Source: Moraxellaceae bacterium | GTDB taxonomy: Bacteria; Pseudomonadota; Gammaproteobacteria; Pseudomonadales; Moraxellaceae | Assembly: GCA_030646295.1 (NCBI GenBank) | Contig: JAUSND010000006.1 | Location: 1 to 32,000, forward strand | Direction: 5' to 3' | Length of the DNA stretch: 32,000 bases | In this document: one piece after another, positions 1 to 32,000 of the stretch | How positions within the stretch are numbered: position 1 is the stretch's first letter | Layout: each line of letters opens with the position of its first letter | Position numbers and translations under genes: made by a program | Notes under the pieces: model-generated | Seen by the model: only the letters and a program-made list of their open reading frames with translations | What the model was told of the DNA's origin: nothing | Databases searched by the model: none

Positions 1-4
1 AACG

Positions 5-228
5 TTAGGGTTTCCGTTGGGCTTACTGGTTTTTAAGTGTTTCAAGCAAGGGAATTGCATCAGCTTGTGGCTTCGGTCACTGCCTTCACGCTTCGATTTA
101 TGTTGTGATTCCCTTTGCCTTAATTAAGGTTGCTCCTGGCCGGTGATACCGGTCTCCGTAGTAACCGGGTGCCTTCGCTAAATGCCAGTGGCACCTTTGG
201 CGGGGCGGTAGCGTGCCAAACGCCACCA
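5..228 (+). ncRNA. ORF-less cassette, candidate structured RNA element (copy A, short subtype)
   Basis: There is no credible ORF between core site 4-10 and attC 229-303. The element is homologous to copy D (3216-3417). Shared stems are GGGAATTGCA 50-59 / TGTGATTCCC 104-113, CGGT 141-144 / ACCG 164-167, GGTGCC 168-173 / GGCACC 190-195, and GGCAC 190-194 / GTGCC 213-217. Strand is assumed from cassette orientation. Confidence 0.5.
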
Positions 229-303
229 CCCTAACAATTCGCTCAAGAGGGACCCGGTGTCAGGCTGCGCCTGCCCCCGGGCCCCTTAGCTCAAACGTTA
301 GAT
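229..303 (+). other. attC recombination site
   Basis: The inverse core CCCTAAC (229-235) is complementary to GTTAGGG at 4-10. The core is GTTAGAT at 297-303. The central part is an imperfect palindrome, gacccggtgtcaggctgcgcctgcccccggg. Confidence 0.85.
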
Positions 304-311
304 GCCACACC

Positions 312-872
312 ATGAAAAATTCATTGCTCTTTTATAGCCTGATAGGACTCTTTTCTTTACCTTCAGTTTCCTCATCAGAGCAGGTTAATCCTGCATCGGA
401 AGTGCAACGAGGATTACTTCCCATATCAGTTGGAATGAAAGATTTCCTTAAATCTTGTGATTGGCCGAAGGTGACGAAGTGCCAAGGAAAGCACCACATT
501 AAGAAAGCCACCCATGTCATAAAGCGAACTGATGACATTGATTCCATTGTCGTTTTTGAGCTGGAATTTAAGGGAATGTCATTTCAATATAGGTCGCCAT
601 CCAAGCAGCCAAAGCAAATCGAAATTACAGGAATTTTGGTTACTTCAAGTGATTGGCAGTTACCCTATGGGTTACGCGTCGGTGACAAAGGTACAAAAAT
701 AATATCTGCTATCGGCCCTCCAGCAGAAATGGCCTATAAAACTTCCGCAAAAAATAGGTCAGATATCTTCTACACGTACCATGATAATGTCGTGGGCGAT
801 CTTTCTAACTTGGTTATGGATATTGCAGGTGGGCATATTGTTAAAGTCGAATGGCTACCGTACAGCGACTGA
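312..872 (+). CDS. Hypothetical secreted protein (cassette ORF)
   Basis: The ATG at 312 is in frame with track ORF 213..872; the upstream part of that ORF lies inside attC. The N-terminus MKNSLLFYSLIGLFSLPSVSS looks like a signal peptide. I recognise no family. Confidence 0.7.
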   Translation: MKNSLLFYSLIGLFSLPSVSSSEQVNPASEVQRGLLPISVGMKDFLKSCDWPKVTKCQGKHHIKKATHVIKRTDDIDSIVVFELEFKGMSFQYRSPSKQPKQIEITGILVTSSDWQLPYGLRVGDKGTKIISAIGPPAEMAYKTSAKNRSDIFYTYHDNVVGDLSNLVMDIAGGHIVKVEWLPYSD

Positions 873-906
873 GCATAATCCGGCATCTAACAAGCGACTG
901 TGATCG

Positions 907-2072
<1,166 letters not shown>

Positions 2073-2142
2073 ACAACTCATTCGAGTGGGACACAGTGTC
2101 AGGCTTCGCCTGCCCCTGTGCCCCTCAATTCCAACGTTAGCG
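2073..2142 (+). other. attC recombination site, 3' portion (the 5' 9 nt are at 885-893, split by the IS)
   Basis: The sequence acaactcattcgagtgggacacagtgtcaggcttcgcctgcccctgtgcccctcaattccaacGTTAGCG aligns with the other attC sites. The core is GTTAGCG at 2136-2142. Confidence 0.85.
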
Positions 2143-2437
2143 CTTCCGTTGGGTTTCTTTGAATTTGCATTGCCCTTCCCTGCGAAATTCACCCGCTGTG
2201 GCTTCGGCAAAGCCACAAGGTTTCAAGTCCCTGTACGCTGTTCTTTCACTGTCGTTAACGGTGAAAAATTGAAGGCCGTAATTCTTTGCCTTCAGCATGA
2301 GCGTACAGGGGTTTAGTGATTACGTAGCTTCGGGCAGGCCGGCACAAGCCAGTGAATCCGTGCTCTGCACAAGCCGTTTGCCTTCGTTTATAGTCGGGGG
2401 CACCTTTGGAAGAGCGGTTTCGTGCCTGGCACCACTG
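2137..2437 (+). ncRNA. ORF-less cassette, candidate structured RNA element (copy B, long subtype)
   Basis: There is no ORF confined to the cassette. Stems are GAATTT 2161-2166 / AAATTC 2185-2190, ATTCAC 2187-2192 / GTGAAT 2352-2357, TGTGGC 2197-2202 / GCCACA 2212-2217, CCCTGTACGCT 2229-2239 / AGCGTACAGGG 2300-2310, TTTCAC 2244-2249 / GTGAAA 2261-2266, TGAAGGC 2270-2276 / GCCTTCA 2288-2294, and GGCAC 2399-2403 / GTGCC 2422-2426. Confidence 0.55.
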
Positions 2438-2514
2438 CTCTAACAATTCGTTCCAGGGCCGACCCTGTGTCAGGCTGCGCCTGCCACAGGTCGCCCTGAA
2501 CTCCAACGTTAGCG
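2438..2514 (+). other. attC recombination site
   Basis: Inverse core CTCTAAC at 2438-2444 and core GTTAGCG at 2508-2514. The site is nearly identical to attC 2809-2885. Confidence 0.85.
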
Positions 2515-2808
2515 CTTCCGTTGGGTTTATTTGAATTTGCATCGCCCTGCCCTGCGCAATTCACCCGCAATGGCTTCGGTAATGCAGCAAGGCATCAAGT
2601 CCTGTGCGCTGTTCTTTCGCGGTCGCTGTTAGCTAAGCGTCAAAGGCTGTCGCTTCTTTGCTTTCAGCCGGAGCGCACAGGGGCTGGTGATTACGCAGCT
2701 TCGGCCAGGCCGGCACAAGCCAGTGAATCCGTGCTCTGCACAAGCCGTTTGCCTTCGTGTATAGTCGGGGGCACCTTTGGAAGAGCGGTTTCGTGCCAAA
2801 CACCACTG
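2509..2808 (+). ncRNA. ORF-less cassette, candidate structured RNA element (copy C, long subtype)
   Basis: This is a tandem paralogue of copy B. Stems are ATTCAC 2559-2564 / GTGAAT 2723-2728, CCTGTGCGCT 2601-2610 / AGCGCACAGG 2672-2681 (compensatory relative to B), CGCT 2624-2627 / AGCG 2636-2639, and GGCAC 2770-2774 / GTGCC 2793-2797. Confidence 0.55.
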
Positions 2809-2885
2809 CTCTAACAATTCGTTCCAGGGCCGACCCAGTGTCAGGCTGCGCCTGCCACAGGTCGCCCTGAACTCCAACGTTAGGG
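2809..2885 (+). other. attC recombination site
   Basis: Inverse core CTCTAAC at 2809-2815 and core GTTAGGG at 2879-2885. Confidence 0.85.
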
Positions 2886-2892
2886 CTTTACA

Positions 2893-3141
2893 GTGCAAAA
2901 CATCTTGGTCATAAAAAGCTGGTCAGATGATCTAGCATGGGCAGGCAAAAGTAGTTGGCCGCTTAAAGCATTCTGTTATCGTGTATCTCTGTGCACCGAT
3001 CTTAAAGGCACAGAATTGAAGCGTGTTTCACGTGCCATCATGAAAAGAGAACTTCTAGAGTTAAGCCTAAGCAAGCCGGAAAATGCAGAGCCGCTCATCC
3101 ATACTCTTGAGTCATCAGGCGCGAAAGTTACTATTAAGTAG
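2893..3141 (+). CDS. Small hypothetical cassette ORF (uncertain)
   Basis: This is the only ORF in the cassette orientation within cassette 2880-3215. It has a GTG start with no clear RBS; an alternative ATG gives only 33 aa (MKRELLELSLSK...). The cassette could also be non-coding. Confidence 0.3.
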   Translation: MQNILVIKSWSDDLAWAGKSSWPLKAFCYRVSLCTDLKGTELKRVSRAIMKRELLELSLSKPENAEPLIHTLESSGAKVTIK

Positions 3142-3146
3142 CCTCG

Positions 3147-3221
3147 CCCTAACAATTCGCTCAAGAGGGACCCGGTGTCAGGCTCCGCCTGCCTCCGGGC
3201 CCCTTAGCTCAAACGTTAGGG
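3147..3221 (+). other. attC recombination site
   Basis: Inverse core CCCTAAC at 3147-3153 is complementary to GTTAGGG at 2879-2885. Core is GTTAGGG at 3215-3221. Ignoring the last core bases, which belong to the next cassette, the site differs from attC 229-303 at only 2 positions. Confidence 0.85.
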
Positions 3222-3417
3222 CTATCGCTGTCGTACTGGTGGTTGTGTTAATCAAGCAAGGGAATTGCATCGTTTCGTGACTTCGGCAAATGCTGTCACG
3301 CTCCGTTCAAATCTGTGATTCCCCTGCTTCGGTATTTTTTGTTCGGTGATTACGTGCTTCGTAGTTACCGGGTGCCTTCGCTAAATGCCGCTGGCACCTT
3401 TGGCGGGGCGGTAGCGT
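3216..3417 (+). ncRNA. ORF-less cassette, candidate structured RNA element (copy D, short subtype)
   Basis: Stems are GGGAATTGCA 3260-3269 / TGTGATTCCC 3314-3323, CGTGAC 3276-3281 / GTCACG 3295-3300, CGGTGATTAC 3344-3353 / GTAGTTACCG 3361-3370 (two G-T wobbles), GGTGCC 3371-3376 / GGCACC 3393-3398, and GGCAC 3393-3397 / GTGCC 3416-3420. Confidence 0.5.
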
Positions 3418-3489
3418 GCCAAACGCCACTGGGGTTTTACCCCGCTTTCACGGACACATCTGATAAGCCCCTTAACTCCAACGTTAGGC
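3418..3489 (+). other. attC-like site, atypical sequence
   Basis: It ends in a good core, ctccaacGTTAGGC (3483-3489). The 5' half (GCCAAACgccactggggttttaccccgc...) is unlike the family consensus, and the inverse-core-like GCCAAAC at 3418-3424 overlaps the conserved element. Confidence 0.55.
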
Positions 3490-3506
3490 TCATAAAGGAG
3501 ATGTAA

Positions 3507-3860
3507 GTGAAGTATCTAGTTATTGTTTTGCTATTGGCTGGTGGCTATTGGCTCTACACCGAGAAATACAATAAACAGACGTCGGCCGGCGAGAACCTCG
3601 TAGCCCAGATCCAAGCAGGAAAACCTGTTTCGATTCCGCAGGCAAAAATCAAAGCGGACGAAATAGTTACATTCTTCTGTAATGATTCTGGCCTTCAAGC
3701 CGCAGGGAACTCCAGCACGACCGAATGCTTAGGCAAGTATTCGGAACGTAAAGAGCGCTGCGAGCAAAGAATTTTTCCAGAAGCAGCCACCCCCATTAAG
3801 ACTGAAGAAGAGCTTAAGGCATATTTTAAGCGCTTCATTCATTGCACTATTGAATCTTAA
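3507..3860 (+). CDS. Hypothetical membrane-anchored or secreted protein (cassette ORF)
   Basis: GTG start 8 nt after AAGGAG. The N-terminus is hydrophobic (MKYLVIVLLLAGGYWLY). The ORF fills cassette 3484-3945. Confidence 0.7.
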   Translation: MKYLVIVLLLAGGYWLYTEKYNKQTSAGENLVAQIQAGKPVSIPQAKIKADEIVTFFCNDSGLQAAGNSSTTECLGKYSERKERCEQRIFPEAATPIKTEEELKAYFKRFIHCTIES

Positions 3861-3875
3861 TGCGGGATTCATTTC

Positions 3876-3951
3876 GCCTAACAACTCATTCCAGGCGCGA
3901 CCCAGTGTCAGGCTGCGCCTGTCCCCGGGCCCCTCAATTCCGACGTGAGAT
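3876..3951 (+). other. attC recombination site (core GTGAGAT, one mismatch)
   Basis: Inverse core GCCTAAC at 3876-3882 is complementary to GTTAGGC at 3483-3489. It has the family central palindrome. The core reads GTGAGAT at 3945-3951. Confidence 0.75.
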
Positions 3952-3962
3952 GAGAGTCATCA

Positions 3963-4376
3963 ATGCACTATAATGGTCCAAAAGGGTTGTTCGGGGTATT
4001 CACGGCTATAGTATTGGCAGTTGTCTTTTACTATCAAAATTATGCAATACAACGCGCTGAGTCTTGGCCTTCTGTAGATGGAACAATCATTGACTCCGCA
4101 ATCAATAGATCAACAAAGCATAGAGATAAAGAGCATGTTGCCCATATATCAATCGGAGCATCGCCAAGTAAATTTATAGCTCATGAATATAGACTTCGTA
4201 TTGAATATGAATACTTTGTTAATGGCAAAAAATACACTGGAAACAGCCTTGGATTTGACACTCGCAGAACCAGTCTAAATGGCGCAGAAATGCTTCTTAA
4301 AAAGTTCAGAAAGGGCAGTCAAGTTCGCATAAATTACGACCCGAAAAGCCCTTCCCAATCAATGCTTTTAAAGTAA
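3963..4376 (+). CDS. DUF3592-like membrane protein (cassette ORF)
   Basis: An N-terminal TM helix is followed by WPSVDGTI...YEYFVNGKKYTG...GSQVRINYDPKSPSQS, the pattern I associate with DUF3592. This is from memory, not a search. Confidence 0.7.
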   Translation: MHYNGPKGLFGVFTAIVLAVVFYYQNYAIQRAESWPSVDGTIIDSAINRSTKHRDKEHVAHISIGASPSKFIAHEYRLRIEYEYFVNGKKYTGNSLGFDTRRTSLNGAEMLLKKFRKGSQVRINYDPKSPSQSMLLK

Positions 4377-4378
4377 TC

Positions 4379-4411
4379 ATCTAACAACTTGTTCCAGGGC
4401 CAACGTTATGG
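4379..4411 (+). other. attC remnant with internal deletion
   Basis: The sequence ATCTAACAACTTGTTCCAGGGCC is joined directly to AACGTTATGG. The central palindrome of the family is missing, leaving about 33 bp. Confidence 0.5.
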
Positions 4412-4417
4412 CTCAGA

Positions 4418-4621
4418 TTGATCTCTAAAGCCAAGCCCATAGAAATGGGCCTTGAGGCCGCTCGTAAGATAGAGCGGCTTCTTGAGAAATATGAAGTTGC
4501 GAATTGCATTGGCTGTGATGGTAGCTATCACCTGAGCACATGCCCCTCTCAGGAAGCCAATCAACTCATGAGCTACCTTACTCAGCGTATCAACAATCCA
4601 AATAAAAAATATGGGGTCTGA
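4418..4621 (+). CDS. Small hypothetical protein (cassette ORF)
   Basis: It is in the cassette orientation and has a charged, helical-looking sequence with CIGCDGSYHLSTC. The start is uncertain: TTG at 4418 or ATG at 4445. A 75-aa antisense ORF (4406..4633) is the alternative. Confidence 0.45.
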   Translation: MISKAKPIEMGLEAARKIERLLEKYEVANCIGCDGSYHLSTCPSQEANQLMSYLTQRINNPNKKYGV

Positions 4622-4634
4622 ATAAGGGCTCAAC

Positions 4635-4713
4635 CCCTAACAACTCGTTCAAGGCCCGCTCCGCCCGACGTGCCCGGCGCGGCCGGCCACGCCCCTTAAC
4701 TCCAACGCCAGGA
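4635..4713 (+). other. attC site with mutated core (GCCAGGA)
   Basis: Inverse core is CCCTAAC at 4635-4641 and the GC-rich central region is palindromic. The 3' end reads ctccaacGCCAGGA at 4707-4713, so the conserved GTT is lost. Confidence 0.6.
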
Positions 4714-4720
4714 GCCTCAT

Positions 4721-5314
4721 ATGAAACGGATAACAATTCTAATCGTTGGACTTCTTTTCAGCTCGCTAGCGCTTGCGTATGAGCCCAAGGCAGGAGATAT
4801 CGTCTTCCACACATCCTTGTCTCAGCAAAGCATCGCTGTTCAGGCCGCCACCAACTCTCCTTACAGTCACATGGGTATTGTTCTTTATAAAGATTCAAAG
4901 CCATATGTTTTTGAGGCCGTTCAGCCAGTTAAGTACACACCGCTTGATGCATGGCTTAACCGTGGCAAAGGCAAACACTACGTTGTAAAGCGCCTCAAGT
5001 CTCCACTTTCAGCATTAGCAATCACTCGGCTTCAAGAAGATGCAGCGCATTATGTAGGCAAACCCTATGATCTCTCGTTTGAGTGGTCAGATAGCCGTAT
5101 CTATTGCTCAGAGCTCGTTTGGAAACTGTATAAATCAGCTACTGATATTGAACTCACGCCTCTCGCCGAGCTTGGTAGCTTTAATCTCACCAATCCTGCT
5201 GTTAAGGCAACGCTCATAGAGCGCTATGGCAGCCAAGTGCCACTGAATGAGCCCGTTGTCGCTCCGGTGGCCATCTTTGAATCACCGTTGCTTGTTACTG
5301 TGGCCCAGCGGTAA
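4721..5314 (+). CDS. yiiX: YiiX-family permuted papain-like (NlpC/P60 superfamily) protein with signal peptide
   Basis: It is close to E. coli YiiX as I recall it: GDIVFH.S.S.QS.A.Q.AT.S.YSH.G...KPYVFEAV.PVKYTPL..W, GKPYD.SF.WSD.R.YCSELVWK.Y, NP.V.A.L.ERYG...PL.E.VV.P. Confidence 0.8.
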   Translation: MKRITILIVGLLFSSLALAYEPKAGDIVFHTSLSQQSIAVQAATNSPYSHMGIVLYKDSKPYVFEAVQPVKYTPLDAWLNRGKGKHYVVKRLKSPLSALAITRLQEDAAHYVGKPYDLSFEWSDSRIYCSELVWKLYKSATDIELTPLAELGSFNLTNPAVKATLIERYGSQVPLNEPVVAPVAIFESPLLVTVAQR

Positions 5315-5374
5315 CCCGCTCAAGTGGGACGTCTTTGGCTACGCCAAATCCGCACCTTAGCTCCAACGTTAGCC
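5309..5374 (+). other. attC recombination site
   Basis: Inverse-core-like CGGTAAC at 5309-5315 contains the stop codon. Core is GTTAGCC at 5368-5374. The central sequence differs from the main family. Confidence 0.6.
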
Positions 5375-5396
5375 GCCGAAACCAGAGAGGATCGCC

Positions 5397-5900
5397 ATGG
5401 ATAGTGAAGAGCTTAGGGCACAGCAGGCTCCGCTGAAGGAAAAGTATCGTGAGTCCCCTGCGGCTGCGTTAATTACACTTCATGCCGAGGGTGCGCTCGG
5501 CGAAGGTGTGACGTGTAGTATCAGCACCGGAAAGGCCCTGATCGAGGCTGGACTGCATCCGGCAACGGGTGGTTCTGGAATGCAGGCATGCTCCGGCGAC
5601 ATGCTGCTTCAAGCTCTGGTGGCTTGTGCCGGCGTTACATTGTCGGCCGTTGCTACCTCACTTGGAATCCCGATTCAGGCGGGTCATCTTCGCGCGGAGG
5701 GTGATCTCGATTTTCGGGGAACATTGGGAGTTTCCAAGGATACGCCGGTGGGGTTCCAGGAAATACGCCTGCACATCCTCCTGGAAAGCACTGCATCCCC
5801 GGAGAAGCTTACGAAGCTTATGGAGCTCACGGAGCGCTATTGTGTGGTGTTGCAGACCTTGCGGAATCCGGTCATCGTCAAAACAATTATCGGCAGCTAA
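5397..5900 (+). CDS. OsmC/Ohr-family protein (cassette ORF)
   Basis: Its length and the motifs ACSGDMLLQALVACAGVTL and TERYCVV are typical of OsmC-like peroxiredoxin-fold proteins. Confidence 0.75.
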   Translation: MDSEELRAQQAPLKEKYRESPAAALITLHAEGALGEGVTCSISTGKALIEAGLHPATGGSGMQACSGDMLLQALVACAGVTLSAVATSLGIPIQAGHLRAEGDLDFRGTLGVSKDTPVGFQEIRLHILLESTASPEKLTKLMELTERYCVVLQTLRNPVIVKTIIGS

Positions 5901-5969
5901 CCACTCGTTACAGGCGCGGCGGCCCTGACGGGCCGCGGCCTGAACTCGAACACAGGTAGCGTGTTAAGG
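5895..5969 (+). other. attC site (core displaced or degenerate)
   Basis: AGCTAAC at 5895-5901 is approximately complementary to GTTAGCC at 5368-5374. It has the GC-rich palindrome ggcgcggcggccctgacgggccgcggcc. The best core candidate is GTTAAGG at 5963-5969. Confidence 0.55.
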
Positions 5970-5986
5970 CTTGGCACGAGATCCGA

Positions 5987-6331
5987 ATGAAACCTGAATC
6001 GAAGTTGCGCGCCATCAAAACGGTTCATACCTTGGTATGGGCAGTCTTTGCAGGATCCATATTGGCCATCCCTGCATATTCCGCCACTGGCAATCTTCCA
6101 GTGGCGTGGGCCCTGATCGGGATTGTGCTTCTTGAGGTAATCGTCCTTGTAGCCAACCGGATGCGGTGCCCGCTAACCGATGTTGCTGGCCGCTATACCT
6201 CGGAGCGCCAAGACAACTTTGATATCTACCTACCACTCTGGCTCGCTCGCCACAACAAGGACGTCTTTGGTGGGCTTTACGTTGCAGGTATTGTATACAC
6301 TGCATGGGTATCGGTTCACGCTGCCACCTGA
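5987..6331 (+). CDS. Small integral membrane protein (cassette ORF)
   Basis: It has three hydrophobic segments and a central RCPLTD motif. It may be DUF2784-like, but that is an unverified recollection. Confidence 0.6.
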   Translation: MKPESKLRAIKTVHTLVWAVFAGSILAIPAYSATGNLPVAWALIGIVLLEVIVLVANRMRCPLTDVAGRYTSERQDNFDIYLPLWLARHNKDVFGGLYVAGIVYTAWVSVHAAT

Positions 6332-6368
6332 CAACTCATTCCAGTGCCGAACCGCCCCATAGTGAGAA
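6326..6368 (+). other. attC remnant (internally deleted, degenerate)
   Basis: ACCTGACAACTCATTCCAGTGCC matches the 5' arm of the family with an A-to-G change in the inverse core. The centre is missing and the site ends in GTGAGAA at 6362-6368. Confidence 0.4.
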
Positions 6369-6372
6369 ATAT

Positions 6373-7104
6373 ATGAATGAATTAGTTGGTATGTATTTTT
6401 CCCCGTGGACTGAGCGAGCCAGATGGGCGCTCGACTACCACAAGGTTCCATACAAATACGTTGAGTACACCACGTTGTTGGGCCAACCGTTGCTGAGGCT
6501 TAGGGCTGGCAAGCCATTTGGAAAAGTCTCCGTTCCGCTGCTGATCACGCCGAATGAAAGAGTTAATGACTCGTTTGAGATTGCGGTTTACTCGGATCAA
6601 ATGTCAGAGCAGGAGCCACTGGTGCCTCCGGCACATTTCGCGGAAATCAAAAACTGGACGGAATCGGCAGAACTTGCCCTTTACTCGGCGCGTCTGCGGG
6701 CAACGCGCAGAATCCAGGCCAGTTCGGAAGCGCTGGCTGACAGGCTGCCAGGATATACGCCAAACCTCTTGCGCAAGGCTTTTGTGCCCATGGCCTATAT
6801 CGCAACGGGATACATACTGCGTAAATATCAACTCGAAGATGATGACGATGAGAAGCTGCTGAAAAACATGGACGAATTCTTTGACAAGGCAAACAATGCC
6901 TTGAGTGGTAGAAGATTTGTCTTCGAGAACCTGAGTTTTGCAGATATTGTCATCGCCACCGCAATGCAAGCGATCACGCCCGTTGAGGACAAGTACATAT
7001 ATTTAGGGCTGCCGAGCCGCAAGTGTATGTGTGAGCCTGCCCTGGAGATGAAATATTCGTCATTGATAAAGTGGCGAGATTCCGTATATGAGCAGTACAG
7101 GTAG
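6373..7104 (+). CDS. Glutathione S-transferase-like protein (cassette ORF)
   Basis: The ATG at 6373 lies after the attC remnant. The N-terminus is thioredoxin-like (YFSPWTERARWAL...VPLL) and the C-terminal helical domain contains SFADIVIA. Confidence 0.65.
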   Translation: MNELVGMYFSPWTERARWALDYHKVPYKYVEYTTLLGQPLLRLRAGKPFGKVSVPLLITPNERVNDSFEIAVYSDQMSEQEPLVPPAHFAEIKNWTESAELALYSARLRATRRIQASSEALADRLPGYTPNLLRKAFVPMAYIATGYILRKYQLEDDDDEKLLKNMDEFFDKANNALSGRRFVFENLSFADIVIATAMQAITPVEDKYIYLGLPSRKCMCEPALEMKYSSLIKWRDSVYEQYR

Positions 7105-7138
7105 CAGCTCATTCGCGTGAATATCATCAAGGGAAACG

Positions 7139-7201
7139 ATCTAACCATTCGCCGTAGTCGCGATGGCCATGACGTCTGTGACATAAGTCAAAACGTTAGG
7201 C
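7139..7201 (+). other. attC recombination site (short type)
   Basis: Inverse core is ATCTAAC at 7139-7145, the centre is an imperfect palindrome (ccgtagtcgcgatggccatgacgtctgtgac), and the core is GTTAGGC at 7195-7201. Confidence 0.75.
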
Positions 7202-7219
7202 GTCATTAAAGGAGGCCCT

Positions 7220-7630
7220 GTGAACGTCAGTCTATTTCGCCATGCATTCATGCTCATTCTGCTCTCGCTCATTGGCGGATTATTCATCCATGCCATGGCC
7301 ATTCCAAGGCTTGGGCTTTCCGCGCATACCATCGGCGTTATCAGCGGCACCCTACTCATCGCGATTGGAGTCATCTGGCAAAACTTCCACCTCTCTGATG
7401 CACAGGGTGCATGGCTCAAGTGGTCGTGGCTTTATTCAAGCTACATCAATTGGCTTGCCTGCATCGTTGGCGCGTTTCTTGGCGCAGGAAAAATGACACC
7501 TCTTGCAGCCGCAGGTCATATCGGAAACGACGCCATAGAAATACTGGCTTCAGTTCTTTTTATAAGTGTCGCCATCTCCTCTTTCATCGCGGTGGGTCTG
7601 TCACTCTGGGGGTTGCGTCGCGTTTCGTAG
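7220..7630 (+). CDS. Four-TM small membrane protein, possibly hydroxylaminobenzene-mutase-like family
   Basis: GTG start 7 nt after AAAGGAGG. The ORF is hydrophobic throughout. The IPRLGLSAHTIGVISGT motif resembles small proteins often annotated HabA/B-like; this is recollection only. Confidence 0.65.
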   Translation: MNVSLFRHAFMLILLSLIGGLFIHAMAIPRLGLSAHTIGVISGTLLIAIGVIWQNFHLSDAQGAWLKWSWLYSSYINWLACIVGAFLGAGKMTPLAAAGHIGNDAIEILASVLFISVAISSFIAVGLSLWGLRRVS

Positions 7631-7697
7631 CACAATGTCTCCAAAAAATCGTTAAAGCCGGCAGCTTACAGCTGCGGCCTTAGCTAAATACATCAGG
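7628..7697 (+). other. Probable degenerate attC
   Basis: It has a bulged hairpin (GCCGGCAGCTtacAGCTGCGGC) followed by ccttagctaaa, as in the family 3' arm. No GTT core or RYYYAAC is recognisable. Confidence 0.35.
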
Positions 7698-7711
7698 CAC
7701 CAGGTGAAAAC

Positions 7712-8068
7712 TTGCCCAAGAACATACTCTTCATCTGTACGCAGAACAGGTTGCGAAGCCCTACTGCCGAGCAAATCTTCGCTGACTGGCCGGGCATTGA
7801 AACCGAATCCGCTGGCCTCGGGAATGATGCCGGACATCCGGTCTCACCTGAGCTGCTTGCCTGGTCAGACATGATCTTTGTTATGGAGAAGGCTCACCGC
7901 AACAAGCTCTCTAAAAAGTTCCGCACGTACCTTGGCGGCAAGCGAGTCATCTGCCTGGACATCCCGGATGAATATGACTTCATGGATCCTGTCTTAATTC
8001 AGCTACTCAAGGAAAAGGTCACACGCTTCTTGCCAACCACCCAGATCGGTGGCAACCCATCGGCCTAG
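7712..8068 (+). CDS. Low-molecular-weight phosphotyrosine phosphatase / ArsC-like family protein
   Basis: The N-terminal P-loop ILFICTQNRLRS fits C-X5-R-S. Its size and a TTG start are typical of short LMW-PTP-like proteins. Confidence 0.7.
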   Translation: MPKNILFICTQNRLRSPTAEQIFADWPGIETESAGLGNDAGHPVSPELLAWSDMIFVMEKAHRNKLSKKFRTYLGGKRVICLDIPDEYDFMDPVLIQLLKEKVTRFLPTTQIGGNPSA

Positions 8069-8122
8069 CAACGCACTCAAGTCTCACTTGGCAGCGGCTC
8101 GGTCTTGGCTCAAACGCTAGCG
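8063..8122 (+). other. attC site with mutated core (GCTAGCG)
   Basis: The sequence is GCCTAGCAACgcactcaag...cttggctcaaacGCTAGCG (8116-8122). The arms are complementary, but GTT has become GCT. Confidence 0.5.
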
Positions 8123-8133
8123 CATTAAATACA

Positions 8134-8538
8134 ATGATCGATTTCCTGTTTTTCCTTATGCCTGCCATCTGGCTCGGCACCACCCATCACCGGCGATGGG
8201 GAAGTATTCTGGATCCTGCGCACTGGGCAAGTGCATCCGGAATAGCGCTAGTGATGTATGTTTCCTACATGCTGGTTATTTTAGTGGCAGGCTCCGACGC
8301 ACTTAACTCTTACTACTCCTCAAACCATGGAGTCATGTCTTTCCGTGGCAAAATTAATGCCTTCATGCTGCCGAGCACAGGTCTGGCTATTGCCATGTTT
8401 CCCAAGGCGGCATCAGAGCAAATGTTTAATATACTTGCTGTCGCTCGTGCCGGAGCAATATCTGAGCTGGCTACGGTTATAGGTTGGAGCCTAGTTGCTT
8501 ACTGGCTCTTCTTCACTGCCTATTACATCAGCCATTAG
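8134..8538 (+). CDS. Hypothetical integral membrane protein (cassette ORF)
   Basis: It has four hydrophobic segments. I recognise no family and see no clear RBS. Confidence 0.55.
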   Translation: MIDFLFFLMPAIWLGTTHHRRWGSILDPAHWASASGIALVMYVSYMLVILVAGSDALNSYYSSNHGVMSFRGKINAFMLPSTGLAIAMFPKAASEQMFNILAVARAGAISELATVIGWSLVAYWLFFTAYYISH

Positions 8539-8539
8539 G

Positions 8540-8611
8540 CTCAAACTCGTTCAGGTGTAACCCGGAGTCAGGCTTCACCTGCCCCCGCAGCCCTCAATTC
8601 CAATGGTCGCG
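8540..8611 (+). other. attC site with mutated core (GGTCGCG)
   Basis: The sequence CTCAAACtcgttcaggtgtaacccggagtcaggcttcacctgcccccgcagccctcaattccaatGGTCGCG has the family central region, but both cores are degenerate. Confidence 0.55.
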
Positions 8612-8951
8612 CCCAGCACTTAAGAGCGCCGTTCCCTCTTTCCCTTTCTCTTGTTGCTGTCCATTCGCTATCACCGCACTTTTAGAAATCACAGAATAAA
8701 ACACCCGGCACGGTTGATGTGCAAAGCCAGCCCGTTGCCGGTGCACTGGTTAAATCCCGTAAGGAATGCCCCCAATGACTCGCTTACCTTATTGGTAATC
8801 GCCCCATCAGCTATAATCTCTTCATTCGCCATGAGAAAAATGAACTCAAGGCAGAAAGTGAGGCGTGACTGGCACCTCCAGAGACCATGCCTCCCTTGTA
8901 TATTGGCTATATGGGCAGAACCGGTTTACTACAAACCGTTCTGAGCGGTAG

Positions 8952-9029
8952 CTCTGACAACTCGTTTCAGGACTTATCCATGCTTGGGTTTTAACCAGGC
9001 ATGGATAAGCCCTGAACTACGGCGTCATG
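8952..9029 (+). other. Last attC-like site of the array (degenerate core GTCATGA)
   Basis: CTCTGACaactcgtttcagg is followed by a long palindrome, GGACTTATCCATGC...GCATGGATAAGCCC, and then cctgaactacggcGTCATGA. Confidence 0.55.
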
Positions 9030-9045
9030 AAACAAGGAGCGAGCC

Positions 9046-9525
9046 ATGTTCAACTCCACGATTCGGGATCGTCTTGAAGCCCAGGGGTTTTGCGACCTTG
9101 ATGACGCGACCCTGGCAGAAGTCGGGCCATGGTTAAGATGGGCGCCTGTTCTTTGCGCGCTATTCATGACCCTGGGCGTTTTCCTGCAATCGCCGGTGGT
9201 GTTGTGGGCGCTTGCAGCCACGGCTTTTCTGGGCGTTTTTCTGCCGTTTCATCCGTTTGATCTTCTCTACAACCATGGAGTCCGGCACCTCACCGGGACG
9301 CGACCGCTTCCGCATAATGGCCCGCAACGCAAGTTTGCCTGTGGCCTGGCCTCTGCATGGCTGCTTGCTACGGGCGGGGCCTTTTATGCGGGTGCAAGCA
9401 CGCTGGGTTTTGCGCTAGGAATTCCGCTCATTCTTGTGGCCGCCCTGGTGAGCATTACCCACATTTGCATTCCATCCATGATTTACAACTATCTGTTCGG
9501 CAAGGACGGAGCAGGCCGCGCGTAG
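9046..9525 (+). CDS. DUF4395-like membrane protein
   Basis: RBS AAGGAG lies upstream. The 159-aa product has 3-4 TM segments and the motifs FHPFDLLYN and THICIPS. The family call is from memory. GC content resembles the core genome. Confidence 0.7.
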   Translation: MFNSTIRDRLEAQGFCDLDDATLAEVGPWLRWAPVLCALFMTLGVFLQSPVVLWALAATAFLGVFLPFHPFDLLYNHGVRHLTGTRPLPHNGPQRKFACGLASAWLLATGGAFYAGASTLGFALGIPLILVAALVSITHICIPSMIYNYLFGKDGAGRA

Positions 9526-9645
9526 TCATGCGCACAACAAAGCATAGCGCCCCCTGAATCACCAGAAAGACTGCCCTGCATCACGGCGAACACCCGCATA
9601 CCGGGTAAACTGCCGCAATCAGCCACATCAGTCGGTCAGCCATCC

Positions 9646-10857
9646 GTGTACACGCCCCGCCAGCAATACCGTTCCGCCCTGCCACTGGCCATTCTGCTCG
9701 CTGCAGCCGGGGCGGTGCCTGCCGCATTTGCTGGTACCGAATCTGGCACAAAAACAGCCACCGGTACGCCGGCGGAGGCTCAGCCAGATGCATCGTCCGC
9801 AGCAAAGCCGCTCTCGCTGATCTCTGCCGAAGACGGTCATCTGGACGTCAGCGAATTTGTGGACCAGGCCTATGGCTTTATCCCGGTCCTTGTTCCGATT
9901 ACCGAACCGGCGGTGGGTGCCGGTCTGGCCGGGGCACTGGCGTTCATCGACAAGCCGGATCAGAAAGTAGGCAACGTGCAGCGCCCCAACATGTCGGTAC
10001 TCGGTGGTTTTGCCACGGAGAACGGCACGCAGGGTGTGCTGGCGGGCGACATGCGCTACTGGCTCGACGGCCGTCTGCAGACCATGGTCGGGGGGCTCGA
10101 TGCAACGGTGAATCTGGATTATTACGGTGCAGACGAGCAGAGCGCCCTGTACGACAACCCGCTCTCCTATGCACTGGACCTTAGCGGCGTCATGGCACAA
10201 GCCAGTTACCGCATCGGTCGCCACAGCTGGCTGGGGCTGGGCTACGTGATCGCTGACACCGATGCAGGACTGGATAGCCAGACAGCCTTGCCCAGCACAC
10301 GGGATACATCAACCACACTGGGTGGCCTGACGATTTCGGCAACATGGGATACGCGCGACAATCTGTTCACACCCCGCGGCGGCAGCTACCTGACGCTGTC
10401 GAATATCGCGTTTGACGAAGCACTGGGCAGTGACCGCGACTTTAACCGCGTCAGCGTGGTCGGCATGCAATACCTCACCCTGGCACCTGACTGGTACATG
10501 GGCTGGCGTGAAATGCTGGCCAGCGGCTCGGGCGATACCCCGTTCTACGCCAAGCCCTACGTGTACATGCGCGGCGTGCCCGCCATGCGTTATCAGGGCG
10601 ACAACATCGCCCAGATCGAAACCGAACTCACCTGGCAGTTTCATCCGCGCTACAGCGCGCTGGCCTTTGTTGGCACCGGTGCTGCTTCCAGGGAAATCGG
10701 CGAGTTCTCGCGCAGCAGTGATGTTGTTGCCGGTGGTGCCGGCATGCGCTACGAGATTGCGCGCAAATACGGCGTGCACATGGGAATGGATGTGGCGTGG
10801 AGCCGCGATGGTGGTGCTGTCTACATACAGTTCGGCAGCGCCTGGATGCGTCCGTGA
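9646..10857 (+). CDS. Omp85/surface-antigen (D15) family outer-membrane beta-barrel protein
   Basis: It has a signal peptide (LPLAILLAAAGAVPAAFA), alternating beta-strand patterns, WDTRDNLFTPRGG, and a C-terminal aromatic-rich end (YIQFGSAW). Confidence 0.75.
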   Translation: MYTPRQQYRSALPLAILLAAAGAVPAAFAGTESGTKTATGTPAEAQPDASSAAKPLSLISAEDGHLDVSEFVDQAYGFIPVLVPITEPAVGAGLAGALAFIDKPDQKVGNVQRPNMSVLGGFATENGTQGVLAGDMRYWLDGRLQTMVGGLDATVNLDYYGADEQSALYDNPLSYALDLSGVMAQASYRIGRHSWLGLGYVIADTDAGLDSQTALPSTRDTSTTLGGLTISATWDTRDNLFTPRGGSYLTLSNIAFDEALGSDRDFNRVSVVGMQYLTLAPDWYMGWREMLASGSGDTPFYAKPYVYMRGVPAMRYQGDNIAQIETELTWQFHPRYSALAFVGTGAASREIGEFSRSSDVVAGGAGMRYEIARKYGVHMGMDVAWSRDGGAVYIQFGSAWMRP

Positions 10858-10865
10858 CTCATGAC

Positions 10866-12086
10866 CTAGACAAACTGCCCGGCCGCGTTCCCGGATGACC
10901 AGGCCCACTGGAAATTGAAGCCCCCCAGATGGCCGGTGACATCCACCACCTCGCCAATGAAATACAGGCCTGGCTGCGTCTTGCTCTCCATGGTTCTGGA
11001 GGACAATTCCTGTGTATCAACTCCGCCCAGGGTGACTTCGGCAGTGCGGTAGCCCTCGGTGCCTGATGGCTTGAGCGTCCAGTGCCCCAGCCCTTCGGCA
11101 ATCGTCAGTAATACCGCATCCGGAATCTCGGCCATTGCGGTTTCTGCCCACTGCTGCCAGAAAATCGTCTGCAGCTCCTGCACCAGGCTCTTGGCCAGCA
11201 ACGGCGTCAGCAGCGTGCGCAACAGTGATTTGGGGTGGTCCTTCTTTTGCTGTTTGAGCCACTGCGGCAAATCAGTTTCCGGCAGCAGGTCCATGGCAAT
11301 CGGCTCGCCCACCTGCCAGTAATTGGATAACTGCAATGCAGCCGGGCCACTCAGGCCGCGATGCGTGAACAGCACATTTTCGCTGAAGGACTGCTGTGCG
11401 GTGCCCAGCACCACATCCACGGCAAGTCCCGACAGGCGCTCGGAAACGGACTTGAAGCCGTCACTGAACATGAAGGGCACCAGACCGGCTCGCACTGGCA
11501 GTACCTGCAGACCGAACTGCCGGGCAATGTCGTAGCCAATGCCGCTGGCACCCATGGTGGGAATGGACAGGCCACCGGTGGCCACCACCAGTGACCGTGC
11601 AGTGAAGTCGCCCTTGCCGGTGTTCACGCTGAAGCGCTTTTCTGCATCTGCCTCGCCCATGGCCGCGACGGTCTTTATCTCGCAATGCGTCTGTATCCGG
11701 ACCTTTGCCTGCTCGCACTCGGTGACCAGCATGTCGAGAATGTCTTTGGCCGAGTCATCACAGAACAGCTGGCCGTGCTTGCGCTCGTGATAGGGAATGC
11801 GGTGCTTTTCGACCAGCGCGATGAAGTCCCACTGCGTGTAGCGGTCCAGCGCCGAGATGCAGAAATGCGGATTGGCGGAGAGAAAGTTGCCGGGTTCGAC
11901 AAACAGGTTGGTGAAGTTGCAGCGCCCGCCGCCCGACATCAGGATTTTCTTGCCGATCTTGTTGCTGGCATCAAGCACCAGCACACTGCGTCCGCGCTGA
12001 CCGGCCGTGAGTGCGCACATCAGGCCTGATGCGCCACCGCCGATGATGATGACGTCAAAATGGGTCAAGAAGGTTTGCTCGGACAT
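10866..12086 (-). CDS. HI0933/YhiN-family NAD(P)/FAD-dependent oxidoreductase
   Basis: The N-terminus FDVIIIGGGASGLMCA is a Rossmann motif. Also present are ...GGGRCNFTN... and the C-terminal GEVVDVTGHLGGFNFQWAWSSG. The ATG at 12086 is preferred over the longer track start. Confidence 0.85.
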   Translation of the reverse strand: MSEQTFLTHFDVIIIGGGASGLMCALTAGQRGRSVLVLDASNKIGKKILMSGGGRCNFTNLFVEPGNFLSANPHFCISALDRYTQWDFIALVEKHRIPYHERKHGQLFCDDSAKDILDMLVTECEQAKVRIQTHCEIKTVAAMGEADAEKRFSVNTGKGDFTARSLVVATGGLSIPTMGASGIGYDIARQFGLQVLPVRAGLVPFMFSDGFKSVSERLSGLAVDVVLGTAQQSFSENVLFTHRGLSGPAALQLSNYWQVGEPIAMDLLPETDLPQWLKQQKKDHPKSLLRTLLTPLLAKSLVQELQTIFWQQWAETAMAEIPDAVLLTIAEGLGHWTLKPSGTEGYRTAEVTLGGVDTQELSSRTMESKTQPGLYFIGEVVDVTGHLGGFNFQWAWSSGNAAGQFV

Positions 12087-12253
12087 TGGAAGAGGGATTG
12101 CCAGGAGATTGACTGCCCTGGCCGGCACAGGGCCGCCAGCCCTTGATTATAAAGGGGCCACTGGTGCGATTGCCATGCAAGCGACCTGCATCAAGGCAGA
12201 CCCCCCGACAAAGTGCTAGCTTAACAAGTGGACATTGCCTTCTGGAGACCGTC

Positions 12254-12784
12254 ATGCCCCTCTCTGCGCCCTTGTTGCAGCCACGAATGCGCCCACGAAC
12301 CATTCAGGCCGGGCTACTGGCCCTGGTGATGGCCACCAGCTCCGCCGCTGCAATTGCGGGTTCCCCGGCATCCGGGCATGAAGCACACCACCTCCCCCCG
12401 TCATCAGGCCTGATGCTGAACGGCGAGGCTCGCTGGGGCACTGACTCCGCCCTGCGCAGTGGCATGAACGGCATCCGCGAGGCTGTGGTCAGTACCCTGC
12501 ATGGCGCTGGCGAGCGGCCGATGACTGCTCAGGAAGCCTCCGCCCTGGCCGGCACCATCCAGAACCAGGTCAGCTACGTGATCGCCAACTGCAAGCTGGC
12601 ACCACAGGCCGATGCCGTGCTGCATGTCCTGCTGGGGCAGTTACTGGAGGGGGCGGCGGCACTCAAGCAGAATCCTGCCGATGCAGCCGCGCTGCAGACC
12701 ATCATCGAGGCACTGAAAAACTATCCGGTCTATTTTGATCACCCGGACTGGAAACCCGTGACGGCGCCCGAGCTGCAGTCCTGA
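12254..12784 (+). CDS. Hypothetical periplasmic protein
   Basis: The ATG at 12254 follows GGAGA. It has a signal-like segment (AGLLALVMATSSAAAIAG) and a His-rich stretch (GHEAHHL). I recognise no family. Confidence 0.6.
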   Translation: MPLSAPLLQPRMRPRTIQAGLLALVMATSSAAAIAGSPASGHEAHHLPPSSGLMLNGEARWGTDSALRSGMNGIREAVVSTLHGAGERPMTAQEASALAGTIQNQVSYVIANCKLAPQADAVLHVLLGQLLEGAAALKQNPADAAALQTIIEALKNYPVYFDHPDWKPVTAPELQS

Positions 12785-12803
12785 GCTGCACAAGGAGCCG
12801 AGT

Positions 12804-13811
12804 GTGACTGCCATTTTCTCCTGGCTGAATGACCAGCTGCTGCGCATGCAGTGGCTGCATGATCTTGTCCGCCTGCTGGTCGAGCAGGTGTTCGGGCTGG
12901 ACATGGCCAGTCGTGTCGGCGGCAGCATTCACTTTTTCATTTACGACGTCATCAAGATTTTCATTCTGCTGTGCGTACTGATTTTCTCGATCTCGTGGGT
13001 GCAAAGCCATTTTCCACCGGAACGCACCCGCGTCATTCTGGGCCGCTTCAGCGGCATGAAGGCAAACATTCTGGGCGCGCTGCTTGGCACCCTGACGCCC
13101 TTCTGTTCGTGCTCGTCCATTCCCCTGTTCATCGGCTTCACCGGGGCCGGCCTGCCGATTGGCGTAACCTTTTCTTTCCTGATTTCGTCGCCGCTGGTGG
13201 ATCTGGCGTCAGTCATCCTGCTGGCCAGCATCTTCAGCTGGCCGATTGCGCTCGCCTATGTGAGCGTTGGCGTTGTGCTGGCGGTACTGGGTGGTGCACT
13301 GATTTCACGACTGCACATGGAGCAGCATGTCGAGCCCATTGCCTTCAATGCGCACATGGGGACCATCGCCGCACAGGAAATGAGCTGGCAGGATCGCGCC
13401 GCGTTTTCAAAAGACCAGGTCATCGACATCACCCGCCGCGTCTGGCTGTATATCCTGATTGGTGTCGCTATCGGTGCCGCCATTCACAACTGGATTCCCG
13501 AAAACCTGATCGCCAGTCTGCTGGGCCAGGACAAATGGTATTCGGTACTGGTGGCCACCCTGATCGGCCTTCCCATTTATGCCGACATCTTCGGTACGCT
13601 GCCGATTGCCGAGGCACTGGTGGCCAAGGGCGTGGGGCTGGGCACGGCACTTGCCTTCATGATGTCGGTGACGGCACTGTCGCCACCCTCGCTCATCATG
13701 CTGCGCAAGGTGGTACGGCCCCGGCTGCTGGCCACGTTTTTCGCCATTGTCACGATTGGCATTGTGATCATCGGCTATGTGTTCAATGCCATCAGCCACT
13801 GGTTTGTGTAA
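12804..13811 (+). CDS. Permease of the PF03773 (ArsP/DUF318) type
   Basis: It is polytopic, with the characteristic LTPFCSCSSIPLF motif. It is followed by a small thioredoxin-like gene, a commonly seen pair. Confidence 0.8.
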   Translation: MTAIFSWLNDQLLRMQWLHDLVRLLVEQVFGLDMASRVGGSIHFFIYDVIKIFILLCVLIFSISWVQSHFPPERTRVILGRFSGMKANILGALLGTLTPFCSCSSIPLFIGFTGAGLPIGVTFSFLISSPLVDLASVILLASIFSWPIALAYVSVGVVLAVLGGALISRLHMEQHVEPIAFNAHMGTIAAQEMSWQDRAAFSKDQVIDITRRVWLYILIGVAIGAAIHNWIPENLIASLLGQDKWYSVLVATLIGLPIYADIFGTLPIAEALVAKGVGLGTALAFMMSVTALSPPSLIMLRKVVRPRLLATFFAIVTIGIVIIGYVFNAISHWFV

Positions 13812-13841
13812 CCCCTCCATTCACTGCAAGGGCATGACGAC

Positions 13842-14072
13842 ATGATCATCAAGATACTGGGATCGGGCTGCAGCAAATGCGTAACGCTGACCGAGAACAC
13901 CCGGCAGGCGCTGGCAAAAACCGGCAAGCAGGCCGAGATCGTCAAGGTAACGGACTTTGCCGACATTGCCGCCTATGGTGTGATGTCGACACCAGCACTG
14001 GTCATTGACGAAAAACTGGTGTCTTACGGCAAGGTATTAAAGCCCGATGAAATCACTGCACTGCTGCCCTGA
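13842..14072 (+). CDS. Thioredoxin-fold protein (redox-active disulfide protein 2 type)
   Basis: 76 aa, starting MIIKILGSGCSKC (CxxC) and containing ...GVMSTPALVID... Confidence 0.8.
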   Translation: MIIKILGSGCSKCVTLTENTRQALAKTGKQAEIVKVTDFADIAAYGVMSTPALVIDEKLVSYGKVLKPDEITALLP

Positions 14073-14093
14073 CTGCCTGCACGAGTACGCCTG

Positions 14094-15566
14094 ATGAATC
14101 CTCTGGATATTTCGCGCCGTGCCAGCGCAAGCTTTTATCACCTGACAGATGTCTCGCTGGAAGGCTGCGCCTGTCAGGGCCTGGCATGTTTTGCGGCGCG
14201 CGCCGACAACCCGCAACGCTGGCAGCAGGCACGCGCCAGCTCGCCTGCCGTTTACTGCCTTGGCCAATGCCACCATGCTCCTGCCGCCTTTGCAGACGAT
14301 GCTGACAATGCAGACGTTGCCATCGGCGTGCATTCAAGCGCGACGGTACTGCTGGGCAATCTGGTACAGGGTGGCGCCCGCGACATTGCCACTTACCGTG
14401 AACGTGGTGGCGGCAAGGCCATGCGACTGGCGCTTGCCACGTATCCGGGCAAGGTGATTGCAGAGCTTGAAGCCTCCGGCCTGCGTGGCCGTGGCGGGGC
14501 GGGGTTTCCCGCCAGCACGAAATGGCGGGCCGTGGCCAGCGCATCAGCGCCGCAGAAATATCTGGTGGTCAATGCCGACGAAGGCGACCCCGGCAGTTTC
14601 AGTGATCGCCTGCTGCTGGAAAACGATCCCTTCCGCCTGATCGAGGCCTGCGTGATTGCCGCGCATGCAACCGGCGCATCACAAGGCATCATCTACTTGC
14701 GCAAGGAATACCCTGCTGCCCATGCCGTGCTGGAACATGCGATGGCACAGGCGCGCGAGGCGGGCTGGCTGGGCCAGGGCGTTCTTGGCAGCACCCTGGA
14801 TTTTGACCTGGGCATTCATATTGGCCAGGGCAGCTATGTCTGCGGTGAGGAAACCTCGCTGCTGAATTCACTGGAGGGCCGCCGCCCCGAGGTGCGCCTG
14901 CGACCACCACAAATTACGGAGCACGGGCTGCATGGCCAGCCGACGCTGGTCACCAATGTCGAGACCCTGTGCAGTGTGCCGTGGATCATCGAGAACGGTG
15001 GTGAACGCTATGCCACCATCGGCATCGGGAAAAGTCGCGGCACCAAACTGCTGTCCCTTAATTCACTGCTCAATCGCCCCGGACTTTACGAGGTCGACTT
15101 CGGTATTTCGCTGCGCGACATCGTTGAGAAAATCGGTGGCGGTTTGCGCCGTGGCCAGTTGAAGGGCGTGATGATTGGCGGGCCACTTGCCGGACTGGTC
15201 CCGGCCGCATTGCTGGATACTGCATTGGGTTACGAGGAGCTGCAGGCCATTGGCGCCGCTGTTGGTCATGGCGGTGTGATTGCCTTTGCCGATGACACCG
15301 CCATTGCAGAAATCGTGGCCGAGGTTTTCCGTTTTGGTGCACGGGAAAGCTGCGGCAAATGCACGCCCTGCCATCTTGGCTGCCCCGAACTGGCCAGCAG
15401 CTTTAGCGCCGTGCTGGCGGGCGAAAAAATGCCTGCCACACGCTGGCATGACCTGATTGATGCACTGGAGGCCACCAGCCTCTGCGGGCACGGGCGCGGG
15501 CTGGCGGAATTTGCCCGAGCCATTGAACGGCACTATCCGGAGGAGCTGGCGCAATGCTTCGCATAA
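14094..15566 (+). CDS. NuoF-like NAD/FMN-binding subunit (formate dehydrogenase beta-type)
   Basis: It has GRGGAGFPASTKW (FMN site), NADEGDPGSF, YVCGEETSLLNSLEG and ESCGKCTPC (4Fe-4S). It overlaps the downstream fdh alpha gene by 13 nt. Confidence 0.85.
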   Translation: MNPLDISRRASASFYHLTDVSLEGCACQGLACFAARADNPQRWQQARASSPAVYCLGQCHHAPAAFADDADNADVAIGVHSSATVLLGNLVQGGARDIATYRERGGGKAMRLALATYPGKVIAELEASGLRGRGGAGFPASTKWRAVASASAPQKYLVVNADEGDPGSFSDRLLLENDPFRLIEACVIAAHATGASQGIIYLRKEYPAAHAVLEHAMAQAREAGWLGQGVLGSTLDFDLGIHIGQGSYVCGEETSLLNSLEGRRPEVRLRPPQITEHGLHGQPTLVTNVETLCSVPWIIENGGERYATIGIGKSRGTKLLSLNSLLNRPGLYEVDFGISLRDIVEKIGGGLRRGQLKGVMIGGPLAGLVPAALLDTALGYEELQAIGAAVGHGGVIAFADDTAIAEIVAEVFRFGARESCGKCTPCHLGCPELASSFSAVLAGEKMPATRWHDLIDALEATSLCGHGRGLAEFARAIERHYPEELAQCFA

Positions 15567-18217
15567 CCATTGACGGCAATGTGCACGAGTTTCCGGAAGA
15601 CACCTTGCTGCTGCGTGCCCTGCATGACACCGGCCACGACGTTCCGCACCTGTGTCACGACGATCGCCTGCAGCCTCACGGCGCCTGTCGTCTGTGCATG
15701 GTGGAGGTCGACGGTTGTTCGCGTCCGGTGGCCAGTTGTTCTGCACATGTCACCGACGGCATGGTGATTCATACCGACACAACAGCACTCCGCAATCTGC
15801 GCAAGACCAACCTGTCCCTGCTGGCGGCACACTACCCTGCCAGTGCCGTTGCCCGGGAACCTGACCATGCGTTTCATAAGTTGCTTGATGCCAACGATAT
15901 CCGTGTCGGCGACCTTGAACGCCCCATCGTATTTTCTGACGACAGCCATCCCTATATCGGCATCGACATGGACCGATGCATTCACTGTGACCGCTGCGTG
16001 CGCATCTGTGATGAAGTACAGGGGCAGTTTGTCTGGCAAACCTGGGGGCGCGGCGAACAGACGCACATTGCCCCCAATGACGGCAACTCGCTACTGGACA
16101 GCGGATGTGTCGCGTGCGGTGCCTGCATCGACACCTGTCCGAGCGGCGCACTGTTCGACAAGCGCGCCCGTCCGGCAGAAAAATGGACGCGCTCAACCTG
16201 CGTGTATTGCGGCGTCGGTTGCCAGCTTGAGGTTGGCAGCACGGATGATCGCGTTGTCGCCATCCGTCCCGTGCAGGACAGCCCGGTTAATCGCGGCCAC
16301 TTGTGCGTAAAAGGCCGCTACGCCTTCGAGTTCAATCATGCGCCCGACCGCATGACCTCGCCAATGCTGCGTGAGGGCGATGCATGGCGTACAGCAAGCT
16401 GGGACGAGGCACTGGATCACATTGCCGCACGATTGAATACCATCATTGCCCATGACGGCCCCGATGCCATTGGCGTACTGGGCTCTGCGCGCGCCACCAA
16501 CGAAGACAATTATCTGGCACAAAAATTCGCGCGGGTGGTGATCGGCAGCAACAATGTCGATTGCTGTGCCCGCGTGTGCCACACGCCCAGCGCAAAAGCA
16601 CTCAAGACCATGCTGGGCACTGGTGCCGCCACCAATTCGTTCGATGATATCGAACGTGCCAGCGCCTTCCTGATCTGTGGCGCCAACCCGACCGAGAATC
16701 ACCCCATTGTCGGCGCCCGCATCAAACAGGCCGTGCGCAAGGGTGCAAAACTGATCGTGGTGGACCCCCGCCGTATTGAGCTGGCTGATTATGCGGACCT
16801 GTGGCTGCCGGTGCGGCCCGGCCATAACGTCGAACTGTTCAATGCCATGGCCGCCACCATTATCGAAGAGCGGCTGGTTGATACGGCATTTCTCGACGCG
16901 CGCGTGGATGGCCTTGATGACTACCGTGCACTGGTCGCCGGTTACACGCCCGAAAAAGTGGCCGCATCATGTGGTGTTTCTGCCGGAGACATTCGTGCCG
17001 CGGCACGCCTCTACGCCGGCAGCAAACCGGCCATGTGCTTTCATGGCCTTGGCATGACCGAGCACGTGCAGGGCACCGAAGGCGTAATGACACTGATCAA
17101 CCTGGCGCTGCTCACCGGCAATCTGGGCAAGCCCGGCAGCGGCATCAATCCCTTGCGTGGGCAGAACAATGTGCAGGGCTCGGCACAAATGGGCTGTGAC
17201 CCCGGCTCGCTGACCGGCTCGCAGGACATCCGCAACGCCAGCGTGCGGCAGCGCTTTGAAACACAGTGGGGAGCACCCCTGCCGGAAAATCCCGGCCTTG
17301 ACCTGCTGGCGATGATGGACGCTGCAGCCGACGGAAAACTCAAGGCGCTGTGGGCCTTTGGTTATGACATTTCCCTCACGCTGGCAAACAAGAGCGCGAC
17401 CGATGCGGCGCTGCAAAAAGTCGACATGGTCATTGTGCAGGATCTTTTCCTTAACGAAACGGCGCGCCTGCACGGCACGGTTTTCCTGCCTGCCGCCAGC
17501 GTGTTCGAGCGTGATGGCACTTTCATGAATTCGGACCGGCGCGTACAGCGCGTGCGTGCTGCCGTGCCGCCACCAGGCGAGGCCAAACCGGACTGGTGGA
17601 TCATCCAGCAACTGGCAGCACGCATGGGGCATCCGCAAGGATTTTCATTCAACAATGCCGAAGGCATCTGGAACGAGATTCGTGCTGTTTGGCCCGCAGG
17701 GGCCGGCCTCGGCTATGCGCGACTGGAACACGAAAGCATCAACTGGCCCTGCCCGGATGAAAACCATCCCGGCACCCCGGTCCTGCATCGTGAAAAATTT
17801 GCACAAGGCGAGCGCGCTGCACTGGCCTGCATTCCGTTTGTGGCGACACACGAGCAATGTGATGCCGACCATCCCTTGCTGCTGACCACCGGCCGCACGC
17901 TGTATCACTTCAATGCCGGCACCATGACGTACCGCACACCCAACCGCGAACTGCGCCCGGGCGACACGCTGGACATGTCACCGGTTGATGCGCACAAGCA
18001 CGGGATAAGCGATGGCGAGCAGGTAAGGATTTGCAGCCGTTATGGTGAGGCCGTCTTGCCGGTACGGATCAGCGACCGCATCAAGCCGGGCGAACTGTTC
18101 TGCACGTTCCACCTGCCGGAGTTGCTGGTCAACCGGCTGACGTCGAACGAGCGTGATCGGCTGGTGCATGCACCCGAATACAAGGTGACATCGGTGCGGG
18201 TTGAACGCCTGACCTGA
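15554..18217 (+). CDS. Formate dehydrogenase alpha subunit, molybdopterin, Cys-type (FdsA/FdhF-like)
   Basis: The N-terminus carries 2Fe-2S and 4Fe-4S cysteine clusters (CRLCMVEV, CIHCDRCVRIC, CVACGACIDTCP, CVYCGVGC). The molybdopterin oxidoreductase core has VDCCARVCH, so the active-site residue is Cys and there is no in-frame TGA. Confidence 0.9.
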   Translation: MLRITIDGNVHEFPEDTLLLRALHDTGHDVPHLCHDDRLQPHGACRLCMVEVDGCSRPVASCSAHVTDGMVIHTDTTALRNLRKTNLSLLAAHYPASAVAREPDHAFHKLLDANDIRVGDLERPIVFSDDSHPYIGIDMDRCIHCDRCVRICDEVQGQFVWQTWGRGEQTHIAPNDGNSLLDSGCVACGACIDTCPSGALFDKRARPAEKWTRSTCVYCGVGCQLEVGSTDDRVVAIRPVQDSPVNRGHLCVKGRYAFEFNHAPDRMTSPMLREGDAWRTASWDEALDHIAARLNTIIAHDGPDAIGVLGSARATNEDNYLAQKFARVVIGSNNVDCCARVCHTPSAKALKTMLGTGAATNSFDDIERASAFLICGANPTENHPIVGARIKQAVRKGAKLIVVDPRRIELADYADLWLPVRPGHNVELFNAMAATIIEERLVDTAFLDARVDGLDDYRALVAGYTPEKVAASCGVSAGDIRAAARLYAGSKPAMCFHGLGMTEHVQGTEGVMTLINLALLTGNLGKPGSGINPLRGQNNVQGSAQMGCDPGSLTGSQDIRNASVRQRFETQWGAPLPENPGLDLLAMMDAAADGKLKALWAFGYDISLTLANKSATDAALQKVDMVIVQDLFLNETARLHGTVFLPAASVFERDGTFMNSDRRVQRVRAAVPPPGEAKPDWWIIQQLAARMGHPQGFSFNNAEGIWNEIRAVWPAGAGLGYARLEHESINWPCPDENHPGTPVLHREKFAQGERAALACIPFVATHEQCDADHPLLLTTGRTLYHFNAGTMTYRTPNRELRPGDTLDMSPVDAHKHGISDGEQVRICSRYGEAVLPVRISDRIKPGELFCTFHLPELLVNRLTSNERDRLVHAPEYKVTSVRVERLT

Positions 18218-18233
18218 TTCAGGCTGAACTGAC

Positions 18234-18899
18234 TCAGACAGGACGCGTGATGGTCTTGACGCCGGTCGTGGTGGCCACCAGCAGCACATCGGCCGGGCGC
18301 AGGGCGAACAGCCCGTTGGTGACAACACCGGTGATGTTGTTGATGCGCTCTTCCATCTGGCGCGGCACCGGCATGGGCAGGTTCCAGATATCCAGGATGA
18401 CGTTGCCGTTATCCGTCACGACACCTTCGCGATAGACCGGATTGCCGCCCAGCTTCACCATCTCGCGCGCCACGTAGGAACGCGCCATCGGGATGACCTC
18501 GATGGGCAGGGGAAAACGGCCCAGCTGGTCGACCTGCTTGCTGGCATCGCAGATGCAGACAAACTTCCTGGCCACCGCCGCCACGATCTTCTCGCGGGTC
18601 AGTGCCGCACCACCACCCTTGATCATCTCCAGCGCGGCATTCACCTCATCGGCACCATCGACATAGACGCTGATGCTGCCGACGCTGTTGAGCTCCAGTA
18701 CCTCGATGCCGATCTTGCGCAGGCGCGCGGCCGTGGCCTCGGAACTGGCCACGGCACCGGGGATGTCATCCTTCATGCGGGCAAGGCCGTCGATGAAGAA
18801 ATTGGCGGTGGAACCGGTGCCCACACCCAGAATCTCGCCCGGCTCAACATAGGCCAGTGCGGCTTCGGCAACGGCTTTCTTGAGGGCATCCTGGTTCAT
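18234..18899 (-). CDS. rpiA: Ribose-5-phosphate isomerase A
   Basis: Motifs [21 protein letters not shown] and [14 protein letters not shown]. Confidence 0.9.
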
Positions 18900-19045
18900 G
18901 GGGCGGGCTCCGGCGGGGAATGAATGGGGTGCTCATTATACGCCTTGTTTGCCAGCGCGGCCTCATCCCGCCCACCCGACAGCGCTTCTACAGCTTGGGG
19001 GCCGGTTGCTGGTAACATGGCCGCTTGCCCTGAAGGTCCGCCGCC

Positions 19046-20572
19046 ATGCCCGAAAGCACTTTGCTGCAAACCTACGTCAAGAAAATCCTGCGTGCCCGCG
19101 TCTACGATGTGGCCATCGAATCGCCGCTGGATGATGCCCGCGCGCTGTCACGCCGCCTGAAAAATCGCGTGCTGCTCAAGCGCGAGGACCTGCAGCCGGT
19201 GTTCTCGTTCAAGCTGCGTGGCGCCTACAACAAGATGGCACAGCTGACAAAGGAAGAGCAGCAGCGCGGCGTGATCTGCGCCTCCGCCGGCAACCATGCC
19301 CAGGGTGTGGCACTCGCCGCGCGCGAGCTGGGCATTCGCGGCACCATCGTGATGCCGCAGACCACTCCCGACATCAAGGTGAATGCCGTCAGGAATCTGG
19401 GCGGCCATGTGGTGCTGTCCGGCGATGCCTATGACGATGCCTACGCCCATGCCGTGAAGCTGGCCGACGAAAAGGGCTACACCTTTGTGCACCCCTACGA
19501 CGACCCCGAAGTGATTGCCGGCCAGGGCACCATCGCCATGGAAATCCTGCGCCAGCACACCGGACACATTGATGCGATCTTTGTACCGGTCGGTGGTGGC
19601 GGCATTGCCGCCGGTGTTGCCGCCTATGTGAAATATGTGCGCCCGGAAACCAAAGTCATTGCCGTCGAACCGGAAGATGCCGCCTGCCTGGCCGCCGCCA
19701 TGAAAGCCGGCAAGCGCGTGAAGCTGGATCATGTCGGCCTGTTTGCCGATGGCGTGGCGGTGTCACAGATTGGTGCCGAGACCTTCAAGGTACTCAAACA
19801 TCACATCGACGAAGTGATCACCGCCAGCACCGATGAAATGTGCGCCGCCATCAAGGATATTTTTGACGACACCCGCTCGATTGCCGAACCGGCAGGCGCA
19901 CTGGCACTGGCCGGCCTGAAGAAATATGTTGCGCGCGAAAAATGCGAAGGCCTCACGCTGATTGCGATTGATTCCGGCGCCAACATGAACTTTGACCGCC
20001 TGCGCCATATTTCCGAGCGCACCGAGCTTGGCGAAAAGCGCGAGGGCATTCTGGCCGTGACACTGCCGGAGAAACCCGGTGCGTTCAAGGCGTTCTGCCA
20101 GACGCTGGGCAAGCGCAACATCACCGAGTTCAACTACCGCTACGCCGACGCACGCGATGCGCATGTCTTTGTTGGCGTGCAACTGCGCAACGGCGATACC
20201 GAACGCGCCGAACTGACCAGCCTGCTGGAAAAGAAAGGCTATCCGGTACTGGACCTCTCCGATAACGAAATGGCCAAGCTGCACATTCGCCACCTCGTTG
20301 GCGGTCATGCCGGGGTGGAAGACGAGCGCCTGTTCCGTTTCGAGTTTCCGGAACGCCCCGGCGCCCTGATGAATTTTCTCACGCGCATCGAGGCCAAGTG
20401 GAATATCTCGCTGTTCCACTACCGCAATCATGGCGATGCCTATGGTCGCGTGCTCGTTGGCCTGCAGCTGGGCGGCCGCCCGGTGAAGGAGCTGATGGAG
20501 TCACTGAAGTCAGTTGGCTATCCCTTCCAGGAAGAAAGCGACAATCCGGCCTACCAGCTGTTCCTGCGCTGA
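19046..20572 (+). CDS. ilvA: Threonine ammonia-lyase, biosynthetic (two ACT-like C-terminal domains)
   Basis: It has FSFKLRGAYN (PLP lysine), ASAGNHAQGVA and VPVGGGG. At 508 aa it includes the regulatory domains. Confidence 0.9.
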   Translation: MPESTLLQTYVKKILRARVYDVAIESPLDDARALSRRLKNRVLLKREDLQPVFSFKLRGAYNKMAQLTKEEQQRGVICASAGNHAQGVALAARELGIRGTIVMPQTTPDIKVNAVRNLGGHVVLSGDAYDDAYAHAVKLADEKGYTFVHPYDDPEVIAGQGTIAMEILRQHTGHIDAIFVPVGGGGIAAGVAAYVKYVRPETKVIAVEPEDAACLAAAMKAGKRVKLDHVGLFADGVAVSQIGAETFKVLKHHIDEVITASTDEMCAAIKDIFDDTRSIAEPAGALALAGLKKYVAREKCEGLTLIAIDSGANMNFDRLRHISERTELGEKREGILAVTLPEKPGAFKAFCQTLGKRNITEFNYRYADARDAHVFVGVQLRNGDTERAELTSLLEKKGYPVLDLSDNEMAKLHIRHLVGGHAGVEDERLFRFEFPERPGALMNFLTRIEAKWNISLFHYRNHGDAYGRVLVGLQLGGRPVKELMESLKSVGYPFQEESDNPAYQLFLR

Positions 20573-20603
20573 AAAGAACACGTCCTTGACGACCCTGCTC
20601 TTC

Positions 20604-20671
20604 GTGGGAGCGGCTTTAGCCGCGAACAGGCGTTGCTTAATGAAAATATTCGCGGCTAAAGCCGCTCCCAC
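20604..20671. repeat. REP-type inverted pair (GTGGGAGCGGCTTTAGCCGCGAA and its reverse complement)
   Basis: Perfect 23-bp arms at 20604-20626 and 20649-20671. Each arm contains the internal palindrome GCGGCT..AGCCGC. The same motif recurs at 24896-24967 and 28978-29000. Confidence 0.8.
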
Positions 20672-20699
20672 ACAGAACAGGCACTGCCGTGCGCACATG

Positions 20700-20725
20700 A
20701 AAAAGCCCGCATCAGCGGGCTTTTT
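20700..20725. terminator. Bidirectional rho-independent terminator between ilvA and rlmI
   Basis: AAAAAGCCCGC-ATCA-GCGGGCTTTTT: a GC-rich stem flanked by an A-run and a T-run, between convergent genes. Confidence 0.8.
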
Positions 20726-20740
20726 CATGTCTCAAAAAAA

Positions 20741-21937
20741 TCAGGCCGGCAGGATGCGGGCAAAAATGGATTTGAGGTATTCGGTTTCCGGGATGGCCGG
20801 ATGAATCGGGTGATCGCCGCCCTGATGGCCGTGATGCACGATCTGTGCAGAGCGATCAATGTGACGCGAAGCGCCACGTACCACATCCACCAGCTCTTCA
20901 CGGGCCAGGTGCATGGAGCAGGAACCGGAGATGAGCAGGCCTTCGCGATTGAGCAGGCGCATGGCCAGTTCGTTGGCGCGGCGATAGGCCAGCAACCCGT
21001 TCTTGTGATCCTTGCGCCGCGTGATGAACGCAGGCGGGTCCAGAATGATCACATCGAACTTTTCGTTGGCCTGCTTGAGCGCGGTCATGACGTCAAAGGC
21101 ATCGCCCTGCTGGATTCTTACCTTGTCGCCAACATCATTGAGCGCGGCATTGCGCTGCACCAACTCCAGTGCAAACGCGGACGAATCCACGCACACCACT
21201 TCACTGGCACCAAACACCGCTGCCTGCACACCCCAGCCACCGATATAGGAGAACACGTCCAGCACGCGCTTTCCCTTTACCCAGTGCGCGAGTTCGGCAC
21301 GTGCATCACGGTGGTCATAGAACCAGCCCGTCTTCTGGCCTTCACGAATCGGCGCAATGAACTTCACACCGTTCTCGATCAGCTCGACTTCATTCGGCAC
21401 TTCGCCGGCGCCCACTTCGACATAACCGGGCATGCCTTCCACTTCACGCATCTTGCCGTTGTTCTTGAACAGGATGCCGCGCGGTGACAATACTTTTTCA
21501 AGCGCCTCGACAATCTCGGCCTTGAGCAGCTCCATGCCAACCGTGGAAATCTGCACCACGCAAACATCGCCAAAACGGTCAATCACCAGACCCGGCAGGA
21601 AATCGCTGTCGCCATAGACCAGACGGTAGAATGGCTGTGGATACAGCGCCTCGCGCAAGCCCAGCGCCACCTGCAGGCGATGCACCAGCAGCGACTTGTT
21701 GAGCGGGTACTTCTCGTCGCGGCTGACCAGACGACCGCAGATGAGCGTGTTGGGATTTACCGTGGCGATACCAAGGCACTTGCCCTTGCTGTCTTCCACG
21801 CGCACCTGTTCGCCGGCGGTGAAATTCTTCAATGGCGTGGCCGCCACATCCACCTCATTGGAATAGATCCAGAGATGGCCTTCGCGCAGACGACGGTCTT
21901 CGTGAACCTTGAGCTTGAGTGTGGCAAGTGCGGACAT
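20741..21937 (-). CDS. rlmI: 23S rRNA m5C methyltransferase RlmI-like (PUA plus class I SAM methyltransferase)
   Basis: It has the N-terminal L+LK...RRL..GH.W+Y.NE pattern, a methyltransferase core (VLDVFSYIGGWG, ILDPPAF) and the C-terminal YLK. The ATG at 21937 is preferred. Confidence 0.8.
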   Translation of the reverse strand: MSALATLKLKVHEDRRLREGHLWIYSNEVDVAATPLKNFTAGEQVRVEDSKGKCLGIATVNPNTLICGRLVSRDEKYPLNKSLLVHRLQVALGLREALYPQPFYRLVYGDSDFLPGLVIDRFGDVCVVQISTVGMELLKAEIVEALEKVLSPRGILFKNNGKMREVEGMPGYVEVGAGEVPNEVELIENGVKFIAPIREGQKTGWFYDHRDARAELAHWVKGKRVLDVFSYIGGWGVQAAVFGASEVVCVDSSAFALELVQRNAALNDVGDKVRIQQGDAFDVMTALKQANEKFDVIILDPPAFITRRKDHKNGLLAYRRANELAMRLLNREGLLISGSCSMHLAREELVDVVRGASRHIDRSAQIVHHGHQGGDHPIHPAIPETEYLKSIFARILPA

Positions 21938-21949
21938 GACGGTTTCCCC

Positions 21950-21989
21950 TGAAAAAACAGACGCCCCCAAGCCTTGCGGCCGGGGGCGT
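21950..21989 (-). terminator. Rho-independent terminator after gcvPB
   Basis: On the - strand the stem ACGCCCCC (21989-21982) / GGGGGCGT (21968-21961) is followed by UUUUUU (complement of the A-run at 21952-21957). Confidence 0.7.
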
Positions 21990-22012
21990 TGCGAACACTA
22001 TGATAGCACTGC

Positions 22013-23479
22013 TTACCGCGTGGCGGCGGCCGGCACCCACTTCAGGTCCAGCTCACGTGCGGCACGCACGTCATCCAGACGGCGCACCGGCAAGGTGTGC
22101 GGCGCACCCTTCACCAACTCCGGCGTGGTACGGGCCTCTTCGCGGATCTTCACCAGCGCCTCAATAAAGGCATCGAGTTCATCGATGGTCTCGGTCTCGG
22201 TCGGTTCGATCAGCCAGCACTCCGGCACCAGCAGCGGGAAGTAGGTGGTGGGCGAGTGAAAGCCGTAGTCGAGCAGACGCTTGGCAAAATCCATCGCGTT
22301 GACGCCCAGCTCTTTTGCTTCCTTCGCAAACGTGATGATGAATTCGTGCGAGGCACGACGCTCGGGATAGGCGAGCTGGAAGCCTTCGGCTTGCAGACGG
22401 GCCATCATGTAGTTGGCGTTGAGCGTGGAGTATTCGCCCACGCGCAGCAGACCTTCACGACCCAGCGCACGACCGTAGTAGAACGCACGCAGCAGTACGC
22501 CGGCGTTGCCCATGAAGGCAGACAGACGGCCAATGCTGGTCGGCAGTTCTTCTTCGCCGATCCAGTAATAGGAACCATCGTCCTTCTTGCCGGCCAGCGG
22601 TGTTGGCAGATAGGGCAGCAGGCGCTCGCCCACACCGACAGGACCGGCACCCGGACCACCACCACCATGCGGCGTGGCGAAGGTCTTGTGCAGGTTCATG
22701 TGCAGCACGTCAAAACCCATGTCGCCCGGGCGCACCTTACCGAGAATGGCATTGAGGTTGGCACCGTCGTAGTACAGCAGGCCACCGGCTTCGTGCACGG
22801 TCCTGGCAATCGCTTCGATCTGCTGCTCGAACACGCCGCAGGTGGAAGGATTGGTCATCATCAGGCCGGCCGTCTGCGGGCCGACGGCCGCCTTCAGTGC
22901 CGCCAGATCAACGTCGCCGTTGGCGAGCACGGGGATTTCACGCACCTTGTAGCCGCACATCACGGCCGTGGCCGGGTTGGTACCGTGCGCGGCTGACGGG
23001 ATCAGCATTTCGGTACGTTCGTGATCCTGCCGCGCCTCGTGATAGGCACGGATCATGGCCACACCGGCAAATTCACCCTGGGCGCCGGCCATGGGCGTGA
23101 GCGACACGCCCTTCATGCCGGTCACTTCCTTCAGCACTTCCTGCAGGTCATGCAGGCAGGCGATGTAACCCTGCGAGTGCGACACGGGAGCGAGCGGATG
23201 ACGCGCGAGAAAACCCGGCAGCATGGCGGCCTTGTGCGCACCACGCGGGTTGTACTTCATGGTGCAGGAACCGAGCGGGTAGAACTGCGTGTCGATGGAG
23301 AAGTTCTTGCGCGACAGGTTGGTGTAGTGACGCACCACCTGCATCTCGCCCACTTCCGCCAGCGCCGGACGCGTCTTGCGACGCAGGCCTTCGGGAATAT
23401 CCGTGAGATCAAAACGCTGACGCGGTGCCTGTGACTGGGCAAAGCGGCCGGAACCGGAACGTTCAAAAATCAGTTTCAT
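22013..23479 (-). CDS. gcvPB: Glycine dehydrogenase (decarboxylating) subunit 2
   Basis: 488 aa, with [10 protein letters not shown] and the PLP region [15 protein letters not shown]. It lies directly downstream of subunit 1. Confidence 0.9.
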
Positions 23480-23483
23480 TGTC

Positions 23484-24848
23484 TCAGGCCTCCATCAGCG
23501 CTTGGTCGAGCGCAGCCACATAACGGGCAATGTCTGCCGGCGTCTTGGTTTCGGTACAGCACACCAGCAGGGCGTTGCCGAGTTCCGGATAATCCGCGCT
23601 CAGGTCATAGCCACCAAGCACGCCATTCTTTGCCATGTGCTCGAGCACGGCAGCCACCGGCTTGGCCAGGCGCAGCACCTTTTCATGGAACACCGGACGA
23701 TTGAACACGCGCTCGATATTGCCCAGTTTGCTGGTGGTCTGCGCCAGCTCACGAATATTGTGATGCGAGGCCAGTGCCACACGCTCCAGCCCTTCGGCGC
23801 CGAGCAGCGCGAGATAAATCGTCGCGGCGGTCATGGCCAGGCCCTGGTTGGTGCAGATGTTCGAGGTCGCCTTGGCGCGACGGATGTGCTGCTCGCGCGC
23901 CTGCAGGGTCAGCGTGAAGCCGGGCTTGCCCTCCAGATCAACCGTGCGGCCGATGATGCGGCCCGGCATCTGGCGCACGAACTCCATCTTGGTGCAGAGG
24001 AAGCCAACATAAGGACCGCCACTGGACAGCGGAATACCGAACGGCTGGCCTTCGCCGACCACGATGTCGGCACCGGTGTCGCCCCATTCGCCGGGCGGTG
24101 CAATGATGGCCAGCGCCATCGGATTGACACAGGCAATCACCAGAATGTTGTGCGCATGCGCCCAGTTGGTGAGTGCGTCCGCCTCTTCCAGTACGCCGAA
24201 GAAATTCGGTTGCGGCACCACGATTGCGGTGTAGTCATCGCTCTCGTACTGCTTGAGCACGGACAGCTCGACGTGACCGCCATGCTTGCTGAACTCGACT
24301 TCCACCACCTCGATGCCCTGCATGGTGACAATCGCTTTCAGCGCCGCGCGGTAGTGCGGATGCACAGCCTTGGGCACCAGCACACGACGCGTTTTGGAAT
24401 GCTTGTTGGCACGCACGGCCATCAGTACCGCTTCGGCCAGGCCGGAAGCACCGTCATACACGGAGGCGTTGCACACATCCATGGCGGTGAGGTTGGCCAT
24501 GGATGTCTGGAATTCGTAAATCACCTGCAGCGTGCCCTGCGAGGCTTCTGCCTGGTACGGCGTGTAGGCGGTGAGAAATTCACCGCGCGATGCCAGCTCC
24601 CATACCGCTGCCGGAATGTGGTGCTCATACGCACCCGCACCGATAAAGCACAGATCCGCCTCGTCGGCACCTGCGCGTTCGCGCATCAGGCGGCTGACGA
24701 CCATTTCGGACTCACCATCCGGAATGCCGGACAGGGTGTTGCCGCGCAGATGGGCCGGAATTTCGTCAAACAGCGTTTCAATGGAGGAGGCCTTGATGGT
24801 CTCCAGCATCTTGCGCACATCGTCATCGGTATGGGGAATAAAGGGCAT
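23484..24848 (-). CDS. gcvPA: Glycine dehydrogenase (decarboxylating) subunit 1
   Basis: It starts [15 protein letters not shown] and contains [14 protein letters not shown]. The ATG at 24848 is preferred over the 14-codon upstream extension. Confidence 0.9.
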
Positions 24849-24895
24849 GGCGGGGTCCACAAAAATAGAAGGGACAAACTGGCAAAACACTGTAT

Positions 24896-24967
24896 GTGGG
24901 AGCGGCTTCAGCCGCGAACAGAGTCCTGGAACAGGCCCTCAACATTCGCGGCTGAAGCCGCTCCCAC
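24896..24967. repeat. REP-type inverted pair (GTGGGAGCGGCTTCAGCCGCGAA and its reverse complement)
   Basis: Arms at 24896-24918 and 24945-24967, in the gcvH-gcvPA intergenic region. Confidence 0.8.
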
Positions 24968-24989
24968 CAAAACGGTACGCTCTAACAGA

Positions 24990-25382
24990 TCAGTGCGCTT
25001 CGGCTTCCACCGCAGCGTCATAACCTTCTGCCGACAGCAGATCATCAATTTCTGCAGCATCAACAAAGCGGATCTTGTACATCCAGCCATCGTGATAGGC
25101 ATCGCTGTTGACGATTTCCGGGCTGTCGACCAGCGCAGCGTTCACTTCAATCACTTCACCGGTCAGCGGTGCGTAAATATCGGACGCCGCTTTCACGGAC
25201 TCCACCACACCGGCTTCGTCACCGGCCTTGAGCTGGTCACCCACTTCCGGCAGTTCGATGTAGACCAGGTCACCCAGTGCTTCCTGGGCATGGTCGGTGA
25301 TACCGACAACGGCGATGTCACCTTCGATGCGTGCCCACTCGTGGCTGGCGAGGTATTTCAGTTCGGACGGCGTGTTGCTCAT
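24990..25382 (-). CDS. gcvH: Glycine cleavage system protein H
   Basis: It has Y...HEW....G....VGITD.AQ..LGD.V and the lipoyl-lysine context VESVKAASD. Confidence 0.92.
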
Positions 25383-25471
25383 GGTGCGTGGCCTCTGGCG
25401 TGATCGCCATTGTCGTTAATCAGGAAAACAGTAGCTGCCCGCTACGGAAATGACAGCGGGCAGTGCAAAAA

Positions 25472-26566
25472 TCAGTACAGGGCCTTGCCGTTGCGTACAA
25501 ACGGCGGACGCACGATGCGCACCGGCAGGCGCTTGCCGCGAATCTCGACTTCGGCACGGTCGGCGCTGCCGGCAGGAATGCGTGCCAGGGCAATGGCAGT
25601 TTCCATGGTCGGGGAGAAGGTTCCCGATGTGGTCTCACCTTCGCCATCGGCCGTGATGACCTTCATGTGTGAGCGCAGTACGCCGCGTTCTTCCAGGATC
25701 AGGCCGACCAGGCGTGATTTTACGCCAGCTGCCTTCTCCGCCTCCAGCGCCGCCTTGCCGATAAAGTCATGCGGCGCTTCATCAGAGCCCCAGGCAATGG
25801 TCCAGGCCATGTTGGCGACCAGCGGCGACACGTCTTCGGTCATGTCGTTGCCGTAAAGGTTCATGCCGGCCTCCAGACGCAGGGTGTCACGTGCGCCCAG
25901 ACCGCAGGGCAGCACGCCGGCAGCCAGCAGCTCGCGCCAGAAGGCGGGTGCCTCGGCATTGGGCAGCAGGATTTCCAGGCCGTCTTCGCCGGTATAACCG
26001 GTACGGCTGATGAACCAGTCGCCGGCAACGGCGCCGACAAACACGTCGAGGCCATTGATCAGGCCGGCCAGCGCCGGCTTGAGGGCCGCCACTTTCGCCC
26101 GGGCCTCGGGACCCTGCACCGCAATCATGGCCAGATCGGTACGTTCGTTGAGGGTGATGGCAAAACCGGCGGCCTGCGCCTGCATCCAGGCCAGGTCCTT
26201 GTCGTGCGTACCGCAGTTCACCACCACACGCCACAGCGAGGGCGCATCCGGCGCAGGGGCATAGACGATAAGATCGTCGATTACGCCGCCATCTTCGCGC
26301 AACATACCGGAATAAAGCGCCTTTCCGGGCGCCTTGAGGCGCGCCACGTCATTGGCCAGCAGCTTTTGCAGGTACGGCAGTGCGTCGGCACCATCCAGCT
26401 CGAGAAAGGTCATGTGGGAGACGTCGAACATGCCGGCGGCACGGCGCACGGCATGATGCTCTTCCAGCACCGAACTGTACTGCACCGGCATGTCCCAGCC
26501 ACCAAAGTCGACAACACGTGCCTTCAGGGCCAGATGTTCATCGTAAAGCGCGGTTTTGTGGCCCAT
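25472..26566 (-). CDS. gcvT: Glycine cleavage system aminomethyltransferase T
   Basis: It has T.LY..H......+VDFGGW.MPVQY, MFDVSHM and ARD.LRLEAG..LYG.D. Confidence 0.92.
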   Translation of the reverse strand: MGHKTALYDEHLALKARVVDFGGWDMPVQYSSVLEEHHAVRRAAGMFDVSHMTFLELDGADALPYLQKLLANDVARLKAPGKALYSGMLREDGGVIDDLIVYAPAPDAPSLWRVVVNCGTHDKDLAWMQAQAAGFAITLNERTDLAMIAVQGPEARAKVAALKPALAGLINGLDVFVGAVAGDWFISRTGYTGEDGLEILLPNAEAPAFWRELLAAGVLPCGLGARDTLRLEAGMNLYGNDMTEDVSPLVANMAWTIAWGSDEAPHDFIGKAALEAEKAAGVKSRLVGLILEERGVLRSHMKVITADGEGETTSGTFSPTMETAIALARIPAGSADRAEVEIRGKRLPVRIVRPPFVRNGKALY

Positions 26567-26671
26567 GGTGACAGCATCCCGAGTAATGAGGCGCGCATTT
26601 TACACGCCGGAGGGGGCCAGCTCCACGACTACAGGGACTGAACGATTGACGGCAGGGCTCAGAACAGGCGG

Positions 26672-27025
26672 TCAGCGCACCGCCGCCGTCACGACCACCT
26701 CGATCTTCCACTTCGGATTGGCCAGCTGCGCCTGCACGGTGGCACGGGGTGGCGCATGACCTGCCACCACCCAGCCGTCCCACACGGCATTCATGGCGGC
26801 GTAGTCGGCCAGGTCCGGCAGGAAGATCTGTGTCATGAGGATGCGCGACCTGTCGCTGCCCACCTCGTGCAACAAGCGATCAATCGTCTCCAGCACCTCG
26901 CGGGTCTGGCCGGTGATATCCTGCGCATCGTCCGTGGCCACCTGCCCTGCCAGATAGACCGTGCCGTTGTGTACGGCGGTATCGCTGTAACGCGCCGCCA
27001 CATGCATCCGTTTGATATCCGTCAT
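26672..27025 (-). CDS. RidA/YjgF-family protein
   Basis: 117 aa, with G.VYLAGQV...D...QT..VL..ID.LL and ...PPRATVQA.L, which is RidA-like. Confidence 0.8.
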   Translation of the reverse strand: MTDIKRMHVAARYSDTAVHNGTVYLAGQVATDDAQDITGQTREVLETIDRLLHEVGSDRSRILMTQIFLPDLADYAAMNAVWDGWVVAGHAPPRATVQAQLANPKWKIEVVVTAAVR

Positions 27026-27660
27026 TACTTGCCCCCTGCTACGGACAACCGCTCCAGTTGCCCGTCATGAACATTTGAAAAGATGGCCAGTGCCACACCG
27101 GCACCACACAGACACATGAACATGTCCCACTGCGTGTCCCAGACATCGCCCTGCGTGCCGAGGAATGACTCGGCCGCCTCGGCCGACACGGTGGCAACAA
27201 ACCATTCAATGAGTTCGTAGAACGCGCTGAAGGCCAGGCAGATGGAAATCACGAACAACACCAGCCAGCCGCCGCGCTTCACCACATTCTTGCGCAGCAG
27301 GATTTCGCGCGCGAGGATGGCCGGCTCCAGCCCCTGCACAAAATGCCCGAGGCGGTCATAGTGGTTGCGCTCGAAACCGAACAGGTCCTGCACCTGAAAG
27401 CCGGCAGGCACAAGCGCATAGGTGTAATGCCCGCCCACAATCAGGATGACGGCGTGCAGGAAAATGAGGCGGTACAGCAGATCGGTCAGGGGAAATGATG
27501 TGCGGGTCCACAACAGGAATGGCAACGCAATAAAGACCGGCAACACTTCCAGCCACCAGGTGGGATAGTCATGCGGATTGATCGCCGACCAGCCCAGCAC
27601 CAGCAAGGTGAGCACAAGAAGAATGACAGGTTCCTTGCGGAGAGACGCGGACGTGGTCAT
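27025..27660 (-). CDS. DUF2238 (YjdF-like) inner-membrane protein
   Basis: It is polytopic, with HYTYALVP, NHYDRLGHF.QG and GTQGD.WDTQWDM. Start is ATG 27660. Its stop overlaps the RidA-like start (TAATG). Confidence 0.75.
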   Translation of the reverse strand: MTTSASLRKEPVILLVLTLLVLGWSAINPHDYPTWWLEVLPVFIALPFLLWTRTSFPLTDLLYRLIFLHAVILIVGGHYTYALVPAGFQVQDLFGFERNHYDRLGHFVQGLEPAILAREILLRKNVVKRGGWLVLFVISICLAFSAFYELIEWFVATVSAEAAESFLGTQGDVWDTQWDMFMCLCGAGVALAIFSNVHDGQLERLSVAGGK

Positions 27661-27724
27661 CAGGCAACTGCCTTTTGCTGGTGTGAATATTCGCGACTGG
27701 CGCCGCACCGGTAACAACCCTGCG

Positions 27725-28978
27725 CTAGAGTCCCTGACCACCGCTACGCGCACTGCCAGGCAAATCACCCGACAGCCCCATGGCCACACGCGCCAGCTCC
27801 TGCTTGACGGGCAACAGGCGATTGGTGGCACGCATGCCGATATTGCGCGCAACGACAAGCAGCGGGTGCTGGCTGCCAAACAGTTTCTGGAAGCCGGTCA
27901 TGCTGTTAAGGATGAGCGTGTTGTGGGCGCGACGGCGGCGTGCGTAACGCGACAATGTCACTTCGTCACTCCAGGCAATCTTCCTGTCGAGTGCCCGGCA
28001 TATTTCTTCCGCCAGCACACCGGCATCAAGCAGACCGATATTGACGCCCTGCCCCGCCAGCGGATGGATCGCATGGGCGGCATCACCGATCAGCGCAATG
28101 CCGTCACGGACATAATCGGTGGCATGCGCCGCACGCAGCGGAAAGCTGTAGCGCGGATCAACCGACTCGATGTTGCCCAGCGTGTTCTCCAGCGCAAAAC
28201 CGATTTCCCGCATGAAGGCCTGGTCATCCAGCGCCATCAGTCGCTGCGCTTCCGGTTCGTCCTGCGACCAGACGATGGAGCAGAAATGATCGTCACCGCT
28301 TGCCGTGAGCAGCGGCAGGAAGGCCAGCGGCCCGGTCGGACTGAAGCGCTGCCAGGCCGTGAACTGGTGCGGCTTTTGTGTACGCACCGTGGTGACAATG
28401 GCGCGCTGGTGATAATCCGTGGCGCGCACATCCAGGCCCACCATGCCGCGCACGGCCGACTGCGCACCATCGGCGCCCACCACCAGTGTGGCCTGCAGCG
28501 TTTCGCCGTCGTCCAGCGTGAGCTGCCAGCCCTGCGGCAACCGCTCCAGATGGGTAAGCCGGGCCGGGCAGCGCAAGGTGACGTTATCCGCCTTTACGGC
28601 AACCTCGGTGAGTGCCGCCTGCAGCAGCCGGTTTTCCACCAGCACGCCCAGATGGCTTTCGCCGATTTCACGCGACGAAAACTCGACACGGCCACTGCCA
28701 TCGGCATCCCACACCGTCATGCCGGTATAGGCACAGCAACGGCAGGCTTCGACCGCCGCCCAGGCGCCGACATGCCGCAACAGGTTTTCTGACGCGCGCG
28801 TGAGTGCAGAGACACGCGGCTCGAAAGGCGCATCGGGCAATGGCGCCTCCACGGCGGCACGCTCCAGCATGAGAATGGACAGGCCGCTTTTCTGCAGCAG
28901 GGCCGCAAGCAACGAGCCAACCATGCCGGCACCAACGATGACAATGTCGTACTTACTTGATGGCATGACTGCACTCAT
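27725..28978 (-). CDS. UbiH/UbiF/VisC/COQ6-family ubiquinone-biosynthesis hydroxylase (UbiI/VisC-like by synteny)
   Basis: It has YDIVIVGAGMVG (FAD), GADGA.S.VR and IGDAAH.IHPLAGQG.N.G..D. It lies downstream of ubiH, as visC/ubiI does in E. coli. Confidence 0.85.
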   Translation of the reverse strand: MSAVMPSSKYDIVIVGAGMVGSLLAALLQKSGLSILMLERAAVEAPLPDAPFEPRVSALTRASENLLRHVGAWAAVEACRCCAYTGMTVWDADGSGRVEFSSREIGESHLGVLVENRLLQAALTEVAVKADNVTLRCPARLTHLERLPQGWQLTLDDGETLQATLVVGADGAQSAVRGMVGLDVRATDYHQRAIVTTVRTQKPHQFTAWQRFSPTGPLAFLPLLTASGDDHFCSIVWSQDEPEAQRLMALDDQAFMREIGFALENTLGNIESVDPRYSFPLRAAHATDYVRDGIALIGDAAHAIHPLAGQGVNIGLLDAGVLAEEICRALDRKIAWSDEVTLSRYARRRRAHNTLILNSMTGFQKLFGSQHPLLVVARNIGMRATNRLLPVKQELARVAMGLSGDLPGSARSGGQGL

Positions 28979-29000
28979 TCGCGACCAAAGCCGCTCCCAC
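28978..29000. repeat. Single degenerate REP arm
   Basis: TTCGCGACCAAAGCCGCTCCCAC is related to the REP arm TTCGCGGCTAAAGCCGCTCCCAC. It sits between the ubiH and ubiI-like genes. Confidence 0.55.
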
Positions 29001-29014
29001 GGAAAAAATACGCA

Positions 29015-30223
29015 TCAGTGACTGAGGCCCATGGCATACCGGGCCAGCGCCTGTTTGGCGGCAGGCAGCAAATCAAACGTCACCATGCCGACATTGCGCA
29101 GCAAGGTCAGGCCCGGGGTGTTATTGGAAAATCCGCGCACCAGCCGGTCGGAAAAGCTGGTGACATTATGCTGGTCATCAATACGGGCGTTTTCGTAATC
29201 ACGCAGCAGGGAAAATTCGCCGATGTCGCCGCCTTCACGATGCCGCTGCGCAAGGCGTTCCGTCAGCGCCAGGCAATCGCGCAGACAAAGATTAAAGCCC
29301 TGCCCCGCCACTGGATGCAGCGTGTGGGCGGCATTGCCCAGAATAACGGCACGCGGCTGAGTCTGGGTTTGCGCAACCGTCAGGGCCAGCGGATACGCAA
29401 ATCGTTTTGCCGTTTTCACAAAACGGCCGGCGCGCTTGCCGAAGGCGGCCTGCAACTGCGCCAGAAATTCGTCATCGCTGCAATCAATCAGCGGCTGCTC
29501 GGTACCGGCCGGCAAGGTCCACACCACGGCACGACGGTTTTCCGGCAGCGGCAAGACCGCCATGGGGCCGCTTTCGGTAAACCGCTCATAGGCAATGTGG
29601 TCATGCGGCAGGTGCGTTGCCACTGTTGTCACCAGCGCGACCTGGTCATAGGCCGTCGTCGTGGCGTTCACACCCAGCAGTTCGCGACAAGGAGAATTGG
29701 CGCCATCCGCTGCCACCAGCAATGGTGCGCTCAGCGTAAAGGACTCATCGCCCTTTTTCAGTTCGGCCGAGACGTGCGACTCCTGCACACGAATGCCGGT
29801 GAGCGTCACACCATCGCGCACGGTGACATTGCTGCACTGCCGGAGCGCGCGCAGCAGCACCAGCCCCATCCAGGCGTTTTCAATCACCTGACCGAAGCTC
29901 TCGACATTTTCTTCATCAGCCACCAGACGTGACATGCCGAAGTGGCCGCGCTCGGACACATGGATCTCGTGAATGGAGGTGGCATGCAGCTGCATGTCGT
30001 CCCACAGCCCAAGCTCGCGATAGGTGGACACGGTACGGCGCGACAATGCCGTGTTGCGCGCATCGAAACTGGGGCGGTACGGCAGCGGCGCATCCGGCTC
30101 CAGCGGCGGAAAGGAAATGCTTTCCACCAGCGTGATGGCAAGGCCCGGCTCACGGGCCAGCAGCAGCGCAAGCGTCACGCCCACCATGCCACCGCCGATA
30201 ATCAGCACATCTGTGTCTTTCAC
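29015..30223 (-). CDS. ubiH: 2-octaprenyl-6-methoxyphenol hydroxylase-like FAD monooxygenase
   Basis: It has DVLIIGGGMVG, ADGANS and LGNAAHTLHPVAGQGFNL.LRD. Its position between pepP and the visC-like gene matches E. coli and Pseudomonas order. Confidence 0.85.
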   Translation of the reverse strand: MKDTDVLIIGGGMVGVTLALLLAREPGLAITLVESISFPPLEPDAPLPYRPSFDARNTALSRRTVSTYRELGLWDDMQLHATSIHEIHVSERGHFGMSRLVADEENVESFGQVIENAWMGLVLLRALRQCSNVTVRDGVTLTGIRVQESHVSAELKKGDESFTLSAPLLVAADGANSPCRELLGVNATTTAYDQVALVTTVATHLPHDHIAYERFTESGPMAVLPLPENRRAVVWTLPAGTEQPLIDCSDDEFLAQLQAAFGKRAGRFVKTAKRFAYPLALTVAQTQTQPRAVILGNAAHTLHPVAGQGFNLCLRDCLALTERLAQRHREGGDIGEFSLLRDYENARIDDQHNVTSFSDRLVRGFSNNTPGLTLLRNVGMVTFDLLPAAKQALARYAMGLSH

Positions 30224-30314
30224 TGCCTGACGCCCCTGCTACTGCTGCAACCTGTTGATACAGGCGGGAATTAGATCACTATAATGCGGCAAAACCCATT
30301 ACGCAGATCAATAC

Positions 30315-30779
30315 ATGCGCACTCTTGCCGTTGCCGCCCTGCTGCTGGCCACCAGCACCCCTGCCCTTGCCGACATCTACCTGCTGAGCCGCCAGAAACT
30401 GGAAGGCACCGACTTCACTGCCGCCTTTTTCCTGAGTCACCCGCAGATGACATCGCTGGCCACCTGCGAACAGGAGCGCACGGCCGCCAGAACCACCGGC
30501 TTCAAACTGTTTGCCCGGCTCTATTTCGGCACGCGCAAGGGTATCAGCACGCAGGACCAGCTCTACTGTGTGGAATCAGACCAGACATTCACGCCATTCC
30601 GCGCCCATTCGATGGTCGACTTCACCTATCTGGTTACGCTCGCCAACAGCCGGATGACGGTAGAGCCAATGCAGTCACTTGGTGCATGCTCGGCAATTGC
30701 CGGACGTGACACCGGTCTTTCCAAAAACCGCTTCTGCGCCAAAGGCAGCCAAAGCATCCAGCAGGCAAAAACACCTTAA
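30315..30779 (+). CDS. Hypothetical secreted protein
   Basis: It has a signal peptide (MRTLAVAALLLATSTPALA) and four Cys. It runs opposite to its flanking genes and overlaps the pepP stop by 4 nt. I recognise no family. Confidence 0.5.
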   Translation: MRTLAVAALLLATSTPALADIYLLSRQKLEGTDFTAAFFLSHPQMTSLATCEQERTAARTTGFKLFARLYFGTRKGISTQDQLYCVESDQTFTPFRAHSMVDFTYLVTLANSRMTVEPMQSLGACSAIAGRDTGLSKNRFCAKGSQSIQQAKTP

Positions 30780-32000
30780 CGCGCCATCAGTGCTTCAATA
30801 TCATCAACCGTTTTTGGTGCGGCATGCGTCAGCACTTCGTGGCCGGTCTTGGTCACCAGCACATCATCCTCGATGCGCACACCGATGCCGCGCCACTTCG
30901 GATCGACGCTTTCGCAGTCCGGAGCAATATAAAGACCGGGCTCTACCGTCATGACCATGCCGGGCTCCAGCTCGCGCCAGTTGTTGTCGATCTTGTAGTC
31001 GCCAACATCGTGCACGTCCATGCCGAGCCAGTGCCCGGTGCGGTGCATGAAAAACTGGCGGTAGCTGGCCTGCTCGATGCATTCCTCTTTGGTACCAGTC
31101 AGCAGGCCCAGTTTCAGCAAGCCCTCAACCAGCACATCAATCACGGCCTCATGCGGCGCGTTCCAGTGCGCGCCCGGCTTTACCGTGGCGATGGCTGCGT
31201 GCTGTGAATCCAGCACCAGCTGGTAAATGGCTTTTTGTTCCGGCGAGAATTTTCCGTTTACCGGAAAGGTGCGGGTGATGTCGGCGGCGTAATGATCCAG
31301 TTCGCCACCGGCATCAATCAGCACCAGATCGCCATCGCGCATGGCCTTGTTGTTCTCGACGTAATGCAGGATGCAGGCATTGGCGCCGGAACCGACAATG
31401 GAGTTGTAGGCTGGCGCCGGGCAGCCGTTCCTCAGGAACTCGTGCAGGATTTCGGCTTCGAGTTCGTACTCGTACAGGCCGGGACGGGACAGCTGCATGG
31501 CGCGCACATGCGCACGTGCCGAAATGGTGGCGGCCTTGCGCATGATCTTGAGTTCGTCTGCCGACTTGAACAGGCGCAAATCATGCAGCAGGTGGTCGAG
31601 CATCATGAATTCGCCCGGCGCATGGGCACCGGCACGTGCCTTGGCACGAATCGTATTCACCCAGCCCATCAGGCGCTGGTCAAACACAGGCTGCGCACCC
31701 ATCGACACAAACACGCGCTCACGGCCTTCGATGAGACCGGGAATGATGTCGTCGATATCGGTAATGGGGAACGCATCATCCGCACCAAAATCATTGACGA
31801 CGCCTTCGGGCCCGGCGCGGTAACCGTTCCAGATTTCCATTTCACGATCACGCTCGCGACAGAACATCACGAACTCGCCCTGCGGGCGGCCGGGAATGAG
31901 GCAGATCACTGCCTCGGGCTCGGGAAACCCGGTGAGGTAATAAAAATCACTGTCCTGGCGGTAGCGGTATTCGGTATCGCGGTTGCGCTTGTAGTGCGGC
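30776..32000 (-). CDS. pepP: Xaa-Pro aminopeptidase (N-terminus beyond the window)
   Basis: It has the M24B motifs DGDLVLIDAGGE..YAADITRTFP, HGTGHWLGMDVHD and EPG+Y, ending in GIGVRIED. The frame stays open upstream of the track Met (…YRQDSDFYYLTGFPEPEAVICLIPGR) to position 32000. Confidence 0.9.
   Translation of the reverse strand, partial: PHYKRNRDTEYRYRQDSDFYYLTGFPEPEAVICLIPGRPQGEFVMFCRERDREMEIWNGYRAGPEGVVNDFGADDAFPITDIDDIIPGLIEGRERVFVSMGAQPVFDQRLMGWVNTIRAKARAGAHAPGEFMMLDHLLHDLRLFKSADELKIMRKAATISARAHVRAMQLSRPGLYEYELEAEILHEFLRNGCPAPAYNSIVGSGANACILHYVENNKAMRDGDLVLIDAGGELDHYAADITRTFPVNGKFSPEQKAIYQLVLDSQHAAIATVKPGAHWNAPHEAVIDVLVEGLLKLGLLTGTKEECIEQASYRQFFMHRTGHWLGMDVHDVGDYKIDNNWRELEPGMVMTVEPGLYIAPDCESVDPKWRGIGVRIEDDVLVTKTGHEVLTHAAPKTVDDIEALMAR

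Follow-up and report, generated by a model that had tools for sequence, protein, structure and literature searches.

The first 8.6 kb of a stretch of DNA from an uncultured Moraxellaceae MAG (32,000 nucleotides in all, here called the window) raises the question of what an integron cassette carries when it carries no gene. This region is an integron cassette array on the + strand, in which the units are separated by AACG|TTAG crossover sites and ~70-nt attC sites, all of one attC family. Two of its units, here called A and D, are ORF-less and resemble each other along their whole length. The answer developed below, to which we give roughly even odds, is that the payload of such cassettes is a regulatory signal and not a protein.

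Gene-less cassettes A and D and their family

Cassette A (5-297, + strand) is an ORF-less integron cassette of a short subtype, with an ops-type (alpha) 3′ module and its own intact attC. A unit of this kind was recognised by G|TTRRRY crossover sites at both ends together with a foldable terminal attC. In A the crossover points lie at 4/5 and 297/298, and the attC (229-297, + strand; repeat family D1) has a bottom-strand DNA fold with z = -4.9. The cassette also matches the family profile over its full length in nhmmer. Cassette D (3216-3483, + strand; crossover points 3215/3216 and 3483/3484) is a second short-subtype copy with an alpha module. Alignment with other attC sites indicates that only the L′-R′ half of its attC is left (3435-3483, + strand), and the bottom-strand fold of this site is accordingly weak (z = -1.0, against -4.3 to -5.4 at neighbouring attC sites). 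Since the R″-L″ (5′) half has been lost, D is probably a cassette remnant fused to the next cassette, which holds the ORF at 3507-3860. A and D align from end to end at 73% identity. The 5′ stretch (24-113 in A, 3234-3323 in D) is likewise 73% identical, and the last 86 nt before attC (141-226 and 3344-3429) reach 91%. The blocks that a first-pass annotation of this DNA had quoted as identical in both copies were all found in the places it had given.

Two further units, B (2137-2508, + strand) and C (2509-2879, + strand), belong to a long subtype with a promoter-type (beta) 3′ module, and have in common with A and D the first ~20 nt and the 3′ module. The order along the window is A (ops), ORF, IS, B (promoter), C (promoter), ORF, D (ops), ORF. 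Alignment and nhmmer agree with the first-pass proposal that A, B, C and D all belong to a single family of ORF-less cassettes. The accompanying statement that every member lies directly upstream of a protein-coding cassette fails for B, for which the next unit is C.

A protein-coding cassette was rejected after 41 copies had been analysed in six frames. Every short copy has interruptions in each of the six, and A and D are non-coding as originally described, with stops or frameshifts in all six frames across copies. Among the distinct long copies, 29 of 34 are closed in every frame, and four or five of the 34 keep an open frame of 97-102 aa; the long elements measure 306-311 nt, lengths that are not multiples of three. 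Gene callers have nevertheless placed ORFs over the element (P0001-P0007 and P0026), and several 'hypothetical proteins' in databases can thus be put down to spurious gene calls over this family. These spurious ORFs also served as bait in a protein collection, through which further contigs were recovered. A search with a back-translated pseudo-protein yielded a single locus (L010), which was a false positive.

The family is large and confined to one attC lineage. Profile searches with nhmmer found 90 non-overlapping copies in the window and 20 other loci, and all 90 are attC-bounded, lie on the cassette sense strand and are co-oriented with the cassette ORFs. Relatives occur on at least 20 metagenomic contigs, which rules out a mere recent local duplication without homologues, and the homologues found elsewhere are all flanked by attC, as the first-pass annotation had suggested should be checked. 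An exact-pattern scan matched seven metagenomic contigs; it gave no match in 185,579 species genomes (one per species), nor in plasmids and viral contigs. In one 20-kb array (L015), 27 copies make up 37% of the bases even when their attC sites are not counted, and five different copies stand consecutively at 8337-10125. Distinct long copies are 54-100% identical to one another (median 70%), and copies within one array span the same range (median about 72%); judged by sequence, the long copies are old paralogues and not fresh duplicates.

The same cassette can be found in different company. One locus (L002) holds a copy 99% identical to A between different flanking cassettes, and three others (L001, L003 and L021) have a cassette in common with different downstream or upstream neighbours. 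Because one cassette occurs between different neighbours, the element moves as a unit. For the same reason it is not a leader of signal-peptide genes, and the link drawn earlier between A and D and the signal or TM ORFs downstream of them has to be given up; copies standing in runs of five in other arrays contradict it as well. Within a family of gene-less cassettes that is lineage-restricted and highly repeated, A and D are two diverged members.

An ops sequence in the alpha module and a promoter-like site in the beta module

The ops and JUMPstart elements are classical; in E. coli, paused RNA polymerase takes on the antitermination factor RfaH at ops. The ops element is a 12-nt signal of the non-template strand found in all RfaH-controlled operons, in which T11/G12 make the pause and the substitutions G4C, G5A, A7T and G8C abolish RfaH action (Zuber et al., 2018). 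The central bases G4-G8 are dispensable for pausing and variable in consensus pauses.

Cassette A carries GGCGGTAGCGTG at 204-215 of the + strand (non-template for transcription in the sense direction), which agrees with the Escherichia coli ops at 12 of 12 positions, and D carries the same GGCGGTAGCGTG at 3407-3418 (+ strand), 89 nt 5′ of the GTG start of the ORF at 3507-3860. Tested against the ops consensus (GGCGGTAGnnTG; G4, G5, T6, A7, G8, T11/G12), both copies agree, and both hold all the bases essential for RfaH (G4, G5, A7, G8) together with the pause bases T11/G12. The chance of a 12/12 match is ~1e-5 per element. The window contains two matches to GGCGGTAGNNTG where 0.05 are expected, and 13 further matches in related loci all fall within the element on the sense strand; in every copy the ops strand is the strand of all cassette ORFs. 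The first-pass annotation had overlooked this perfect ops sequence in the 3′ module, which is a DNA-level signal of the non-template strand and not an RNA helix.

The ops sequence closes a near-invariant block at 190-215 of A (+ strand; GGCACCTTTGGCGGGGCGGTAGCGTG), the best conserved part of the alpha module. Among 14 distinct alpha modules, positions 190-214 (alignment columns 35-65) show two changes in total. G215, which is ops position 12, differs in five of the 14, where it is T or A; all five are long copies and none is a short one, and either base should weaken the pause. The block runs into a terminal hairpin (202-232, + strand; 202-214/220-232 in A), in which the 5′ strand holds ops and the 3′ strand enters the R″ box of attC. 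Across the 14 modules the ops-bearing strand of this hairpin has one change in 13 columns and the partner strand has 34, and this one-sided conservation points to a constraint on sequence and not only on pairing. The ops sequence alone does not explain the 14 invariant nucleotides 5′ of it (190-203, GGCACCTTTGGCGG), nor the ~190 nt of conserved, helix-rich sequence further 5′.

JUMPstart (RF01707) is the only informative Rfam similarity of A, with 13/13 agreement at the 3′ (ops) end of the model in a permissive scan. The covariance model scores 15.7 bits (E = 0.8 in a 300-nt search), below its gathering score of 35, and aligns at its ops end only. All 5,426 complete E. coli genomes contain the E. 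coli JUMPstart 39-mer. One such 39-mer stands at the start of the O-antigen cluster, with galF on one side and rfbB on the other, and its final 14 nt (GGGGCGGTAGCGTG) recur without a change at 202-215 of the window and in D. A tblastn search of 149 kb of DNA with approximate E. coli RfaH and NusG queries returned no rfaH or NusG-paralogue gene.

All short copies, A and D among them, and some of the long ones have the alpha module. B, C and the majority of long copies have the beta module, in which a sigma70-like promoter occupies a fixed site, the place that ops takes in the alpha module; the first-pass annotation had passed over this feature too. GTGACA-16-TATAGT matches 10 of 12 sigma70 positions, and variants with GTGGCA or TGCACA match nine of 12. 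The site of B is TGCACA-17-TATAGT (2366-2394, + strand), and that of C, also sigma70-like, lies at 2737-2765 (+ strand). In the L015 array, 31 promoter-like sites were counted against 13.3 ± 3.6 expected, about 25 of them at the fixed beta position. At the place of ops, B and C read AGCGGTTTCGTG, with T at positions 7 and 8. As changes at these two positions (A7T and G8C) abolished RfaH action, B and C are predicted to have no functional ops.

Across 43 distinct 3′ modules the two signals are almost mutually exclusive. Fourteen have the ops core without a -10, and 27 have the TATAGT -10 without ops, most of these with a GTGACA-like -35. Both signals occur together in one module if the full 8-nt ops core is required, or in two if one with a 7-nt core is included, and a single module has neither. 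No sigma70 promoter was called in A or D on either strand; the site homologous to TATAGT reads TAAATG, without the final T, and the -35 site reads GTAGTA. No intrinsic terminator was found in A or D. Other promoter classes were considered and rejected. TGGCAC at 189-194 fits the -24 box of a sigma54 promoter, but the spacing to the GC of the -12 box is 2 nt short, and a sigmaE-like promoter would require a 19-nt spacer and use a variable loop.

Folding of the sense strand

Both short copies of the window can form an extended 5′ domain. In A (46-118, + strand) it consists of a helix, P1, of 14 bp with one bulge (46-59/104-118), an inner hairpin (66-70/86-90) and a 3-bp tip (75-77/82-84). In D (3256-3327, + strand), P1 pairs 3256-3269 with 3314-3327 and the inner hairpin pairs 3276-3281 with 3295-3300. 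The 10-bp helix GGGAATTGCA/TGTGATTCCC noticed earlier (50-59/104-113 in A, 3260-3269/3314-3323 in D) is part of P1, which is actually 14-15 bp long in all short copies, with duplex energies of -16 to -21 kcal/mol in per-sequence folds. The inner hairpin is CGTGAC/GTCACG in D and TGTGG/TCACG in A. A second helix had been proposed for both copies, and here only the part concerning D holds. The helix of D is right (3344-3353/3361-3370), with an eleventh pair at 3354/3360, which gives an 11-bp hairpin (3344-3370, + strand; CGGTGATTACG/CGTAGTTACCG) that is also found in L005 and L007. In place of a weakened copy of this hairpin, A has a different, two-tier stem (128-166, + strand), in which GGTTGCT (128-134) and AGTAACC (160-166) enclose GGCCGGT (138-144) and ACCGGTC (148-154). 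The two-tier stem appears in the minimum-free-energy folds of A, L002, L001 and L008, and L001 has a G to A change at a G·U position of its outer part.

Statistical tests of these pairings differ between the parts of the element. Compared with shuffled sequences, the sense-strand fold of D has z = -2.8 and that of A is weak (z = -1.1). When seven short copies are aligned the helices of the 5′ domain still form, with 94% of cells paired against 34-58% when the partners are slid, and the inner hairpin has two covarying pairs (U-A/U·G/C-G and A-U/G·U/G-C). The covariation of the short subtype is, however, not significant, since 171 of 500 shuffles reached it with these seven sequences. P1 says little for or against pairing because it is almost invariant. 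An RNA structure in the short subtype is hence plausible, not statistically proven. The two 3′ hairpins were followed across the 43 distinct modules, where 83% of cells are paired against 32-46% with slid partners. They show 27 double-sided changes against 12.7 in shuffles (0/500), and their covariation score was reached by one of 500 shuffles. In the long copies, one pair of the central helix occurs as CG in 11, GC in eight and AU in six. Combinations of G·U outnumber those of A·C by 129 to 28, so that any folding is that of the sense strand. Taken at the level of sequence comparison, sense-strand base pairing in the family is likely to be under selection.

No one consensus fold was derived, as the pairings differ between A-type and D-type middle regions and between alpha and beta modules. 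The long subtype can pair in more than one way in its middle region and in its alpha and beta modules, and the test of P1 in long copies by cognate against non-cognate duplexes was weak (-10.8 against -8.9 kcal/mol). Mutual-information and stack scans on a MAFFT alignment of the long copies were rejected because subfamily signal and chance GC-rich stacks dominate them. Several UUCG-type loops occur in each copy, and the elements are A-poor (17% A), with C not in excess over G. The Rfam comparison recommended in the first-pass annotation was carried out with Rfam 15. Over the window and 62 kb of related loci, no family reached its gathering score for the element, and nothing relevant appeared at E ≤ 10; matches to RAGATH-35, COG2827, Telomerase and miRNA families are at chance level. 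ARAGORN found no tRNA- or tmRNA-like identity.

Expression control as the proposed payload of the cassettes

We place the probability at about 0.5 that the members of the family are mobile expression modules without genes, of an antitermination type (A and D) or a promoter type (B and C). Under this proposal, RNA polymerase that had started at Pc, or at a promoter-type cassette further upstream such as B or C, would read along the array until it reached ops. It would pause there at U11, exposing a small hairpin of the non-template strand, and the exposed hairpin would load RfaH or an RfaH-like NusG paralogue. The modified polymerase would then resist pausing and Rho-dependent termination, and the expression of horizontally acquired, often poorly translated downstream cassettes would go up. 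Beta copies would restart transcription, and alpha copies would load an antiterminator onto a polymerase already reading the array, and either kind could take the place of the other in maintaining the expression of distal cassettes. Upstream of ops, the 14-15-bp helix and the hairpins may act as a structured untranslated leader that excludes Rho until the factor is loaded. The first-pass annotation had raised a cis-regulatory role on the array transcript. Such a role remains plausible, but the mechanism considered here is another one and has no tie to particular downstream genes.

The antitermination reading is favoured by the exact ops match, the presence of the key bases, the one-sided constraint, the mutual exclusion of ops and -10 and the mobility of the element. 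The order of the window, with A (ops) ahead of the promoter-bearing B and C and D (ops) behind them, fits a division into antitermination and promoter modules. RfaH acts on long, operon-like strings of xenogenes, and a cassette array in which all 90 copies are co-oriented fits that class of target. Several observations weaken the reading. No rfaH was found in the 149 kb searched, and RfaH is concentrated around the Enterobacteriaceae, yet it has been widely transferred horizontally. The JUMPstart score is low, position 12 is changed in five of 14 alpha modules, and the conservation upstream of ops is left over. It also counts against the reading that known ops sites are single, stand in a leader just after a promoter and are not in repeated mobile units.

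An unlikely alternative is that a structured non-coding RNA is itself the product and the ops match a by-product of the terminal hairpin. Working in cis or in trans, this RNA could govern processing or stability, bind a protein or a ligand, or be the precursor of an sRNA. The several UUCG-type loops per copy and the 14-15-bp P1 of all short copies would suit such an RNA. So would the two covarying pairs of the inner hairpin, the 3′ hairpins (83% paired, 27 against 12.7 double changes, 0/500), the CG 11, GC 8, AU 6 pair of the long central helix and the excess of G·U over A·C (129 to 28). Against this, A and D have no promoter of their own and no terminator, the covariation of the short subtype is not significant, and the alpha and beta modules and the A- and D-type middles fold differently. 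A pure hairpin constraint does not predict strand-asymmetric conservation, a chance 12/12 ops match would be expected at ~1e-5 per element, and no Rfam family matches. Spread without host benefit, by integrase-mediated duplication and gene conversion, is a rather improbable account of the family. The extreme copy number (27 in 20 kb, or 37% of bases) and the restriction to one attC lineage speak for a selfish or neutral family, and the same alternative was posed for paralogous non-coding Vibrio cassettes (Boucher et al., 2006). Old, diverged copies nevertheless retain the invariant block, compensatory pairs and one of the two expression signals.

Slightly more doubtful still is a host without RfaH, in which ops would be a strong pause only and would promote Rho termination, making the cassette a transcriptional insulator or down-regulator. 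The failure to find a host RfaH in 149 kb would agree with this; the invariance of G4-G8, which are dispensable for pausing, fits recognition by a factor better. It is very unlikely that A and D themselves act as promoter cassettes in the manner of gene-less cassettes in Vibrio superintegrons. Most gene-less Vibrio cassettes carry sense promoters (Blanco et al., 2024), and the long beta relatives match 9-10 of 12 sigma70 positions at a fixed site, but neither strand of A or D has a promoter-like site, and TAAATG and GTAGTA occupy the homologous positions. We attach next to no weight to a decayed protein-coding cassette or to a single-stranded DNA structure serving cassette recombination. Gene-caller ORFs over the element and the 97-102-aa frame of four or five long copies might suggest decay, yet 29 of 34 long copies and all short ones are closed, and lengths of 306-311 nt are not multiples of three. 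As for recombination, the wobble pairs point to the top strand, and it is the bottom strand that takes part in attC recombination.

Compared with the E. coli ops/JUMPstart element (RF01707), the alpha module has an identical 12-nt ops and an identical 14-nt JUMPstart 3′ end on the non-template strand. In both, this sequence is the 3′ end of a longer conserved block and is followed by a long series of genes acquired by horizontal transfer. The differences are that the element here is carried in many copies by a mobile, attC-bounded, gene-less cassette, that conservation does not extend to the 5′ two-thirds of JUMPstart and the score stays under the Rfam threshold, that the host is Moraxellaceae-like and not enteric, that A and D have no promoter immediately 5′, and that the site is only a candidate for RfaH. 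Gene-less promoter cassettes in Vibrio superintegrons (Blanco et al., 2024) and oral Treponema (Tansirichaiya et al., 2019) are likewise ORF-less, have their own attC and are thought to affect the expression of neighbours, and the beta members described here (B, C and ~57 others) resemble them in carrying a sense sigma70-like promoter. A and D differ from these cassettes, the Vibrio ones being compared by description, in having no promoter consensus and in the proposed control of elongation instead of initiation.

Families of paralogous ORF-less cassettes in Vibrio reach 45 copies and 49% of an array, and have raised the question of whether they are selfish or regulatory (Boucher et al., 2006). 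Like the present family, they are lineage-restricted and conserved over their full length, with dozens of paralogues per array and up to half of the array. They differ in attC lineage and host, and the family described here has a candidate signal (ops or promoter) and base-pair covariation. A trans-acting sRNA encoded by an integron cassette is known from Xanthomonas (sRNA-Xcc1, Rfam RF02221), which is also a cassette with a non-coding product. Its covariance model gives no match here even at E ≤ 10, and A and D have neither the promoter nor the terminator of an sRNA gene.

No paper linking RfaH or ops with integrons was found in the literature. What may be new, at the same even odds as the main reading, is a non-coding cassette family with a candidate antitermination signal as its conserved core and with promoter-bearing sisters. 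A more specific version, which we hold only tentatively and consider somewhat less probable, is that some chromosomal integrons possess a mobile 'expression toolkit', comprising a promoter version and a version that offers a loading site for RfaH or a NusG paralogue behind a ~190-nt structured leader. If this toolkit exists, processive antitermination would govern cassettes far from Pc, the ops cassette would be the first known case of an antitermination signal moving as an integron cassette, and the multi-helix RNA upstream of ops would count as a new accessory to the device.

How cassettes far from Pc are expressed, and why conserved gene-less cassettes are so abundant, are open issues in integron biology, to which promoter cassettes are one answer. 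An ops cassette would add control of elongation, in the form of protection from Rho and possibly recruitment of ribosomes by an RfaH-like factor. It would also tie integrons to xenogene silencing and anti-silencing (NusG and Rho against RfaH). A mobile integron that picked up such a cassette could have its silent resistance cassettes turned on.

Promoter-like and ops signals of the 3' modules

The beta-type 3' module, carried by B, C and most other long-subtype copies, contains a sigma70-like promoter at a fixed position (2366-2394 and 2737-2765 in the window; approximately 25 sites in the metagenomic locus L015). This promoter combines TGCACA, GTGACA or GTGGCA with a spacer of 16-17 nt and TATAGT, and is oriented into the cassette that follows; a conserved hairpin, TGCCTTCG/CGGGGGCA, holds its -10 box in the loop. 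In two hybrid 3' modules (L016, 715-790; L015, 1488-1565), the TATAGT -10 box is accompanied by an ops core (GGCGGTAGCTTC and GCGGTAGTCGTT, respectively) located approximately 25 nt downstream of it. This is the order of a classical leader, in which the promoter is followed by ops.

In the ops-type module of the short-subtype copies A and D, an invariant stretch of 14-15 conserved bases, TGGCACCTTTGGCGG, lies directly 5' of ops (189-203 and 3392-3406). A perfect sigma54 -24 box is found at its start; a sigma54 promoter at these positions was considered and rejected, given that the GC of the -12 box would have to lie 2 nt further from the -24 box.

Element-rich arrays and annotated proteins

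The element accounts for one third or more of the DNA in four cassette arrays, L015 (1-20129), L016, L017 and L018, which derive from JGI metagenomes 3300056626, 3300056850 and 3300056759. Up to five or six copies follow one another without interruption, and the interspersed protein cassettes include methyltransferases, Pyr_excise, HEPN_RiboL-PSP and DUF4357. A short-subtype copy occurs on the minus strand of L008 (5990-6262) and in L009, where the loss of 21 nt between two GGCTTCG repeats has removed the inner hairpin. No attC lies upstream of this copy. The genes that come next on the same strand are cassette-like and encode a Shedu protein (SduA_C) and a large N6/N4 methyltransferase.

Eight entries of a public protein collection (P0001-P0007 and P0026; 42-153 aa), originating from gene calls in ENA, JGI, NCBI and Logan, are translations of the non-coding element; these annotations are spurious. 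In some of them the reading frame continues from the preceding attC.

Insertion, repeats and a probable cassette fusion in the window

An IS110-family element (880-2070) has inserted into the attC 3' of cassette 312-872, as do members of the attC-targeting IS1111-attC group. Its minus-strand transposase (907-1875/1887; Pfam DEDD_Tnp_IS110 and Transposase_20) has 322 aa, and the identical sequence occurs on many short Logan contigs. A bridge-type RNA could be located in the non-coding end (1888-2060). Past the array, in the chromosomal part, a REP-like palindrome of 38 nt, CATTCGCGGCTGAAGCCGCTCCCAC..., is repeated at five places (20647-20684, 24943-24980, 27688-27725, 28976-29013 and 29214-29251).

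In the region 3426-3489, the attC of cassette D is reduced to its L'-R' half, with a GGGGTTTTACCCC hairpin in the place expected for R''-L''; cassette D has therefore probably been immobilised and fused to the next cassette. The ops of D thus lies 89 nt upstream of the ORF at 3507-3860, and this ORF is preceded by a good Shine-Dalgarno sequence.

Follow-up and report, generated by a model that had tools for sequence, protein, structure and literature searches.

Gene-less integron cassettes have been described in the superintegrons of Vibrio and in integrons of oral Treponema. Most of the gene-less Vibrio cassettes tested displayed sense-strand promoter activity (10.1101/2023.11.21.568050), and two oral Treponema cassettes likewise displayed promoter activity (PMC6557892); such cassettes, a long-standing loose end of integron biology, are not known to have any further function. 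Non-coding RNA can also be cassette cargo, as in the case of sRNA-Xcc1, a small RNA encoded in a Xanthomonas integron (Chen et al. 2011, cited in 10.1101/2025.06.18.660453), whose cassette also contains symE and whose orientation opposes that of the cassette promoter (10.1101/2025.06.18.660453). Outside integrons, the REP/BIME, ERIC and Correia-type elements are short, highly repeated, structured non-coding units located between co-transcribed genes, sometimes in tandem, which affect mRNA stability or processing. A further related case is the DUF1874 motif, a conserved multi-stem structure found in consecutive intergenic regions with an integron-like arrangement, for which action as RNA or as single-stranded DNA was left undetermined and which has been suspected of being the attC (Weinberg et al. 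2017, PMC5737381). This motif should be included in Rfam.

In this work, we characterize a family of gene-less cassettes starting from two tandem copies, B and C, located in a window of 32,000 nt (the whole stretch of DNA analysed). The family resembles the Vibrio and Treponema gene-less cassettes in being complete, lacking a gene, lying in sense orientation, occurring in several copies per array and bearing a promoter-like site from which the next cassette would be expressed; a sequence relationship to those cassettes is not expected. Unlike them, the 64 unique copies found here constitute one homologous family with conserved, covarying hairpins and UNCG loops, they are far more numerous (up to 22 copies per 20 kb), and the promoter-like site is missing from about one quarter of the unique members. 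With sRNA-Xcc1 the elements share the condition of a non-coding RNA, here inferred, carried in an integron cassette and spread horizontally; however, they are alone in their cassette, in sense orientation, and differ in sequence. They are short, repeated, structured, non-coding and sometimes tandem, as are the REP/BIME, ERIC and Correia-type units, but spread as attC-bounded cassettes with a multi-domain fold spanning 225-325 nt, whereas those units are mostly simple palindromes relying on transposition or a dedicated transposase. In contrast to the DUF1874 motif, they have no Rfam match, and a normal attC follows each element. By analogy, the element unites traits of a gene-less promoter cassette with those of a repeated, structured extragenic unit.

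Gene-less cassettes in the array

The window from position 1 to approximately 9000 corresponds to an integron cassette array on the + strand with a recurring attC type, CTAACAATTCG...GTCAGGCTGCGCCTG...CAACG|TTAG. An integron gene cassette was defined by a G|TTRRRY recombination point, an R''/L''...L'/R' attC at its end and the orientation of its neighbours, and the element-bearing cassettes satisfy these criteria, only that of D having a degenerate attC. The remainder of the window looks like part of a gammaproteobacterial chromosome (formate dehydrogenase, ilvA, gcvPA/PB, ubiH, visC, pepP). The cassettes and elements are as follows:

5-235, + strand: short-form member A (nhmmer E 3e-74), truncated by the window start, in cassette 5-300
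190-217, + strand: invariant core in A, a CTAAATG variant without the promoter-like site
231-300, + strand: attC of A, downstream of element A
2137-2444, + strand: long-form element B, cargo of cassette 2137-2508, without ORF conservation
2440-2508, + strand: attC of cassette B
2509-2815, + strand: long-form element C, cargo of cassette 2509-2879
2811-2879, + strand: attC of cassette C
3216-3437, + strand: short-form member D (nhmmer E 3.5e-69; sequence read directly), in cassette 3216-3485
3438-3485: attC of D, degenerate, with the R''/L'' half missing

Cassettes B (2137-2508) and C (2509-2879) lie in tandem, and each is complete and devoid of a gene; both open with TTAG directly after ...CAACG, and their attC sites differ in one base (the first 110 nt shown for each were compared). 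The complete attC, CTAAC...GTCAGGCTGCGCCTG...CAACG|TTAG, is present in cassettes B, C and A. A 28-nt invariant core, GGCACCTTTGGnnGnGCGGTnnCGTGCC, occurs four times in the window, in A, B, C and D, against zero occurrences expected by chance. A previous reading of the window, made without database searches (hereafter, the sequence-only reading), had claimed two tandem ORF-less cassettes with complete, near-identical attC sites and two shorter relatives in the same array; both claims held, the extents of the relatives being now 5-235 and 3216-3437 instead of 5-228 and 3216-3417.

Absence of coding capacity

The element lacks coding capacity. The same reading had found no credible ORF, which held in the deeper homologue set, where no frame is conserved, and had stated that all frames above 60 aa run through attC, which is mostly the case, the exception being a 97-aa frame (2521-2814, TTG start) almost wholly inside C, with its stop in the attC R'' box and broken in B. 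The other ORFs above 60 aa in B and C mostly begin or finish outside the element. Across family members, the frames covering the core run for between 9 and 101 codons without a stop, and their starts are not conserved. All six frames are interrupted in some member of the 44 long forms analysed; their longest ORFs have a median of 52 aa (n=44) and vary in strand, and the length of 22 of 24 gap blocks is not divisible by three. No protein homologue was obtained at E ≤ 0.01 among 5.8 billion sequences using a 2189-aa chimera of all six-frame translations, and no Pfam match above threshold was found.

An amplified and mobile family

A BLASTN search of copy B against plasmids returned nothing, and the exact core pattern was absent from 185,579 species genomes and from viral contigs. 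An exact-pattern scan of metagenomes yielded seven true members, and a scan for the attC type led to Moraxellaceae MAGs, a Shewanella and others, together with a diverged core in locus L012, directly 3' of a 330-aa gene. The key search employed the profile of a frame that by chance reads from the core into the attC: gene callers had annotated 12 spurious small "proteins" across core-attC junctions, and the corresponding contigs were long cassette arrays filled with the element.

Altogether, the family comprises 147 copies at 22 loci, in contigs unrelated to each other, on a single strand within each locus and sense relative to the array. There are 64 unique elements, 50 of them long (300-329 nt) and 14 shorter, the latter including 9 true short forms (210-240 nt), the others being medium-length or partial. 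Some metagenomic arrays harbor 12-22 copies per 12-20 kb, equivalent to 23-42% of array length, and tandem runs reach five copies with a period of approximately 370 nt. An identical cassette precedes two different cassettes (L001 versus L004). The family is thus amplified, mobile and found in different array contexts. Most copies are paralogous and come from one JGI project; therefore, the counts do not represent independent events, and relatedness inflates the shuffle test described below.

Since L012/L019 is the only case among 147 in which the core lies behind a gene, the gene-less cassette is the normal form of the element, and the possibility that a 75-nt core constitutes a general 3'-UTR module was discarded; homologues of the L012/L019 gene elsewhere lack the core. 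One covariance-model match (L012 4709-4784, E 0.086) was dismissed as chance because the opposite strand appears to be coding there.

Conserved pairing with compensatory changes

The structure was analysed in 44 unique long forms (alignment A8), testing four helices jointly: P3, a UUCG hairpin; P5, the long helix already seen in B and C; P4, a further hairpin with a UNCG loop; and S2, a hairpin directly bordering the attC. Their positions are:

2202-2207 in B and 2573-2578 in C, + strand: C(UUCG)G loop of P3, whose adjoining pairs covary
2229-2310, + strand: P5 in B (2229-2239 CCCTGTACGCT / 2300-2310 AGCGTACAGGG), an exact inverted repeat
2601-2610 CCTGTGCGCT / 2672-2681 AGCGCACAGG, + strand: P5 in C, 100% complementary, as in B
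2316-2333, + strand: first GTGATT motif (2316-2321) and C(UUCG)G loop of P4 (2328-2333) in B, from alignment A8
2411-2441, + strand: S2 hairpin in B (AGAGCGGT 2411-2418 / ACTGCTCT 2434-2441), abutting the attC R'' box
2782-2789 / 2805-2812, + strand: S2 hairpin in C

In the four helices, 83.7% of cells were paired, compared with 78.3 ± 0.7% in shuffled alignments and 33-47% in slid controls; cells changed on both sides numbered 71, versus 41.9 ± 4.1 in shuffled alignments (reached in 0 of 500) and 6-17 in slid controls, and the covariation score was 0.186, versus 0.110 ± 0.008 (reached in 0 of 500) and 0.016-0.101, respectively. These statistics were calculated without phylogeny correction. 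P5 was paired in 94% of cells (44 sequences), with pair 118/214 being C-G in 19 sequences, G-C in 16, A-U in 9 and never unpaired, and S2 in 95%, with pair 329/355 being C-G in 27, G-U in 8, A-U in 3 and other in 6. Hence, pairing is conserved with compensatory changes. The sequence, length and hairpin content of the domain enclosed by P5 (2240-2299 in B) vary freely.

In the short forms, which have no P5 domain, GCAAGGGAAU pairs with AUUCCCUUGC around P3; an equivalent long-range pairing is possible in the long forms. The short-form consensus had a fold energy z of -4.3, and the single-sequence fold of copy C, with z +0.46, was not better than that of shuffled sequence.

Several of these results bear on helices proposed in the sequence-only reading, all of which are present at the positions it had assigned, conservation aside. 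Its 9-11 bp long helix held, being exact in B and C and strongly covarying across the family; the A:T to G:C double substitution noted between both copies is real, and corresponds to one of three states found at that P5 pair across the family. Covariation, which it had left to be checked in a deeper alignment, exceeded the shuffled and slid controls on the 44 long forms. The first inner hairpin, TTTCAC.../...GTGAAA, was found in the sequence, and the second is not conserved across the family and failed. The outer helix ATTCAC/GTGAAT is likewise present (2187-2192 / 2352-2357) but failed to gain family support, as only four pairs are compatible (TC[A/G]C/GTGA), no two-sided change was seen, and either GTGA motif fits equally.

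Other structural models were also rejected. An H-type pseudoknot with stem GGCAC/GTGCC crossing S2 was invariant in the first nine sequences and was lost in the deeper alignment: most of the added sequences have GTTCC, GCTCC or GCCCC in place of GTGCC, with no compensatory change. In the 3' half, helices P6 (251-255/261-265), P7 (272-275/288-291) and S0 (293-296/315-318) showed no covariation and were paired in 73.7% of cells, which is the shuffle level.

Loop identity and strand

All 43 aligned long forms have C(UUCG)G (CTTCGG) as the P3 loop. At P4, C(UUCG)G predominates with 35 cases, followed by C(UACG)G with 8 and C(UCCG)G with 1, so that variation of this loop stays within the UNCG family with a C-G closing pair, and CTTCGG was never found in reverse orientation. 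RNA-type loops are therefore present on one strand only. UNCG loops are specially stable in RNA, and their restriction to the sense strand constitutes our strongest argument for a sense-strand RNA. In the same direction, the four helices contain 87 G-U cells versus 39 A-C cells, favouring the sense strand. Counting against a sense-strand RNA, the antisense consensus folds about as well, with z of -6.2 for the short forms and -2.4 for the long forms.

Part of the constraint probably acts at the DNA level. The cassette 5' end covaries with the R'' extension (pair 5/355, C-G in 32 and A-U in 8), revealing an attC constraint on DNA that overlaps S2. Moreover, conservation in the 3' third is at the sequence level, and this region overlaps both the promoter-like site and the attC R'' extension; therefore, some of its conservation is probably DNA-level.

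A promoter-like site at a fixed position

Copies B and C each contain a sigma-70-like site upstream of the attC:

2366-2394, + strand: promoter-like site TGCACA-17-TATAGT in B, pointing towards the attC
2737-2765, + strand: promoter-like site TGCACA-17-TATAGT in C

These sites match the consensus at 9 of 12 positions, and a homologous sense-strand site occupies the same fixed position in 41 of 64 unique elements, B and C included, with 9-10 matches of 12. The end of the -10 hexamer lies 49-50 nt before the element end. In the L023 array, 42 promoter-like sites were counted, compared with 14.7 ± 3.6 expected, the excess falling on one homologous element position, with GTGACA-16-TATAGT (10/12 matches) or GTGGCA-16-TATAGT; as the copies are homologous, this represents one conserved site rather than many independent ones. 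The hexamer TATAGT is replaced by CTAAATG in 21 of 64 unique elements, 17 of which lack the promoter-like site, including A, D and nearly all short forms. On consensus match only, and by analogy, the site would fit the published gene-less cassettes that act as sense promoters.

Comparison with known RNA classes

No match at the gathering score was obtained in the whole window with the 4227 covariance models of Rfam 15, nothing appeared at E ≤ 5 in positions 1-3600, and no element copy in L023, L029 or L008 gave a match. This search should have covered sRNA-Xcc1, the known candidate that the sequence-only reading had considered necessary to exclude, and the absence of a match does exclude it provided that the family is in release 15. 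The statement that the element matches no known riboswitch or ribozyme thus held and, as far as a negative Rfam 15 search allows, the element lies outside all described RNA families. No tRNA or tmRNA was found.

Classes with specific genomic settings were also considered. Group IIC-attC introns are recognized by a domain V/VI core, antisense insertion inside attC and, usually, a reverse transcriptase gene; an intron or intron fragment was rejected, with no Rfam intron match, an intact R'' box, the element lying upstream of that box in sense orientation, and no reverse transcriptase seen beside the copies. The bridge (seek) RNA of IS110/IS1111 elements is located in a non-coding end of the IS, beside a DEDD transposase; this candidate was likewise discarded, similarity to the non-coding ends of a neighbouring IS110-family element being not above shuffled controls, and the distance to any IS is large for nearly all copies. 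An antisense sigma-54 promoter (TGGCACG) was rejected because its GG-GC spacing, read from the sequence, is 9 and not 10, and readings as a lipoprotein signal, k-turn or T-loop were rejected for missing consensus features.

Interpretation and alternative explanations

Conservation and amplification together demonstrate a selected, non-coding, amplified and mobile cassette family, and support the earlier proposal of selection on RNA or single-stranded DNA structure rather than on coding. Beyond this, we favour, with a probability of approximately 0.6, the reading that the cargo acts as a structured sense-strand RNA; transcription, RNA as the functional form, and function are inferred. There are no transcript data for any copy, which limits the RNA reading. 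The RNA would be made by array read-through or from the promoter of an upstream copy, and would fold with P3 and P4 hairpins capped by C(UNCG)G tetraloops, a 9-11 bp P5 closing the freely varying domain, and a 6-8 bp S2 hairpin directly 5' of the attC, with conserved stretches predicted to join them unpaired (GCAAGG, GUGAUU twice, and UGCCUUCG); the fold of the 3' third is unresolved. Given the position of the -10 hexamer, transcripts from the element's own site would start at the S2 region and cross the attC into the next cassette, and the promoter would serve the downstream cassette or the next copy. The DNA copy would move and multiply as an ordinary cassette, which would account for the tandem arrangement and for the very large number of copies in some arrays. 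Regarding function, which remains inferred, our best guess is a cis-acting module that shapes the expression or stability of the cassette-array transcript; a multi-copy trans-acting RNA is the next possibility.

The most serious alternative, which remains possible, is a pure promoter cassette, whose sole function would be a DNA-level sigma-70 promoter, the hairpins being incidental or regulator-binding DNA. In its favour are the sense site at the same position in 41 of 64 unique elements, B and C among them, and the promoter activity published for gene-less cassettes of Vibrio (10.1101/2023.11.21.568050) and Treponema (PMC6557892). However, 17 CTAAATG elements, including A and D, are conserved without the promoter-like site; approximately 35 bp suffice for a promoter, leaving unexplained the compensatory pairing and UNCG-restricted loops of the 200-250 nt upstream; and five tandem promoters would be redundant. 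A selfish "empty" cassette, in which hairpins formed on single-stranded DNA by the attC aid excision or capture by the integrase, appears unlikely. Such a cassette would be consistent with the extreme amplification and tandem runs, the overlap of the S2 3' strand with the extended R'' box, the covariation of the cassette 5' end with the R'' extension (pair 5/355), and the possibility of folding on both strands. Against it, loops restricted to UNCG and the sense-strand G-U excess are RNA signatures, attC recombines as the bottom strand, where the loops read CCGAAG, and P3, P4 and P5 sit 100-250 nt away from the attC.

Two further alternatives retain little support. Decaying junk, in which relics of old genes or fused attC sites would be carried along passively in arrays without a function, could be suggested by the degenerate attC of D and the existence of partial copies, but the compensatory changes, the invariant loops and motifs in 64 unique copies and the conservation between unrelated samples indicate purifying selection, making this explanation very improbable. 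A micro-ORF of approximately 21 codons (NTG CCT TCG ... TGC ...), with the TAA of the attC R'' box as its stop, is close to refuted: its start column holds GTG, ATG or TTG in the first nine members, and 5 of 8 substitutions in nine core codons are synonymous third-position changes (alignment read by eye), yet it lacks a Shine-Dalgarno sequence, the frame is disrupted by a 1-nt deletion in the commonest subfamily and by a 1-nt insertion in L008, the stop is lost in D, no frame is open in all members, and neither Pfam nor protein matches exist.

A bolder version of the structured-RNA reading is conceivable, namely, that the family represents a new class of large structured RNA gene that colonised integron arrays. 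In this version, its transcription unit would be circularly permuted across the cassette junction, with promoter and S2 at the 3' end and the folded body at the 5' end, and the full RNA (S2, attC hairpin, P3, P5 domain and P4) would be produced only from tandem copies or an excised circle. If so, RNA production would be linked to cassette mobility, or the RNA would be part of the propagation of the element.

A family conserved in RNA-type pairing, usually with its own outward promoter-like site, thus accounts for between a quarter and two fifths of certain chromosomal arrays. Should its RNA prove functional, integrons would stockpile and spread structured RNAs besides protein genes, and array expression might be organised by a repeated module of RNA and promoter. 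The family also constitutes a defined object for testing: it offers 64 different sequences and natural compensatory mutants, and the promoter-like site is present in some variants and absent from others.

Mosaic history of the tandem copies

Copies B and C are 87% identical in the 5' leader, 71% in the P5-enclosed domain and 92% in the 3' part. The earlier description of a near-identical 3' region of approximately 170 nt and a diverged 5' half is therefore corrected, the divergence being concentrated in the P5-enclosed domain. The P5 domain of C is 83% identical to that of a metagenomic copy (L008), whose flanks are only 54-72% identical to those of C. With this domain nearer to L008 than to B, the copies are best regarded as mosaics exchanging domains, and B and C are probably not duplicates that drifted in place.

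Cassette mobility and coding neighbours

An identical copy of one cassette of the short form, i.e., the 210-240 nt variant of the ~300-nt element, was found in two contigs (L001, 1304-1594; L004, 1033-1323) and is followed by a different cassette in each, which constitutes direct evidence that it moves as a unit. In three ENA assemblies (L032-L034), the same short-form cassette lies immediately 5' of a cassette that codes for an 816-aa SIR2 and STAND NTPase protein, apparently a defence gene.

Parts of the element were also identified within coding cassettes. In L012 (2340-2408) and L019 (1128-1196), the conserved 3' core occurs by itself in a diverged version. It lies 10 nt beyond the stop codon that ends a 330-aa gene, immediately 5' of the attC recombination site, an arrangement that resembles a coding cassette fused to the tail of an element; the core is absent beside the lipase-cluster homologues of this gene. 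A different coding cassette ends in a non-coding tail (L012, 1087-1230) that contains two short segments from the body of the short form, CAGTGATTCCC and GGTCTCCGTAG, and lacks the core.

Potential terminator-like hairpin

In some element copies of L023, the region of the -10 hexamer of the promoter-like site is able to form an 8-bp hairpin followed by a U-rich run:

L023 7219-7242, 18147-18170 and 18519-18542: 8-bp hairpin UGCCUUCG[UUUAUAGU]CGGGGGCA, then CUUUUUC

As inferred from sequence alone, this structure is terminator-like, and it would coincide exactly with the promoter-like site of its own element.

Unusual sites and an apparent insertion in the arrays

Further features of the window include:

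880-2060: IS110-family element, whose minus-strand transposase gene (907-1887) matches the NCBIfam entry 'IS110 family RNA-guided transposase' at E 9e-63
3438-3485: degenerate attC of cassette D, with the L'/R' half (GCCCCTTAACTCCAACGTTAG) kept and GGGGTTTTACCCCG in place of the R''/L'' half
4381-4410: very short attC-like site, CTAACAACTTGTTCCAGGGCCAACGTTATGG, flanked by two small cassettes

The very short site could represent a truncated recombination site. The IS110-family element was likely inserted in the attC of the preceding cassette, and in this apparent attC insertion it resembles the IS1111-attC elements; it displayed no similarity to the gene-less cassette elements when both were compared. 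Similar DEDD transposases are also present in arrays L029 and L030.

In L008 (6500-6600), the array begins directly after modA and mop-like genes, with no integrase in view at this start; in place of a typical attC, a perfect inverted repeat, TATACGACA-TCGAA-TGTCGTATA, lies ahead of the first GTTAGC. Finally, the window segment 8606-9030 is bounded by two attC-like sites, and its sole frame is a weak one of 97 aa with a TTG start (8651-8944); it is conceivably another gene-less cassette, outside the ~300-nt element family.
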